From: an uncultured Chitinophagaceae bacterium
Lineage (GTDB): Bacteria; Bacteroidota; Bacteroidia; Chitinophagales; Chitinophagaceae
NCBI GenBank assembly: GCA_966674115.1
Contig: CBKWHA010000002.1
Location: 5,399-69,398 of the forward strand
Direction: 5' to 3'
Length of the DNA stretch: 64,000 nt
The notes under the pieces are model-generated. The model was not told the origin of the DNA. It saw nothing but the letters and a program-made list of their open reading frames with translations, and searched no databases. Of the stretch, positions 1-64,000 are shown piece after piece. The position numbers were made by a program, and so were the translations under genes. Each line of letters opens with the position of its first letter. Position 1 is the first letter of the stretch.

Positions 1-530
1 CGGTTATACTGCTTACGGCTGTTGGGAACGAAGAAATTCAATTAGAAGGGTATGAGATCGGTATCAATGATTACATTACAAAGCCGTTTACTTTTGAGAT
101 CCTGGCGTCCAGAATAAAAAACCTGCTGGCACAACAAAAATTATTAAAGAAAAACTTCCAGAAGCAGCTAGACATAAATCCCAGTGATATAACAATAACG
201 CCTTTGGACGAACTATTTATGAAGCAGGCTTTAGCATCTGTGGAAAAAAATATAGGGAACCCGGATTATTCGGTAGAAGACCTAAGCCGTGACATGCATA
301 TGAGTCGTGTTGCTCTTTATAAAAAGATCTTAGCTCTTACCGGTAAAGCTCCTTTAGAGTTTATTCGTACTATTCGTCTGAAAAGAGGCGCACAATTGCT
401 GGAAAGAAGTGGTAAGTCAATAGCTGAGATTGCCTATGAAGTAGGATTTAATAATCCTAAAAACTTTTCCAGGTATTTTAAAGAGGAATTCAAAGTTTTA
501 CCCTCGCAGTATGTAACACAAAAAGAATAA
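1..530 (+). CDS. 3' part of a hybrid two-component protein: end of a CheY-like receiver domain followed by an AraC/XylS-type HTH domain (5' end outside the window)
   Basis: Frame 3 is open from nt 3 and in frame with the 204..530 ORF. The translation ...GYEIGINDYITKPFTFEILASRIKNLL... is a receiver C-terminus. It is followed by ...VEDLSRDMHMSRVALYKKI...IAEIAYEVGFNNPKNFSRYFKEEF, a typical AraC HTH pair. Confidence 0.8.
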   Translation, partial: VILLTAVGNEEIQLEGYEIGINDYITKPFTFEILASRIKNLLAQQKLLKKNFQKQLDINPSDITITPLDELFMKQALASVEKNIGNPDYSVEDLSRDMHMSRVALYKKILALTGKAPLEFIRTIRLKRGAQLLERSGKSIAEIAYEVGFNNPKNFSRYFKEEFKVLPSQYVTQKE

Positions 531-579
531 TAAAAGATACGGCATAAAATTTTATAATTGCTATAATAAAATTCCTATT

Positions 580-807
580 ATGAAAAAGGGAGCATCAAAT
601 AAAAAAAAGAACAAAACCAGGGAACTAGGCCAGGATGCTACCCGTGCGAGGGTTCCACGTGATGACAGGCAAGCAGTAGCTGCGGCACATGAACAGGCTG
701 AAAAGGATATGCAGGAGGATCCGGAATTTACGGCAAGCAGCCCAAATGATGATCTGGATGAAGGTGAATCAGCTCGATTAGGTGAAGATAAAACAGATGT
801 TATATAA
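580..807 (+). CDS. Small, highly charged hydrophilic protein (75 aa), unknown function
   Basis: ORF rich in K/D/E/R/Q with no hydrophobic core. It ends 7 nt before the VOC gene start. Coding status is uncertain. Confidence 0.4.
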   Translation: MKKGASNKKKNKTRELGQDATRARVPRDDRQAVAAAHEQAEKDMQEDPEFTASSPNDDLDEGESARLGEDKTDVI

Positions 808-813
808 TTAAAT

Positions 814-1224
814 ATGAATGCTAAGCTATTTAAACGACCAGTCATCAACCATATTGCAGTTTATGTTGTTGATTTAGAAAAAAGTACTTCATTTTATCGT
901 GATGTCCTGTGCCTGGAAATGATCCCTGAACCATTTAAGAGGGGAATGCATAGCTGGTTCCAAATTTCTGGAAACTGCCAGTTACATTTGGTTGCAGGTG
1001 CACAGGAATTAATGTCACACAACATTAATAATCATATAAGTTTCACTACATCTAATCTAGATGATTTTATTCGACACCTTGTTAAGGCAGGCATTCTTTT
1101 TTACAACGCAAATGGAGAAGAAGGAATTGTTCATATTAGGCCGGATGGTATCAGGCAGATTTTTTTTCAGGATCCTGATGGATATTGGCTTGAGATGAAT
1201 GATGAGCAATTCGCACTGGCATGA
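814..1224 (+). CDS. VOC (glyoxalase/bleomycin-resistance/dioxygenase) family protein
   Basis: INHIAVYVVDLEKSTSFYRDVL...HLV...HISF...FFQDPDGYWLEMND is the typical paired beta-alpha-beta-beta-beta VOC pattern. It is a paralogue of 56105..56563. Confidence 0.85.
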   Translation: MNAKLFKRPVINHIAVYVVDLEKSTSFYRDVLCLEMIPEPFKRGMHSWFQISGNCQLHLVAGAQELMSHNINNHISFTTSNLDDFIRHLVKAGILFYNANGEEGIVHIRPDGIRQIFFQDPDGYWLEMNDEQFALA

Positions 1225-1283
1225 AAGTTTCTTTTGTTTGTTAATAAATAACATTTAGTAACTCATCATTAAAACAATGTGTT

Positions 1284-1505
1284 ATGGCAAACAGAAGAGA
1301 TAGGCAACAATCGCATGATACCAAAGGTGAAGCGCAAAATGTAAATATTGATCCTGAAAGGGCCGGCAAGCTGGGCGGAAATGATAAAGACGTTGAACAT
1401 GCAAAGAATAAAGCCACAGAAGGTATCCGGCAAAGGAGGGATGAAAGTACGGGCAGCAGCAATAAGAATAGGGATAGGATGAACGATATTACAGGTGTTG
1501 AGTAG
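1284..1505 (+). CDS. Small hydrophilic protein (73 aa), possibly a stress-protein-like hydrophilin
   Basis: Very polar ORF. The segment DPERAGKLGGN weakly resembles the KGG stress-protein repeat (YciG type). It is followed by a strong hairpin terminator. Confidence 0.45.
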   Translation: MANRRDRQQSHDTKGEAQNVNIDPERAGKLGGNDKDVEHAKNKATEGIRQRRDESTGSSNKNRDRMNDITGVE

Positions 1506-1516
1506 GAGTATTTATA

Positions 1517-1553
1517 GTTTATGGTTTTACGAACCAAAACCATAAACTTATTA
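1517..1553 (+). terminator. Intrinsic terminator hairpin
   Basis: Perfect 12-bp stem gtttatggtttt / aaaaccataaac with a 7-nt loop, followed by a T-rich tail. Confidence 0.6.
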
Positions 1554-1606
1554 TAGACTTTTCCATCAATTATATACACATTTGCAGGGCCAAACTTTGA
1601 AATTTT

Positions 1607-1972
1607 ATGAAGTTTTTCTGCAGTTTAGCTCTGTTGTTTATTAGTATATTTTTTAATGCCTGCGCTCCTAAGATTATACAAACTGGAAAGGCATCTTACT
1701 ATGCCGATAAGTTCAATGGGAGGAAAACTGCAAATGGTGAAATATTCAGCAATTCGAAACTTACAGCAGCACATAAAACCTTACCTTTTGGAACCAGGGT
1801 AAGGGTAACTAACTTGCGCAATGGAAAATCTGTAAAAGTACGCATCAATGACCGTGGGCCATTTGTTGCTGGCCGAATGATCGATTTGTCTAAAGAGGCT
1901 GCAAAAAAAATTGATATGGTAAATTCCGGGATCGGGAACGTGAAAATCAAATACAGGAAAAAAAGTAGATAA
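1607..1972 (+). CDS. rlpA: RlpA-like (double-psi beta-barrel) septal ring lytic transglycosylase family lipoprotein
   Basis: Signal peptide with Cys (FFNAC), then [19 protein letters not shown]...[33 protein letters not shown], the RlpA/DPBB signature. Confidence 0.8.
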
Positions 1973-2004
1973 TGAATCAATAGGTTTTCTACTTATAGCT
2001 ATGC

Positions 2005-2253
2005 CTAACACTCCGAATACTCGGATAAAAAAGTTCCATTTACGGCTATAATTGTTTGTATGGGAATTTCTAAACCATTGGCCAGTTTAATTGAACTGTC
2101 TTTACCATCTTCCTTGAATTCGACAATGAAATCTTCTGCCCGGGTCATCCCATGGTCATCATAAAGCAAGGACGCTTTTGTTTTTTCCTGGAAAAGTTCT
2201 AAAAGCATCTTTTTAAAGGTTTCCGTAACTACTAAGGTCTTTCTACTGTCCAT
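2005..2253 (-). CDS. Hypothetical small protein (82 aa). Weak, unverified resemblance to Rof-type small beta proteins.
   Basis: Clean ORF divergent from prfB. No motif I can name with certainty. Confidence 0.45.
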   Translation of the reverse strand: MDSRKTLVVTETFKKMLLELFQEKTKASLLYDDHGMTRAEDFIVEFKEDGKDSSIKLANGLEIPIQTIIAVNGTFLSEYSEC

Positions 2254-2284
2254 AAAGAATGATTTGCATTACAAAATTACTTTT

Positions 2285-2292
2285 TATTTTTG
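2285..2292 (+). promoter_or_regulatory. Candidate Bacteroidota -7 promoter box (TAnnTTTG) for prfB
   Basis: TATTTTTG lies 7 nt upstream of the prfB ATG at 2299. Confidence 0.3.
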
Positions 2293-2298
2293 CCCGCT

Positions 2299-3391
2299 AT
2301 GACACAAGAAAATTTAAAGGATATAAGGGACCGAGTTGTTGTCCTGAGGAGGTTTCTTTGACGTCGAGAACCGCAAACAAAAAATAGATAACGACAAGCA
2401 ATTATCACTTTCACCAGGTTTTTGGGATGATAACGACCGCGCCACCTCTATTTTAAAGGATATTAAACTTAATGAATATTGGGTGAACCTTTATGAAGGA
2501 GTAGAAAGTTCAGTGGAGGATTTTGCTGTTCTGTTTGAGTTCTGGAAAGAAGGAGAAGGAAGTGAAGAGGAAGTAAAAGCGGCCTATGATAAGGCTTTAG
2601 AACTTATTGAAGAAGCAGAATTCAAGAGTACGCTGAATGAGCCAGAGGACGAGCTTCCAGCCGTGTTGCAGATCAATTCAGGTGCTGGTGGAACGGAAAG
2701 CCAGGACTGGGCAGAAATGCTGTCGCGTATGTACCGCATGTATGGCGAAAAACAGGGCTGGAAAGTAACCGAGTTGGACTGGCAACCTGGAGATGGTGCC
2801 GGCATTAAAACCTGTACATTCCAGTTTGATGGTCCGTTTGCCTATGGTTTTTTAAAAGCAGAAAGTGGTGTACACCGCTTGGTACGCATTTCACCTTTTG
2901 ACGCCAACGCCAGGAGGCATACATCTTTTGCCTCTATATTTGTTTACCCTCTGGTAGATGACACGATTAATATTGAGGTAAAAGACAGTGAGGTAAAAAT
3001 GGAAACAGCTCGTAGTGGAGGAGCCGGTGGCCAGAATGTGAACAAGGTAGAGACTAAAGTGATGCTGACCCATATACCTACGGGAATTGTTGTGGTTTGC
3101 CAGACAGAAAGAACACAGTTGGGTAACAGGGAAAAGGCAATGCAAATGCTGAAGAGCCGGTTGTATGAAGAAGAATTGCGCAAAAGGGAGGAGGCTAAAA
3201 ATGCAGCCAATGCCAATAAGAAAAAGATCGAATGGGGGTCACAAATACGCAGTTATGTCTTCCATCCATATAAAATGATCAAGGATCACAGAACTGACTA
3301 CGAGGTGGGTAATGTGCAGCCGGTAATGGATGGTGAACTGGATGGCTTTATTAAGGCTTACCTGATGCAACTCAAAGAAGAAAATGCATAA
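2299..3391 (+). CDS. prfB: Peptide chain release factor 2, made by a programmed +1 frameshift: join(2299..2358,2360..3391)
   Basis: Frame 1 gives [20 protein letters not shown], then an in-frame TGA at 2359. The +1 frame from 2360 is open and continuous with the 2483..3391 ORF. SPF and GGQ ([11 protein letters not shown]) motifs are present. Total length is about 363 aa. Confidence 0.95.
2347..2362 (+). promoter_or_regulatory. prfB +1 frameshift cassette: internal SD-like AGGAGG, 3-nt spacer, slippery CTT TGA C
   Basis: Sequence AGGAGGTTTCTTTGAC: AGGAGG at 2347-2352 and CTTTGAC at 2356-2362. Confidence 0.9.
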
Positions 3392-3398
3392 AAAGTTT

Positions 3399-3440
3399 AA
3401 AGACCCGTAAGATTCAAAAATCCTTGCGGGTCTTTTCTCT
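3399..3440. terminator. Hairpin shared by convergent prfB and the 3414..4421 gene
   Basis: aaagacccg...cgggtcttt stem followed by tctc. It overlaps the stop codon and last codons of the minus-strand gene. Confidence 0.5.
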
Positions 3441-4421
3441 AGAAAACTGGTAACAAAAATAGAATCGCTTTGCAACGTTTATTGGCTTTTCCATGTCGCA
3501 GATCAATTGTTTCCGTCCAAACTGCATGAAGTCAGATTGATAAGCTAAGGGTTGCAGGAGCTTTTCCAGTTTTAAAATAGCAATCCATCCACTGGCAACT
3601 ACATAGTTTATTATAATCAGGAAATCTTCTTTGCGCTTTGTTGGAAAGTCTAAGTGCATTAACATTTTCCTGAACTTTACAGCTTCTTTATAGTAAAACC
3701 TCTTCATGGCTGGAAAATTCCGGTTAAGATTGGGCACCGTATAAATGCCTGCGTGCAGATCCTTATGCACATCAAAAACATCATTAGCTAACTGCAACAG
3801 GCCAGAATAGGTGTACAATACATTTTTATAAAGATCTGAATGCTGTATATCCAATACGTCCTGATACAGAAGAAAGGCATAATACCCTTTATCGTATGTG
3901 ATTTGGTACAATTCTTCATCCGAAAGTTGCCGGTCCATTTGCCTTAATGATGCAAGCTGGCTTAGGTAAACTTTATGAAAGGTTTCCATATACCGTTCCG
4001 GAAATGGCACATGTTCCATCATCCATATATGAATCTCTCGGAATACTAACTCTTCAAATGACTGGGGTTGGTAAGCATAAGGGCTCATTGTTAGGGATTT
4101 GATCTTTGCCTTATCAAGAGTTCCCTCATCAAAAAAATCATCGTACAAGGGCGAAAGGATGCCAAACATTGTAGCACATTGCTGCTCCAATGTTGTCATC
4201 ATTTTGCCGTTTAACTTGCTATAAGCATTGCAGATAACAGCCGGAACATAAACTCCGTAATATTGATAAATCTTTTTGAAAACTGACGGGGAAAACTTAC
4301 CCTGGTGTCTGATCTCAAGTTCATTTAATAATGCCAATAACCAGTTTTTATTGAACTGTTGTTGGGATTGTACTTCTCTTTGCAGTTGTTTAGAAATCCG
4401 AACCATTTGAAGCAGATGCAT
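3414..4421 (-). CDS. Class I isoprenoid-synthase-like protein (squalene/phytoene-synthase- or terpene-synthase-like), function unknown
   Basis: Two Asp-rich motifs lie 120 residues apart: LYDDFFDE (D94,D95,D98) and LQLANDVFDVHKDLHAGIYTVP (N213,D214,D217,D221). The sequence looks helical. Confidence 0.55.
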   Translation of the reverse strand: MHLLQMVRISKQLQREVQSQQQFNKNWLLALLNELEIRHQGKFSPSVFKKIYQYYGVYVPAVICNAYSKLNGKMMTTLEQQCATMFGILSPLYDDFFDEGTLDKAKIKSLTMSPYAYQPQSFEELVFREIHIWMMEHVPFPERYMETFHKVYLSQLASLRQMDRQLSDEELYQITYDKGYYAFLLYQDVLDIQHSDLYKNVLYTYSGLLQLANDVFDVHKDLHAGIYTVPNLNRNFPAMKRFYYKEAVKFRKMLMHLDFPTKRKEDFLIIINYVVASGWIAILKLEKLLQPLAYQSDFMQFGRKQLICDMEKPINVAKRFYFCYQFSREKTRKDF

Positions 4422-4506
4422 ATGGCAAAATAAATTGAAAAATTGAGATAGAGGTAATTAGCTGGTTCTTTTGAATAGATATAGGTGTCTATTCATGATT
4501 AATAAG

Positions 4507-4514
4507 TAGGTTTG
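4507..4514 (+). promoter_or_regulatory. Candidate -7 promoter box (TAnnTTTG) for pruA
   Basis: TAGGTTTG lies 16 nt upstream of the ATG at 4530. The TTG used as ORF-track start (4512) lies inside this box. Confidence 0.35.
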
Positions 4515-4529
4515 TATAAAGCTTTTTTA

Positions 4530-6173
4530 ATGAACCTTGGATATTTTTCTTACCCTTTACCTACCAATGAGCCAGTATATGGTTACGCCATAGGGAGTCC
4601 GGAAAGAACGGCGTTGAAAAAAGTCCTGGCTGAATTAAAAAGTCACAAGATAGATGTGCCCATGTATATTGGAAGCGAAGAAGTGAGGACAGGAAATAAA
4701 CAGCCTTTGCGGCCACCTCATGAAACAGGGCATCTTTTAGGGTTTTATCATGAAGGAAGTGAAGAACATATACACCAGGCCATTGAAGCAGCTTTGGTTG
4801 CAAAAGAAACATGGGCTGCTATGAGCTGGGAAAGCCGTGCAAATATCTTCTTGCGTGCTGCCGATCTAATAGCTGTAAAATACCGTTATTACATGAACGG
4901 TACAACTATGTTGGGGCAAAGCAAGAATGTTTTCCAGGCAGAGATCGACAGTGCCTGTGAACTGATCGATTTCCTGCGTTTTAATGTACATTTTCTTAGT
5001 GAGATTTATAAACAGCAACCGATCAGTACACCTGGTATGCACAACCGTATGGAATGGCGTCCGCTTGAAGGATTTGTATTGGCTATTACTCCATTCAATT
5101 TTACGGCCATTGCCGGAAATTTACCTACAGCCCCAGCTATGTGCGGTAATGTTGTTGTTTGGAAGGTGGCACATACACAAATTTTTTCAGCTCAAATGTT
5201 CATGCGCATCTTAAAAGAGGCCGGGCTTCCAGATGGTGTGATCAATTTAATTTATGTGGATGGACCTACTCTGGGAAAAGTGTGTTTTTCTCACCGTGAA
5301 TTTGCTGGTGTCCATTTCACAGGGTCTACAGGTGTATTCAACAGCATGTGGAAGGCTATCGGGGAAAACATTGCTACTTACCGTTCTTACCCAAGAATAG
5401 TAGGAGAGACCGGGGGTAAAGATTTTGTCATTGCACATAGGTCAGCAAATGCTAATGTGGTGTCAACAGCTTTGTTGCGGGGTGCTTTTGAATACCAGGG
5501 ACAAAAATGTTCAGCGGCCTCAAGGGCTTATATCCCTTCTAATCTTGCTGAAGAAGTGAAGAAGTTACTGGTGGACGGCATTCATTCTTTCAGGATGGGC
5601 AATGTGGAAGACTTTGGCAACTTTATCAATGCGGTAATTGATGAACGGAGCTTTGATAAAATAGCTTCATATATAGATGGTGTACAAAACAGTAATGATG
5701 CAAAGGTCTTAGTAGGAGGAAAATATGATAAGTCGAAGGGATTTTTTATATACCCGACTGTTATAGAAGCATTCAATCCAAGATTTGTAACTATGTGCGA
5801 GGAGATATTTGGTCCGGTATTGACCATTTACATCTACGATGAAAATCAGTTTGAAGAAACACTGGAATTGGTTGATAGAACTTCTCCTTATGCACTTACA
5901 GGTTCCATAATAGCCCAGGACCGGTATGCTATTGAATTGGCAACAGCAAAGCTGCGAAATGCGGCTGGAAATTTTTATATCAATGATAAGCCTACCGGAG
6001 CAGTAGTTGGTCAACAGCCATTTGGCGGTGCCAGGGCTAGCGGTACCAATGATAAAGCAGGCTCAATGATCAATCTGTACCGTTGGTTGAGTGTCAGAAC
6101 AATAAAAGAAACATTTGTTCCACCTACTGATTACCGTTATCCATTCTTAAGAGGAGAGAGTGAGGGTATTTAG
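4530..6173 (+). CDS. pruA: L-glutamate gamma-semialdehyde (1-pyrroline-5-carboxylate) dehydrogenase
   Basis: Aldehyde dehydrogenase superfamily with the long PruA-type N-terminus (PLPTNEPVYGYAIGSPER), VGETGGKDF, QGQKCSAASR and EEIFGPVL. I prefer the ATG at 4530 over the TTG at 4512. Confidence 0.9.
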   Translation: MNLGYFSYPLPTNEPVYGYAIGSPERTALKKVLAELKSHKIDVPMYIGSEEVRTGNKQPLRPPHETGHLLGFYHEGSEEHIHQAIEAALVAKETWAAMSWESRANIFLRAADLIAVKYRYYMNGTTMLGQSKNVFQAEIDSACELIDFLRFNVHFLSEIYKQQPISTPGMHNRMEWRPLEGFVLAITPFNFTAIAGNLPTAPAMCGNVVVWKVAHTQIFSAQMFMRILKEAGLPDGVINLIYVDGPTLGKVCFSHREFAGVHFTGSTGVFNSMWKAIGENIATYRSYPRIVGETGGKDFVIAHRSANANVVSTALLRGAFEYQGQKCSAASRAYIPSNLAEEVKKLLVDGIHSFRMGNVEDFGNFINAVIDERSFDKIASYIDGVQNSNDAKVLVGGKYDKSKGFFIYPTVIEAFNPRFVTMCEEIFGPVLTIYIYDENQFEETLELVDRTSPYALTGSIIAQDRYAIELATAKLRNAAGNFYINDKPTGAVVGQQPFGGARASGTNDKAGSMINLYRWLSVRTIKETFVPPTDYRYPFLRGESEGI

Positions 6174-6198
6174 GCTAAATGTAGCTTATTTTGATCCC

Positions 6199-6224
6199 AA
6201 CGGCCACAAGTTTTTGTGGCCGTT
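6199..6224. terminator. Bidirectional intrinsic terminator between convergent genes
   Basis: 11-bp stem aacggccacaa / ttgtggccgtt with a 4-nt loop, and A/T runs on both sides. Confidence 0.7.
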
Positions 6225-6272
6225 TAAATTACAAAATGAAACAAATTAACTAATGGATAAGCTATCGAGCGT

Positions 6273-6863
6273 CTATTGGTTATTGTTCGTTCTGGTTCTT
6301 CCTCCAGCGCCAAAATGGATCCGGAAACCAACATTTACACCTAACGTATTGGCTCTATGGACTTTACCTGATATGTCTTTATGCCAGTCACCACCTTCTG
6401 AATAATAAAATAATGTAAACTCCAATGCAGCGCGATCGTTTAAAAAAATAGCAGGGCCAGCCGAAACTCCCCATGCGTTTATACCTTCCTTTTCTTCTGT
6501 ACCCTGAGTGCCAAAACCATATGTAGCATCAGCAAAAACATTCACATTTTGAGTAGCGGGTAAGAAGTAATATCTAATAAAAGGTGCTGCTAATAAATAA
6601 ACAAATGCTTCATCATCGCCCTTTGCTTTGCTGGAGTTAAAAGCCAATCGTAAGCCACCTGCTAAGTTGTCAATGAAAAAATAACCTACATCTGGAATTA
6701 TAGTAAAAGTAGATGTTCGTGAATCATCATCAGCATCTTCAACCTTATCGGATCTAAAATTAAATGTTGACGCTCCTCCAACCATCCATTGACCTTGATA
6801 GATCTGTGCAGATGTAATTGTTGTAGTAATGGCTAATATTGCCAATGATAAAATTTTTTTCAT
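6273..6863 (-). CDS. Outer-membrane beta-barrel protein
   Basis: Signal peptide (MKKILSLAILAITTTITSAQ), alternating amphipathic strands, Gly/aromatic-rich. The C-terminal strand ends in ...VGFRIHFG. Confidence 0.75.
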   Translation of the reverse strand: MKKILSLAILAITTTITSAQIYQGQWMVGGASTFNFRSDKVEDADDDSRTSTFTIIPDVGYFFIDNLAGGLRLAFNSSKAKGDDEAFVYLLAAPFIRYYFLPATQNVNVFADATYGFGTQGTEEKEGINAWGVSAGPAIFLNDRAALEFTLFYYSEGGDWHKDISGKVHRANTLGVNVGFRIHFGAGGRTRTNNNQ

Positions 6864-7219
6864 GATTTCGTTGTTTAAGGTTTATAATGCAGAGAAAATA
6901 ATAAGGTTGTATTTGAAGGAATGACTAGATTTTCACCATACGCATTTTGTTTTAGTTTAAAAAATATTGAAGGTAAAGGTTGTAAAATCCTATTAAGGAC
7001 AATAAAAATTAAAATAATGCTGCATCTATAGGTCTGCCTGAATAGATAAAGATTTGCGTATGCGTAATCATGAGTTTTTTAATTGCATTATTCTTTATTT
7101 CTACTTGTTGTTAACCGTTATATACATGATAATATAAACCTAGAATACTAACTTAAGTTTAAAATGCTATTTTAAAAAGCGGCCTCTTTTTTGTACATAC
7201 AGCTCAAAAATTACGAACT

Positions 7220-7825
7220 ATGAAAAAGGTTTATTTATTCTTCAGCATTTTAATGTTGAGTACAGTAGCTTTTGCGCAGCATGTTCCAAAATTTGGTTTA
7301 AAAGCTGGGGCTAATTTTGCCAATTGGTCGTCTGATAATGATGATGTAGAATATGATTTAAGGACGGGTTTTCATGTAGGAGGTCTTGCTCATATTCACC
7401 TGGCTCCGGAATGGGCGTTACAACCTGAGTTGCAATATTCACAGCAAGGAACAAAAACTGATTTAGGCAATTTAGGTGAATTCACCTGGAAGGTAGATTA
7501 TATCAATATACCCGTAATGGTCCAGTATATGTTCAATAATGGCTTTAGGTTGGAAGCTGGACCTCAGTTAGGGTTTCTTTTAAGTGCAAAACAGGAAGAT
7601 GATAACGATCATGAAGTAGATATAGATGATGAGTTTAAAAAAATAGATGTGGCCTTAGGTTTTGGAGTGAATTATTTAACATACTCTGGCTTCGGAATCG
7701 GAGCCCGTTATAATTTAGGCCTGACGGATATTAATGAAGAAAGGACAAACGAAATTAAAAACAGGGTATTACAAGTTAGTCTCTTCTACATGTTTGATAG
7801 TCAACATAAAGCAAAGTCCAGGTAA
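7220..7825 (+). CDS. Porin-family (PorT/OMP_b-brl_2-like) outer-membrane beta-barrel protein
   Basis: Signal peptide ending AFAQ, then FGLKAGANFANW..., ...IGARYNLGLTDI... and a terminal ...LQVSLFYMF beta-signal. Confidence 0.8.
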   Translation: MKKVYLFFSILMLSTVAFAQHVPKFGLKAGANFANWSSDNDDVEYDLRTGFHVGGLAHIHLAPEWALQPELQYSQQGTKTDLGNLGEFTWKVDYINIPVMVQYMFNNGFRLEAGPQLGFLLSAKQEDDNDHEVDIDDEFKKIDVALGFGVNYLTYSGFGIGARYNLGLTDINEERTNEIKNRVLQVSLFYMFDSQHKAKSR

Positions 7826-7852
7826 TCAAAAGCTACAGGAGCAAAATTTATT

Positions 7853-7889
7853 AAAGGACCATGCTCAGAGCATGGTCCTTTAATTTTTT
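7853..7889 (+). terminator. Intrinsic terminator
   Basis: aaaggaccatgc / gcatggtccttt palindrome followed by aatttttt. Confidence 0.75.
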
Positions 7890-7974
7890 ATTATTAGAAT
7901 ATGTAAACAGTAAATAAGTGGTTCATGTTCTATATTTCAATATTTTTCATTTGTAAATCGGTATAATTCTATCA

Positions 7975-8535
7975 ATGAAAATGATTGAATGCCTACTTTT
8001 ATGCAAATTTCTTGGCTTGAAGACAATATTGAATCATCAGCAAATAAGTTTAACGATCAAACGCCTGGCAAACCAGGTTCTGGAGAACCACGTACAATTG
8101 CATAATACAGTTTTAATAGGTATTCAACCTCGTGGAATAAGGTTGTCAGATAGAATCGTTGCAGAGGTTGGCAATGAAATAAATAATAAAGAAATTCAAT
8201 ATGGAAAGTTGGATATAACATTTTACCGGGATGATATTAGAAAAGAAATTCATTTTCCCAACCAAACTGATATTAATTTTTCCATAGAAGGCAAAAATGT
8301 TGTGCTAATTGATGACGTTTTATACACCGGCCGCACAATAAGGGCAGCCCTTGATGCGCTCATGGATTTTGGCCGTCCTGAAAAAGTAGAGCTTTTGGTG
8401 TTGATTGATCGCCGCTATAGCCGTCAGTTACCTATACAGCCGGATTATACCGGAAAAACAATAGATTCCATTATATCTCAAAAAGTTAAGGTTTTATGGG
8501 ATGAGGAAAGTGGAGATTCTGTTGTCCTCGATTGA
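7975..8535 (+). CDS. pyrR: Bifunctional pyrimidine regulatory protein / uracil phosphoribosyltransferase PyrR
   Basis: ...ISLTIKRLANQVLE..., YGKLDITFYRDD and the PRPP loop VVLIDDVLYTGRTIRAAL. The true start may be the TTG at 8017 or the ATG at 7981. Confidence 0.85.
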   Translation: MKMIECLLLCKFLGLKTILNHQQISLTIKRLANQVLENHVQLHNTVLIGIQPRGIRLSDRIVAEVGNEINNKEIQYGKLDITFYRDDIRKEIHFPNQTDINFSIEGKNVVLIDDVLYTGRTIRAALDALMDFGRPEKVELLVLIDRRYSRQLPIQPDYTGKTIDSIISQKVKVLWDEESGDSVVLD

Positions 8536-8584
8536 TTATAAGGGTGCCTCTGCTTTGAATTTCATGGTTTATTTTCATTTCCTT

Positions 8585-8592
8585 TATCTTTG
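8585..8592 (+). promoter_or_regulatory. Candidate -7 box (TAnnTTTG) before pyrB
   Basis: TATCTTTG lies 8 nt upstream of the ATG at 8600. Confidence 0.3.
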
Positions 8593-8599
8593 ATTTTTA

Positions 8600-9523
8600 A
8601 TGGCGCTTTCTACTAGACATCTCCTCGGCATTAAAGAATTGACTGCTCAGGATATTTCACTGATTTTACAAACGGCTCAACAGTTTAAAGAGGTTCTCCA
8701 AAGGCCTATTAAAAAGGTACCTTCTCTTAGAGATATAACAATAGTTAATCTTTTTTTTGAGAATTCGACACGGACCCGGATTTCTTTTGAACTGGCAGAG
8801 AAACGGCTTTCGGCAGATACGATCAATTTTGCAGCATCTGGCTCATCTGTGTCCAAAGGCGAAACGCTCTTAGACACAGTTAATAACATCCTATCCATGA
8901 AGGTGGATATGGTGGTAATGCGTCATAGCGCTTCAGGTGCTCCTCATTTCTTGGCAAAGCATATTCCGGCTGCAATTATTAACGCAGGCGATGGTATTAA
9001 TGAGCATCCAACGCAGGCGTTGCTGGATGCTTTATCAATCACTGAACAATTTGGAAAATTGCAGGGGGTTAAAGTGGCTATAATTGGCGACATCATGCAT
9101 AGCCGCGTGGCGCAAAGCAATATTTACTTATTAAAGAAAATGGGAGCGGAAGTGATCGTTTGTGGCCCTCCTACACTTATTCCAAAATATATAGAAGAGG
9201 CTTTCAATATTCGTGTCGAGTATAACTTAAAGAAAGCACTGGAGTGGTGTGATGTTGCAAACGTTCTGCGCATCCAGTTAGAAAGGCAAAATCAGGTGCT
9301 TTTTTCTTCCTTAAGGGAATACAACCTGGCTTATGGGATCAACAGGCGGCTGTTGGAAAGCCTGTCCAAGAGAATTACCATCATGCACCCAGGACCGATA
9401 AATAGAGGAGTAGAATTGGATAGCGATGTGGCTGATAGTGACCAATCTATAATTTTACAACAGGTTGAAAATGGTGTAGCCGTGCGAATGGCTGTATTGT
9501 ATTTACTTTCAAACCGTCAATAA
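8600..9523 (+). CDS. pyrB: Aspartate carbamoyltransferase catalytic subunit
   Basis: FFENSTRTR, HPTQALLD and MHPGPINRG motifs. Length 307 aa. Confidence 0.95.
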   Translation: MALSTRHLLGIKELTAQDISLILQTAQQFKEVLQRPIKKVPSLRDITIVNLFFENSTRTRISFELAEKRLSADTINFAASGSSVSKGETLLDTVNNILSMKVDMVVMRHSASGAPHFLAKHIPAAIINAGDGINEHPTQALLDALSITEQFGKLQGVKVAIIGDIMHSRVAQSNIYLLKKMGAEVIVCGPPTLIPKYIEEAFNIRVEYNLKKALEWCDVANVLRIQLERQNQVLFSSLREYNLAYGINRRLLESLSKRITIMHPGPINRGVELDSDVADSDQSIILQQVENGVAVRMAVLYLLSNRQ

Positions 9524-9576
9524 CGCCTAAGTGTATAGTTATTGGCTATAAGAATAATATTCCTAACTTAATTTTC

Positions 9577-10047
9577 ATGAAGCGTATAGGCCTTTTTCCA
9601 GGAACTTTTGACCCTTTAACCTTTGGTCATCTTGATATTATTGAGCGGGCTTTACCTCTTTTTGATAAATTATTTATTGGTATCGGTGTTAATTCCAGCA
9701 AAGTTCCCATGTTTTCGGCCGATCAGCGGTTAGAATGGTTGAATAATATTTTTGAAAAAGAACCCAAAATTGAAACAGTAATCTATGAAGGCCTTACTGT
9801 TGATTGCTGTAAAAGAATCGGGGCCAATTATATTTTAAGGGGTATTCGGTATGTTAATGATTTTGAATATGAAAAGGCCATTGCTGATATGAACCGCAGC
9901 CTTGATGGAAATATCGAGACCATTTTTTTGACCTGCTTGCCAAAATATACTTCAGTAGCTTCTACACTAGTGCGGGATGTGCTACGCTATGGAGGGGATG
10001 TTTCTCAATTTGTTCCTGAGGTTGTATTAAAAACTATGCAGGTTTAA
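9577..10047 (+). CDS. coaD: Phosphopantetheine adenylyltransferase
   Basis: GLFPGTFDPLTFGHLDII (T/HxGH) and ...SSTLVRD-like ASTLVRDV. Length 156 aa. Confidence 0.95.
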   Translation: MKRIGLFPGTFDPLTFGHLDIIERALPLFDKLFIGIGVNSSKVPMFSADQRLEWLNNIFEKEPKIETVIYEGLTVDCCKRIGANYILRGIRYVNDFEYEKAIADMNRSLDGNIETIFLTCLPKYTSVASTLVRDVLRYGGDVSQFVPEVVLKTMQV

Positions 10048-10085
10048 AGTTATAATGTACTACTTCTTTTATTTTTGGAATCACC

Positions 10086-10751
10086 CTAGGCTTTTCTGTT
10101 TTTTTGTAAAGTTTGAATGGCTGCGTTGATGACATCTATTATAGTGGGGAATGTATTATCTAAATAGGGAGTAAGTTTGGATATTTTCACCCATTCACAT
10201 TTTTCGATATCCTCTTCGGTCTGAGGTGTAAGTACTTGTTCTCTGGGCGTTGTCATTAAGAACCAAAAAGATTCCTTTAATATAGTGTTTCCATCTTGTT
10301 GATATGTATGGTAAGTGGTCTGTATTAGTTTTTTTAATGAAAGGTTCTGTAAACCTGTTTCTTCCTCTACTTCTCTTTTAGCACAATCTTCAATTTGCTC
10401 GTAGGGATCTAATTTGCCTTTGGGTAAATCCCATTTTCCCCTTCTATAAATCAGTAATATCTCATCTTCTGCCTCTGAATAAACTAAACCGCCGCCGGCC
10501 TGTATGCACACCAGTTCATCTTTTAAAGCAACCAATAGATCATCCGGATTTTCGGATATAAAAATACCTGCATTAATGTCTGGTTGCTGCATTTTTTGGA
10601 TCATAATTCTGATATTGGTCTGGCTGAATTCCTGGAAGACTACTGTCGCCTTATCATCTGCAAATGGGGCTATTTCTTCCATGATTTCAGTCGTCAGGAT
10701 CAGAGGCTTTGATCCAAAATATACTTTCTTGTGCATGCGCAAAGGTAACAC
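10086..10751 (-). CDS. NUDIX hydrolase with an N-terminal extension
   Basis: Nudix box GKWDLPKGKLDPYEQIEDCAKREVEEETGL. The start is uncertain (alternative Met codons lie downstream). Confidence 0.85.
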   Translation of the reverse strand: MLPLRMHKKVYFGSKPLILTTEIMEEIAPFADDKATVVFQEFSQTNIRIMIQKMQQPDINAGIFISENPDDLLVALKDELVCIQAGGGLVYSEAEDEILLIYRRGKWDLPKGKLDPYEQIEDCAKREVEEETGLQNLSLKKLIQTTYHTYQQDGNTILKESFWFLMTTPREQVLTPQTEEDIEKCEWVKISKLTPYLDNTFPTIIDVINAAIQTLQKNRKA

Positions 10752-10768
10752 CTTCGTACTTTCGCAGC

Positions 10769-11404
10769 ATGACTGACGCTATTATTACAGCCGAAAAATT
10801 GCTGCAGGCCGATGCAGTAAGATTAAGCCCGGAAAAGCCATTTACCTGGGCAAGCGGGTGGAAAAGCCCCATCTATTGCGATAACCGTAGAGTATTATCG
10901 CATCCTTTTATTCGTGACTATATCAAAAGTGAGCTCTGCAACGTGGCTTTTGAGAAGTTTAGCTCTGCTGATCTGGTGGCTGGCGTAGCTACTGCAGGGA
11001 TTGCCTGGGGGGCTATGGTAGCCGATCAATTAAAGCTGCCATTTATATATGTGCGTCCTAAACCCAAAGAACATGGTTTGGGAAATCAAATTGAGGGTCA
11101 ATTTCAATCTGGCCAAAAGGTTGTCATTATTGAGGATCTGGTTTCAACCGGGAAAAGCAGTTTACAGGTAGTGGATGTATTAAAATCTGTAGGTATTGAG
11201 GTGATTGGTATGATCTCTATTTTTAATTACCGGTTCAATGTGGCTAAAGAAGCCTTTGAAAAGGCCGGGGTAGAACTTTATTCACTTACCGATTATCCCG
11301 CATTGTTGCAACTGGCAGAAAAAAGAGGAATTGTGCAACCTGAACATCAGGAAGTTTTGTTAAATTGGAGGAACGATCCTGCAAACTGGGCCGGTGTTTC
11401 TTAA
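10769..11404 (+). CDS. pyrE: Orotate phosphoribosyltransferase
   Basis: MTDAIITAEKLLQADAVRL...FTWASGWKSPIYCDNR and the PRPP loop VVIIEDLVSTGKSS. The ORF-track start at 10709 adds 20 implausible residues and would overlap the divergent gene. Confidence 0.9.
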   Translation: MTDAIITAEKLLQADAVRLSPEKPFTWASGWKSPIYCDNRRVLSHPFIRDYIKSELCNVAFEKFSSADLVAGVATAGIAWGAMVADQLKLPFIYVRPKPKEHGLGNQIEGQFQSGQKVVIIEDLVSTGKSSLQVVDVLKSVGIEVIGMISIFNYRFNVAKEAFEKAGVELYSLTDYPALLQLAEKRGIVQPEHQEVLLNWRNDPANWAGVS

Positions 11405-11429
11405 ATTCGTTATTAAATATTTATTTCTT

Positions 11430-11783
11430 ATGAAGAAATTTCTTTTTTCATTGTTTTCTGTTTCTCTTTTGTCAATTGCGTCTTTTGCACAGACGAAAGC
11501 AGTACAGACCGTTAAATTAAGCACGCCAACCGTACAGTGCGAAAGCTGCAAAAAAAGGATTGAAACTTATTTGAAAAGATACGATGGAGTAATGTCTATT
11601 AATGTAAATGTTAAGAAAAAAGAAACTACAGTAAAATACATTACTGATCGTATTAATGAGGAAGAAGTAAAAACTGCGATCGCAAATGCAGGGTATGATG
11701 CAAATGATGTACCTGCAAATCCTGATTCATATAAAAAACTTCCGACATGTTGCAAAAAGCCGGAAGACGGAGGCGGTATGTAA
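11430..11783 (+). CDS. Secreted heavy-metal-associated (HMA) domain protein
   Basis: Signal peptide MKKFLFSLFSVSLLSIASFAQ, an HMA fold with CESC (CxxC), and a Cys-rich tail ...LPTCCKKPEDGGGM. Confidence 0.75.
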   Translation: MKKFLFSLFSVSLLSIASFAQTKAVQTVKLSTPTVQCESCKKRIETYLKRYDGVMSINVNVKKKETTVKYITDRINEEEVKTAIANAGYDANDVPANPDSYKKLPTCCKKPEDGGGM

Positions 11784-11811
11784 CTCCGAGTTTTGAAAAT
11801 CTTTTAATAAT

Positions 11812-11842
11812 AAAAAATCCAGCTCAAAAGGCTGGATTTTTT
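11812..11842. terminator. Bidirectional terminator that also encodes the last codons of the minus-strand gene
   Basis: 12-bp stem aaaaaatccagc / gctggatttttt. The stop codon of 11824..12300 (tca at 11824-11826) sits in the loop. Confidence 0.75.
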
Positions 11843-12300
11843 ATTAGGTTCAGATCTACCTGATGCTTTCCCTGATAACTGATGGGTCGTGTAATAAATA
11901 TTCCTGCCTTACCCACTTTTACTTCACCATTTGCTTTTACAAGAACTTGCCTGTTCGTCAGGTCATTCAAGTTTAATTGCAGCGCTTTCGCTATTGAAAC
12001 CGAACCTTTAAGAGGTAAGGAAAATTCTGCCCTTTTGACAACATCTACCTCTTGTTCCTGGATGAATTTTCCAAGATATACAGAATCCACAAAAACATCA
12101 ATTGCTGCCTCTTTGACACTTACGCCAAATCTGTTCGGATTATAGTAAGTAACACTGAAACCAAGGTCTGCCTTCTGGAGGTCTATTTTCTTGACCTTAA
12201 AATTATTCAACTTTCTGAATTCGGGTGCTTCCACTTTCCCGCAGGAGCTAAAGAACAATCCTAATACAGTTACCAATAACAAGCCCTTTAAAATTTTCAT
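11824..12300 (-). CDS. LEA type-2 (LEA_2 / NDR1-HIN1-like) family lipoprotein
   Basis: Lipobox LFFSSC, then ...FKVKKIDLQKADLGFSVTYYNPNRFGVSVKEAAIDVFVDSVYLGKF..., typical of the LEA_2 beta-sandwich. Confidence 0.7.
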   Translation of the reverse strand: MKILKGLLLVTVLGLFFSSCGKVEAPEFRKLNNFKVKKIDLQKADLGFSVTYYNPNRFGVSVKEAAIDVFVDSVYLGKFIQEQEVDVVKRAEFSLPLKGSVSIAKALQLNLNDLTNRQVLVKANGEVKVGKAGIFITRPISYQGKHQVDLNLIKNPAF

Positions 12301-13184
12301 TTCCTTCCTTTTTACAAAAATCGCACTAATAAGCTTAAAAATTTCACAATTGAAAATTAGAAATGTTATGCTAAAAAATGTAGTATATGAAAGTTTTGAG
12401 GAAAAATATTAATTACTAAAATAATTAGTAATTAAAATTTTTAATAACTTATTAATTTACAGTCAATAATGGTAACTATATATCAATATAGATAAGATAT
12501 TTTATGCGGAAATATGCTATAAATTACATTGAATTAAACAATATCAAACTAACTCTTTAATTTTTGTAATATTATATTGATATTCAATTAAATAACCTCA
12601 TTGTATAAATTATTATTTTAAATAGGTTATGGTAGATATAATATTTTAATGTTTGATGGCCAAAAAAACGCTTTTAGCCCATCAAACAGATTATTGATTG
12701 TGGAAGCGGAAAAAAATGGAGAAAGGGATTAATGAAGATTTTTAGAAAAACAGTAGATCTGGTTTAGACTAGCATAACTCAAGTGACTCTAACTGAAAAT
12801 TAATTTTAAATTCTAGAACACTGTTCCTGATGTGATCATTTTTTGAATTTGACTAGGCGGGCGGTTATGACTAAATGGCTGTTCCCCATTTAAATAAGAT
12901 TATAAAGACACCGCTAGGAAAATTTCAAGTTCTGACAATATGGCTTATAGTTATGCTTTACCTTATTATAATCTATTTAGCCCGCTAAGGAATGATTGAG
13001 AAATTTATTGTATGCATGGCCATTTAAAAACTAATATTTTAGTATTATCTCAAGCGTGGGCATAAGAAATCATACTCGACTTTTAAGTGTGCTCAGTCAG
13101 TAAATTAAGTTCTATTTTTAGGAATGATGTAAAGAGATTTGATGTAGAGGTAAATTAAATATCTAATCCACTGCCATTTTATTT
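12301..13184. other. 884-nt ORF-free intergenic region. The first ~360 nt are extremely AT-rich.
   Basis: No ORF of 60 aa or more in any frame lies wholly within it, and only ORFs of 19 aa or fewer are visible by eye. It contains AT palindromes and a few short hairpins. Confidence 0.9.
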
Positions 13185-14840
13185 TTACAACTTGATTATC
13201 TTTTTCTTTGTAACTATAATAGTATCATTCTTTCCAAAGGGCTTCTCACTATTGATGTGGACTTCTATTGGCACATTATCTGATATTGAAATTTCTGTGC
13301 ATGCGTTGTTGGCCTGCTCAGATTGAATGGTTTCACAATCAATACTATCCAGGTGTACCATTGTTAATTTATTCTGGAGGTTTGCTTCGAGTTGTTTCCA
13401 GTTAATTTTATTAAAGTCAGCTTTTAAATTTTGCTCCAGATTTTTCCAATTGATTTTGCTGATTTCAGCCAGGTATTCTTTATAAGCGGTATTTTTTTCA
13501 GTTTCTGTTAATCCATCTGGTATATTTTTCTTTAAATTTTTCCACTCATAAGTGATCAGCACTTTCTTAACAAGTCGTATAGTAGATTGCACCTGTTTTT
13601 TTTCCGAACCGGTTAATCTCGCATCTGACTCATTTAATGAAACGGGTATAATATAATTAGTAAAAGGAGGAGGCGTAGGTGCTGTAGGTATGTTTTCTTT
13701 GTGCTCAACAACTGTTATTACCTGTTCATTTTTAGGAATAATTATCGACGGTTGTATTGTGGATCCAGGATCTCTTGCCGCCCTTTTTTTCTCCCCAGAC
13801 TTTTCCTCACTGGCCAGGAAATAGTAAGGATTGGCAAAGTTGCTAAAGACAAAAGGTTTTCCTTTTTCTTCCCCTTGTGATACTGTAAGTAAGGCTTTAA
13901 GGAAAAAAGCAAAAAAAATGGCAGCAAAAAAACCTGCTATATGTGAAACTTTAATAGGTGAATTTTTGGGTGTTAGGCCTGCAATTTTTTCAATTCGTTG
14001 CAACAGATGGCTCTTTCCTGTTGCTGCAATAGTAAAAAGCCTACCATAAATAGCTGCTTTTTCCAATTGTAAAAGAGCTGAGGCATAGCTGACTTTATCA
14101 TAACCGAACTGCAAAACGATCTGATCACAACTTTCTTCGCGGCTTGACTCTGCCGTGCGCACAAAAAGTTTAAGAAAAGGGTTGAAATACAATAAGGTAT
14201 GTGCAATGTTGATGAAAATGTTAAGAAGGTAATCGTAACGGCGAATATGTGCCAATTCATGAAGAAGAACAGCCTCTGCCTGGGGCAGCGTCAAATGGTT
14301 TAAGGACGCTACTGGTAACAGAATAATAGGTTTTAAAAAACCTATGGTAACCGGAGAATGGATAATTTCTGAAAAATATAAGTAAACTTCTTTTTTGATA
14401 CCAAGAAGTTTTGACATCTTTTGAACAAATAACCGGTATTCTAAATCCACTTTTTGAATTTTATATTTTTTCAGCTTATTTAAAAAAAGCCAGTTTTCGT
14501 ACATCCTGTAAAGCGGAATGACCAAAAGAATCAGGTAAGTAATAGAGGCGGAGCTTAGTAATGTTGATAACCAGGCAGAAGAAATAGAAATACTGATCTT
14601 GCTGACTATGCCTGAGTTTAAATCGTCACCATTGATAATATAATAGGTGATGTTGCAGAAAAATAATAAAAAACTGGTCGTAATACATGCTACTGAAAGA
14701 ACGTATTTTTTTTGAGGAGAAAGCCAGAGTAATTGATTAGCAATCCAAAAAAAACACCATAAAAGACCCGCTTGCCAAAAGGAATTAAGCGCAGCCCAAC
14801 CTATTGCTTGTAAAAAAGCAGAGTAGCTGATTTCTGCCAT
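13185..14840 (-). CDS. BlaR1/MecR1-type M56 family membrane metallopeptidase (signal transducer) with a non-PBP C-terminal domain
   Basis: Four or more N-terminal TM segments, zinc motif LLHELAHIRRYD (HExxH), and ...ESCDQ.... The C-terminus carries three (I/Y)(N/E)WK(N/Q)L..N(L/I) repeats instead of a penicillin-binding sensor. Confidence 0.85.
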   Translation of the reverse strand: MAEISYSAFLQAIGWAALNSFWQAGLLWCFFWIANQLLWLSPQKKYVLSVACITTSFLLFFCNITYYIINGDDLNSGIVSKISISISSAWLSTLLSSASITYLILLVIPLYRMYENWLFLNKLKKYKIQKVDLEYRLFVQKMSKLLGIKKEVYLYFSEIIHSPVTIGFLKPIILLPVASLNHLTLPQAEAVLLHELAHIRRYDYLLNIFINIAHTLLYFNPFLKLFVRTAESSREESCDQIVLQFGYDKVSYASALLQLEKAAIYGRLFTIAATGKSHLLQRIEKIAGLTPKNSPIKVSHIAGFFAAIFFAFFLKALLTVSQGEEKGKPFVFSNFANPYYFLASEEKSGEKKRAARDPGSTIQPSIIIPKNEQVITVVEHKENIPTAPTPPPFTNYIIPVSLNESDARLTGSEKKQVQSTIRLVKKVLITYEWKNLKKNIPDGLTETEKNTAYKEYLAEISKINWKNLEQNLKADFNKINWKQLEANLQNKLTMVHLDSIDCETIQSEQANNACTEISISDNVPIEVHINSEKPFGKNDTIIVTKKKIIKL

Positions 14841-14841
14841 A

Positions 14842-15246
14842 TTAATTTTTTTTCAGATTATCTAATAGTTGCTGTATTTGCTCTAGCTCTTCCGGGGTGG
14901 CCTTGTGGTGATCATTACCCAAAGCTTGTAGAACCAGTTGAGTGGATGAACCGCCGAACAGTGAGTCGATCATTTTTGTTAGCAAATGTTTTTGCGTATG
15001 CTCTTTATTTACCGCAGCTTGGTAAATGTGGGTTCTCATCGATTCATCGCGTTTTACCAGACCCTTTTCATGCATAATTTGCATGAGCTTAAGGGTGGTC
15101 GTATAACCAATATCTTTTGAATGGCACAGTTCTTCATGTACTTCTCTAACAGTAGCCAAGCCTTTATGCCAAAGGATTTGTAGAATTTCTAATTCACTTT
15201 CTGTGGGTTTGATATATTTCGGAGTGGCCATAGGAAAAGTTTTCAT
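14842..15246 (-). CDS. BlaI/MecI/CopY family transcriptional repressor
   Basis: Winged helix ...SELEILQILWHKGLATVREVHEEL...GYTTTLKLMQIMHEKGLVKR.... Its stop lies 1 nt from the M56 gene start, which suggests an operon. The start is probably Met24 (15246) or Met29 (15231) of the ORF-track translation. Confidence 0.85.
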   Translation of the reverse strand: MKTFPMATPKYIKPTESELEILQILWHKGLATVREVHEELCHSKDIGYTTTLKLMQIMHEKGLVKRDESMRTHIYQAAVNKEHTQKHLLTKMIDSLFGGSSTQLVLQALGNDHHKATPEELEQIQQLLDNLKKN

Positions 15247-15270
15247 TACGAATATACGACCAATTTCGTA
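15247..15270. promoter_or_regulatory. Inverted repeat TACGAA-N12-TTCGTA, candidate BlaI-type operator
   Basis: The perfect 6-bp arms lie immediately upstream of the preferred blaI-like start codon. Confidence 0.3.
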
Positions 15271-15504
15271 TTTAGGGATGCAGTAATATTTGTTAATATT
15301 TATTAACATACACATGAATATTAAAACATGTCTAACTCAACAAAGGAAACATTTCGATTTAATAATTCTTGCTAAACTTCTAGGTGTAATCCTTGTAAAA
15401 TAAAAATAATGCCTTCAAACATGATGTTTCTATCTTAATGCACGAACGGTATTTTAACTTTATGAAGCGGAGCTTTATTATATTAATATTCAAACTTATG
15501 CACA

Positions 15505-18102
15505 ATGATTTGGTATCAGTCAGAAGTTAAGGATGTTATTTCTAAACTGGAAACAAGCGAAAAGGGATTATCAGCCGATGAAGCCCAGGCACGTCTGTCA
15601 CAATACGGCACTAATGAGATCAAGGAAGGTAAACGAGATACACCTTTTCAGATTTTGTTGCGGCAGTTTAAAGATTTGATGATTCTCATCCTGATAATAG
15701 CTGCAATTATTTCTGGCTTATTAGGTGATATTATTGATACTATTGCTATTGTTGCTATTGTAATTATCAATGCTGTAATCGGGTTTGTGCAAGAGTACAA
15801 TGCAGAGAAAGCAATGCAGGCACTAAAAAACATGGCGATTTCAACTGCTAAGGTTAAAAGAGATGGTGTTATTCAAACGATATCATCTGTTGAACTGGTA
15901 CCAGGAGATATTGTTCTAATGGAAGCTGGTGATATAGTGCCTGCAGATTTACGCTTATTAGAAGCTAACCAGTTAAAGATTGAAGAAGCTTCTCTTACAG
16001 GCGAATCAGTACCAATTGAAAAAAATATTAAGCCTCTGAAAGATGAAAATCTTCCTATTGGCGATCGTATCAACTTGGCATTTAAAGGAACTAATGTTAC
16101 ATATGGAAAAGGCAAAGGTGTAGTGGTTAATACTGGGATGGGGACCGAATTAGGAAAGATTGCAGCAATGTTACATGGTGCATCTGAAAAAACGCCCTTG
16201 CAGAAACGATTGACAGTATTTAGTAAAAAACTCGCTCTTGTTGTTTTAGTGATTTGCACATTCGTTTTTTTTGTTGGACTGCTTCGTGGAGAACAGCCAG
16301 TAGTCATGTTCCTCACAGCCATTTCTTTAGCCGTAGCTGCTATACCTGAAGCTTTGCCTTCAGTTATTACCATCGCACTGGCTATAGGTGCCAAACGCAT
16401 GGTGAAGAAAAACGCACTTGTTCGAAAATTGCCTGCTGTAGAGACCCTTGGCTCTGTTACTTATATCTGTTCCGATAAGACTGGTACACTTACTGAAAAT
16501 AAAATGTCAGTAGAAGAGATCTTTTCTGGAGATAATGGAGTGAAGAAGAAAGATGAATTGAAACCTGAAGGTTTATCGGATCAGGATAAATTATTATTAA
16601 CTGCAATAGCTCTGAATAATGACGTGGTGGTGAGTAAAGAAAATAAATTGAGTGGAGATCCTACAGAAATTGCACTTTTTGATATTGCTCGTAAAAATGG
16701 TTATAATTCGGAAGAAATAGAACAGCATTATCCAAGAGCTGCCGAAATTCCATTTGATTCTGAGCGTAAGTGCATGACTACAATACATCAGGAAGAAAAC
16801 AGATTTTGGGTCATAACTAAAGGGGCAGTAGAGATGTTGCTGGAAAAGCTAAAGGATATTTCAGATGAACAACGGCAACAATTTATTCAGCTTTCAGAGA
16901 AAATGGCTGCAGATGGTTTGCGGGTAATTGGCTTTGCTCAGAAAAAACTACAGCAATTACCTCAGACTCTTGAACCTGATGAAATCGAAAATGATTTGCA
17001 ACTTATTGGTTTTGTAGGTATCATTGATCCGCCACGGGAAGAAGTAAAGCAGGCGGTTGAAGAATGTAAAACCGCTGGCATTATTCCTATTATGATTACT
17101 GGCGATCATCCGCTTACTGCTAAAAATATTGCTAAGCAATTGGGAATAATTCCTGAAAATAACAGTGAGGAACTGATTGCGACAGGAGCACAGTTGGCAA
17201 ATGCCAGAGCTGAACACTACAAGGCTTTGGTTAATGAGGTACGGGTTTATGCAAGAGTGTCGCCTGAACAAAAATTGAACATTGTAAAAGCCTTACAGGA
17301 AAACCATCAATTTGTAGCAATGACTGGTGATGGCGTGAATGATGCTCCATCTTTAAAGCGGGCAGATATTGGTGTGGCCATGGGTATTACGGGGACTGAT
17401 GTATCAAAAGAAGCAGCAGATTTGATTTTACTCGACGACAATTTTGCCACTATTGTAAAAGCAGTGAATAGTGGTCGTAGAATATACGACAACATTCGCA
17501 AGTTTATCAAGTATACAATGACAAGTAATGCTGGTGAGATCTGGTCCATTTTCCTGGCACCATTGCTCGGTCTGCCTATTCCTTTATTGCCGATCCATAT
17601 TTTATGGATTAATCTTGTAACAGACGGCTTGCCTGGTTTGGCTTTAGCGGCTGAACCTGCAGAAAAAGGGATCATGCAACGGCCCCCTAGGCACCCAAAA
17701 GAAAGCATTTTTGCGCAAGGTTTAAGCACACATATTATTTGGGTGGGCCTTTCAATGGGCTTAGTTACTATTGGTACCCAAGCCTTTAATCTTAATAATC
17801 CCAATTGGCAAACAATGGTTTTTACAGTTTTGTGTTTCAGTCAGATGGGACACGTATTTGCCATTAGGTCGGAAACTGAATCATTGTTCCGGCAGGGACT
17901 CTTTTCTAATAAGCCGTTATTAGGGGCAGTATTACTTACTTTTCTGTTGCAACTTTGTATCATATACATACCATTTTTTAATCCAATTTTTAAAACTGCG
18001 CCTTTGTCGGCAATAGATCTGGCGATTACAATTGCCCTTTCTACTATTATCTTTTTTGCAGTAGAAGTCGAGAAGATGGTGAAAAGAAGAAAGAGCCAAT
18101 AG
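15505..18102 (+). CDS. Cation-translocating P-type ATPase (type II, Ca2+/Mg2+-ATPase-like)
   Basis: TGES, ICSDKTGTLTEN, MITGDHPLTA and MTGDGVNDAPSLKRADIGVAMG motifs, with 10-TM architecture. Length 865 aa. Confidence 0.9.
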   Translation: MIWYQSEVKDVISKLETSEKGLSADEAQARLSQYGTNEIKEGKRDTPFQILLRQFKDLMILILIIAAIISGLLGDIIDTIAIVAIVIINAVIGFVQEYNAEKAMQALKNMAISTAKVKRDGVIQTISSVELVPGDIVLMEAGDIVPADLRLLEANQLKIEEASLTGESVPIEKNIKPLKDENLPIGDRINLAFKGTNVTYGKGKGVVVNTGMGTELGKIAAMLHGASEKTPLQKRLTVFSKKLALVVLVICTFVFFVGLLRGEQPVVMFLTAISLAVAAIPEALPSVITIALAIGAKRMVKKNALVRKLPAVETLGSVTYICSDKTGTLTENKMSVEEIFSGDNGVKKKDELKPEGLSDQDKLLLTAIALNNDVVVSKENKLSGDPTEIALFDIARKNGYNSEEIEQHYPRAAEIPFDSERKCMTTIHQEENRFWVITKGAVEMLLEKLKDISDEQRQQFIQLSEKMAADGLRVIGFAQKKLQQLPQTLEPDEIENDLQLIGFVGIIDPPREEVKQAVEECKTAGIIPIMITGDHPLTAKNIAKQLGIIPENNSEELIATGAQLANARAEHYKALVNEVRVYARVSPEQKLNIVKALQENHQFVAMTGDGVNDAPSLKRADIGVAMGITGTDVSKEAADLILLDDNFATIVKAVNSGRRIYDNIRKFIKYTMTSNAGEIWSIFLAPLLGLPIPLLPIHILWINLVTDGLPGLALAAEPAEKGIMQRPPRHPKESIFAQGLSTHIIWVGLSMGLVTIGTQAFNLNNPNWQTMVFTVLCFSQMGHVFAIRSETESLFRQGLFSNKPLLGAVLLTFLLQLCIIYIPFFNPIFKTAPLSAIDLAITIALSTIIFFAVEVEKMVKRRKSQ

Positions 18103-18167
18103 TATTGTTTAATTTAACTAAGGAAATGGATTTATTTATAGTAGTAAAAAATTAAAACTTCAGCTGT

Positions 18168-19103
18168 ATGCCAAAAATCCTCACAGTCACATTTAATCCG
18201 GCAATCGATAAAAGTACAACTATTCCATCCATAGCTCCTGAAAAAAAATTACGGTGTTCATTCCCAAGATTTGAACCTGGCGGAGGCGGAATCAACGTCG
18301 CAAGAGCTATAAAAAAATTAGGTGGTAATGCAAAAGCAATTTATCCAGCTGGCGGTCATACGGGAAATTTTCTGAACGAATTATTGAAAAAAGAAGGAGT
18401 TCCGATACAATCAATACAGATAAAAAGCTATACACGTGAAAATCTGATCGTTTTAGATACATCAAGTAATCAACAGTACCGTTTTGGTATGCCTGGATCT
18501 GAAGTTTATGAAGAAGAATGGAAACAGTGTTTGGATTTAATAGAACAGGAGCCTGATGTTGAATTTATCGTGGCAAGCGGCAGTTTACCTCCGGGGGTAC
18601 CAAAAAATATCTATGCACAAATAGCCACAATTTGCAAAAATAAAGGTGCTAAACTCATTGTAGATACCTCAGGAGAGGCATTGCAATTTGCTGCTAATGA
18701 AGGTGTTTACTTATTAAAGCCCAACCTTGCTGAATTGAGTTCCCTGGTAGGTAAGGAGGAGATTAACGCTGAACTGGTAGACGAGGTGGCAAAGGAAATT
18801 ATCCGTAAAGGACAATGTGAAATAATCATCGTATCACTTGGGCCTATTGGTGCAGTGTTGATTACAAAAGAGGAGCATATTCATGCAACACCTCCCGCTG
18901 TAAAGAAAAAAAGTACCGTGGGCGCGGGTGACAGTATGGTTGCCGGAATAGTTTTAAGTTTATCTAAGGGTGGTAATATGGAGCAGGCTCTGCGTTATGG
19001 TGTTGCCTGTGGAACGGCCGCTACCATGAACCCTGGCACAGAATTATGTCGTCTTGAGGATGTTGAACGGTTGTACAAAATAATTCGCGTGGCTAAATAC
19101 TAA
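18168..19103 (+). CDS. pfkB: PfkB-family sugar-phosphate kinase (6-phosphofructokinase II / 1-phosphofructokinase type)
   Basis: Collinear with E. coli PfkB as I recall it: KLRCS.P.FEPGGGGINVARAI, GSLPPGV, LKPNLAELS, STVGAGDSMVAG. Confidence 0.85.
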   Translation: MPKILTVTFNPAIDKSTTIPSIAPEKKLRCSFPRFEPGGGGINVARAIKKLGGNAKAIYPAGGHTGNFLNELLKKEGVPIQSIQIKSYTRENLIVLDTSSNQQYRFGMPGSEVYEEEWKQCLDLIEQEPDVEFIVASGSLPPGVPKNIYAQIATICKNKGAKLIVDTSGEALQFAANEGVYLLKPNLAELSSLVGKEEINAELVDEVAKEIIRKGQCEIIIVSLGPIGAVLITKEEHIHATPPAVKKKSTVGAGDSMVAGIVLSLSKGGNMEQALRYGVACGTAATMNPGTELCRLEDVERLYKIIRVAKY

Positions 19104-19127
19104 AACGGCCTCATATTTAAAATAAAA

Positions 19128-19160
19128 AGCCCTCCATAATTTACGGAGGGACTTCTTTTG
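19128..19160 (+). terminator. Weak intrinsic terminator
   Basis: ccctcc / ggaggg stem with a 9-nt loop, followed by acttctttt. Confidence 0.4.
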
Positions 19161-19309
19161 TTCATCTCACAAAGCAGAATTATATAAGAATGCTAATCAA
19201 ACATTATTCTTTGAATAATAATTATTTAATAGACCATTCATCTTCTACTTTCGCTGCTTTGTTTATATTGTTTTTTTAAATATGGGATTTCTGATACTAA
19301 ATGATTGAA

Positions 19310-21538
19310 TCAATTCATCTTAGCTTTTTGTAAAACTTCCAAATGGTTAGAGTTGCTTTTTATATTCTTTTCAATGGAATGTTGTACACCTGTTGCGGGT
19401 ATTTGATCACCTAAAGGAAACATATCTGCCAGGGTAGGGGCAATAACAAGAGAAACGATTGACATCAATTTGATCAGGATATTCATGGATGGACCGGAAG
19501 TATCTTTAAAAGGATCACCAACTGTGTCGCCGGTTACTGAGGCTTTATGTGGATCGGATCCTTTATAGAATTTCTCACCGTTAATATCGGCACCTTTTTC
19601 AAAGCTTTTCTTGGCATTATCCCAAGCTCCGCCGGCATTATTTTGAAACATACCCATTAAAACTCCACTAACGGTCGCACCGGCCAGGAAGCCTCCTAAT
19701 GATTCTGGTCCCATCAAGAAGCCGACAATCAATGGTGAAACAATGGCTATGGCTCCGGGTACCATCATTTTTTTGATGGATGCTTCTGTTGAAATCGCAA
19801 CGCATTTATCGTATTCGGGTTTTCCCTTTCCTTCCATTATACCAGGAATTTCCCTGAACTGTCTTCTTACTTCTTCAACCATGCTCATCGCTGCTTCACC
19901 AACAGCCCTGATAGCCAGAGATGAGAAAATGAAGGGAATCATAGCTCCAACAAAAAGAGAAGCCAGTACTTCGGCCTTATATATATCTATATGCTGATAG
20001 CCGGGCATTGCCACACCTACAAAAGCAGCAAATAATGCAAGTGCTGTTAACGCTGCCGAAGCAATAGCAAATCCTTTACCTGTAGCCGCTGTAGTATTAC
20101 CTACAGCATCAAGCGTATCAGTTTTTTCGCGCACTTCTTTGGGCAATTCACTCATTTCGGCTATTCCTCCTGCATTGTCCGCAATGGGTCCGAAAGCATC
20201 AATTGCTAGTTGCATGGCTGTTGTAGCCATCATACCGGCAGCAGCTATGGCTACTCCGTATAATCCGGCAAAAAAATAAGAACCAATAATACCACCTGCT
20301 AGTACTAAAATCGGCAGTAGCGTAGATTCCATTCCTACAGCCAAACCTCCGATTACATTAGTAGCGTGACCTGTACCGGACTGGCGCACAATGGTCATTA
20401 CTGGACGTCTGCCCATGGCTGTATAGTACTCGGTAATAATACTCATTAAGGTACCTACGATCAATCCGACCATAATGGAACCAAATACATCATATTTTGA
20501 AAATTCAAATCCGCGCAAGTTCATTGGTGTAGATGGCAGCAGCCATTCTACCAACAAATAGGAAGCAAAGGCTGTTAGCACAATTGATCCCCAATTACCC
20601 ATATTCAATGCCCTTTGCACAACGGATGTATGAACACCTGAAGAATCAGATATTCTGACAAAAAAGGTTCCGATAATGGAGAAAATAATACCAACACCGG
20701 CAATCATCATGGGCAATAAAATAGGAGAGAAGCCACCAAAATTATCATCTGATATGGTTTCTTGTCCTAAAACAATAGTAGCCAGTACTGTTGCAACATA
20801 TGATCCAAATAGGTCGGCACCCATGCCCGCCACATCACCAACATTATCACCAACATTATCGGCAATTGTTGCCGGATTGCGGGGATCATCTTCAGGTATC
20901 CCTGCTTCAACTTTACCAACAAGATCCGCACCCACATCAGCCGCTTTAGTATAAATTCCACCACCCACACGTGCAAATAAGGCAATACTTTCTGCGCCCA
21001 AAGAAAAACCTGTGAGCACTTCTATTGCCTGGAACATTTCAGGTGAGTTCACCGGCGAACCCGCTGCAAAAATTTGATATAATATAATAAAAAGACTACC
21101 AAGCCCCAGAACGGCAAGTCCTGCAACACCCATTCCCATGACTGAGCCACCCGTGAAAGAAACCTGTAAGGCTTTAGAAAGCGAAGTGCGGGCTGCATGG
21201 GCAGTACGTACATTGGCTTTTGTGGCAATGCGCATACCTATAAAACCTGCCAGGGCACTAAAGAATGCACCAATAATAAAGGCAATTGCAATAAACCAGT
21301 GCGAATGTGGGTTGCGGCTGGCCATGAAGCCTAAAAGTAAGGCTATGATGAGTCCGAAATAGGTTAAGATCTTCCATTCGGCGCGTAAAAATGCCATTGC
21401 TCCTTCAGCAATATAATTGCTTATTTCTTTCATGCGGCTGGTACCGGCATCCTGATTGCTGACCCAGATAAACTTCCATACTGTATAAAGTAAACCAATT
21501 ATTCCCATAGCAGGGATCAAGTAGACGTATGAGTGCAT
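19310..21538 (-). CDS. hppA: Membrane-bound ion-translocating inorganic pyrophosphatase
   Basis: [43 protein letters not shown] and [15 protein letters not shown] motifs. Length 742 aa, polytopic. Confidence 0.95.
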
Positions 21539-21548
21539 ATTCTATATT

Positions 21549-21566
21549 CTCCAAAGACTCCAAAGA
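21549..21566. repeat. Perfect tandem 9-mer (ctccaaaga x2) in the hppA 5' leader/promoter
   Basis: Read directly. On the coding strand it is tctttggag x2. The distal copy plus two flanking bases forms a TAnnTTTG box (21561-21568, TATCTTTG). Confidence 0.9.
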
Positions 21567-21685
21567 TAGGGGTTGAAGTGGATTTTAATAATAGTGTTAA
21601 AATTTAGTACCTATTTCGTTTATGCTACATAGGTAAAAGAATCCTTTGATTCAGGAATCAATAAACTCTGCAATTATTTCATAAA

Positions 21686-22603
21686 TTACCGGTGCTGCTG
21701 GTAAACAATTGGTTTAACCGACTGCAGCAATTGTTGATATTCTGGTTCTGAAAGGGATGGCGTATACATGGTCTCTACCGCCTCTGCCAACTGCTCTAGA
21801 GTTCTAATGCCTACAACAGCAGAAGTTATTGCTGGATGTCTCAAAACAAATCGAATTGCTGTTTGAACATTTTTTCTTTGAATGCCTGAAAGTAAATGAA
21901 TAGTTGCGGCTGCTTTCTTTACTTCTTCTGGAGAAAGATCCAGGTATTCCTTTGCCGGCTTACCAAGCAGTAGTCCTTGGGCAACACTGCCCCTGGCTAA
22001 TACCCCAATATTGTTTTGCTGGAGCAGCGGTAAACAACTTTCTTCTGGTCTTCGGTCTAGTAAACTATACTGCATCATAACACTCACAATATTGGAGCGA
22101 TCAACGTACGCCCGGATAACATTAGGCCTGATCGATGAAATGCCATAAAAGCGGATTTTGCCCTGCTTTTTTAGCAATTCAAAAGTTTCAATGGTCTCGT
22201 TAATAGGGTCATCTATGGTTCCGCCATGCAACTGATAAAGATCTATATAGTCAGTTTGTAATCGTTTCAGGCTGCCTTCAACCGTCTGTAAAATGTATTC
22301 CTTTCGAGGGTTCCAATCCCAACCGCTCCCATCAGCTCTCCATTGATTGCCTACCTTTGTGGCCAGTATAACCTTATCGCGTTTGCCTTGAAGCGCTTTT
22401 CCTACCATGGCTTCATTGACACCTTTTTCGTATAAGTCTGCTGTATCAAAAAAGTTTACGCCAAGTTCAATGGCTTTATGAATAATCTTAATGTTTTCTT
22501 TTTCATTTCCTTTTAACGACATACATCCAAAACCAATTTCACTGATCTGAAGTGATGATTTGCCTAATTGACGATAATTCATGTTCTGTTTTTGTTGAAT
22601 CAA
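21686..22603 (-). CDS. Aldo/keto reductase
   Basis: GFGCMSL, FFDTADLYEKG, ATKVG, DLYQLH and YGISS motifs. Confidence 0.9.
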   Translation of the reverse strand: MIQQKQNMNYRQLGKSSLQISEIGFGCMSLKGNEKENIKIIHKAIELGVNFFDTADLYEKGVNEAMVGKALQGKRDKVILATKVGNQWRADGSGWDWNPRKEYILQTVEGSLKRLQTDYIDLYQLHGGTIDDPINETIETFELLKKQGKIRFYGISSIRPNVIRAYVDRSNIVSVMMQYSLLDRRPEESCLPLLQQNNIGVLARGSVAQGLLLGKPAKEYLDLSPEEVKKAAATIHLLSGIQRKNVQTAIRFVLRHPAITSAVVGIRTLEQLAEAVETMYTPSLSEPEYQQLLQSVKPIVYQQHR

Positions 22604-22627
22604 AGATATTCTTGTCCAATCTTTGTT

Positions 22628-23950
22628 TTATCCTTTCATTTCCTCTGCCCATTTATCCCTATCATCCGGTGAAAACTTCCAGGGTGCAAAGTTGTTTTCA
22701 ACATTGCTGAACATAGAATTCCATTCCTGTGTAGCATTGCTTTCTTCCATAATTAAATAGCGCTTCATTTGGTTAATAATATGCAATGGATTGATGAGCA
22801 CCGGACATGCCTGTACACAAGCCTGGCAAGAAGTGCATGCCCGTAATTCTTCAGCAGTTATATAATTATGTAAAAGTGTTTTGTTATCCTCCTGGAAACT
22901 TCCGTTTTTATCAATATTTCTCCCTATTTCTTCCATGCGGTCACGAGTGTCCATCATAATTTTCCGTGGTGAAAGCAGCTTGCCTGTTTGGCTGGCGGGA
23001 CAAGCTGCCGTGCAGCGGCCACATTCTGTACAGGTATATGCATCCAGAAGATTGCGCCAGCTTAGATCAAATACATCTTTGGCGCCAAATTTTTTTTGTG
23101 CTTCTGTAGAAACATCTGTCGGAGCAGTTTCTGGTTGCATGGCATACAGTACTTCTTTTTGAATTTCAGGCATGTTCTGCATTTTGCCTTGGGGCATAAG
23201 CCGGGCATAGTATGTATTGGGAAAAGCTAGTATAATGTGTAAATGCTTTGAATACGGTATATAATTCAGAAAAAAGAATACGCCGGCAATATGCAACCAC
23301 CATGCTGATCGTTCAATACTTATGAGAGTAGAAGAAGAAAGGTTGGCAAAGGCAGGAGTGATCAGCCCAGATACGAAAAAGTTAGTTGGCACATCCGCAT
23401 AATGGCCATAATTCTTCAACTGCAATGCCTTGTCAGATGCATTCATAGTCAGGAATAAGGCCATAAGGATAATTTCAAAAATCAAAATATAGTTGGCATC
23501 GCTACGGGGCCAGCCGTCCAACTCTTTCATATTTAACCGGCGCACTTTTACAATATTTCTTCGCACCAGGAAAATGATGCAAGATATCAAGACGAGGAAT
23601 GCCAGTATTTCAAAGAAGTTGATAACAAAAGAATAGAAACTGCCAAGTGTAGGCGCAAACAAGCGGTGCGTGCCAAATATGCCGTCCAATATTATTTCTA
23701 GTATTTCAATATTGATTATAATAAAACCAGCATATACTGCAAAATGTAATAAAGCAACCAACGGTTTATCAAACATCCGTTTTTGTCCGAAAGCCATGAG
23801 CAGCACATTTTTCCAGCGTTGAGGATGTGGCTCAAATGTTTCATCCCGTCCTAGCTTGATGTTGCGTCTGATAACTTTTACCTGCTTAACAAATAAAAAA
23901 ATAGCAATGACTGTCAGCAGGAGGAATAATATTTGTTGTATGATCTGCAT
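22628..23950 (-). CDS. Membrane-anchored (Fe-S)-binding protein with two 4Fe-4S ferredoxin-type motifs
   Basis: About five N-terminal TM helices, then CTECGRCTAACP and CTSCQACVQACP. Confidence 0.8.
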   Translation of the reverse strand: MQIIQQILFLLLTVIAIFLFVKQVKVIRRNIKLGRDETFEPHPQRWKNVLLMAFGQKRMFDKPLVALLHFAVYAGFIIINIEILEIILDGIFGTHRLFAPTLGSFYSFVINFFEILAFLVLISCIIFLVRRNIVKVRRLNMKELDGWPRSDANYILIFEIILMALFLTMNASDKALQLKNYGHYADVPTNFFVSGLITPAFANLSSSTLISIERSAWWLHIAGVFFFLNYIPYSKHLHIILAFPNTYYARLMPQGKMQNMPEIQKEVLYAMQPETAPTDVSTEAQKKFGAKDVFDLSWRNLLDAYTCTECGRCTAACPASQTGKLLSPRKIMMDTRDRMEEIGRNIDKNGSFQEDNKTLLHNYITAEELRACTSCQACVQACPVLINPLHIINQMKRYLIMEESNATQEWNSMFSNVENNFAPWKFSPDDRDKWAEEMKG

Positions 23951-23994
23951 TTTCTGTGCTTAGATTTGCTAATTTAAGATAGTAAAACTTGTAG

Positions 23995-24504
23995 ATGAAA
24001 ACAGAATTAGAAACAAAAAACTGCATTTTAAATGCAGAATCGATAAAACGCAGGCTTCGCCGCATGGCTTTTGAAGTTGCTGAAAGTAATACGGATGAAA
24101 CTTCAATAGTAATTGCAGGCATTTCAAAGAATGGAGTTGTGGTAGCTAGCAATCTGGTTGATGAACTGATAAAGATCATAGATATAAACATTGAGTTTGC
24201 TACAATACATTTAAATAAAAAACAACCAATGGATGTCAGGATTGAGGGGGTCGAAGATTTCGATAATAAAGTAGTTCTGATAGTGGATGATGTGGCTGAT
24301 AGTGGCAGGACCTTATTATATGCGCTGAAACCATTTCTGAATTTCAACCCGCGCAAAATTCAAACGCTAGTACTCGTAGAAAGAAGCCATAAAAAGTTTC
24401 CTGTATTTTCAGATTTTGTAGGCCTGTCTTTATCTACAACTTTACAGGACCACATTACAGTGGAAACAGAAGGTAATACAGTAACCGGAGCCTGGCTACA
24501 TTAA
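23995..24504 (+). CDS. Phosphoribosyltransferase family protein (PyrR-like fold)
   Basis: PRPP-binding loop VVLIVDDVADSGRTLLYAL. Its length and layout are similar to PyrR, but it is much more divergent. Confidence 0.75.
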   Translation: MKTELETKNCILNAESIKRRLRRMAFEVAESNTDETSIVIAGISKNGVVVASNLVDELIKIIDINIEFATIHLNKKQPMDVRIEGVEDFDNKVVLIVDDVADSGRTLLYALKPFLNFNPRKIQTLVLVERSHKKFPVFSDFVGLSLSTTLQDHITVETEGNTVTGAWLH

Positions 24505-24522
24505 CTTGAGAAGGGAAGGTTT

Positions 24523-25488
24523 TTAAAAACTTAAAAACCTTCCCTTCACTTTTCCATTCGAAAGTTCAATGGCCGGAGCCGGTACTTTAATTATATTTAA
24601 AGCATCTAATAAAACCCTTATAGCTTTTTTATTGGTCTTTATTCTGGTGAAATCAATATCAGGAGAAAGATACCATTGCCGGAATCTTTTGATATCAGGC
24701 CTGTTGAAAGTTATGTTCCCTGCTTTATCAGTTGCTTTGTTTTCAAATCCGCCAAATAACCCTTCTGCACCGTATCCAACAGAAATATTCAGCCAGGCTG
24801 GTAAGTTCTTGTCCGGTAAAAAAGATTTTAGATTGCAACTCAGCCATAAGGTTTGTGCATTATAATCTTTTAAAAGGCGTTCTGGTATGCTGTTGCCAAA
24901 AAGTTCATCAGCTCTTTTTTCAACATCGTCATGATAATTTTTGGGATGGGCCGTGTATTTAAATTGAATTCTTTGTTCATTCCATAATAATTCCTGTGTA
25001 GCAAAAAGACTTGAGCCTGCAAAGTTCGCAGCCATATCGGCCCAGCTCCAGCCCCATTTTGCAGAATGTCCATCGAGCCACTCAACTACAGTTAAATAGC
25101 CAAATCCGCTGAGGCTTCCTATCAAAACTGCTTGCCTGGGTGCCAATCCCGACCATTTCCACAAAGCAGATGTAGCCCGGCTCGTGTTATATGCGGTCCA
25201 TGCATGCCCTATCTTATCCATCTGCAGCCATTCTTCCGAATCGTTAAAGGTGTGTAAAGAAGTCCTCTCATATCCTTTATACCATGCCTCATTCAACCAG
25301 ATCAGAGAGCCTCCGTATCCAGCAACAGAAATGCCGCCAATCAGCCACTTACGGGTTGCTTTATTTTTGTTGGCTGAAAAATTGATAGATTTCAAAGATT
25401 CGCCGGAAGAATCTCTTTTTTCTGAAATACCTTGTGCTGCAGATTGAAGACTGATCAAAAATAAAAAAGTAAAAAAATGTCTGTTCAC
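24523..25488 (-). CDS. Secreted DUF2279-like protein
   Basis: Signal peptide, then ...WLQMDKIGHAWTAYNTSR... (DKxGH), as I recall for DUF2279/YfiM-like proteins. The assignment is tentative. Confidence 0.5.
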   Translation of the reverse strand: MNRHFFTFLFLISLQSAAQGISEKRDSSGESLKSINFSANKNKATRKWLIGGISVAGYGGSLIWLNEAWYKGYERTSLHTFNDSEEWLQMDKIGHAWTAYNTSRATSALWKWSGLAPRQAVLIGSLSGFGYLTVVEWLDGHSAKWGWSWADMAANFAGSSLFATQELLWNEQRIQFKYTAHPKNYHDDVEKRADELFGNSIPERLLKDYNAQTLWLSCNLKSFLPDKNLPAWLNISVGYGAEGLFGGFENKATDKAGNITFNRPDIKRFRQWYLSPDIDFTRIKTNKKAIRVLLDALNIIKVPAPAIELSNGKVKGRFLSF

Positions 25489-25581
25489 AGCTCCAAAAAT
25501 ACATACAGGTATATATTCGCAAAGGATTTTCCAAAATCCATATCTTCAATCCCAAACTAAAACCTAAAACCATTATCATAT

Positions 25582-27309
25582 ATGGATGCAGTTATTCAAC
25601 AGAAAGTAGCAACCTGGCTCACTGGAAATTTTGATGAGGACGTAAAAAAGCAAATACAGGAATTACAAAAAAACAATACCGAGGAACTGGCGGATGCCTT
25701 TTATAGGAACCTGGAGTTCGGAACTGGCGGGCTTCGGGGCTTGATGGGCGTGGGTACCAACCGGATGAATAAATATACTGTTGGAATGGCCACTCAGGGC
25801 TATGCAAATTATTTAAAACAAAGCTTTCCTGGTGAGGAGATTAAAGTCGCCATTGCGCATGACAGCCGAAATAATAGCCGCTTTTTTGCAGAAACAACAG
25901 CAAAAGTTTTCGCTGCTAACGGAATTAAGGTCTTTTTGTTTGATGATATGCGCCCTACGCCGGAACTTTCTTTCGCCATCCGCCAGTTAGGTTGCAAAGG
26001 TGGCGTAGTTTGTACGGCTTCCCATAACCCAAAGGAATACAATGGTTATAAAGCTTATTGGGATGACGGCGGCCAGTTAGTTCCCCCGCATGATAAAAAT
26101 GTAATTGCAGAGGTAGAAAAAATTGCTGGTGTTGACGAAGTAAAATGGAGCGGCGGAGAAGAAAATATTAAACTGATCGGCAAAGAAATGGACGAAGCTT
26201 ACATCCGTATGGTGAAAAGCCTGAGTGTGTATCCGGAAGTAGTGGCAAAGGAGAAGGACCTAAAGATCGTTTATACGCCTATCCATGGAACCGGGATCAA
26301 ACTGGTACCGCAGTTAATGAAAGAGTATGGTTTTACCAATGTTTATATTGTAGAAGAGCAAAGTAACCCTGATGGTAATTTTCCTACGGTTGTTTACCCC
26401 AACCCGGAGGAAAGCGAAGCCATGAGCTACGCATTAAAGAAAGCACAGGAGATTGATGCTGATATTTTACTGGGTACTGACCCTGATAGCGACCGTGTGG
26501 GTATAGGCGTAAAAGATAATCGGGGTAAATGGGTACTGCTCAATGGTAACCAAACAGCCTTGCTTGCTTTTAATTATTTAATAGAAAGCCGCAAGGAAAA
26601 AGGTATCGCACAGCCCAATGATATGGTGGTAAAGACAATTGTAACTACCGATATGATCGATGTGTTTGCTGCCAAAAACGGTGTAAAATGTTATAATGTT
26701 TTAACCGGCTTTAAATGGATTGCAGAATTGATCAAGGAAATGGAGGGAAAAGAAAATTATATTATCGGTGGTGAAGAAAGCTATGGACTGCTGATTGGTT
26801 CTCATTTGCGGGATAAAGATGCCATTTCAGCTGTGGCAGTTCTTTGTGAGATGGCTGCTTATGAAAAATCGAAAGGTAGAAGCCTTTTTGAAAAACTGGT
26901 TCAACTGTACATAGAATATGGTTTTTATAAAGAACACCTGATCTCTATTACCAAAAAAGGTCGTGATGGTCAACAGCAAATTGCTGAAATGATGGAGCGC
27001 TTCAGAAAGAATCCGCCAACAACTTTGGCTGGTAGCAAAGTAGTTGAATTGCTGGATTATGAAAAAAGAGTAAAAACCAACCTGTTGACGCACAGTCAAT
27101 CACCAATAGAATTGCCAAAGTCAAATGTGTTGCAGTTTTTAACTGAAGATGGCAGCAAGATCAGCGCTCGTCCTTCCGGAACAGAGCCGAAGATTAAATT
27201 CTACTTCAGCGTGAATGCACCCCTGGATGCTGCAGAGAACTTCGAAAAAGTAGAAGCGCAATTAAATGAAAAGATAGACCTTATCATCAAAGAAATGGAA
27301 TTGAAATAA
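25582..27309 (+). CDS. Phospho-sugar mutase (alpha-phosphoglucomutase/phosphomannomutase family)
   Basis: Active-site TASHNPKEYNGYK, the metal loop GTDPDSDR and GGEESYG. Length 575 aa. Confidence 0.9.
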   Translation: MDAVIQQKVATWLTGNFDEDVKKQIQELQKNNTEELADAFYRNLEFGTGGLRGLMGVGTNRMNKYTVGMATQGYANYLKQSFPGEEIKVAIAHDSRNNSRFFAETTAKVFAANGIKVFLFDDMRPTPELSFAIRQLGCKGGVVCTASHNPKEYNGYKAYWDDGGQLVPPHDKNVIAEVEKIAGVDEVKWSGGEENIKLIGKEMDEAYIRMVKSLSVYPEVVAKEKDLKIVYTPIHGTGIKLVPQLMKEYGFTNVYIVEEQSNPDGNFPTVVYPNPEESEAMSYALKKAQEIDADILLGTDPDSDRVGIGVKDNRGKWVLLNGNQTALLAFNYLIESRKEKGIAQPNDMVVKTIVTTDMIDVFAAKNGVKCYNVLTGFKWIAELIKEMEGKENYIIGGEESYGLLIGSHLRDKDAISAVAVLCEMAAYEKSKGRSLFEKLVQLYIEYGFYKEHLISITKKGRDGQQQIAEMMERFRKNPPTTLAGSKVVELLDYEKRVKTNLLTHSQSPIELPKSNVLQFLTEDGSKISARPSGTEPKIKFYFSVNAPLDAAENFEKVEAQLNEKIDLIIKEMELK

Positions 27310-27348
27310 TCATTAAAAGTAATTTCATTTCTAATGGCTTATCATACG

Positions 27349-27374
27349 AAAGGGCACTCATGTGCCCTTTTCTC
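27349..27374 (+). terminator. Intrinsic terminator
   Basis: aaagggcac / gtgcccttt stem with a 4-nt loop, followed by tctc. Confidence 0.7.
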
Positions 27375-27425
27375 TTGTGGCGGATGGTCTTAAAAATGTA
27401 TGTGGATTAACTACAGACTCGTTTT

Positions 27426-27449
27426 TGATATTACAAATGATATTACAAA
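27426..27449. repeat. Perfect tandem 12-mer (tgatattacaaa x2)
   Basis: Read directly. It lies in a 295-nt spacer between convergent genes. Confidence 0.9.
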
Positions 27450-27604
27450 GAAACGTCAGGTGATTCAAAGGATGAGCCGCAAATCGGTGAAAGGTTCAAT
27501 TCAGGCGATAAATACCAAAAAATCACGCCTATCAGGGGTTTATTACTTCGTACCTCGTAATTCTAACTTGGAATAAGCCGAATAAATGAGCCTGTAAACG
27601 ATAC

Positions 27605-28237
27605 CTAGCCTTGTCTATTTTTAGTGTGGTACCTGAAAACTGCTTTTAATTTCAGGAAGGGTATCAGTTTAGGTACTTTCAATTTATATTGTTGATAACG
27701 CTCTCCGAATTCGGCTTCTAACTTTTGTTCTTCCCACCTGATGCCTATTATTGTATAAATAGTTATAATAAGATTGGTAATGAGAAGTGAAAGAAGAGGG
27801 AACAACAACCAAAGACCCCAAATAAATAAAAATGTACCTGCATAGAGCGGATGTCTAAGGTATTTGTGAATGCCGGTGATTATTAATTCATTGGAAGGAT
27901 TTTCATTGAGAAAAAGACTTTTGATGCCACTCAACCGGGTAAAATATTTACGAATACAAATAAACATAACTGTAAGGCCTCCCAAACCAATAACACTACC
28001 CGATATGTTAGATAATAGCGTCTTTTTATAAAGAAAAACAGAGGGTGTGTTCAATAAAAAAAGTAAGATCGATACAAGACTGATAAATGCAAACAAAGAA
28101 TAATAAAGTCTGTAAAATTTAAACTGCTGCCTTAGCAAACGCTCTGCTATTTTTTTAACTTTCGGGCTGGCAAGAAGGCTATGCAGAGCGCAAAAACCCA
28201 GCCATAAAAATCCTAGTATGATATGCATTTTGACCAC
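27605..28237 (-). CDS. Membrane methyltransferase family protein (ICMT/PEMT-like)
   Basis: Polytopic. ...GIHKYLRHPLYAGTFLFIWG...WEEQKLEAEFGERYQQY matches the isoprenylcysteine carboxyl methyltransferase-type C-terminus. Confidence 0.75.
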   Translation of the reverse strand: MVKMHIILGFLWLGFCALHSLLASPKVKKIAERLLRQQFKFYRLYYSLFAFISLVSILLFLLNTPSVFLYKKTLLSNISGSVIGLGGLTVMFICIRKYFTRLSGIKSLFLNENPSNELIITGIHKYLRHPLYAGTFLFIWGLWLLFPLLSLLITNLIITIYTIIGIRWEEQKLEAEFGERYQQYKLKVPKLIPFLKLKAVFRYHTKNRQG

Positions 28238-28341
28238 ACTTAAATGTATCGATTTATTATTTAAACCTTTGCGAATTGCCTTTCTTTTGGTTTCAAATAG
28301 GCTATTAAATCAAACATTGATTGGCAAGTTTGTTGTGACGT

Positions 28342-28349
28342 TATATTTG
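28342..28349 (+). promoter_or_regulatory. Candidate -7 box (TAnnTTTG) for pcm
   Basis: TATATTTG lies 5 nt upstream of the ATG at 28354. Confidence 0.3.
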
Positions 28350-28353
28350 CGCC

Positions 28354-29010
28354 ATGAGAAATAATGATGACACATACCGGCACAAGGGACTGCGCAGAAA
28401 GCTGGTAGAATCGATCAGAGAAAAAGGGATAACTAACGAAAAAGTACTCGCCGCAATTGAAAATGTTCCACGACACTTCTTTTTGGATTCCGCTTTTGAT
28501 GAGGTTGCTTATGAGGATAGGGCCTTCCCGATAGCTGTTGGCCAAACCATTTCACAACCGTACACTGTGGCTTACCAGACTCAGCTTCTGGAGTTAAAAC
28601 CATTTGATAAAGTACTTGAAATTGGAACCGGTAGTGCTTACCAGGCAAGTGTATTGGCTGAAATGGGTGTTCAGGTATTTACAATTGAAAGACAAAAAAA
28701 ACTTTTTGAACAAAACAAACGTTTTACGTATTTAAGAAAATACCCGAATATTAAATTCTTTTATGGGGACGGCTATGAAGGCTTGCCAACCTATGCTCCA
28801 TTTGATAAAATATTGATAACTGCTGCAGCTCCTGTAATTCCTCAAAAGCTTTTGCAGCAATTGAAACCCGGAGGTATGATGGTGATTCCTGTGGGAACAG
28901 GCGATTTTCAGGTAATGAAAAGAATCATAAAGCAGCCCGATGGAAGTTTTACAGAGGAGAATTTCGACCTTTTCAGCTTTGTTCCCATGTTAGGTGGTAA
29001 GAACGATTAA
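28354..29010 (+). CDS. pcm: Protein-L-isoaspartate O-methyltransferase
   Basis: ...VPRHFF...AYEDRAFPI..GQTISQPYTVA... and the SAM motif VLEIGTGSAYQ. Confidence 0.9.
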   Translation: MRNNDDTYRHKGLRRKLVESIREKGITNEKVLAAIENVPRHFFLDSAFDEVAYEDRAFPIAVGQTISQPYTVAYQTQLLELKPFDKVLEIGTGSAYQASVLAEMGVQVFTIERQKKLFEQNKRFTYLRKYPNIKFFYGDGYEGLPTYAPFDKILITAAAPVIPQKLLQQLKPGGMMVIPVGTGDFQVMKRIIKQPDGSFTEENFDLFSFVPMLGGKND

Positions 29011-29159
29011 ATAATTCTCTCTGTTTAACCGGTTTAGAAAGAGATTTACACAAACATTCTTCTTAACTTAGAAAAGTTCTTTAATTCTTAGCTTAACTAA
29101 AATCTCATCTTCAAAGCTGTTTGTTAAATCTTAGCTTTGAGGATGAGTTGCTCTTGCTT

Positions 29160-31604
29160 ATGCGCATCCTACCATTCGTTACATCTGCTATAATCACAAT
29201 TGCTTTAATTTTTTTCTTAAATAACAAATGGGGAGCTATACCTCCTTTGGGTAAATTTTTAAGCCCTCAACATGGCTTTTGGCAAAATGCGGAGGCCTGC
29301 GACTTCGATTATAATGAACAACTGTCATTTAATGGCTTGAAAGGAAAGGCGAGTGTTTATTTGGATCAGCGCCTCGTGCCGCACGTATTTGCTGAACATG
29401 ATGAAGATGTTTACTTTATTCAGGGCTATCTGCATGCTAAGTTCCGATTGTGGCAAATGGAATTTCAAACAATGGCTGCCGCTGGCAGGATAAGTGAGAT
29501 CCTGGGAAATGATGAACGCTTTATTCACTTCGACCGGGAGCAGCGCCGTCTGGGAATGACTTATGCCGCTGGTAATGCTTTAAAGGAAATGGAAAAGGAT
29601 CGGCAATCGAGGCAATTTTTTGATGCCTATTCATCTGGAGTAAATACATATATAGCCACATTAACAGAAAAGGAACTGCCCATTGAATATAAATTGTTGG
29701 ATTATAAGCCGGAGCAATGGAACAATAAAAAAATTGCTTTGTTTTTAAAGCAAATGAGTAAAACACTGGCCGGATTTGATAGGGATTTCGAGTTTACCAA
29801 CCTTCAGACGGTATTTACCGAACAGGAAATGCGTATCCTTTTTCCTCAGATTAACGATTCTTTGATCCCCATCATACCCAAAGGAACAACCTTTGCACCT
29901 CCATCCGTAGTTCCGGTGAAACCGGCTTCTGCTGACTCGTTATATCTTAATAATGATTCAACTGTTAAGGCAAAAGAAGTTTTTAAGCCAAAGAGAATAA
30001 ACGGGAGTAATAACTGGGCTGTAAGTGGTAAAAAAACCAAAAGCGGTGCTCCTATTTTATGCAATGATCCGCATCTGGACCTGACTTTTCCTTCCATTTG
30101 GTACGAAATGCAGTTAACAACACCAACTATGAATGTTTATGGGGCTACTTTTCCTGGATCTCCCAGCGTGATCATTGGTTTTAATGACAGCATTGCATTT
30201 GGCTTTACGAACGCCCAAAGGGATGTTAAGGATTATTACCGTATTCGTTTTAAGGATGCTTCCAGGAAAGAATATTGGTTCGACAGCAGTTGGAGGCAAA
30301 CCGAGATTAAAATTGAAGAAATAAAGGTAAGGGGAGAGGCATCTGTTTTCGACACAGTTGCATATTCCGTGTTTGGTCCTGTGATGTACGACGAAAGCTT
30401 TGGCGCTGAAATTACTGCTAAAAATTCCATTGCGCTCCGCTGGTCAGCACATGATCCTTCCAATGAAGGCGCAGTGTGGTTCTTGCTGAACAGGGCAAAG
30501 AATTATAATGATTATGTAAGAGCCTTAAAATTATTCAATTGTCCAGGCCAGAATATCATTTTTGCCTCTAAAAGTGGTGATATTGCTATCTGGCAGCAGG
30601 GAAAGTTTCCTGCGCGGTGGGGCAGGCAGGGTTTATACATTATGCCAGGAGAAGATTCTTCCTACATGTGGCAGGGTTTTATTCCGCAATATGAAAACCC
30701 TCATATCATAAATCCGGCTGAAGGTTTTATCCAAAGTGCCAACCAAAGGCCCGTAGATTCTCTCTATCCTTACTTTATACCTGGCAACTATATCACATCG
30801 CGCGGCATTACTTTATTCGATAAGCTGAATCAGATGCAGCAGGTTACACCACGGAAAATGATGGTACTGCAAAACGACTATTACAGCAGTCTGGCTGCTG
30901 ATGCTGTGCCATTACTTTTAAAGTATATTAACCAGCACAATTTGAGCCAGGTGGAGAAAATCTACCTGAATGAGATCTCCAAATGGAATTTTATGGCTGC
31001 GCCGGAATCTATGGCAACAACCATTTACCAAACGTGGATGGATAGCCTGGAAATGGTGATCTGGGGCGATGAATTGGAACAATTTGGACAGCAGGTGGCA
31101 ATTCCAGACGAGATCACAACGGTAGAAATCTTATTGCGGGATTCTGCATCAAAATATATCGATGACCAAAATACAACTGTAAAAGAAACGCTGGATGTAC
31201 AAGTTGCCAAAGCATTTCAATTGGCAGTAAATGGATTGAGCAAAGAAGAAAGTAAAACAGACCTGCTCTGGTGGAAACATAAAAATCCAACAATTTATCA
31301 TCTGATGGGCGGAGCCGTACTGCCTTTTGCCCGCACTGGTATCAAGATCGGTGGGTGGAGCAATACTTTAAATGCTATGACGAATACCCATGGTCCGAGT
31401 TGGAGAATGATTGTTCATTTGACCACACCAACCGAGGCTTATGGTATTTATCCGGGTGGGCAAAGTGGCAACCCAGGCAGTCGGTATTACGACAACTTTG
31501 TTGATTTATGGGCAACAGGAAAATATTTCCCACTCTGGATGATGAAAGAAAGTGAAAACACAGATAATCGTATTAAGTGGAAAATGACCTTTTTCAAAGC
31601 ATGA
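29160..31604 (+). CDS. Penicillin acylase family Ntn hydrolase (possible acyl-homoserine-lactone / beta-lactam acylase)
   Basis: The N-terminal TM/signal is followed by the nucleophile region INGSNNWAVSGKKTKSGAPILCNDPHL. Size and layout fit the PvdQ/QuiP/AiiD family. I prefer the ATG at 29160 over the TTG at 29121. Confidence 0.85.
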   Translation: MRILPFVTSAIITIALIFFLNNKWGAIPPLGKFLSPQHGFWQNAEACDFDYNEQLSFNGLKGKASVYLDQRLVPHVFAEHDEDVYFIQGYLHAKFRLWQMEFQTMAAAGRISEILGNDERFIHFDREQRRLGMTYAAGNALKEMEKDRQSRQFFDAYSSGVNTYIATLTEKELPIEYKLLDYKPEQWNNKKIALFLKQMSKTLAGFDRDFEFTNLQTVFTEQEMRILFPQINDSLIPIIPKGTTFAPPSVVPVKPASADSLYLNNDSTVKAKEVFKPKRINGSNNWAVSGKKTKSGAPILCNDPHLDLTFPSIWYEMQLTTPTMNVYGATFPGSPSVIIGFNDSIAFGFTNAQRDVKDYYRIRFKDASRKEYWFDSSWRQTEIKIEEIKVRGEASVFDTVAYSVFGPVMYDESFGAEITAKNSIALRWSAHDPSNEGAVWFLLNRAKNYNDYVRALKLFNCPGQNIIFASKSGDIAIWQQGKFPARWGRQGLYIMPGEDSSYMWQGFIPQYENPHIINPAEGFIQSANQRPVDSLYPYFIPGNYITSRGITLFDKLNQMQQVTPRKMMVLQNDYYSSLAADAVPLLLKYINQHNLSQVEKIYLNEISKWNFMAAPESMATTIYQTWMDSLEMVIWGDELEQFGQQVAIPDEITTVEILLRDSASKYIDDQNTTVKETLDVQVAKAFQLAVNGLSKEESKTDLLWWKHKNPTIYHLMGGAVLPFARTGIKIGGWSNTLNAMTNTHGPSWRMIVHLTTPTEAYGIYPGGQSGNPGSRYYDNFVDLWATGKYFPLWMMKESENTDNRIKWKMTFFKA

Positions 31605-31618
31605 TCAAATAACTTTTA

Positions 31619-31972
31619 ATGAAAATAATTGTATCCATTCTTTTGACAGCACTCCTTAGTTTCATTGCAGGCATTTATTTGCCTTGGTGGAGTGTCGCTG
31701 TTGTTGCATTTTTAGTAGGTCTGCTTATACAGCAATCTATCCTGCGTAGCTTTTTATCAGGCTTTTTCGCCATATTCATATTATGGTTAGTCCTGGCTCT
31801 TTGGATTGATGTAAAGAACAATAGTATCTTATCGCAAAGAATTGCCCAACTATTCTCATTGGGCTCACCTGTTCTATTAATAATCGTTACAGCTTTCATC
31901 GGTGCTTTGGTTGGAGGTTTCTCCGCAATGAGTGGCAGCACCTTACTGATGAAAAAAAGAGATAATCAATAA
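31619..31972 (+). CDS. Small integral membrane protein (4 predicted TM), unknown function
   Basis: Hydrophobic 117-aa ORF that starts 15 nt after the acylase stop. Confidence 0.6.
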   Translation: MKIIVSILLTALLSFIAGIYLPWWSVAVVAFLVGLLIQQSILRSFLSGFFAIFILWLVLALWIDVKNNSILSQRIAQLFSLGSPVLLIIVTAFIGALVGGFSAMSGSTLLMKKRDNQ

Positions 31973-32035
31973 ACAATATTGTAGTGTTTCTATACCTTTG
32001 GCGCAACTAACCCTTTTTTATAAATTATTAATATC

Positions 32036-32389
32036 ATGGCATTTGCTTCTTCTACCTTGCAACCTGCAAATAATGTGACAAAACCTGGGAATAATGTAAC
32101 TGGAACTGAAACTGTAGCAGTAGCTTCTGTATTGAGTGCACTTGTTTTAACAGTTTATGCCGGGCAAAAAAGCCGCAAGCAATTAAGGAAGCTGAAACGT
32201 AAAATGACTTGGTTGTTGATTAAGCAAAAATTCAATTCTTTGTTTCCTGCTCAAAATATCTCTGACAGGCAATTGATCATTTACATTCTGTTGGGGATAA
32301 TTGCACTTGTGCTTTTATTTACTTACCCTGTTGCAGCCCTCGTATTGGCAATAATTGCTTTGATATTACTATTAACAGGTACTATTTAA
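32036..32389 (+). CDS. Hypothetical membrane protein
   Basis: Two hydrophobic segments flank a Lys/Arg-rich loop. I recognise no family. Confidence 0.5.
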   Translation: MAFASSTLQPANNVTKPGNNVTGTETVAVASVLSALVLTVYAGQKSRKQLRKLKRKMTWLLIKQKFNSLFPAQNISDRQLIIYILLGIIALVLLFTYPVAALVLAIIALILLLTGTI

Positions 32390-32451
32390 TAAGCTGTCCA
32401 ACTTACTGCTAAACATTAGTAATAAAGAATAGCTTAAAACTGATAAATAAG

Positions 32452-32943
32452 ATGAAGAAAGTTTTGTTCCTTTTTGGAATAGTTAGCCTCTTTTCAGGTT
32501 GCTTGAAAAACACCGACTCTGAACGCACTTGTACCTATGACCCATGTGCCGTAAAAGCCCCGTCAACCCAAGTTCAGGCATTAAAAGATACGTTAGCCTC
32601 TCGCGGAATCACAGGCGCAACAGAACATTGCAGCGGTTTGTTTTATATAATTGACAATCCTGGCACAGGTGGCTCACCAAATGCATGTTCAAATGTTACG
32701 GTTAAGTACAAAGGAATGTTTCCAAACGGAACTGTATTTGATGAAACAGACTCTGGCGAGACAATAACGTGGCCACTTTCTGGCTTTATCCAAGGATGGT
32801 TAAATGGTATTCCTTTGATTAAGACTGGCGGCAAAATCCGTCTCTTCATCCCTCCTTATTTGGCTTACGGGGATAGTCCAAATGGGACGATTCCAGCCAA
32901 TTCAATTTTATTCTTTGAAGTAGAACTGGTTGCTGTTCAATAA
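32452..32943 (+). CDS. FKBP-type peptidyl-prolyl cis-trans isomerase lipoprotein
   Basis: Lipobox LFSGC, then ...VTVKYKGMFPNGTVFDET...GFIQGW...GGKIRLFIPPYLAYG...IPANSILFFEVELV. Confidence 0.85.
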   Translation: MKKVLFLFGIVSLFSGCLKNTDSERTCTYDPCAVKAPSTQVQALKDTLASRGITGATEHCSGLFYIIDNPGTGGSPNACSNVTVKYKGMFPNGTVFDETDSGETITWPLSGFIQGWLNGIPLIKTGGKIRLFIPPYLAYGDSPNGTIPANSILFFEVELVAVQ

Positions 32944-32998
32944 TTATTAATGTTCCCAATCCATATTACCTGTTTTAAATTTGTAAAAACAGGAGCTT

Positions 32999-34420
32999 TT
33001 GGCACACGAAGCAATTTCGGTATTCGACATTTTCAAGATCGGAATTGGACCTTCCAGTTCACACACCTTAGGTCCATGGCGAGCAGCTCTGCGTTTTGTA
33101 GATGCGCTGAAACAAAAGACTGCATTATCCAACGTTTCTGAAATTCAGGTCTTATTATATGGTTCATTAGCCAAAACAGGTAAAGGGCATGGAACGGATA
33201 TTGCTGTACAGCTTGGACTTTGTGGAGATGATCCCGTAACGTTTGATACCGATCAAATCACAACTAAGATCACCCGGATCGCTTCAAGACGAAAACTGAA
33301 GTTAGGTGATCAGGAAATTGACTTTAGTCCTGAAGTAGATATCCAATTCCTTTTTACTGAATCACTCCCTTTTCACCCCAATGCATTGACCTTCCTGGCA
33401 AAATTCAAGAATGACGAAACTCTCGCAGAGACATTTTATTCAATAGGTGGTGGATTTGTGATCAAGGAAGGAGAGGAGCGTGTAAAATCCTCGGTTTCTC
33501 TTCCTTTTCCAATAAATACAGCTTCCGACTTATTGCATTGGTGCATCAAAACAGGGCTTTCAATAAGCGAGGTGGTGCTGGAAAATGAAGCCGCCTGGCG
33601 TAACGAAAAAGAAACCAGGGAAGGGGTGTTGAACATTTTTAGGGTGATGAAAGAATGTACTTACCGGGGCTGTCATACGGAAGGTGTATTACCTGGTGGA
33701 CTTAATGTAAAAAGAAGAGCGGCGGACTTGAACAAAAAATTACTCCTAAATAAAACCTACAACAACATTGATGAGTGGTTAGCAGCAATCCGGAATGGGG
33801 GCAACTTATTCCAATATATTCTAGACTGGGTAAGCTGCTTTGCGCTGGCAGTAAATGAAGAGAATGCTTCTTTTGGCAGGGTGGTGACGGCTCCGACTAA
33901 CGGAGCGGCAGGTGTAGTTCCTGCCGTATTACTTTACTATTTAATTTTTCATGAAAATGTCTCTGAGGACAAAATAATCCAGTTCCTGCTTACTGCTTCT
34001 GAGATAGGCAGTATTTTTAAAAAAGGAGCAACCATTTCTGCAGCCATGGGTGGTTGCCAGGCAGAAATAGGTGTTTCTTCATCTATGGCGGCTGCAGCGT
34101 TAACGGAAGCCCTGGGTGGCACCCAAAGGCAGGCCATGATGGCCGCTGAGATTGCTATGGAACATCATTTAGGTATGACTTGCGATCCTATAGCTGGTTT
34201 GGTGCAGGTGCCTTGTATCGAACGGAATACCATGGGGGCAATAAAGGCAATCACTGCTTCACAATTAGCATTGCAAAGTGCTCCTGATTATGCAAAAGTT
34301 TCCCTGGATGCTGTGATAGAAACGATGTGGGAAACCGCCCTGGATATGAATAGTAAGTATAAGGAAACTTCAGAAGGTGGTCTTGCTGTAAATATCCCGC
34401 TTAGTCTTAGTGAATGTTAA
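32999..34420 (+). CDS. sdaA: L-serine ammonia-lyase (iron-sulfur-dependent, single-chain)
   Basis: [22 protein letters not shown], ...TAPTNGAAG..., ...GGCQAEIG... and ...[17 protein letters not shown]. Apparent TTG start. Confidence 0.9.
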
Positions 34421-34427
34421 GTCAAAT

Positions 34428-34459
34428 AAAAAAGCTGGCGTACAACTGCCAGCTTTTTT
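34428..34459. terminator. Bidirectional intrinsic terminator (sdaA / ald)
   Basis: 12-bp stem aaaaaagctggc / gccagctttttt with an 8-nt loop. Confidence 0.8.
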
Positions 34460-34478
34460 CAGTTCGAAAAAGGTCAAT

Positions 34479-35612
34479 TTAAATGATATAATTATAAATT
34501 CCCAAAACAGAAGAAATATCCGCATGCTCCAGGTTCTGTGCATCCGCCACCGCTTTGTAAGTAATATTTCCGTCGTAAGCGTTAACGCCCTTCAGCAATG
34601 CTTCATTTTCCGAAACAGCCTGTTTGAATCCTTTATTGGCTATCTGCAAAGCATAAGGAACCGTTACATTAGTTAAGGCAATTGTTGAGGTGCGGGGTAC
34701 AGCTCCGGGCATGTTGACTACAGCATAGTGAACCACATCATGCTTTACATATATAGGATCACTGTGGTAGGTAAAATGATCAGCCGTTTCAATGCTACCA
34801 CCTTGGTCAATGGCAATATCCACCACAACTGAACCTGGCTCCATTGATTTGATCATCTCTTCCGTAACCAGTTTCGGGGCTTTCGCACCCGGAATCAAAA
34901 CAGAGCTGATTACAAGATCTGAATTCTTAACAGCTAAAGCAATATTATATGGGTTAGACATTAAGGTTGATACCTGATTGCCAAAAATATCATCCAGTTC
35001 ACGTAAGCGGTCAGGATTTAAATCAATAATGGTTACATCAGCACCTAGGCCAACAGCAATTTTTGCAGCATTGGTTCCTGCCACACCTCCACCAATAATA
35101 GTTACATTACCCCGCTTAACACCAGGTACCCCACCTAGTAAAATACCTTTGCCACCTTCTGGCTTTTGTAGATACTGGGCACCAACTTGTGTAGACATGC
35201 GACCTGCAACTTCACTCATAGGTGTCAGTAACGGAAGGCTGCCATTGGGTAATTGCACAGTTTCATAAGCAATAGCGGTTACCCTTTTGGAAATGAGCTC
35301 CTGGGTGAGCTCAGATTCAGCAGCCAGGTGCAGATAGGTAAATAAGATAAGGTCTTCGCGGAAAAAGGGAAATTCTTTTTTTAAAGGCTCTTTTACCTTC
35401 ATTACCATATCCATTGACCAGGCTTCTTCAGCCGTTTCTACAATGTTGGCGCCAGCTTGTACATATTCTTCATCCCGGAAGGACGAACCAAGTCCGGCCC
35501 CTTTTTGAATATAAACTTCATGTCCGGAGCGTACAAGGGTGAATGCTCCAGCGGGCGTCATTGCCACGCGATTTTCATCTTTTTTGATTTCTGTAGGTAC
35601 TCCAATGCGCAT
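34479..35612 (-). CDS. ald: Alanine dehydrogenase
   Basis: [22 protein letters not shown], the Rossmann motif [12 protein letters not shown] and ...VDIAIDQGG. Confidence 0.95.
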
Positions 35613-35731
35613 AAAAAAATTACACTTTTATGTATTCTATACTAAAGCGTAAAAGATAGCTACTTTTTCTATACAGGATATATCTTTTCTTCAAAGAATT
35701 GAAAATAAAGAAAATTTTGCCTGAAAATAGG

Positions 35732-37228
35732 TTACTGTAACCTTTGAAATGCACTGCCAAAATAAGAGATCAGGTCCCCTGCAATTAATGCTTCCATAGA
35801 GTTATTTTCCGCAGCTATATCTCCGGCGAGACCGTGGAGATATACGCCCAGTAAGGCAGCTTCCGAGGGAGCATAACCCTGGCCTAATAATGAAGTCAGC
35901 ATCCCGGTCAACACATCTCCTGTGCCGCCAGTCGCCATTCCAGCATTACCTGTGTTATTAAAATAGGATTGTCCTGTTGGCATTGCAATAAACGAGTGAT
36001 GGCCTTTTAAAATTAAAATGATATTTAACTCTTTGGCCTTTTGTAGCGCAAGTTGAACTCGTTCAACATCATTATCAGTTTTGCCAAATAATCGCTCAAA
36101 TTCTTTGGGGTGAGGGGTTAGGATAGAGTGAGGCGCAAGGTCGGGTAATGTTTTAGGATCTAATGACAGGCAGTTAAGAGCGTCCGCATCGACCACTATT
36201 GGTTTTTTATGCTGCTTCACAAGATTAACTACGGTTTTTATGGTTTCTTCCTTTGTGCCCAAGCCTGGACCGATACCAATTGCGGAAAACTTCTCCAGAT
36301 TTTCGGGTAGGTCATAAATAAAGTCATGACCATGCCCTGTCATGGTCATGGCTTCCGGAACCGTAGTTTGAAGAATATTATAACCGCATTGCGGTAAGTA
36401 TACAGTAACAAGACCAGCTCCTGCTCTTAAACAGGCTCTGGCTGAAAGAACCACAGCGCCGATTTTACCATAACTACCTCCAATAATTAATGAATGTCCG
36501 TAAGTTCCTTTGTGTGCAAATTCCTGCCGTGGCCTGTAAATATTTTTGATCTGGGTTAATTCCAGCAATTGCAGATCAGTTTGCGCATCAAAACCTGTAT
36601 GCAGCCCAATATCAAGTACCTGAACATTACCGGTAAAACTCTTATTCTCAGCCAGCAGGAATGCCAATTTCTGTATTTGAAAGGTTAGTGTGATATCGGC
36701 TTTGATGATCTTATTTCCTAAAGACGATTGGTCAATATATAAACCGGAAGGAACATCAATAGAAATAACGGTAGCTTTTGAGTTGTTAATATGCTGCACC
36801 AGTTGGGCGCTTAATCCTTCCAGGGGTTTGTTCAATCCGGAGCCGAATAAAGCATCTATAACAATATACTCGTCTCGAATGTCCGGAAACATTTGTGCAG
36901 ACTGAATAAAGTTGATTTCTACAGGAAGCTCGTGTAAACGTTGCAGGTTTATTTGAAAATCATCCGAACCCAAACGACCGAATTCCAGGATATAAACCGA
37001 TACTTTGTGGCCATTTTCTGTCAACAGCCGGGCAATGGCAAGACCATCACCGCCATTGTTACCTTTGCCACAAAAGATCAAAAACTGCTTACTTGACCAC
37101 TTCTGGGAAAGGATCCATTGCACACATTTTTTTGCAGCCCGTTCCATCAGGTCTATGGAACTAATAGGCTCCTGGGCGATGGTATATTGATCCCATTCCT
37201 TTATTTGGCTGGTGTTATAGATTTTCAC
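35732..37228 (-). CDS. nnr: Bifunctional NAD(P)H-hydrate repair enzyme (epimerase + ADP-dependent dehydratase)
   Basis: N-terminal YjeF_N domain (CGKGNNGGDG) plus a C-terminal carbohydrate-kinase domain (...GNAGMATGGTGDVLTG...). Confidence 0.9.
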   Translation of the reverse strand: MKIYNTSQIKEWDQYTIAQEPISSIDLMERAAKKCVQWILSQKWSSKQFLIFCGKGNNGGDGLAIARLLTENGHKVSVYILEFGRLGSDDFQINLQRLHELPVEINFIQSAQMFPDIRDEYIVIDALFGSGLNKPLEGLSAQLVQHINNSKATVISIDVPSGLYIDQSSLGNKIIKADITLTFQIQKLAFLLAENKSFTGNVQVLDIGLHTGFDAQTDLQLLELTQIKNIYRPRQEFAHKGTYGHSLIIGGSYGKIGAVVLSARACLRAGAGLVTVYLPQCGYNILQTTVPEAMTMTGHGHDFIYDLPENLEKFSAIGIGPGLGTKEETIKTVVNLVKQHKKPIVVDADALNCLSLDPKTLPDLAPHSILTPHPKEFERLFGKTDNDVERVQLALQKAKELNIILILKGHHSFIAMPTGQSYFNNTGNAGMATGGTGDVLTGMLTSLLGQGYAPSEAALLGVYLHGLAGDIAAENNSMEALIAGDLISYFGSAFQRLQ

Positions 37229-37248
37229 GTTTGATCATTATTCAAAAC

Positions 37249-38433
37249 TCATTCTTTTGATTCTCTGCCGCCATTCTCTTCCAAAACCTGAACGCCATTT
37301 TCACCATAATCACCAAACAAGTTATACATTTTTCTTGCAGTAGTGTAAATACTGCTTCTATATTTATTACCCAGAATAATTATTGTCGCTTTTTCATCAA
37401 TCAAACGGGCAAAAGCCGCATTAAAACCATGCCATCTGCCATGATGATAAACCATTTTTTTGCCATTAGGGAGATTCAAAAGGCGCCAGCCCAAACCATA
37501 ATTGTGTTGGGAGGGACGTTCATTACTGTAAGGCAAAAATGCAGAATCCATCAGGCTTTTATTGACAAGAACGTTTGCATATAATGCCTGATCCCACTTT
37601 AAAAGATCCCGTGGTGTTGAATAAATATTTTTGTCGCCATAGGGGCCATCCGTATAATCCAGTTGCCACAATCCGCCATAAGCATTGTAAGACGGAGTTA
37701 TCCGCAACGAATCATTCACGGTGAACACAAACGTATTGTTCATTTTCAATGGTTCGAAAATGTTTGACTGCATGTAAACCGGGTAAGGCATGCCGCTTAA
37801 TTTTTCAATAATTAAAGCCAGCAGCACATAATTCGTATTGCAATATTGAAACCTTGAATCAGGATTAAATGCCTTTGGTGGTTTAAGGTTCATCAATGTA
37901 TTCAATACATCTGCATTGGTTAAAAATACCTTCTTGTCCCAAAAATTGGGCTCCAGGTAATACATATAGTTTGGCAGCCCGCTTCTGTGACTAAGAAGCA
38001 TTTTTACGGTTATGCCAGGATATGGAAATCCTGGAAAGAATACTTGTAAGGAATCATTTAATTGAAGTTTTCCTTCCTGTATGAGCTTGAGAATCGCAAC
38101 TGCAGTAAATGTTTTACTGGTTGAAGCTATTTGCAGTGGTGTTTCTGCAGTTAATGTGTCTTTTGTTTTGATGTCTTTATAACCAACATACTGCTCATAA
38201 ACAATAGAACCATTTTTAGCAACCAGTATACTACCATTGAACCCTGATCTTAATAAGGTATGTTTAAGGTAATCTTCAACAGCATCATGGTACTTTTTCT
38301 TGTCTAAATTATTTAGACTAGCCATGGCTGCCACATGATTAGAATCTTTAAGGGCAGTATGAAGCTTATCTTTTTGCGACTTACAGCCCGACAGGCACAC
38401 AATTAACCCGATAATGATAAAGATGATCCTCAA
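37249..38433 (-). CDS. Serine hydrolase, class C beta-lactamase/PBP-related lipoprotein
   Basis: Lipobox LSGC, the SxxK motif IASTSKTF, and YCNTNY (YxN). Confidence 0.85.
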   Translation of the reverse strand: MRIIFIIIGLIVCLSGCKSQKDKLHTALKDSNHVAAMASLNNLDKKKYHDAVEDYLKHTLLRSGFNGSILVAKNGSIVYEQYVGYKDIKTKDTLTAETPLQIASTSKTFTAVAILKLIQEGKLQLNDSLQVFFPGFPYPGITVKMLLSHRSGLPNYMYYLEPNFWDKKVFLTNADVLNTLMNLKPPKAFNPDSRFQYCNTNYVLLALIIEKLSGMPYPVYMQSNIFEPLKMNNTFVFTVNDSLRITPSYNAYGGLWQLDYTDGPYGDKNIYSTPRDLLKWDQALYANVLVNKSLMDSAFLPYSNERPSQHNYGLGWRLLNLPNGKKMVYHHGRWHGFNAAFARLIDEKATIIILGNKYRSSIYTTARKMYNLFGDYGENGVQVLEENGGRESKE

Positions 38434-38647
38434 AATAAAAATTTTTGCAAAAGTAGAGGGTGGCTTTTAAAAGATTTGCACACCTAATACAAAAAGAAAA
38501 CCAAAAAATTAAATGGGCCTGTTTATACCCTGATCTGTGCATAAAAAATATACTTAAATGGTGAGTTGAACTTTGTTGCTACAAAAGCTGAAGTTTGTCA
38601 GGGATTAACTTTATGCTTATTTCGATTGATTTATAGATATTTGCACC

Positions 38648-39883
38648 ATGGAAACTACCAAAACAAGCTACCCCAAGGAAAAAATAAAGATACTATTACT
38701 GGAAAACATTAGTGATGCGGCGGTTAAAAAGTTTGTAGACAGCGGCTATGTAAGCGTTGAAAAGCTTACAAAGGCTTTGCCTGAAGAAGAACTTATTAAG
38801 AAAATTAAAGATGTTCATATTGTTGGCATTCGCTCAAAAACCAATATAACCAAACCTGTTTTGGAAGCAGCAACAAAATTGCAAGCAATTGGCTGTTTTT
38901 GTATTGGAACAAATCAGGTAGATCTGCAGTCGGCCACAGATCATGGTGTTGCAGTTTTTAATGCGCCTTATTCTAATACACGCTCTGTAGCAGAACTTGT
39001 TATTGCATCCGCAATAATGTTGATCAGAAAAATATTGGATAAAAATATAGCTGCTCACAAAGGTGGGTGGTCCAAGGATGCTTCAGGTAGCCACGAATTG
39101 CGTGGAAAAACGCTGGGAATCATTGGTTATGGCAATATAGGTGCGCAAGTGAGCATTTTGGCTGAGGCAATGGGCATGAAAGTCATCTTTTATGACATTG
39201 AGACCAAGCTGCCACTGGGTAATGCGAGAGATACTAAATCGTTGAAAGAGCTGCTAAGCCAGGCCGATGTAATAACCCTTCATGTTCCCGAAACAGCGCA
39301 AACTAAAAACCTGATCAATAAGAATAACCTCAAATATTGCAAAAAAGGCGCAATTATAATCAATTATGCAAGAGGAGAAGTGATGGATTTGGATGCCTTG
39401 AAAATTGCAATTGAATCCGGTCAGATCGGTGGTGCTGCTGTTGACGTATTTCCCGTAGAGCCAGCAAAAAACGGCGATCCTTTCGTTACGCCTCTACAGA
39501 ACTTACCTAATGTGCTGTTGACACCTCACATTGGCGGATCTACAGAAGAGGCACAGCAAAATATTGGCGATGATGTAAGCAATAAGTTGCTGAATTTCCT
39601 GGAAAAAGGCATTAGTTGGGGCTCTCATACGGTTCCGGCATTGTCTTTACCGCCTCAGGAAGGCACACATAGGATTTTGCATGTTCATAAAAACGTACCT
39701 GGTGTATTATCTCAGATCAATGGACAGTTGTCTATCAATAATATTAACATCCTGGGCCAGTACCTGAAAACCAACGACCGCATCGGTTATGTGGTTTTGG
39801 ATGTTGATAAAGAACTCTCTAGCCAGGCGGCCGATCTTTTAAAACAAGTACCAAATACTATTAAAGTGAGGGTCCTTTATTAA
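38648..39883 (+). CDS. serA: D-3-phosphoglycerate dehydrogenase with C-terminal ACT domain
   Basis: GIIGYGNIGAQV, ...INYARG... and ...TPHIGGST.... The 411-aa length matches long SerA. Confidence 0.9.
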   Translation: METTKTSYPKEKIKILLLENISDAAVKKFVDSGYVSVEKLTKALPEEELIKKIKDVHIVGIRSKTNITKPVLEAATKLQAIGCFCIGTNQVDLQSATDHGVAVFNAPYSNTRSVAELVIASAIMLIRKILDKNIAAHKGGWSKDASGSHELRGKTLGIIGYGNIGAQVSILAEAMGMKVIFYDIETKLPLGNARDTKSLKELLSQADVITLHVPETAQTKNLINKNNLKYCKKGAIIINYARGEVMDLDALKIAIESGQIGGAAVDVFPVEPAKNGDPFVTPLQNLPNVLLTPHIGGSTEEAQQNIGDDVSNKLLNFLEKGISWGSHTVPALSLPPQEGTHRILHVHKNVPGVLSQINGQLSINNINILGQYLKTNDRIGYVVLDVDKELSSQAADLLKQVPNTIKVRVLY

Positions 39884-39919
39884 TAGCGGATCGTTTTAAT
39901 AAATATTTTTCAATTCACC

Positions 39920-39966
39920 AAATGCCTTGCTTTTACAGAATTAAAGCAGGGCATTTTGCTTTTTGG
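39920..39966 (+). terminator. Intrinsic terminator of serA
   Basis: 14-bp stem aaatgccttgcttt / aaagcagggcattt (one G-U pair), followed by tgcttttt. Confidence 0.6.
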
Positions 39967-40090
39967 GCATGATCGTGATTTTTGTTAGAATTGCTTAATC
40001 ATTTAATTAACCAGGGAACATTATATCAGCCTTATAAAAAATAATATAGATTAGCTCATAATTTATATTATGTTAAATAGATGTAGAACT

Positions 40091-40114
40091 AAAAAGCCGG
40101 CGAAAAGCCGGCTT
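40091..40114 (-). terminator. Intrinsic terminator of the gyrA-TPR operon
   Basis: On the minus strand: aagccggc-ttttc-gccggctt followed by TTT. Confidence 0.7.
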
Positions 40115-40132
40115 CATTATTTATATCATTTT

Positions 40133-41383
40133 TTATATGCCATACTCCTTCACTTTATCTTCATAGGCCTTTGCTTTATCAAACTGTTTCTTCATATTGT
40201 AGTAATCAATCAAAACGTTTGATACAAACTTCATGTTTCCCTTTTCATAAGCTTTCAGGTCCTCCTTCTTGTCTGCATAACCATTAAAGGCAGCTTCAGC
40301 GTAAGGAACTAATTTATCCCAGTTTTTATTCACCATAGCTGCATTATCTTTTCTCTTTTTAACTGCATCAGGTGTTGCTCCTTTAATAGCTCGCGATTGA
40401 TCCTCAAGTCTGTAAATCTGCTCAGAAAGATAGCGAACCATTAAAAGATTGGCATCTGGATTGTTCTTTGCTTTGATCGCATTAGCAATAGCTTCCTCTA
40501 CCATTGGCTCATAAGTAGCTGCATCCGCCGGCTTTTTATCACCTGCATATAAGTAGTTGTATAGTTCAACCGCATAGTTATAATTCAGGTAATAATTCTC
40601 TGGATTAGCCTTTGTCAGTTCCTGGTATTTTGCAAACAGCTTCGGCTTGTCTTCGCGAATTGGTGATAATTCTACTTCAAACCAATAATCATTTTCCGGA
40701 TACAGTTCACGGCCAATGGCAAGATATTTTGCTCTGTTGGCTTCATCTCCTTTCCTTCCGTAATAGTCAACTAAAAGCTGGTAGATCTCAATATAATTTT
40801 CACCTTTTAATTTATTATCAGCCAAACGCTGATAGTAAGCCATGGCTGAATCTTCCATCTTTGCTTTTGAAGCAGTTGCAGCAATATTTAATATTAAAGC
40901 TGTATCCAGAGCTGGAATAGTAATGCCCGGATAGGAGAATCCTTTCTGGGTGATATACTCTTCAATTGCCAGTACATTTTTGAAATTATTAAACGAGCCC
41001 GCAAAATTATTTGCATTATAATCCTTTACAGCAGCCGTGTAATAATTTTCATACAATTGAAACATCCGTACGTTTTGATCTAGAGTGCCTAGAACGTTTT
41101 TAGGATCCAGTTCATAGTATTTCTTAAATGCATTGAACGCCTCGCCTCTGTAATCCATATCAGTTTTTGTAGAATCCAGAGCTAGATTTGTATATACAAT
41201 TCCTTTATAATACCAGGCATTGGCATTTTTCTGTCCTTTTGGCTCAGAAAGAATCTTATCAATCTTTTCTTTGGCCTCGTCGTATTTCTTTTTGTCGATT
41301 TTTTCTTTTACGTCGTCAAGGTTTTGGGCAAACATGGTAACACTGCTAGCAACCAGTATTGCAGAGAGAATTAATTTGCGCAT
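40133..41383 (-). CDS. Secreted TPR-like helical repeat protein, unknown function
   Basis: Signal peptide, then helical repeats rich in Y/A/K/N. It starts 27 nt after gyrA, so it is probably co-transcribed. Confidence 0.6.
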   Translation of the reverse strand: MRKLILSAILVASSVTMFAQNLDDVKEKIDKKKYDEAKEKIDKILSEPKGQKNANAWYYKGIVYTNLALDSTKTDMDYRGEAFNAFKKYYELDPKNVLGTLDQNVRMFQLYENYYTAAVKDYNANNFAGSFNNFKNVLAIEEYITQKGFSYPGITIPALDTALILNIAATASKAKMEDSAMAYYQRLADNKLKGENYIEIYQLLVDYYGRKGDEANRAKYLAIGRELYPENDYWFEVELSPIREDKPKLFAKYQELTKANPENYYLNYNYAVELYNYLYAGDKKPADAATYEPMVEEAIANAIKAKNNPDANLLMVRYLSEQIYRLEDQSRAIKGATPDAVKKRKDNAAMVNKNWDKLVPYAEAAFNGYADKKEDLKAYEKGNMKFVSNVLIDYYNMKKQFDKAKAYEDKVKEYGI

Positions 41384-41410
41384 TGCTGTTTTTTTTAGTT
41401 TGAATTTTTG

Positions 41411-43993
41411 TTATGAAGGAACACCGTCCTCTTGTTGAGATGATTCTTCGTTTAGATTCGTTGCTTCATCAATGATTGTTTTTTCATTTTCAACTAGCTC
41501 TGCAGTTTCCTCTTCATCAACATCAATTTGGGTTATGGCAGCTATTTCATCGCCCTCGTCAATTCTGATCAATTTTACACCTTGTGTCGCTCTTCCTAAT
41601 TCACTGATGTTGGATACATTCATTCTTATGGTAACGCCGCTTCTGCACGTAATAATTAGGTCTTCCTTTTCTGCCACGTCTAGAATGCCAACAAGACTGC
41701 CGGTTTTAGGGGTAACAGATATGGTTTTAACGCCCTTACCTCCCCGGTTAGTAATACGATATTCGTCTACGGCTGTCCGTTTTCCGAAACCTTTTTCACT
41801 CACAACGAGTACTGTCCTGTCAGGCGTGGATGGATTAACACAAATCATACCAACAACCTCATCTTCTTCATTGTCTACTTCAATACCACTCACACCAATG
41901 GCGCCTCTGCCGGTGGAACGTACCTTATTTTCCGGAAAGCGGATAGCTCTGCCACTTTTTACCGCCATCATTATTTCGCAATTTCCATCAGTCAGCCTGG
42001 CTTCTAATAGCTGGTCTCCTTCAAGAATGGTGATCGCATTAACACCCGTCGTGCGGGGACGGCTGAAATCTGCCAGGTCCGTTTTCTTGATAATCCCCTT
42101 CTTCGTACACAATACTATATGATGTGCATTCACAAAGTCAGCATCTTGAAGGTCGGCTATATCAATAATGGCCCTGATCTTATCATCCGGCGAGATTTGC
42201 AGGATATTTTGAATGGCCCGGCCTTTACTGTTCTTTTCACCTTCAGGTATTTCATAAACATTCAGCCAATAGCACCTTCCTTTTTCTGTAAAGAACAACA
42301 ATGTATGATGGGTTGAGGCAACAAACAAATGTTCAATATAGTCTTCCTCCCTGGTCCGGCCTCCCATCGCTCCTCTTCCACCTCGTTTCTGTGCCCTGTA
42401 TTCTGTTGCCGAAGTGCGCTTAATATATCCAAGGTGAGATATGGTGATCACAACATCTTCTTCTTTGATCAGGTCTTTTATACTTACTTCATTATCCAGG
42501 TAAGTAATTTCAGACTTGCGGCCATCACCAAAGCGTTCTTTGATTTCCCGTAATTCATTCTTGATTACCTCAAAACGCATGCTCTCATTAGCCAGCAATT
42601 CTCTTAAATGGGAAATTAACTTCATCAGTTCATCATATTCCTGTTTGATTTTTTCCCTTTCCATGCCGGTAAGACGTTGCAGGCGCAATTCCAGGATGGC
42701 TTTGGCCTGAATTTCATCAAGCCCCCAGCCAGCATTTACTAAGGCATCTTTGGCAATTTCTGGTGTTGCAGAGGCCCGGATCAATGCAATTACTTCGTCC
42801 AGGTGATCCAATGCAATCAGGTAGCCTTGTAAAATGTGTGCTTTCTTTTCAGCTTCCTTCAGTTCAAACTGCGTACGGCGAACAACTACTTCATGGCGGA
42901 AATCAACGAATTCACTTATTAATTCCTTAAGGTTTAAGATACGGGGACGGCCTTTTACCAGCGCCACGTTGTTGATACCATAACTGGTCTGGAGTTCTGT
43001 GAATTTGTACAATTGGTTTACCACTACATTGGCTACAGCATCACGCTTCAGGTCTACAACTATACGTGTACCTTCCTTTTTGTTCGATTCGTTGTTTACA
43101 TGTGCAATGGAATCAATAGTGCCATCTTTTACCAACTGGCCTATACGGTCACAAAGGGCATCACGGTTTACCTGGTAAGGAACCTCGGTAATGATGATTT
43201 GCTCACGTCCGCTAGGCTTGGTGTCAATGTGCAGCTTACCACGCACTACTACTCGGCCACGGCCAAAATTATAGGCAGCCTTCACTCCTTCCATTCCATA
43301 AATGATTCCACCTGTTGGAAAATCAGGGGCTTTTATATGCTGCATGAGTTCATCTATAGTGATCTCCCGGTTATCAATAATAGCAACACAGCCATCTATT
43401 ACCTCACCAAGGTTATGGGGCATCATATTGGTCGCCATACCTACGGCAATACCACTGGAGCCATTCACCAGCAGGTTGGGTATGCGGCTTGGAAGAACAG
43501 TAGGCTCTTCAAGAGAATCGTCAAAGTTTAGTTGAAAGTCGACCGTTTCTTTTTCGATATCCTGGAGCATGCTTTCCGAAATGCGGTGCAGGCGGGCCTC
43601 TGTATAACGCATAGCCGCCGGACCATCACCATCCTGGCTGCCAAAGTTTCCCTGGCCATCAACCATCGTATAGCGCATACTCCATTCCTGGGCCATGCGC
43701 ACCATCGCATCATATACTGAAGAATCACCATGGGGGTGATATTTACCCAAAACTTCACCAACAACGCGGGCAGATTTCTTGTAGGGCCGGTTGTAGCTCA
43801 TACCCAGCTCATTCATTGCATATAAAATGCGGCGGTGAACTGGCTTAAATCCATCTCTTACATCAGGAAGGGCACGCCCAACAATCACAGACATTGAGTA
43901 GTCTATGTAGGCGGTTTTCATTTGCTCTTCGATATTAACGGGAATTATACGATTCAGATCGTTTGTTTCTTGCGGTTGCAGATTATCTTCCAT
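41411..43993 (-). CDS. gyrA: DNA gyrase subunit A
   Basis: [34 protein letters not shown] (QRDR) and the active-site [11 protein letters not shown]-terminal beta-pinwheel repeats and an acidic tail are present. Confidence 0.97.
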
Positions 43994-44029
43994 TCGTTTC
44001 AGCTTAAATTATAGCTTTTTTGAAGCGAG

Positions 44030-44037
44030 CAAATTTA
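44030..44037 (-). promoter_or_regulatory. Candidate -7 box (TAAATTTG on the minus strand) for gyrA
   Basis: The plus-strand CAAATTTA lies 37-44 nt upstream of the gyrA start codon. Confidence 0.3.
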
Positions 44038-44230
44038 CCTCTTCTGGAGCGAATAACCTTAAAAAATAGGGATGTTTTCATATAAATAAACAATTGATTT
44101 ATATAATTCATTGTTAATATTTAATGATTGTCTCAGATGGTTAAATTGCTTGCCATAACACGCCACCAATCGTACAGGTCAGAATCGGGCACAGTATTTT
44201 CTGTTTCCTTTTTATGTAAATGGTGGAGAT

Positions 44231-45019
44231 ATGAAAAGGTACTTATTGAGGAGGAATTACGATGAAATGGGGCCATTTTCATTAGAGGATCTGAAAAAAA
44301 AGGAATTACAAACTGCGGATTTGGTTTGGGTTATTGACGAAAGTACTGGATGGCAGGGCCCCAATGAAATTGAAGAGTTAAAACCCGAAACAATATCGGG
44401 TCAGAATAGACAATCACAGGTTAAGGTATTTGCATCCCGTTTTTTTGCACCCACATCTCAGGTATCCTGGTTTTTAGTGGTAGTCGCAGTTTTGATGTTC
44501 GATTTTTTTATCCTAAAGGCTATAGTTCAGGGATTTAATTATGTTCCCTCTGATTTTGTGGCTATAAAAAACGCCCTGAAAAAGGATCCGCCTTCAGGCA
44601 ACACTGATAATAACTACCAAAATGCGTTAGTGAAAGAAATAATTTCAGCTTCTGATACTGGTCAAAAATTAGATAAGTCAAAGGCAGTCAGAACTTTGGA
44701 ATTGAGCCTTGCAGATTTGAAGAAATTACTGGAAATCAAAACGAATAATTATCATGTAGTTTCCTCTGGCGGAATCGATGAATTGGAATTAACCGTGTTT
44801 AACAATTCAGCTTTATTTATTGAGGCTGTAACGGTGCAGGTAGATTATTTGGAAAACAGAGGGCATTTGGTGCAAACCAAAGCTTTTACTACAAACTTTG
44901 TAAAACCGAAAAGTTCCAAAACTATACATATTCCAGCCAACACTAAGGGTTCAAAAATAAAATACCGCATTACCAATGTGAAATCGTCTGAATGCATTTC
45001 AAGAATATCGGAAGCTTAA
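44231..45019 (+). CDS. GYF_2 (DUF4339)-like N-terminal domain membrane protein, unknown function
   Basis: N-terminus ...GPFSLEDLKKKELQTADLVWVIDESTGWQGPNEIEEL fits the GYF_2 pattern. One TM segment and a beta-rich C-terminal domain follow. Confidence 0.55.
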   Translation: MKRYLLRRNYDEMGPFSLEDLKKKELQTADLVWVIDESTGWQGPNEIEELKPETISGQNRQSQVKVFASRFFAPTSQVSWFLVVVAVLMFDFFILKAIVQGFNYVPSDFVAIKNALKKDPPSGNTDNNYQNALVKEIISASDTGQKLDKSKAVRTLELSLADLKKLLEIKTNNYHVVSSGGIDELELTVFNNSALFIEAVTVQVDYLENRGHLVQTKAFTTNFVKPKSSKTIHIPANTKGSKIKYRITNVKSSECISRISEA

Positions 45020-45083
45020 TCTTCCCCATCCTCTTCTCTTTGATTGCTGCATTAGAAACTCCTTTAACTTCACCTAAAAAAGG

Positions 45084-46592
45084 ATGAAGCAGATTTTATT
45101 GTTCGGTGCTGGCAAGTCGTCTTCAGTGTTGATTGATTACTTGTTACAACATGCTGAGCAAGAATCCTGGAAGCTTACGGTGGCTGATGCGGATTGGCAA
45201 ACAGCCAAAAATAAGATTGCAGGATCAACTTTTGGACAGGCAGTTGCCATTGATGTACAGGAACAGGAGCAAAGAAGTCAACTCATAATGGGTTCAGATC
45301 TGGTTATTTCTCTACTTCCACCCAGTCTGCACATCCTTGTGGCTAAAGATTGCCTTGAATTCAGAAAAAACCTGCTCACAGCTTCTTATATAAACGATGA
45401 ATTGAGAGGTCTCAGTCAGGAAATCAAAGCTGCCGGCGTTCTGTTTCTGTGCGAAATGGGATTAGACCCGGGAATCGACCACATGAGTGCAAAAAGAATA
45501 ATCGACGCCATTAGAACAAACGGTGGTGTCATCACTTCGTTTATGTCACACTGTGGGGGATTGGTAGCTCCTGAAAGCGATGATAACCCCTGGCATTACA
45601 AGATTAGCTGGAACCCTCGAAACGTTGTCAATGCGGGTAAGGGTGGGGCTTTTTTTAAACAGGACGGAAAACTGATTAAACTTGAATATCCGGAAATATT
45701 TGCGGAAAAGCGGTATGTTGAAATAGATCCTGAAATTTTTTGCTGGTACCCCAATCGCAACTCGCTGAATTATGCGAAAGTGTATGGCCTGGAAGATTGC
45801 CATACGTTTATACGAACTACCCTCCGTCACCCGGATTTCATTTATGGATGGAAAAATCTGATCGACCTCAAGCTCACAGATGAAACTGATTTAATAGAGA
45901 CAGATGGTAAATCCATACAGGATATTTTTAAAGAACACCTTGATAAAAACAATTTTGGCAATTGGCTGGAACAAAAGCTGCACGACCAGTTTGAAACTAC
46001 AAAAGACCTGCTGGCTAATCTGGTGAATTTAACCCAACTGGAACAGCAGTCCTCAGATGAGGGTATGGACCCTGTTGAGAATTTTTTGATGGTAACCGAA
46101 AAAGGCAACCTCGAGAATATTGATTTAGATGATCTTAAGACCAATGCTGCAGCAACGATTGCTTTTAAATTGCACGAATCAAAACTGACATTAAGTCAAT
46201 TGTTTTATCTGGGAATGGACGATAATACAACTTTAGTAAATATAGGAAGATGCACTGCTGCTGATTTTTTACAATTTGTCCTGGAAAACAAGCTGGCTTT
46301 AAAAGACCAGGATAACGACCGGGTGGTCATGTTACACGAATTAGAATATTTGATTGCCGACGTTCCATTTAAAATAAGAAGCTCTTTGAACCTGATCGGA
46401 GAAAATAAGGAGCATACCGCCATGGCAAAGACAGTCGGATTGCCTTTGGGCATAGCTGCAAAACTGATATTAAATGGAAAAATTAACTTAAAAGGTTTGC
46501 ATATCCCCATATTAAAGGAAATCTATGAACCCGTCCTGAACGAACTGAAACTATATGGAATTGACTTTCACGAAGAAACTTTACCTTTATAA
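45084..46592 (+). CDS. Saccharopine dehydrogenase family oxidoreductase
   Basis: Rossmann N-terminus ILLFGAGKSS, ...CEMGLDPGIDHM..., and a long C-terminal domain. Confidence 0.8.
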   Translation: MKQILLFGAGKSSSVLIDYLLQHAEQESWKLTVADADWQTAKNKIAGSTFGQAVAIDVQEQEQRSQLIMGSDLVISLLPPSLHILVAKDCLEFRKNLLTASYINDELRGLSQEIKAAGVLFLCEMGLDPGIDHMSAKRIIDAIRTNGGVITSFMSHCGGLVAPESDDNPWHYKISWNPRNVVNAGKGGAFFKQDGKLIKLEYPEIFAEKRYVEIDPEIFCWYPNRNSLNYAKVYGLEDCHTFIRTTLRHPDFIYGWKNLIDLKLTDETDLIETDGKSIQDIFKEHLDKNNFGNWLEQKLHDQFETTKDLLANLVNLTQLEQQSSDEGMDPVENFLMVTEKGNLENIDLDDLKTNAAATIAFKLHESKLTLSQLFYLGMDDNTTLVNIGRCTAADFLQFVLENKLALKDQDNDRVVMLHELEYLIADVPFKIRSSLNLIGENKEHTAMAKTVGLPLGIAAKLILNGKINLKGLHIPILKEIYEPVLNELKLYGIDFHEETLPL

Positions 46593-46620
46593 CATCGGAA
46601 GCAATATACGTATGCAATTT

Positions 46621-46810
46621 ATTTATGCTTCTTTTCTACCAATTCCTTTACCAATTCGTATTTCCCTCACTTTTTCTCAGTTTTAAAGCAACCTTACAAT
46701 TATACTCCTCCCCACAAACACCCCGGGCTCCGCCTCATAACTCATTACTCATCACTCATTGTCCATTGCCTATTCCCGTCTCCTCACCACTCATATTTCG
46801 TAACAATCTA
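46621..46810 (+). other. G-depleted, C/T/A-rich intergenic tract containing four tandem CTCATnn heptamers (46734-46761)
   Basis: My count is 12 G in 190 nt on the + strand. The heptamers are ctcataa ctcatta ctcatca ctcattg. No terminator hairpin follows the upstream gene. Confidence 0.85.
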
Positions 46811-46914
46811 TGAACTTTGAACTAACAACTCGTTTTTTAACACTTGCTGGGCTTATTTTTTTATTAAAATGAAAATTATGGGATTAACTTGCACCGCTTT
46901 TTAAAAGAATAATA

Positions 46915-47970
46915 ATGGCTGATCTCTCCAAGTTTGATCCCAATAGTGTGGGTAATCCTGATAATAATATATTTGGATTGCCTTTTACAGAAGAAGATGC
47001 CCGCCTGATTCTACTACCTGTGCCTTGGGAAGTTACCGTAAGCTTTGGATCTGGAACTGCACGTTCTGCAGAACAAATTTTTAAGGCAAGTTTGCAAGTA
47101 GACCTTTTCGATCCGGATATACCTGATGGCTGGAAAGAAGGCTTCTTTCTTAAAGAATCAGATAAGAAGGTTTTACTGAAGAGTGATTATTTGCGCAAGG
47201 AAGCTGAATTGTTCATAGATTATATCTCAAGGGGCGATGAGGTAGCAAGCAACCAGTTTATGACCCGCACCCTGAAGGATGTAAATGAAGGAAGCGTTTT
47301 CTTAAACAACTGGGTGTACCAACAAACCAAAGCGCTATTGGACAGCGGAAAACTGGTGGGGCTCCTTGGCGGGGACCATAGTACACCACTCGGTTACATG
47401 AAGGCTATAGCTGAAAAGTATGGAGATTTCGGAATAATTCAGATCGATGCACACTGTGATTTAAGGGAAGCTTATGAAGGGTTCACTTACTCACACGCAA
47501 GCATTATGTATAATGCTATTAACGAGATCCCGCAAATGCAAAAGTTGGTGCAAGTGGGTATCCGTGATTTCTCATCTGGCGAATGGGAGTTCATCCAGCA
47601 AAACAACAATCGTGTAAAAACATATTTCGACCGTGATATCCGTATCCGTCAGTTCGAAGGCGAAAGATTCAAAGATATAGTTGATGAAATTGTAAGTCAG
47701 TTACCGGAAAAAGTCTATATATCATTTGATATTGATGGTCTCGATCCAAAACTTTGTCCGAATACTGGAACACCTGTTCAGGGCGGATTTGAAACCGAGC
47801 AGACCTTTTACCTGATGAATAAGATTCGCCTGTCTGGCAGGCAGATAATTGGCTTTGATCTTTGTGAAGTAAGCACCAGCGAAACCGGGTGGGATGCCAA
47901 TGTTGGTGCTCGTGTTCTGTTTAAATTGTGTAATTTGTTGGTAGCAGGTAATCCGGCAAACCATGTTTGA
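46915..47970 (+). CDS. Arginase/agmatinase/formimidoylglutamase (ureohydrolase) family protein
   Basis: The Mn-binding motifs GGDHSTPLG, QIDAHCDLR and SFDIDGLDP are all present. Confidence 0.85.
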   Translation: MADLSKFDPNSVGNPDNNIFGLPFTEEDARLILLPVPWEVTVSFGSGTARSAEQIFKASLQVDLFDPDIPDGWKEGFFLKESDKKVLLKSDYLRKEAELFIDYISRGDEVASNQFMTRTLKDVNEGSVFLNNWVYQQTKALLDSGKLVGLLGGDHSTPLGYMKAIAEKYGDFGIIQIDAHCDLREAYEGFTYSHASIMYNAINEIPQMQKLVQVGIRDFSSGEWEFIQQNNNRVKTYFDRDIRIRQFEGERFKDIVDEIVSQLPEKVYISFDIDGLDPKLCPNTGTPVQGGFETEQTFYLMNKIRLSGRQIIGFDLCEVSTSETGWDANVGARVLFKLCNLLVAGNPANHV

Positions 47971-48586
47971 TATTCCTGTAAAAATTGAGGGAATTGAAAA
48001 GCGGAGAAGAAGTGTTGGAATGTTCCACATCCTGGCCGGACTCTTCTTGGTAGCTAATGCCAGCCTCGTATTTAAATACCTGAATTATAGCAACTTCTGG
48101 ACTTTACTTCCTGTTTTCGTTGTAGCTGTGGTTTCTATTTATTATGGGGCGGTTCGAAAGAGAATTGATACTGATTTTAAATATAATCGGTTGCTAAGGT
48201 GGCTACAGTTTTCGGTCTTCTTGGTTTTTGCAATTATTCTGTTGCGTTCAGGCAATGCCAGCCGCAGCCTAAGTCTTTTTCTTTGGGCTGGCATTTGTCT
48301 GGCCCTGCTTTTTGCAGAAAGGTTCATTTCATCTCAGCCGGCAATAAAGATCAGCAATGAGGGAATAAGCGCTCCGGGAAGCTTTTCGATCAAAAAGATT
48401 TACTGGAATATGTTGGAAAGTGTTATAGTTCGTAAGGATTATATTACTTTGAACTACACAAACAACCAATACTTGCAATTCGAAATATCGGGTTTGTTAA
48501 CAGGTACGGAAATTGAGCGGATAAACATGTTCTGCAGTGAAAAGTTAGGCAAACTGAAGTATCAGAATGCAAATAAGGGTGAATAA
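47963..48586 (+). CDS. Membrane protein (4 TM plus a small cytoplasmic domain), unknown function
   Basis: Its start overlaps the ureohydrolase stop by 8 nt (ATGTTTGA), which suggests translational coupling. Confidence 0.6.
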   Translation: MFDIPVKIEGIEKRRRSVGMFHILAGLFLVANASLVFKYLNYSNFWTLLPVFVVAVVSIYYGAVRKRIDTDFKYNRLLRWLQFSVFLVFAIILLRSGNASRSLSLFLWAGICLALLFAERFISSQPAIKISNEGISAPGSFSIKKIYWNMLESVIVRKDYITLNYTNNQYLQFEISGLLTGTEIERINMFCSEKLGKLKYQNANKGE

Positions 48587-48629
48587 GTGCTAACCCAATA
48601 TCATTTTATCATTATAATCAATTATATCA

Positions 48630-49919
48630 GTGATATCTCCATATATTTTATATTCAGACGGCAAAGGAAATATTTACGAGGATACAAGCTTGTACGTTAC
48701 CGGCCGAAGTGGTTGGGATGCATTTCAGGTATCAGCCGATGAATGGATAGAGTTACCTCATGGAGGCCAGTTATATGAACTTCCTGGCCGGCGTGGTATA
48801 GGCATAGACGTAAAAACTGGTGAAATGCGATTATGCGATAAGGGTTGGGCTGTGGCTGCTTTTATTCCTCCTGCACATACTGGCTTTTATTTGGCTGCCT
48901 ATGAAACCGCACCTGATGCTCCTACCCTTCCACTATTCTGTTATACAGCCGCTGGCTGGCATAACAATAAGTTTTATGTTCCTGCCGTTCGGATAGAACG
49001 GGATATCAGGCAGGAATGTGGTGGCTTTGATGATAAAACTGTGGCCTCCGGCGTTGAACACCTGTTAAAATTATACCCGCACAACCGGCTGGTATCACAC
49101 TTAGCCAATAATTGTGCACTCACTTACCATTGCCCTGCAGCCCGCAATTATTTCATGGGACGTTGGGAATGTCCAATCCCTTCTTCACCTGCTTGTAATG
49201 CAAACTGTATTGGTTGTATTTCTTTTCAGCCGGAAGAAGAAACAATAGTATCAACCCAGGACCGCCTGACCTTCAAACCAACTGCAGAAGAAATCGTTGA
49301 ATATACTGTGCCTCATCTGGAAACAGCTCCTTACCCGATCGTTAGCTTCGGCCAGGGATGTGAAGGAGAGCCTTTACTGATGTGGGAAACCATTCGGGAA
49401 GCTATTATCGAGATTCGAAAGCATACTTCAAAAGGCAGCATCAATATAAATACGAACGGTTCGCGACCTGCAGCCGTAAAGGCTTTGTGCGAAGCTGGCC
49501 TGGATAGTATAAGGGTGAGCACAAACTCAGCTAGGCGCGAGATTTACATGCCTTATTACCGGCCCAACAATTACGACTTTGAAGATATCATTGAAAGCCT
49601 GAAAGTAGTTAGAGGCTTTGGCGGCTGGACCTCAATCAATTATTTTGTTTTTCCTGGAATGACCGACTCAGTGGCAGAGTATGAAGCGCTGCGTAAGTTG
49701 ATCATTGATACCGATCTCTGTATGATACAATGGCGCAATTTTAATATCGATCCGGATTGGTACCTGGGTAAAATTGGTGTAGCAGATACAGGTGAAATAC
49801 TCGGTATAAAGCAATTAATGGAACTCATACGGGATGAGTTCCCTCACCTGAAGTTTGGTTATTATAACCCGCCAATAGAAAGAATTAAAGGGCGTTTTGA
49901 TGCAGACTTTGCACATTAA
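48630..49919 (+). CDS. Radical SAM protein with a ~180-aa N-terminal domain of unknown function
   Basis: The CxxxCxxC motif CNANCIGC lies at nt 49194-49217, with GQGCEGEPLL (SAM-binding GGE-like) downstream. Apparent GTG start. Confidence 0.8.
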   Translation: MISPYILYSDGKGNIYEDTSLYVTGRSGWDAFQVSADEWIELPHGGQLYELPGRRGIGIDVKTGEMRLCDKGWAVAAFIPPAHTGFYLAAYETAPDAPTLPLFCYTAAGWHNNKFYVPAVRIERDIRQECGGFDDKTVASGVEHLLKLYPHNRLVSHLANNCALTYHCPAARNYFMGRWECPIPSSPACNANCIGCISFQPEEETIVSTQDRLTFKPTAEEIVEYTVPHLETAPYPIVSFGQGCEGEPLLMWETIREAIIEIRKHTSKGSININTNGSRPAAVKALCEAGLDSIRVSTNSARREIYMPYYRPNNYDFEDIIESLKVVRGFGGWTSINYFVFPGMTDSVAEYEALRKLIIDTDLCMIQWRNFNIDPDWYLGKIGVADTGEILGIKQLMELIRDEFPHLKFGYYNPPIERIKGRFDADFAH

Positions 49920-50108
49920 TAATACCTCATCCCTATGAGTAATAACATTTTCACCATTCACGACCCGATTACCATACTACTCAAATGAAACCGGTATAAA
50001 TGTCCAAAGGGTTCAATAAGTTTAATTGGTTCTTTTCAAGCCTAAGTGTTTTTCACATTTGAACTTTTAAACTTACTAAACCCTTTAAACACCTTAAACT
50101 TCCCACTT

Positions 50109-50591
50109 TTACCGCTTAGTTGTCACAATGTTACCTCTAATTTCACCTGCCGGATAGGCAGCGGTATGAATATTATAGTAAACTTTGCCTTCCAATAAAT
50201 AGCCCTCAACTTCATCAGATAGGGTTTCAGATTTACTCACATTACCTTCAGGGGTATTGGACCCGGGGATGGGTATTAAAACACCGGCACTTTCCTGAGG
50301 AGTAGCAGGTCCATGAAAGTGCATGGCAGATGCATTACCGGTTAGTCCTGTCCAGGTGATTGTATATTGAAGTACGTTTGTATTTTCATTGTATGTGCCT
50401 GTAATGGTACCTGTAGCGTTTGAGACCACCGGAGTTGCCTGCCGTTCGTTGGCTGCATTTGCAGGTCCACTAAGGTCATAAACTACTTCTTTTGGAGTGT
50501 CATCATCATCGTCATCACAACCAATAGCAACAAATGAAAGGAATAAGCCACCCAGAAAAAGTTTGGAAAGCCATAGCGCATTTTGTTTCAT
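50109..50591 (-). CDS. CHRD domain lipoprotein
   Basis: Lipobox AIGC followed by an Asp run, then ...GNASAMHFHGPA... and ...YYNIHTAAYPAGEIRGNI, the CHRD signature. Confidence 0.8.
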   Translation of the reverse strand: MKQNALWLSKLFLGGLFLSFVAIGCDDDDDDTPKEVVYDLSGPANAANERQATPVVSNATGTITGTYNENTNVLQYTITWTGLTGNASAMHFHGPATPQESAGVLIPIPGSNTPEGNVSKSETLSDEVEGYLLEGKVYYNIHTAAYPAGEIRGNIVTTKR

Positions 50592-50815
50592 AATATATCT
50601 GGTTTTTGGTTAAAGGAATATGATTCTTATCGACACGGCAGTATACAGACTTGGTTTTTTAGTAAATACGTAATTGTACAAAGGGGGGTTGCCAATATCT
50701 TTTAGAATAAATGTTAAAAGAAGGCCATCTCATATTGCTATAAACGCAATTTGTATAACTTTTGCATCGTTTGGAAGTCTATAAAAGAACGAATACTTTC
50801 GACCTATAAATTTGT

Positions 50816-51682
50816 ATGAGCAACACTATCAACATGACGGCCGATTTTGAAAGGGAAAAAAACAGGAAAGCCACTGCCATTACTTTAGGTATTGCTGGTT
50901 TATTATTGTTGCTGTTCTACTTGGTAAAATGGCCCCTCCCCACCATTTCACAACCCGAGTTTGTGGAAGTTATGGAGGTAAATCTGGGTTCTGGCGACGA
51001 AGGTTCTGGTACAGATCAGCCTTTACTTCCCGGGGAACCTGCTCCAGCCCAGCAAACTGCTTATACACCACCACAACCGGTAAAAGCTGCTACCAGTGAA
51101 GCAAAAGACGTAGAAACAGACGATCGTCCGGATAATGACGCGCCGGCTATTACAAAGCCAGCCGTAACCAGTCCAAAAGCTACAAAAATTGATGATAACA
51201 ATAAAACCGTAAAAACAAACAATACTACCAGTCCTCAACCTGTGGTTCAGGCTCCTCCGCGCCCGAAAGCGGTTTTAGGACGTACAGTTGGCGGACAAGG
51301 TAATGGTGGAAATGGAGCAGATAGTTATAAGCCAGGCAGCGGTGAAGGTATTGCCGGCGGAACAGGCGATCAGGGCCGTCCAGGCGGTGTTCCGGGTGGA
51401 AGGGATTATACAGGTACCCCAAGAAGACTGGGTATCCGCACAGTTAGCTTTCCAACACAAAACTTCGAAGATGATTTCGACGAAAGTGGGAAAGTGGCAC
51501 TGGACATAGTTGTTGATGAAAATGGCAAATTGAAATCCGCTACTTACCAGCCCAAAGGGTCCACACTCTCAAATAGGAAACAGATCAATATTGCGATCAG
51601 GCGGGCTCACGAGATCCCCTATCCTAAATACGAAGGCGGTTTTAGACAAACCATTATCGTAGATTTCAAAGTAAGGGGATAA
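50816..51682 (+). CDS. TonB-like energy transducer family protein
   Basis: Single N-terminal TM, a long Pro/Gly-rich spacer, and a C-terminal ~80-aa TonB_C-like domain (...GKVALDIVVDENGKLKSA...). Confidence 0.7.
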   Translation: MSNTINMTADFEREKNRKATAITLGIAGLLLLLFYLVKWPLPTISQPEFVEVMEVNLGSGDEGSGTDQPLLPGEPAPAQQTAYTPPQPVKAATSEAKDVETDDRPDNDAPAITKPAVTSPKATKIDDNNKTVKTNNTTSPQPVVQAPPRPKAVLGRTVGGQGNGGNGADSYKPGSGEGIAGGTGDQGRPGGVPGGRDYTGTPRRLGIRTVSFPTQNFEDDFDESGKVALDIVVDENGKLKSATYQPKGSTLSNRKQINIAIRRAHEIPYPKYEGGFRQTIIVDFKVRG

Positions 51683-51713
51683 TTTTCCTTTTCTTTACCT
51701 GCAGTTCCGCCAT

Positions 51714-51721
51714 TACTTTTG
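51714..51721 (+). promoter_or_regulatory. Candidate -7 box (TAnnTTTG) for folC
   Basis: TACTTTTG lies 6 nt upstream of the ATG at 51728. The ORF-track TTG start (51719) lies inside the box. Confidence 0.35.
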
Positions 51722-51727
51722 CGGCTG

Positions 51728-53026
51728 ATGAACTACGCCGAAACAATAGATTACCTCTACAACAAGCTTCCTATGTTCAGCAGCATAGGATGTACTGCAT
51801 TTAAGAAAGACCTTAACAACACACTCATCATTTGCAAACAATTAGGAAATCCTCAACAAAAGTTTAAATCAGTTCACATCGCTGGTACCAACGGCAAAGG
51901 TTCTGTTAGTCATATGTTGGCGGCTATTTTTCAAACCGCAGGTTATAAGACAGGGCTTTATACCTCTCCTCACTTAAAAGATTTCCGGGAACGTATCCGT
52001 ATCAATGGTGAATTGGTCACAGAAGATTTTGTAATTCAGTTTGTTGAAAAGGTAAAGCCCTTGATTGAGGAAGTTAAGCCTTCCTTTTTTGAGATCACGG
52101 TAGCTATGGCTTTTACCTATTTTGCCGAGCAGCAGGTAGACATTGCCATTGTAGAAGTTGGACTCGGCGGTAGATTAGACAGCACCAATATCGTTTTACC
52201 TGAAGTCTCTGTAATTACCAACATTGGGCTGGACCATATGAACATGCTTGGAAATACTTTAGAGGAAATAGCCGCAGAAAAGGGAGGCATTATAAAGGAA
52301 GGTATACCTGTAGTGATCGGTGAAAAACATCCCTTGACGATCCCTGTTTTTAAAAAAATAGCTTCAGAAAAAAAAGCACCGCTTTCTTTTGCAGAAGATC
52401 ATTATGCAATTGAGGAATATAGTTTTTCGAAACATTTTTTAGAAGTTCAGATTCGGGACAAATATTCTGGCAATAAAAGAAAGTATGCATTAGACCTGCC
52501 TGGTATTTATCAAACAAAAAATATCATTACTACTTTACAGACTATTCAAATTCTGAGGAAAAAAGAGTGGAAAATTGACGAACAGGATGCCTTGATTGCT
52601 TTACAGCAGGTAAAAAAATTGACAGGATTACATGGTCGCTGGGATGTTATCAAAGATAAACCGACAGTAGTTTTGGAGGTAGCCCATAATCAGGATGGAA
52701 TCCGGCAAATGCTCGAACATTTGAAGCAATTGAGCTTTAGCAAATTACATATTGTGATTGGTGTTGTGAAAGACAAAGATGTAAGCTCCATTCTTGGCAT
52801 GCTACCCAAAAGCGCCAATTACTATTTCACGCAAGCCCATATTCCAAGAGCTCTTGAAGCTAAAATACTCCAGGAGCAGGCAACACTGTCTGGATTGGAA
52901 GGCAATACTTATGAAAACGTGAATGATGCACTCAGACTCGCAATCGATAAATCTGATCCTGATGATCTGATTATCGTTTGCGGCAGTATCTTTTTGGTGG
53001 CTGAAATTGAAAAAGACAAGATCTGA
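51728..53026 (+). CDS. folC: Bifunctional folylpolyglutamate synthase / dihydrofolate synthase
   Basis: P-loop HIAGTNGKGS, ...YTSPHL...ERI... and VEVGLGGRLDSTN. Confidence 0.9.
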   Translation: MNYAETIDYLYNKLPMFSSIGCTAFKKDLNNTLIICKQLGNPQQKFKSVHIAGTNGKGSVSHMLAAIFQTAGYKTGLYTSPHLKDFRERIRINGELVTEDFVIQFVEKVKPLIEEVKPSFFEITVAMAFTYFAEQQVDIAIVEVGLGGRLDSTNIVLPEVSVITNIGLDHMNMLGNTLEEIAAEKGGIIKEGIPVVIGEKHPLTIPVFKKIASEKKAPLSFAEDHYAIEEYSFSKHFLEVQIRDKYSGNKRKYALDLPGIYQTKNIITTLQTIQILRKKEWKIDEQDALIALQQVKKLTGLHGRWDVIKDKPTVVLEVAHNQDGIRQMLEHLKQLSFSKLHIVIGVVKDKDVSSILGMLPKSANYYFTQAHIPRALEAKILQEQATLSGLEGNTYENVNDALRLAIDKSDPDDLIIVCGSIFLVAEIEKDKI

Positions 53027-53031
53027 AATAG

Positions 53032-53577
53032 CTAATATTGCATCTCACCTATTCTGTTTAATGCATAAAACATGCAGGTAGTATGCAGGCTTTGCATGAT
53101 TTTGTTTTCACGAAGCAAAACTTTTACTTCATCAATAGAATAAAGAAGAACTTCTACATCTTCGGTTTCATCCAGGCTTTGATCGCTAACCTTTTCTCCT
53201 TCTCTCATTAAAAACATGTGCATCAGGTTGTTATTTGTGGATGGATTAGGCGATATTTTACCTAAATATTCGATGCTTTTAAATTCATAACCAGTTTCTT
53301 CTTTCACCTCCCTGATGATGGCCTGGTCTAATGGTTCATGCTCATCCACACAACCTCCTGGTGTTTCAATGCAAACTTCGCCCAAACCATGACGGTATTG
53401 CTTTACAAGAACCACTTTATTGTCTTTGGTCAATGCAAAGGCTGTAACCCAGGTTGGAAACTCTTGCACATAATAGGCACTCATAATTGTCCCATTAGGC
53501 AATTCACAAACATCCTTCCGCGTAGTCAACCAGGGTTCTTTATTAATATATTCACTGGATAGTACTTTCCATTCCAT
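53032..53577 (-). CDS. NUDIX hydrolase (ADP-ribose pyrophosphatase-like)
   Basis: Nudix box GGCVDEHEPLDQAIIREVKEETGY. Confidence 0.85.
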   Translation of the reverse strand: MEWKVLSSEYINKEPWLTTRKDVCELPNGTIMSAYYVQEFPTWVTAFALTKDNKVVLVKQYRHGLGEVCIETPGGCVDEHEPLDQAIIREVKEETGYEFKSIEYLGKISPNPSTNNNLMHMFLMREGEKVSDQSLDETEDVEVLLYSIDEVKVLLRENKIMQSLHTTCMFYALNRIGEMQY

Positions 53578-53608
53578 ATTTACAAAGTAAAAGGATTTAA
53601 GAATACTA

Positions 53609-54133
53609 CTACCATCCCATACGTTCCTTTAACGATGTAATATGTGCCAAATGATGCCTGCCATGCCATGAATACATACCCAGCAAATACCATAGCGACA
53701 TCTGCTTTTGATGTTCCGGATGAACAATTGTTTTCTGCCAATCGGTTTTAGAGAAATGTTTTAAAAACTCATATAAGCGCTGGTGCACAGCAAAAAGCAA
53801 GGTCATGGAAATGTTTACCGGGAGATTTTGTACATCAGCAGTAGAAGCCCATTGCTTCTCGTCATATGGTTTTATAGTCGGGTTATCCTCAGTATAACCT
53901 AGTTTAAAGCGGCAATAGGCATTCATATGACTGTCAGCAACATGATGCACCACCTGGTGTAGGGTCCACCCGCCGGGACGGTATGGCGTTTGCAATTGGT
54001 GTTCATCTAAATTACTGATAGCATCCTCAAGCAACTGCGGCAGAAATTTAATATCTGCTAGCCACTCTTCTTTCTTTTCTTCTGAAAATTCTTGTGGTAC
54101 ATACTGACCAATGGGATAGCGTACATCAGACAT
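53609..54133 (-). CDS. yfiT: DinB/YfiT-family metal-dependent enzyme (bacillithiol-transferase-like)
   Basis: Collinear with B. subtilis YfiT as I recall it: YPIGQY.P, TPYR.GGWT..QVVHH.ADSHMN.Y.RFKL, PYDEK.W, WH..HH.AHIT.L..RMGW. Confidence 0.8.
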   Translation of the reverse strand: MSDVRYPIGQYVPQEFSEEKKEEWLADIKFLPQLLEDAISNLDEHQLQTPYRPGGWTLHQVVHHVADSHMNAYCRFKLGYTEDNPTIKPYDEKQWASTADVQNLPVNISMTLLFAVHQRLYEFLKHFSKTDWQKTIVHPEHQKQMSLWYLLGMYSWHGRHHLAHITSLKERMGW

Positions 54134-54157
54134 TGTTCTTATGTTTTAAATATGATC

Positions 54158-54919
54158 TTATTCTTCTCTTAATTTATGACCAGTCAATTGTATAAATACA
54201 TCTTCTAAATTCGCTTTTTTCATCTCCTTTGGGCGTTCAAAACCTGTTGCTACCAGTTCATCAATAAGTTTATCTGGTGTATTCGAAGCCACAATTTTGC
54301 CGGAATCAACAATAGCCACACGATCACATAAATATTCAGCTTCATCCATATAGTGTGTAGTAATAATGACTGTTGTGCCCTTTTGCCGGATATTTTTTAC
54401 CAATTCCCATAGGTTTCTCCTGGCTTGTGGATCTAGTCCTGTTGTAGGTTCATCTAAAAAAACGATTTTGGGATCATTGATCAAGGTAGTAGCTACTGAA
54501 AACCGCTGTTTTTGTCCGCCACTCAATTCTTTCACTTTTGCTTTTGCTTTATCCTTCAGGTTTACGGTTTCCAGCAGTTCTATCGGATTTACCTTTCTGT
54601 TGTATAAACCTGAGAAAAGATCAATCAGTTCTAAAAGATTCAAACCTGGATAAAAACCGCTGGTTTGCAGTTGTACACCGATGATCTTTTTGATCTCATT
54701 AGGGTGCACATCCAGGTCAAGCCCACCAACAAATATCTTACCGCTTGTTTTGGGTCGTAGGGTTTCAATAATTTCCAAAGTAGTAGACTTTCCAGCTCCG
54801 TTAGGCCCCAATAAACCAAAGATTTCACCTTCCTGTACGTCAAAGCTGATGCCTTTTACAGCTTGAAAATTGCCATAATTCTTTACCAGGTTCTGAACCG
54901 AGATCATCACTTTATTCAT
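54158..54919 (-). CDS. ABC transporter ATP-binding protein (ABC-2/DrrA-like), with no adjacent permease
   Basis: Walker [10 protein letters not shown], signature LSGGQKQR and Walker [13 protein letters not shown]. Its start overlaps the fbp stop by 8 nt. Confidence 0.9.
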
Positions 54920-55949
54920 GCAACTGTTTTTCTTTCAACATGTATTCTTCCAGCTCATTCATCATACCCTTGCTGCCAATGAAGAGAGGAGAACGCTGGT
55001 GCAGTTCTGTGGGTTGAATATCCAGGATTCTCTGTTTGCCATCTGTTGCTCTGCCGCCGGCTACTTCTACGATAAATGCAAATGGATTACACTCATACAA
55101 CAAACGAAGTTTACCACCAGGTTTATCTGCCAGGCCTGGATACATAAAGATACCGCCCTTCAGCAGGTTGCGGTGCACGTCAGCTACCATACTACCAATA
55201 TAGCGCTGGGTATATGGTCCGCCATTCTCTTTTGTCTTTTTCTGGCAATTATTGATGTATTCCCTCACACCATGTGTATACTTAAAGAAATTACCATGAT
55301 TTACGGAATAGATTTTTCCAAATTCCGGGCACCTGATGTCCGGATGGCTCAAACAAAACTCCCCTATAGAGGGGTCCAGGGTAAATCCATTTACTCCCCG
55401 GCGAGTGGCATAGACCAGCATGGTGGAGGATCCATAAACGATATAGCCTGCAGCCACCTGCCGTATACCTGGTTGTAAAATATCTTCTTCGGTAACTTTT
55501 GTCCCTCTTTCCGTTACCCTTCTGTAAACACCGAATATGGTTCCAATAGAAATGTTGACATCTATATTGCCACTGCCATCCAGAGGATCAAAAAGTACCA
55601 CGTATTTGGATTGTTTGCTTACTTCATCATCAAAAGCAATGAATTCGTCCAGTTCCTCACTGGCAATACCGGCACAGCTTATACCATGTTGCAACACCCC
55701 CATGAGTTGGTTATTGGCATAGATGTCCAACTTTTTGACATCTTCACCTTGCACATTTATCGAACCGGCATCTCCAAGGATGTCTACCAACCCCGCCTTA
55801 TTAACCTCCACATTAATGCGTTTGGCTGCCAGTCCAATGTCTCTTAATAAAGAACTTAATTCTCCGGTAGCGCCGGGTATACCACGTAATTGCTGTATGG
55901 TGTACTCATCCAGCGTAAGAACTTGCCTGTTTACTGTATTCATATGCAT
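54912..55949 (-). CDS. fbp: Class 1 fructose-1,6-bisphosphatase
   Basis: ...[11 protein letters not shown]..., ...GYIVYGSST... and ...[23 protein letters not shown]. Confidence 0.95.
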
Positions 55950-56104
55950 TGTCGGTTAAGGTGTGCAAAAGTAAGGTTTAAACAAACGATAGTTTGGTCG
56001 GAAATTATTGAATTATAGATACTTCTGGTAATAAAATTCAACTTTTTTTTCAATTTCATACCGTGTTTGTTAAACACAAATCGGTATCACATTTATTATT
56101 GGCT

Positions 56105-56563
56105 TTACTTTTTCGCATCGTTTATTTCAATCCAATACCCATCAGGATCACGGAAATAAATTTGCTGAACCCCGTCCACTCTGACCGTGACTTCACCCTT
56201 AATGCCCTTTACATTCTCAAACTCAATTCTTTCTTTCTTCAACCTATCGATGAACGATGCCAAATGATTGACGCTAAAGCACAAATGAGAATTTTTGTAG
56301 TAGGTTTTAACAGCAGGAGCATCTTCTATTAGATGAAGACTTACATTATCGCCAACAGAGAACCAGGCATGCTTTCCATCTTTAAAAGGTTCAGGAATAG
56401 TATCCAGTCCAACAATGTTATAGTAAAAGGAAACACTTTTTTTGAGATCTGTAACAGACAAGGCTATGTGATTGATAACAGGTGTCTGTTGGGCAAAAAT
56501 GTAGCCATTCACCTTGATCACCGAAAATAGAAATAGGAACTGGTAAAGAATTTTCTTCATCAA
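56105..56563 (-). CDS. Secreted VOC (glyoxalase/dioxygenase) family protein
   Basis: Signal peptide, then INHIALSVTDLKKSVSFYYNIVGL...IPEPFKDGKHAWF...YFRDPDGYWIEINDA. It is a clear paralogue of 814..1224. Confidence 0.85.
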   Translation of the reverse strand: MMKKILYQFLFLFSVIKVNGYIFAQQTPVINHIALSVTDLKKSVSFYYNIVGLDTIPEPFKDGKHAWFSVGDNVSLHLIEDAPAVKTYYKNSHLCFSVNHLASFIDRLKKERIEFENVKGIKGEVTVRVDGVQQIYFRDPDGYWIEINDAKK

Positions 56564-56681
56564 ACAACTTTACAATAAAAGTAAGCAATAATATCCCCTG
56601 GCCGCATGCAAACGCAGCTCTGTATGTCTATTCCTAACAGATCGGAAAGTCTCCTAATAGATAAGCCTTGGTTAACTCTTT

Positions 56682-56894
56682 TTATGTTCCGCTGGAATCT
56701 AATTCAAAACTAATCTTCGCAGTAATCCGGTACTGAACGATCTTGTTACCTTCTACTATAGCACTGTGTTCTTTGATAAAGACTGATTTAATGCCATGTA
56801 AGCTTTTTGAAGCTTCATTTACAGCTTGCTGCGCAGCATCTTCCCAACTTGTACCTGAATTGGCTAAAATTTCGATGACTTTAACGATTGCCAT
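56682..56894 (-). CDS. Dodecin family (flavin-binding) protein
   Basis: The 70-aa sequence KVIEILANSGTSWEDAAQQAVNEASKSLHGIKSVFIKEHSAIVEGNKIVQYRITAKISFEL matches the dodecin pattern, including the SWEDA Trp. Confidence 0.8.
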   Translation of the reverse strand: MAIVKVIEILANSGTSWEDAAQQAVNEASKSLHGIKSVFIKEHSAIVEGNKIVQYRITAKISFELDSSGT

Positions 56895-56964
56895 AACTAT
56901 AATTTTTATTTTGGAAAATAAAAGCCAGCTATCAGGTGAAGAAGGTTAATGGCCTGTTGCGAAT

Positions 56965-59784
56965 TTACTTCTTTTCTTTTTCATTGATTCCGGAAGTATA
57001 TTTTTCATGCAGCGCAAATAAAAATGTCATCCTGTTGGTTTCATTAGAAAAAGGCTGCAATCGGTAACATTGATCTACTGCTTTATCAAGCGTTTCATGA
57101 GCACTTAATAATTGTTGAGGCATTGATGTTGGATGGTATAAATCAGCAAGTGAAATTTTCTTTTGAACAGTTCCATCCTGTAAGTTCTGATAGTAAGACC
57201 TTGCTTTTAATACCCCCTTCGCGGCTTCTTCCACTGCTTTTACCTGCTTTTCATTGGGCGCTTTCGGCCAGGGAAAATTGTTATAATTCAAGGTGTTTGA
57301 ATAGCGGAAGTCGCTTTTAATGCGACCACAGGTATTTTTTACCCAAACAGTATGCATTTCAGAGGTCAGGATGCCAAATTCATATAAAGTTGCATCGGGA
57401 ACGGAGAAGCAGGAGTTATTCAGAATATCGTCTTGCGACATAAATCCAATGGGTATGTACTTCCTGTTTTCAGAAGAATGAGAGGGGATTAAAATATAAT
57501 TACTGGTCGGCTGACGATTTTCTGTAAATAAGGTGGGAAATTCCGCCCATTTTACGGTTGCTTGTTTTGTGCTGCTTAACCTTGTATTCCTGACCCCTTC
57601 TATTCTGGCTTGCACCAGGGGCAATTCATTGAGTTCATCCTGAGTGGCGTCAGCCAGCCAGAGACACCACCTTTTCTCGCCATTAATAAATTCATGCGCG
57701 CTGATAAATGGTTTGATAAAAGGAGCAGCACCTTTTTCCTGCTGTATAAAAACAATCTTTTCTTCGTCTGTTAAAAGAAAATACCCGCCATCTGTTGGTT
57801 GGCTTCCTTTATACATTTTAGAAACTTTACAAATCGGGTTTGGACGTGCAATGATAAACTTATCTTTTCCCTCAACAAGGTAGGGGTTTATATTTTTTGC
57901 TTCAGTCTCAAGCGCTTCACCATTTATATCTTCATAGTCAAATATCAGCTTACCAGTAACATTGAAATTGGCGAAACCTATGATCACAACGTGCACGGCT
58001 GCATTTCCCCTGGCCTCGTTGCTCCATTTGAAGGTGCGGTGCGCAAAATGTATTTTGACGGCATACTTACCATAAAGCTCATTCCATAAAATGCCTACTT
58101 GCTCGCCTTGTGCAATGGAGTTGGTACTTACAAAGGCGGTTTTGGTTTTAATGACTCCATTTAGGTTTTTTTTATGCTTGTCTGGTTGATGGTTAGAATA
58201 TTGATGCATGTATTGAGCAGCCTTGATATACCAGGCGGTAACATAGTCTAGTACACCAGCTCCATTTACATGGGCAAACACCAGTTCCATATCTTCTTTT
58301 TGGAGAACATTTTGCAATTGTTTGCCTACAAAAGGTGGGTTGCCAAAAATGAAATCGAAGCGCTCCGCTCCTTTTTCTTGCGGCCCTTTTTCGATCAGGC
58401 TTTGCCAATCAAAGCGCAGCGCATTGCCATGTTTGATGTTGGCGCTTTTGCTTAAAGGCAAACGCACGTAATAACAGCCAAAGATCTGCGAGGCCTGCAT
58501 GTTCATCTGGTGATCCATTAGCCACATGGCCACCTGGGCAATCTGACAAGGAAACTCTTCATACTCAATACCGTAATAACGGTCCACCTGGCACTTGAGC
58601 AAAACAGATATATCTATACCGGCCTCGGCTGCTACTTCCTCACGAAGCTTCATGTGGCGGAATAACAGCTCTTTTATGATTGCAATTTCTAGAAGACGCA
58701 GCTCCCGGTAGGCAATAATGAGAAAGTTGCCACACCCGCAAGCTGGATCCAAAAAGCGCAGATTACTGATCTTATTATGGAACTGCTGTAGTTTAGTCCG
58801 GCTGGTTTTTATACTTTCAAACTCTTGCCATAGCTTATCCAGGAAAAGGGGCTTAATTAGTTTCAAAATGTTTTTTTCACTCGTATAATGAGCGCCAAGA
58901 TTACGTCTTGCCTTTTCGTCCATTACACTTTGAAATAGTGATCCGAAGATCGCTGGCGAGATGCTGCCCCAATCCAAATGGCAGCACTCCATGATCAATT
59001 TCCGCACCTCGCTATCAAAATTGCAGTGCGGGAGGTTTTCCTCAAACAGCTTTCCATTGATATAGGGAAAAGATTGAACGCTTTCATCCAAAGCGCTGGA
59101 ACGTTTGTCCTTAGGGGTGTTGAGGACTTTGAATAAATGGGTAAGTTGTTGGGCAAGGTCGCTCCCATCTTCTGCTGTATGGGTCTGGATATAATCTAAA
59201 AAGATCCCTTTTTCAAAGATGTTGGTATTATCTGCAAACAATATGAATACCAGCCTGATTAAAAGAACCTCGAGTGGATGCCCTGCATAACCAATACATT
59301 TTAATTTATCATGCAAAACTCCCATCAGCTCCGCAGCCTCTATGTTTACAGGATCCAGTTCTTTGAAAGGACGTAACTGGTAACCAGCCAGAAAGTCGAA
59401 AAAATGGACGTGGTTCACAAATTCAGACAGCGGGAATTTTGTTTGGGTATCATTTTCAAGATTGTTTAGAATAAAATGTACTGAATCATTGGCTAGTGTA
59501 TACGGGGGTTTTTCTTTCCCTGGTAGCTTGGATACGAGTTCTTTACTACGCTCAAATGAATGGTTTTCATTAGTACTGGAGTTTGTCGTGTCAATAAGAA
59601 TAACACCCTTCCAGAGGAGGTTTGAGCCATATTCAAAAGATGCTATACGGCGACGGCTAATGCCAAATACATTCAGAAAATCTGTCCAGAAATGTTTACT
59701 ATTGCTTGTCTTTACTTTCTTTGCTTTCCATTCGTAAGAAAAGTCCAGGGCGCGACTTTTAATTTCACTCCAGCTAAGCGGCAT
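56965..59784 (-). CDS. MmeI-family Type IIL restriction-modification-like enzyme. The N6-adenine methyltransferase motifs are intact and the PD-(D/E)XK nuclease motif is degenerate.
   Basis: 939 aa. It has an MmeI-like N-terminus (MPLSWSEIKSRALDFS...FWTDFLNVFGISRRRIASFEY), motif I FLDPACGCGNFL and motif IV GNPPFVG, followed by a long TRD. The nuclease position reads N55-X9-D65-X-T67. Confidence 0.85.
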   Translation of the reverse strand: MPLSWSEIKSRALDFSYEWKAKKVKTSNSKHFWTDFLNVFGISRRRIASFEYGSNLLWKGVILIDTTNSSTNENHSFERSKELVSKLPGKEKPPYTLANDSVHFILNNLENDTQTKFPLSEFVNHVHFFDFLAGYQLRPFKELDPVNIEAAELMGVLHDKLKCIGYAGHPLEVLLIRLVFILFADNTNIFEKGIFLDYIQTHTAEDGSDLAQQLTHLFKVLNTPKDKRSSALDESVQSFPYINGKLFEENLPHCNFDSEVRKLIMECCHLDWGSISPAIFGSLFQSVMDEKARRNLGAHYTSEKNILKLIKPLFLDKLWQEFESIKTSRTKLQQFHNKISNLRFLDPACGCGNFLIIAYRELRLLEIAIIKELLFRHMKLREEVAAEAGIDISVLLKCQVDRYYGIEYEEFPCQIAQVAMWLMDHQMNMQASQIFGCYYVRLPLSKSANIKHGNALRFDWQSLIEKGPQEKGAERFDFIFGNPPFVGKQLQNVLQKEDMELVFAHVNGAGVLDYVTAWYIKAAQYMHQYSNHQPDKHKKNLNGVIKTKTAFVSTNSIAQGEQVGILWNELYGKYAVKIHFAHRTFKWSNEARGNAAVHVVIIGFANFNVTGKLIFDYEDINGEALETEAKNINPYLVEGKDKFIIARPNPICKVSKMYKGSQPTDGGYFLLTDEEKIVFIQQEKGAAPFIKPFISAHEFINGEKRWCLWLADATQDELNELPLVQARIEGVRNTRLSSTKQATVKWAEFPTLFTENRQPTSNYILIPSHSSENRKYIPIGFMSQDDILNNSCFSVPDATLYEFGILTSEMHTVWVKNTCGRIKSDFRYSNTLNYNNFPWPKAPNEKQVKAVEEAAKGVLKARSYYQNLQDGTVQKKISLADLYHPTSMPQQLLSAHETLDKAVDQCYRLQPFSNETNRMTFLFALHEKYTSGINEKEKK

Positions 59785-60076
59785 TAATTTCAGCGTTTGT
59801 GCGCAAAATAATTGAAATTGATTGAATCTTGGGTAACTGTAATGAGTAAGGGAAAAGCCTTATTTATTCGTAATTCAATTTATTATCTATTAAAAATTTA
59901 ACCGGTATAGTCGTTGTATTAAAAGATTTCTAATTTGAAATTAAGATGTTTTCGTATTATTTTGCTTGTAGGTAAGTGTTACACTTATTTCAATTCCCCT
60001 TAAACATATAGGAAACCGTTATATTAATAATTTTTCACAAGGCAAGTGACTAATTGCCGTTTCTGTTTGAATTGAT

Positions 60077-60799
60077 ATGAAACGTTTCTTGCTTTATACA
60101 CTGTTGTTTCTTTTGGCCCAGCCTCTTTTTGCGACGTCAATTGTTATTTTGATCACGCCGTATTATGTTGTCATGGGTACAGACAGCAGACGTACTATCC
60201 TGGATGTTAATGCGAATGTTTCAGAGAAGATTTCTGTTTGTAAGATCCACCGGGTAGGCAATTATTGCTTTGCGCTTGCCGGAATGGTGGCATCCCGTAC
60301 TTCTTTTTCAGCAGAGAAGATAATAAACAAGGAGCTCAGGAAAGCCAAAGATTACAACCGCGCTATTGCCAATATTAAAAAAGAGATCAAAAAGGCTTTG
60401 TACACCGAATTTCTATACCAAAAGCAATACCAGCCTGAATTGTATAAAAGATCCGTAGCCTCAAAACAAAACATCCTGGAAATTGCTGTATTAAGCCTTA
60501 AGGATAAAAAGCCACAGGTGCAGATCATAGGCTTCGAGTTTACAGATGAAAATGAGATCGACGTAAAAGATTATATGTCAAGCTGCCCCGGCGATTGTCC
60601 GGCACAACAGTCACAGTTCTACTTTTTAGGTGATTATTCAGGGATTGAAAGGTATTTTGATACACACCCTAAAGTTTCAGATCCTGTATCTTTTGTTGAA
60701 AAATTGATCCAAATTCAATCGCAAACTACTCCTAGCTCAGTATCTGCACCGGTTAATATTGTAAAATTCTCCTCTAACGGGGTTGAATGGATTAAATAA
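60077..60799 (+). CDS. Secreted hypothetical protein with a proteasome-beta/HslV-like Ntn-hydrolase signature (putative)
   Basis: The Sec signal MKRFLLYTLLFLLAQPLFA is followed by TSIVILITPYYVVMGTDSRRT (mature T1, D17, S18, R19), then CKIHRV...ALAG. The CDS itself is solid. The functional call rests on motifs only. Confidence 0.45.
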   Translation: MKRFLLYTLLFLLAQPLFATSIVILITPYYVVMGTDSRRTILDVNANVSEKISVCKIHRVGNYCFALAGMVASRTSFSAEKIINKELRKAKDYNRAIANIKKEIKKALYTEFLYQKQYQPELYKRSVASKQNILEIAVLSLKDKKPQVQIIGFEFTDENEIDVKDYMSSCPGDCPAQQSQFYFLGDYSGIERYFDTHPKVSDPVSFVEKLIQIQSQTTPSSVSAPVNIVKFSSNGVEWIK

Positions 60800-60808
60800 A
60801 ACTACTCA

Positions 60809-61900
60809 TCACTCCACCACTTCCGCAATTTCCTCGCTCTTCATATGCGCATTGCTCATCGAAACACTCCGGGCAACATTGCCTGCTAATTCTATGAAAG
60901 CTCGTTTGGTGATCTCCTCGTCGCTCATCAGAATGGGTACACCTATGTCACCGCCTTCACGGATACTTTGCACAAGTGGAATTTGCCCCAGGAACGGAAT
61001 GTCATATTCTTCTGCCAGGCGTTTTCCACCTTCTTTTCCAAAAATATAATACTTGTTCTCCGGCAACTCTGCTGGCGTGAAATAGCTCATATTTTCCACC
61101 AGTCCGATAATGGGTACATTCAGTTGTGCCTGTCCAAACATGGCTATACCTTTCTTGGCATCGGCAAGGGCAACATCCTGCGGAGTTGTCACCACCACTA
61201 CACCAGTAACTGGTACGGTTTGTACCAAGGTTAAATGGATATCACCTGTGCCGGGCGGCATATCAATTACCAGGTAGTCCAGTTGATCCCAGTAAACATC
61301 AGTAACAAATTGGCGGATGGCACTGCTGGCCATTGGCCCGCGCCAAACTACCGCGTTCTTTTCGTCAACCAGCAAACCAATACTCATTAGCTTCAGACCG
61401 AATCGCTCCAAAGGAACGATCATACCTTTACCTTCCACTTCTACCATCATAGGGCGTTCACCACGAACTCCAAACATAATGGGTACACTGGGACCATAAA
61501 TATCTGCATCCATTAAGCCTACTTTTGCTCCACCTTTTGATAAAGCCAAGGCCAAATTGGCAGCTACAGTGCTTTTGCCAACACCTCCTTTACCACTTAC
61601 AACGGCTATAATATTTTTAACCTTAGGCAGTACACTGCCCTTATCGCTGCGTAACGTAGTAGTGCTCGCTGTAAAATTGACAGTAACAAGCGCATTTTTA
61701 TTGAATGACTGAACAGCGTCTATACAGTTCTTTTTAATCAGCTCTTTCAGAGGGCAGGCTGGTGTGGTCAATACGATTGTGAAGGAAACATAATTACCTT
61801 CAATAGTGAGATCGCGTACCATATTGAGGGTCACGATATCTTTTCCTAGGTCTGGTTCCTGAACGGTGCTTAGTGCTTTGAGCACATCATCTTTGGTCAT
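60809..61900 (-). CDS. apbC: Mrp/NBP35 family iron-sulfur cluster carrier ATPase
   Basis: N-terminal DUF59-like domain, deviant Walker A VVSGKGGVGKST, and ...DMPPGTGD.... Confidence 0.9.
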   Translation of the reverse strand: MTKDDVLKALSTVQEPDLGKDIVTLNMVRDLTIEGNYVSFTIVLTTPACPLKELIKKNCIDAVQSFNKNALVTVNFTASTTTLRSDKGSVLPKVKNIIAVVSGKGGVGKSTVAANLALALSKGGAKVGLMDADIYGPSVPIMFGVRGERPMMVEVEGKGMIVPLERFGLKLMSIGLLVDEKNAVVWRGPMASSAIRQFVTDVYWDQLDYLVIDMPPGTGDIHLTLVQTVPVTGVVVVTTPQDVALADAKKGIAMFGQAQLNVPIIGLVENMSYFTPAELPENKYYIFGKEGGKRLAEEYDIPFLGQIPLVQSIREGGDIGVPILMSDEEITKRAFIELAGNVARSVSMSNAHMKSEEIAEVVE

Positions 61901-61976
61901 ACACGTCTAATTGTTAATGAAGTGGCAAAGTTAATCGAAACAATCAAGCATTATTCTTGTATTCCTTAGGGAGGAT

Positions 61977-61984
61977 TATTTTTG
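61977..61984 (+). promoter_or_regulatory. Candidate -7 box (TAnnTTTG)
   Basis: TATTTTTG lies 6 nt upstream of the ATG at 61990. Confidence 0.3.
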
Positions 61985-61989
61985 AGAGG

Positions 61990-62631
61990 ATGAAAAAAAT
62001 CTATATCGCCCTATTAATTGTCTTTGGTCTTACCCTGAACAAAGCGCACGCACAGTTTGAAACGGTGCGCGATTCTGTGGTTCAGTTGTATGGAATTGTT
62101 ATGACTTCAGATAGCTTGGTGGGTATTCCGGCAGTAAGTGTAACAATCAAGGGACAAGGCCGGGGAACGATTACAAATGCTCAGGGGGTATTCTCAATTG
62201 TTGTACTCAAAGGCGATATAGTTGAGTTTTCACACGTTAGTTACAAGCCAAAAACAGTTGTAATTCCGAAAAACCTGGAAGGAAACCAGTATAGTGTGGT
62301 TCAATTAATGGTTCAGGACACGGTTTACCTGCCTGCCACTATTATTAAACCACGACCCACACCCGAGCAGTTTGCCCGTGACTTTGTGAACTCGAAAGTA
62401 CCCGACGATGATATTGAAATAGCCCGCCAGAACAATAGCGCTGCCAAACGCCGTGTTTTGCTTTCCGTCACACCCGCAGATGCAGGTGAAGCCGCAAACG
62501 TACAATTCCGGAATATTGCAAATAAGGCTTCCTATGCTGGTCAAACACCCCCTCAAAACCTGTTTAACCCTGCTGCCTGGGCAGAATTTATTAAAGCCTG
62601 GAAACGGGGAGATTATAAAAGAAAGAATTAA
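61990..62631 (+). CDS. Secreted carboxypeptidase-regulatory-like (CarbopepD_reg_2) domain protein
   Basis: Signal peptide ending AHAQ, then LYGIVMTSDSLVGIPAVSVTIKGQGRGTITNAQGVFSIVV.KGDIVEFSHVSY. The ATG at 61990 is preferred over the TTG at 61957. Confidence 0.65.
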   Translation: MKKIYIALLIVFGLTLNKAHAQFETVRDSVVQLYGIVMTSDSLVGIPAVSVTIKGQGRGTITNAQGVFSIVVLKGDIVEFSHVSYKPKTVVIPKNLEGNQYSVVQLMVQDTVYLPATIIKPRPTPEQFARDFVNSKVPDDDIEIARQNNSAAKRRVLLSVTPADAGEAANVQFRNIANKASYAGQTPPQNLFNPAAWAEFIKAWKRGDYKRKN

Positions 62632-62724
62632 TTTCTCCTCCCCATTTTCAAATTTTCACATTTTCAAATTGACTAATTACTCATTAGCCAATTATCCCAT
62701 TATTTTGTCGTTTAAATACAACTG

Positions 62725-63699
62725 ATGAAACAAATTAAATGGGGAATTATCGGCTGCGGAGATGTAACTGAGGTAAAGAGCGGACCAGCTTTTAATAAAG
62801 TACCAGGTTCTAAATTAGTTGCGGTTATGCGGAGGAATGCCGAAAAAGCAAAGGACTATGCTCAAAGACATGGTGTCGGAAAATGGTACAGCAATGCACA
62901 GGAACTTATTGAAGATGAAGAAGTAAATGCTATTTATGTGGCAACACCCCCCTCCTCTCATGAAGAATATACAATCCAGGCTTTAAAAAAAGGAAAACCT
63001 GTTTATGTAGAAAAACCTATGGCCTTGGATACAACATCTGCCCAAAGAATGTTGCAGGTGTCTAAGGAAACAGGCGTTAAACTCACTATCGCACATTACC
63101 GTCGTGAGCAACCTGTATTTTTAAAAGTTAAAGAATTTTTAAAGAAAAAAGCCATTGGAGATGTCCGCTTCATCAATCTCCGCTACTGGCAGCCTGCTTC
63201 ATCTTACAATCTCGCAAGTGAAAGTATTCAATGGCGGGTTGATCCTGCAATTGCAGGTGGCGGCATTTTCCACGACATTGCACCACATCAAATCGATTTG
63301 ATGCTCTATTATTTTGGAAGAGTGAAAGCAGTAAATGGATTTTCCCTGAACCAGGCAGGCTTTTATAAAGCAGATGATTTGGTTACAGGACAGATACTCT
63401 TTGAAAGTGGCATCATCTTTAACGGTACTTGGTGCTTTACGGTGGCACCATCCGAACGTCAGGATATCTGTGAGATCATTGGATCAAAAGGCAAGATCAC
63501 TTTCCCTGTTTTCGGCAATTTTGAAATCAGCCTCACTCAAAACAATAAGTCCAGAACAATCAGTTATGATAAAATTCCGCACGTTCAGCAACCAATGATA
63601 GCAAAAGTTGTAGAATACTTTTTAAACAAAATACCCAATCCATGCCCGCCAGAAGATGGCGTGGAAGTCATGAAGATAATGCAGGAAATGAGCAGGTAA
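62725..63699 (+). CDS. Gfo/Idh/MocA family oxidoreductase
   Basis: Rossmann N-terminus IKWGIIGCGDV, ...AIYVATPPSSH... and ...VYVEKPMA. Confidence 0.9.
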   Translation: MKQIKWGIIGCGDVTEVKSGPAFNKVPGSKLVAVMRRNAEKAKDYAQRHGVGKWYSNAQELIEDEEVNAIYVATPPSSHEEYTIQALKKGKPVYVEKPMALDTTSAQRMLQVSKETGVKLTIAHYRREQPVFLKVKEFLKKKAIGDVRFINLRYWQPASSYNLASESIQWRVDPAIAGGGIFHDIAPHQIDLMLYYFGRVKAVNGFSLNQAGFYKADDLVTGQILFESGIIFNGTWCFTVAPSERQDICEIIGSKGKITFPVFGNFEISLTQNNKSRTISYDKIPHVQQPMIAKVVEYFLNKIPNPCPPEDGVEVMKIMQEMSR

Positions 63700-63859
63700 A
63701 TTGAGTTCTGGGATCAGCCTGGGTTTTGTGATGAAACCTATTGTAAATGGTAAAAGACTTTCTTATCTTTATATAGGAATGAACGTAAAATAATCCGCCC
63801 AACTCCTCCTTTATTTAAATTGGAACGGTGTTTGAAATATTACAACTAAAATTGTGAGT

Positions 63860-64000
63860 ATGTTTCCGACGTGGATTTTTATCATGATGATAGCGTTTAT
63901 CTGTTATCTTTTATATATCACCCGGCCCAATGAAGACAGCCTGAGTGTGATTGGCAAAAATCAGTTGAAAAAGCTTCAGTATTGGATAAGGGAAAAAATA
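63860..64000 (+). CDS. 5' end of a hypothetical membrane protein (runs off the window)
   Basis: The ATG at 63860 opens a frame that stays open to the window end: MFPTWIFIMMIAFICYLLYITRPNEDSL.... Only 47 codons are visible. Confidence 0.35.
   Translation, partial: MFPTWIFIMMIAFICYLLYITRPNEDSLSVIGKNQLKKLQYWIREKI

Follow-up and report, generated by a model that had tools for sequence, protein, structure and literature searches.

A predicted Sec-exported proteasome-like Ntn hydrolase with its threonine at the signal junction in an uncultured Chitinophagaceae bacterium

A single gene in the genome of an uncultured Chitinophagaceae bacterium encodes a protein whose resemblance to proteasome beta subunits and HslV is far beyond chance, and in which a signal-like pre-sequence ends directly before the residue that aligns with the proteasomal nucleophile. 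We consider it likely, with a probability of about 0.65, that this protein is a Sec-exported, disulfide-stabilised proteasome-like Ntn hydrolase whose N-terminal threonine (Thr1 of the mature chain, Thr20 of the precursor) is freed by signal peptidase I (SPase I) after Ala19. To our knowledge, all characterised members of the proteasome family (20S, HslV, Anbu, BPH, and connectase) belong to an ATP-containing compartment, and the threonine of known members is exposed by autoprocessing, by removal of Met, or by removal of a presequence (mitochondrial HslV). The original prediction, made from the letters of the window (the whole 64,000-nucleotide stretch of DNA that was analysed), was aware of no described exported version whose nucleophile would be unmasked by signal peptidase, and a search of the literature for proteasome homologues that are exported or reside in the periplasm found no such description.

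The gene and its family

The open reading frame at 60077..60799 of the forward strand encodes 240 amino acids followed by a stop codon and was found exactly as earlier described, with coordinates and codons that agree with the sequence (e.g., Thr20, ACG at 60134-60136; Asp36, GAC at 60182-60184). An in-frame TGA at 60068-60070 leaves the ATG at 60077 as the sole possible start, and the pre-sequence is therefore exactly 19 residues long. The gene is under strong purifying selection (dN/dS 0.049 against the orthologue of Paraflavisolibacter caeni), and its product is the sole match in the window to the hidden Markov model (HMM) of the family (E 5.8e-88). Scans of the window for tRNA genes and Rfam families were empty. 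The features of the protein are collected in Table 1.

The family comprises 1,724 clusters at 50% identity, reaches a divergence of ~22% identity, and is known from Bacteroidota and Acidobacteriota (a few named MAG proteins); when the GTDB species representatives are searched with a profile of close homologues only (A1), members are found in no more than 4 genomes. It forms a large branch of the proteasome-like (PF00227 / MEROPS T1-type) Ntn hydrolases for which no description has so far been found. Two members were named HslV or 20S subunits automatically by IMG pipelines.

Table 1. Features of the predicted exported hydrolase (positions in the window; mature numbering starts at Thr20).
Feature	Position	Strand	Basis
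Complete CDS, predicted exported proteasome-like Ntn hydrolase	60077..60799	+	ORF; family HMM E 5.8e-88; dN/dS 0.049
Predicted Sec/SPase I signal peptide, M1-A19	60077..60133	+	Read from sequence; Ala19 invariant in close subfamily
Thr20, predicted Thr1 nucleophile	60134..60136	+	Among 234 sequences, 203 T and 23 S; aligned with the first residue of mature beta subunits and of BPH
Asp36-Ser37 (mature Asp17-Ser18), GxDS(R/K) motif	60182..60187	+	D in 230/230 aligned; S in 225
Cys55-Lys56 (mature Cys36-Lys37)	60239..60244	+	Lys56 equivalent to Lys33, K in 232/232 aligned; C in 201/234
Cys64, clade-specific	60266..60268	+	Stands in for the C-terminal-tail Cys of the wider family
Gly69 (mature Gly50), equivalent of oxyanion Gly47, AG motif	60281..60283	+	G in 220/234; on AGF of HslV
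C170-P-G-D-C174 loop, predicted local disulfide	60584..60598	+	C170 in 184, C174 in 178; gained and lost together
Gly185 (mature Gly166), strand end before helix H3	60629..60631	+	G in 219/234; by model topology at the GSG-turn position of beta subunits
C-terminal segment V222-x-x-P225...W238	60740..60790	+	V in 211, P in 223, W in 217 of 234; last two strands

Homology to the proteasome family

As a single query against Pfam, NCBIfam, PDB sequences, and PADLOC, the window protein returns nothing useful; it has no match to Pfam PF00227 and stays below the gathering threshold of that family, so its proteasome-like membership rests on profile-sequence, profile-profile, and structural comparison. 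Profile A1 has no proteasome match in the PDB either, and the match emerges only with a diverse profile of 40 sequences (A2). With this profile, almost only proteasome-family chains (beta, alpha, BPH, and HslV) are retrieved from the PDB sequences (best E 4.8e-4); profile position 21, which is the Thr20 column, falls on residue 1 of mature PRE3, beta7, and BPH, and the cKI of the family aligns with the KI of the beta-subunit Lys33. PF00227 is matched by 23 of 40 family members at E<=1 (best E 9.1e-7), and the family has a weak match to the PHROG 'peptidase HslV family'. A profile-profile comparison with E. coli HslV (hhalign) yields a proteasome Ntn match that is significant and in the register originally proposed (probability 77%, E 2.1e-5), with Thr20 on the HslV Thr (MTTIV) and Asp36 on Asp17, the residue with which it also aligns in beta subunits. 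Similarity at the sequence level is detectable only across the N-terminal ~100 residues. Matches to LPD13 (E 0.0078, below the cutoff), to N-acetylneuraminate lyase, and to TPR proteins were dismissed as noise.

The structural search corroborates the proteasome Ntn fold that had been expected. The AlphaFold model of the mature protein (pLDDT 90.0, pTM 0.88) has the order of strands and helices expected for an alpha-beta-beta-alpha sandwich with its H1/H2 and H3/H4 pairs, from a first strand (E2-7) that begins right after Thr1 to the last two strands (E208-213 and E216-219). Foldseek with this model gives 429 matches at E<=1e-3 (best E 4.4e-8, probability 1.00); the best 50 of the 429, with TM-scores of only 0.50-0.61, belong without exception to 20S beta subunits (from eukaryotes, archaea, or M. 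tuberculosis) or to Anbu. An earlier model of the protein gave the same picture.

Predicted catalytic residues

Amongst 151 representatives at 50% identity, the residues at the predicted active site are T1 in 90% (with a further 5% Ser), D17 in 98%, K37 in 99%, and G50 in 95%, and the conservation foreseen for Thr20, Asp36, and Lys56 is borne out by the counts over all homologues (Table 1). The proposed parallel with the K33...G47 segment also stands, with Gly69 on the AGF of HslV and Lys56 placed on Lys33 by the HMMER alignments, K on K; hhalign is off by 3 residues in the loop at this point. The parallels proposed for the C-terminal half (GxDxxGPxLY and RDxxSGGxIxV) survive in part: the order of strands and helices is present in the model, but the sequence motifs are without statistical support. 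The C-terminal motif of the family is V-G-x-P-I-D, versus D-x-x-S-G-G, and only Gly185 (within LG) is kept at the GSG turn, where we infer from the topology of the model only that it is the counterpart of Gly128/130.

No obvious conserved counterparts of Ser129, Asp166, and Ser169 of 20S beta subunits are found in the family. The lack of evident counterparts would suit a catalytically inert envelope protein that uses the proteasome fold for a structural or binding role, comparable to alpha or inactive beta subunits. Inactive proteasome subunits, however, lose Thr1, Asp17, or Lys33, whereas the equivalents of exactly these residues are the most conserved positions in a family that has diverged so far, and the threonine always lies exactly at the predicted processing site. 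An inert protein is accordingly very improbable, and a catalytic role for Thr20 is the reading that we retain.

The predicted signal peptide and the proposed unmasking of Thr20

Signal and cleavage-site calls, for the window protein as for the family, were made by rules (a positive n-region, an h-region of 7-15 residues, a polar c-region, small residues at -1 and -3, and no lipobox Cys) together with conservation. The window protein has an n-region MKR, an h-region FLLYTLLFLL, and a c-region AQPLFA, with Ala at -1 and Leu at -3 relative to Thr20, in agreement with the Sec/SPase I rules and with the 19-residue signal ending in ..LFA that had been proposed. In the close subfamily, Ala19 is invariant (21/21 sequences), the residue at -3 is always A, V, I, L, or S, and Ala19/Thr20 (the slash marks the junction) is the only conserved SPase-type site, which agrees with a predicted cleavage that leaves Thr at +1. 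Two neighbouring sites were considered and rejected as conserved SPase sites: at Ala14/Gln15, several sequences of the close subfamily have I, V, L, or T in position 14, and Ser21/Ile22 is ruled out by family conservation. Over the wider family, a hydrophobic h-region is present in 210/217 pre-sequences, the residue at -1 is A (118), G (56), or S (7) in 181/217, and that at -3 is A, V, L, S, I, G, or T in 183/217.

The claim that signal peptidase unmasks the threonine fares differently across the family. An SPase-type site directly abuts Thr in 103/151 representatives (~68%), where the claim is favoured. Other representatives depart from this arrangement: 13/151 have the form AxA/Q-T, in which the signal is followed by Gln, and another 13/151 carry an h-region more than 9 residues ahead of Thr, i.e., a signal and an apparent propeptide, which ends in Gly at -1 in 10 of the 12 listed (13 in all). 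Gly at -1 is the context of proteasome autoprocessing, and these propeptide variants count in favour of Thr as a real nucleophile.

Autoprocessing thus seems to be present in the family, and the window protein might likewise be exported with its threonine unmasked autocatalytically instead of by signal peptidase. This could happen in two ways. Either SPase I cuts at Ala14/Gln15 and a pGlu-Pro-Leu-Phe-Ala propeptide is then removed through an intramolecular N-O acyl shift at Thr20, as in 20S beta subunits, or the hydrophobic segment remains an uncleaved anchor until autolysis. SPase I substrates of Bacteroidetes usually expose Gln at +1 (PMC5837995, PMC10653852), and this rule leaves the Ala14/Gln15 cut conceivable in the window sequence, which reads LLA/Q (PMC5837995). 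Against this stand the residues at position 14 of several close members, which are unfit for -1 of an SPase site, the invariance of Ala19, the atypical nature of a 14-residue signal that lacks a c-region, the Ala at -1 of the window protein where proteasome autolysis favours Gly, and the canonical site that abuts Thr in most representatives. Autocatalytic unmasking of the window protein is for these reasons improbable, and cleavage by SPase I after Ala19 is preferred.

Evidence for an extracytoplasmic location

The cysteines of the family are gained and lost pairwise, and exactly 4 Cys are present in 139/221 mature chains. Two sets recur: C55, C64, C170, and C174 in 28 tail-less sequences, including the clade of the window protein, and C55, C170, C174, and a tail Cys in 130 tailed sequences. 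Cys55 is accordingly a predicted disulfide partner. Its pairing with Cys64 is suggested by covariation alone, the hairpin register of the model not obviously juxtaposing the two, and the confidence of the model is lowest in the block that contains the C170-C174 loop (mean pLDDT 58). In two members (P0045 and P0082), a C-terminal TM helix has been added and is followed by KRR/RRR. Judged from the sequences, the paired cysteines and these C-terminal membrane anchors point to an extracytoplasmic location.

The same observations bear on a reading in which the protein is a cytoplasmic protease of the HslV/Anbu kind and its hydrophobic N-terminus is a mere propeptide. A few members with short N-termini (P0208, MA/TTIIAVR; P0117, MPVRG/TS) and the two automatic names given by IMG would be compatible with such a protease. 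The n-h-c architecture of nearly all pre-sequences, the pairwise conservation of cysteines, the positively charged, positive-inside end of the anchors in P0045 and P0082, and the lack of adjacent HslU or Anbu-operon genes argue against it, as does the restriction of propeptides to beta subunits and HslV elsewhere in the proteasome family (PMC8665760). We regard a cytoplasmic location as hardly credible, and an exported protein as the probable one.

Gene neighbourhood, proposed mechanism, and function

The gene is flanked in the window by genes for an MmeI-type restriction-modification enzyme and an Mrp/NUBPL ATPase. The statement that no alpha-type or AAA+ partner is adjacent is upheld and extends beyond the window: neither an alpha-type gene nor a second gene of the family occurs in the window or at 10 related loci, and no AAA+ or hslU gene is adjacent in the window or in the neighbourhoods of other clades. 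The Pfam families of the Anbu operon (ATP-grasp, alpha-E, and transglutaminase-like) are absent from the neighbourhoods examined, which differ among clades and share no conserved partner gene across 6 distinct contexts. A DinB_2 gene recurs near three loci, two of which are syntenic with each other.

In the mechanism that we propose, the 19-residue signal peptide would carry the unfolded chain across the inner membrane, and the SPase I cut after Ala19 would at once release the protein into the periplasm and free the alpha-amino group of Thr20. The mature domain of 221 residues would then fold as the alpha-beta-beta-alpha sandwich of proteasome beta subunits, which two disulfides (Cys55-Cys64 and Cys170-Cys174) would hold in place in the clade of the window protein. 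The O-gamma of Thr1 would act as the nucleophile, assisted by Lys37 (equivalent to Lys33) and Asp17, with Gly50 (equivalent to Gly47) in the oxyanion hole, in the manner of 20S beta subunits and HslV. The enzyme would act without an ATPase or an alpha-type partner, and it would most likely cleave periplasmic peptides or unfolded proteins at peptide or amide bonds.

Alternatively, the exported fold may serve a reaction other than proteolysis, as a small-molecule amidase or acylase or as a sequence-specific transpeptidase or ligase resembling connectase. Ntn hydrolases from other families that act in the periplasm are as a rule acylases, the neighbourhood holds no gene for an unfoldase or a gating partner, and the second-shell residues of the proteasome are not conserved; in addition, the archaeal connectase is already a non-protease within the proteasome-like family (PMC8665760). 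The best structural and sequence matches of the protein are, however, the proteolytic beta1, beta2, and beta5 types, of which GxDS(R/K) is typical, the helical insertion between S3 and S4 of the connectase type is absent from the model, and no conserved biosynthetic or catabolic gene context suggests a small-molecule substrate. A non-proteolytic function is a minority possibility that deserves to be taken seriously, while hydrolysis of peptides or proteins remains the preferred assignment.

Relation to known systems

With 20S beta subunits the window protein shares the alpha-beta-beta-alpha Ntn fold and, in register, Thr1, GxDS(R/K) with Asp17, K-I with Lys33, and AG with Gly47. Identity is only 10-18%, and where a 20S beta subunit has an autoprocessed propeptide, an alpha subunit, and an AAA+ partner, the window protein has a Sec signal and neither partner, together with conserved disulfide-type cysteines. 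Anbu (PDB 5nyg/5nyj) scores with the top structural matches (E 5e-7 to 7e-8, TM 0.54-0.59) and is likewise a bacterial stand-alone beta-type protein without an alpha partner, but it is cytoplasmic and starts with Met-Thr. Its operon conserves ATP-grasp, alpha-E, and transglutaminase-like genes (PMC3235984). HslV shares the opening TTIV...GxD; it has a Met-Thr start where the window protein has its 19-residue pre-sequence, and it depends on the AAA+ partner HslU and operates where ATP is present (in the cytoplasm or the mitochondrial matrix), whereas the window protein is predicted for the ATP-free periplasm, has no HslU, and would be unmasked by signal peptidase I. In the HslV of the kinetoplastid Leishmania, an N-terminal mitochondrial targeting peptide precedes the TTI motif and is removed on import (PMC6429459), and this is the closest precedent for exposure of Thr1 through removal of a targeting peptide.

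Fuchs, Alva & Lupas (2021) described 22 novel groups of prokaryotic homologues (WPH, PHI, PMI-1..6, AAH, CPH, PPH, and others), which are also divergent, are recognised by Thr/Ser1-Asp17-Lys33-Gly47 and a predicted fold, and have no conserved partners or AAA+ genes, all of which they have in common with the present family. In the description of those groups, with one of which the family may overlap, signal peptides, secretion, membranes, and cysteines are unmentioned (PMC8665760).

Export itself has parallels elsewhere in the Ntn clan, since the periplasmic hydrolases of other families (e.g., penicillin G, cephalosporin, and AHL acylases, and gamma-glutamyltranspeptidase) share ATP-independence with the proposed enzyme. 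These proteins are Sec-exported and use an N-terminal Ser or Thr nucleophile without ATP; they belong to other Ntn families, however, are much larger, and free the nucleophile by internal alpha/beta autoproteolysis rather than at the signal junction. None of them is found among the best 50 of the 429 Foldseek matches. Gram-negative penicillin V acylases were considered as a precedent for an Ntn nucleophile unmasked by signal-peptide removal, for which the literature checked offers no support.

Implications

More than 1,700 clusters that combine a proteasome active site with a Sec signal, paired cysteines, and no partner genes would extend the proteasome family to the cell envelope, if the reading proposed here is true. 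Going further, it is a tentative and rather speculative thought that members assemble into an extracytoplasmic proteasome, i.e., a ring-forming, self-compartmentalising, ATP-independent periplasmic threonine protease of Bacteroidota, Acidobacteriota, and possibly other diderms, in which activation is hard-wired to Sec export. Such a particle would be a so far overlooked part of quality control for envelope proteins or of the processing of nutrient peptides, and it would be the first relative of the proteasome known to act outside an ATP-containing compartment. Since the amino group of the nucleophile is absent until signal peptidase cuts, no activity would be possible in the cytoplasm, and the protein would neatly exemplify a zymogen whose activation is tied to its export. 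The variants with a Gly-1 propeptide would place both routes of unmasking side by side in the same family, which would be useful for the study of how autoprocessing evolved. As a small, single-gene threonine hydrolase with predicted disulfide stabilisation, the protein should lend itself readily to expression and to probing with the proteasome inhibitors that already exist.

The predicted N-terminal threonine and proteasome homology

The ORF begins with ATG and runs for 240 codons; since an in-frame TGA lies two codons upstream, this ATG is the sole possible start and the N-terminus is unambiguous. In the window sequence the translation opens MKRFLLYTLLFLLAQPLFA-TSIVILITPYYVVMGTDSRR, in agreement with the original prediction, which had also placed the codons of Thr20 (ACG) and Asp36 (GAC) correctly. 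With 84% protein identity to its Paraflavisolibacter caeni LB-8 ortholog and a dN/dS of 0.049, the ORF is a genuine coding sequence. One close homolog (P0010, 304 aa) is annotated with a 64-residue extension before the conserved MKR start, almost certainly a mis-called start codon.

As a single query, the protein has no match in Pfam, NCBIfam or PDB sequences, and matches the PHROG 'peptidase HslV family' weakly. A first homolog search recovered 27 close relatives, every one from a Chitinophagaceae-type source, and in their alignment Ala19, Thr20, Asp36, Ser37, Arg39, Cys55 and Lys56 are invariant. The profile of this alignment, searched against 1.84 billion cluster representatives, reveals a wider family: 1,724 representatives match at E<=1e-3 and 585 at E<=1e-10, and almost every one has a length of 240-300 residues. 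In an alignment of 40 sequences that covers this range (they share 21-60% identity with the window protein), Asp36, Ser37, Lys56 and Gly185 are invariant and Thr20 is present in at least 90%. Its profile matches almost only proteasome-family chains among PDB sequences (beta and alpha subunits, BPH, HslV; best E 4.8e-4), with the Thr20 column on residue 1 of mature PRE3 (1fnt_H), beta7 (4r3o_I) and BPH (5ovu_A), and the family motif aTtIV...GaDSk in register with GTTI...GADSR. Individually, 23 of the 40 members match Pfam PF00227 'Proteasome' (best E 9.1e-7). Alignment of the family with the authentic E. coli HslV sequence (from NC_000913.3) using hhalign gives a probability of 77% (E 2.1e-5), with Thr20 aligned to the Thr of HslV and Asp36 to its Asp17. 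These profile-level matches bear out the proteasome-beta/HslV-type N-terminal signature that had been read from the sequence.

The AlphaFold2 model of the precursor is mediocre (pLDDT 75.8), its best Foldseek matches being Anbu and then 20S proteasome subunits. The mature part (Thr20-Lys240), modeled with a 57-sequence alignment, reaches pLDDT 90.0 and pTM 0.88 (all five models >88), and its predicted fold is of proteasome-beta topology: six strands, two to three long helices, four strands, two helices and two strands. Against the PDB, Foldseek returns 429 matches at E<=1e-3 (best E 4.4e-8, probability 1.00). Anbu and 20S beta subunits (eukaryotic, Thermoplasma, M. tuberculosis) account for all of the best 50, with TM-scores of 0.50-0.61; this search found no closer solved structure. 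The C-terminal motif parallels originally proposed agree in topology but lack sequence-statistical support.

Fuchs, Alva and Lupas defined the proteasome-like family by exactly Thr1, Asp17, Lys33 and Gly47 (PMC8665760). Within the 151 representatives obtained by clustering at 50% identity, the eight most conserved positions (mature numbering, Thr20 being Thr1) are Lys37 (99%; Lys33 of beta subunits), Asp17 (98%), Ser18 (97%), Gly50 (95%; Gly47), Gly166 (95%), Pro206 (95%), Trp219 (93%) and Thr1 (Thr 90%, Ser 5%), so that the proposed catalytic Thr, Asp and Lys are all retained. The 20S beta second shell (Ser129, Asp166, Ser169) has no obvious conserved counterparts among family sequences.

Predicted signal peptides and proposed exposure of the threonine

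The window protein's pre-sequence is canonical n-h-c in structure: Ala occupies -1 and Leu -3, and neither a lipobox nor a twin-arginine motif is present. Of 217 family pre-sequences (>=12 residues), 210 have a hydrophobic h-region just before Thr, 181 have A, G or S at -1, and 183 have a small or aliphatic residue at -3. A signal peptidase-type site directly abuts Thr/Ser in 103 of the 151 representatives. Another 22 are atypical or apparently truncated (10 other, five with a pre-sequence <12 residues, five without a Thr-column residue, two without an h-region).

The remaining two classes count in favor of one of the main rival explanations, in which Thr would be unmasked by autoprocessing after an upstream cut. 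In 13 representatives the site is AxA/Q-T (slashes mark junctions), where the Bacteroidetes Q-rule (PMC5837995, PMC10653852) would leave one Gln before Thr; in 13 others the h-region lies >9 residues before Thr, giving a signal and an apparent propeptide that ends in Gly-1 in 10 of the 12 listed (e.g., ...VHS/QTPTLVTG/STVV). The latter arrangement matches the classical autoprocessing context of proteasome beta subunits, so the family appears to show both unmasking routes, this one coexisting with direct exposure by signal peptidase. In several related proteins (the P0180 cluster, P0123, P0127, P0121, P0164, P0055) a Q-rule site is separated from Thr/Ser by a propeptide of 6-12 residues whose last residue is Gly-1. 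Within the window clade, however, Ala19/Thr20 is conserved and the upstream Ala14/Gln15 site is not, since several sequences have I, V, L or T at position 14. Ser21/Ile22 is likewise not a conserved site, since position 21 is most often Thr across the wider family.

Cysteines and membrane anchors

Cysteines are gained and lost in pairs across the family, and 139 of 221 mature chains contain exactly four. Cys55, Cys170, Cys174 and a C-terminal-tail Cys (W-x-x-K-x-x-C-P) occur together in 130 sequences; Cys55, Cys64, Cys170 and Cys174 in 28 tail-less sequences, including the window clade; and Cys55 with the tail Cys only in 25. None of the four core cysteines is present in 15, of which 11 also lack the tail Cys. 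For most of the family the predicted partner of Cys55 is the tail Cys; the window clade has no tail but carries Cys64, and the disulfide partner appears to have been relocated in compensation. Two relatives (P0045, P0082) are extended by a Pro/Gln-rich linker and then a C-terminal TM helix that ends in KRR/RRR, a topology expected for an outward-facing domain, which suggests membrane-tethered versions. Long, basic, Pro-rich C-terminal tails occur in several other members. Paired cysteines and membrane-anchored variants are two independent features that support a predicted extracytoplasmic location.

Genomic context and distribution

Features of the window and of related loci
Feature	Locus	Position	Strand	Remarks
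MmeI-type (Type IIG) restriction-modification enzyme	window	56965-59784	-	full-length, 939 aa; immediately upstream, divergent
In-frame TGA	window	60068-60070
Proteasome-like gene	window	60077-60799	+
Thr20 codon	window	60134-60136
Asp36 codon	window	60182-60184
Cys64 codon	window	60266-60268
Mrp/NUBPL Fe-S ATPase	window	60809-61900	-	convergent with proteasome-like gene
CarboxypepD_reg-like protein	window			neighbor
GFO/IDH/MocA oxidoreductase	window			neighbor
DinB_2/MST-family gene	L001 (P. caeni)	1-102
DinB_2/MST-family gene	L004	8817-9341
DinB_2/MST-family gene	L006	1205-1729

No alpha-type or AAA+ partner gene is encoded near the family gene in the window, as originally noted, or in related loci; no other partner is encoded nearby either, and each locus has only one family member. 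The stop codons of the proteasome-like and Mrp/NUBPL genes are 9 bp apart, leaving no room for separate intrinsic terminators. The MmeI-family enzyme has all five domains (N, helicase spacer, MTase, TRD, C), and a homologous gene holds the syntenic position in P. caeni. Neighborhood conservation extends to the syntenic P. caeni locus but not to distant homologs, which have entirely different neighbors (GH127 and a two-component system; malic enzyme and YitT; AAA_15; DinB). Three loci of different clades have a DinB_2/MST-family gene 0.1-6 kb from the proteasome-like gene; two of them, L004 and L006, share synteny, so the recurrence may be coincidence.

Members with names derive from isolates and MAGs of Chitinophagaceae (Paraflavisolibacter, Paracnuella) and from Acidobacteriota MAGs (Ca. 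Sulfotelmatobacter, Ca. Acidiferrales); the rest are mostly unnamed metagenomic proteins. IMG pipelines auto-named two of the family 'HslVU peptidase subunit' and '20S proteasome, alpha and beta subunits', so the likeness is occasionally caught automatically, without curation.

Proposed mechanism and known systems

Penicillin acylases, AHL acylases and GGT are exported periplasmic Ntn hydrolases whose nucleophile is exposed by internal autoproteolysis. Literature searches found no exported or periplasmic proteasome homologs. The 2021 census of proteasome homologs, which describes 22 new groups, contains no mention of signal peptides, secretion, membranes or cysteines, and confines propeptides to beta subunits and HslV (PMC8665760). 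Conceptually, the closest precedent found is the mitochondrial HslV of kinetoplastids, in which a targeting peptide precedes the TTI motif and is removed on import (PMC6429459); this enzyme, however, remains in a compartment that contains ATP, with HslU as its partner.

Homology, fold, register, residue conservation and export-type features support the original interpretation overall, and the window protein is filed here as a putative exported proteasome-like Ntn hydrolase activated via its signal peptide. Most likely, Sec export would be followed by signal peptidase I cleavage at the predicted Ala19/Thr20 site, creating the Thr1 alpha-amine, and then by oxidative folding of the mature protein; in the periplasm, Thr would finally act as the nucleophile that hydrolyzes peptide or amide bonds, independently of ATP. 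For this last step the main rival is that the target chemistry is that of a small-molecule amide or a ligase, not proteolysis.

A few called proteins have no signal peptide (P0208 and P0215, MA/TTIIAVR; P0117, MPVRG/TS; P0222, MTG/ST), either because the gene calls are truncated or because these relatives are truly cytoplasmic. In the latter case they might represent the state from which the exported family arose.
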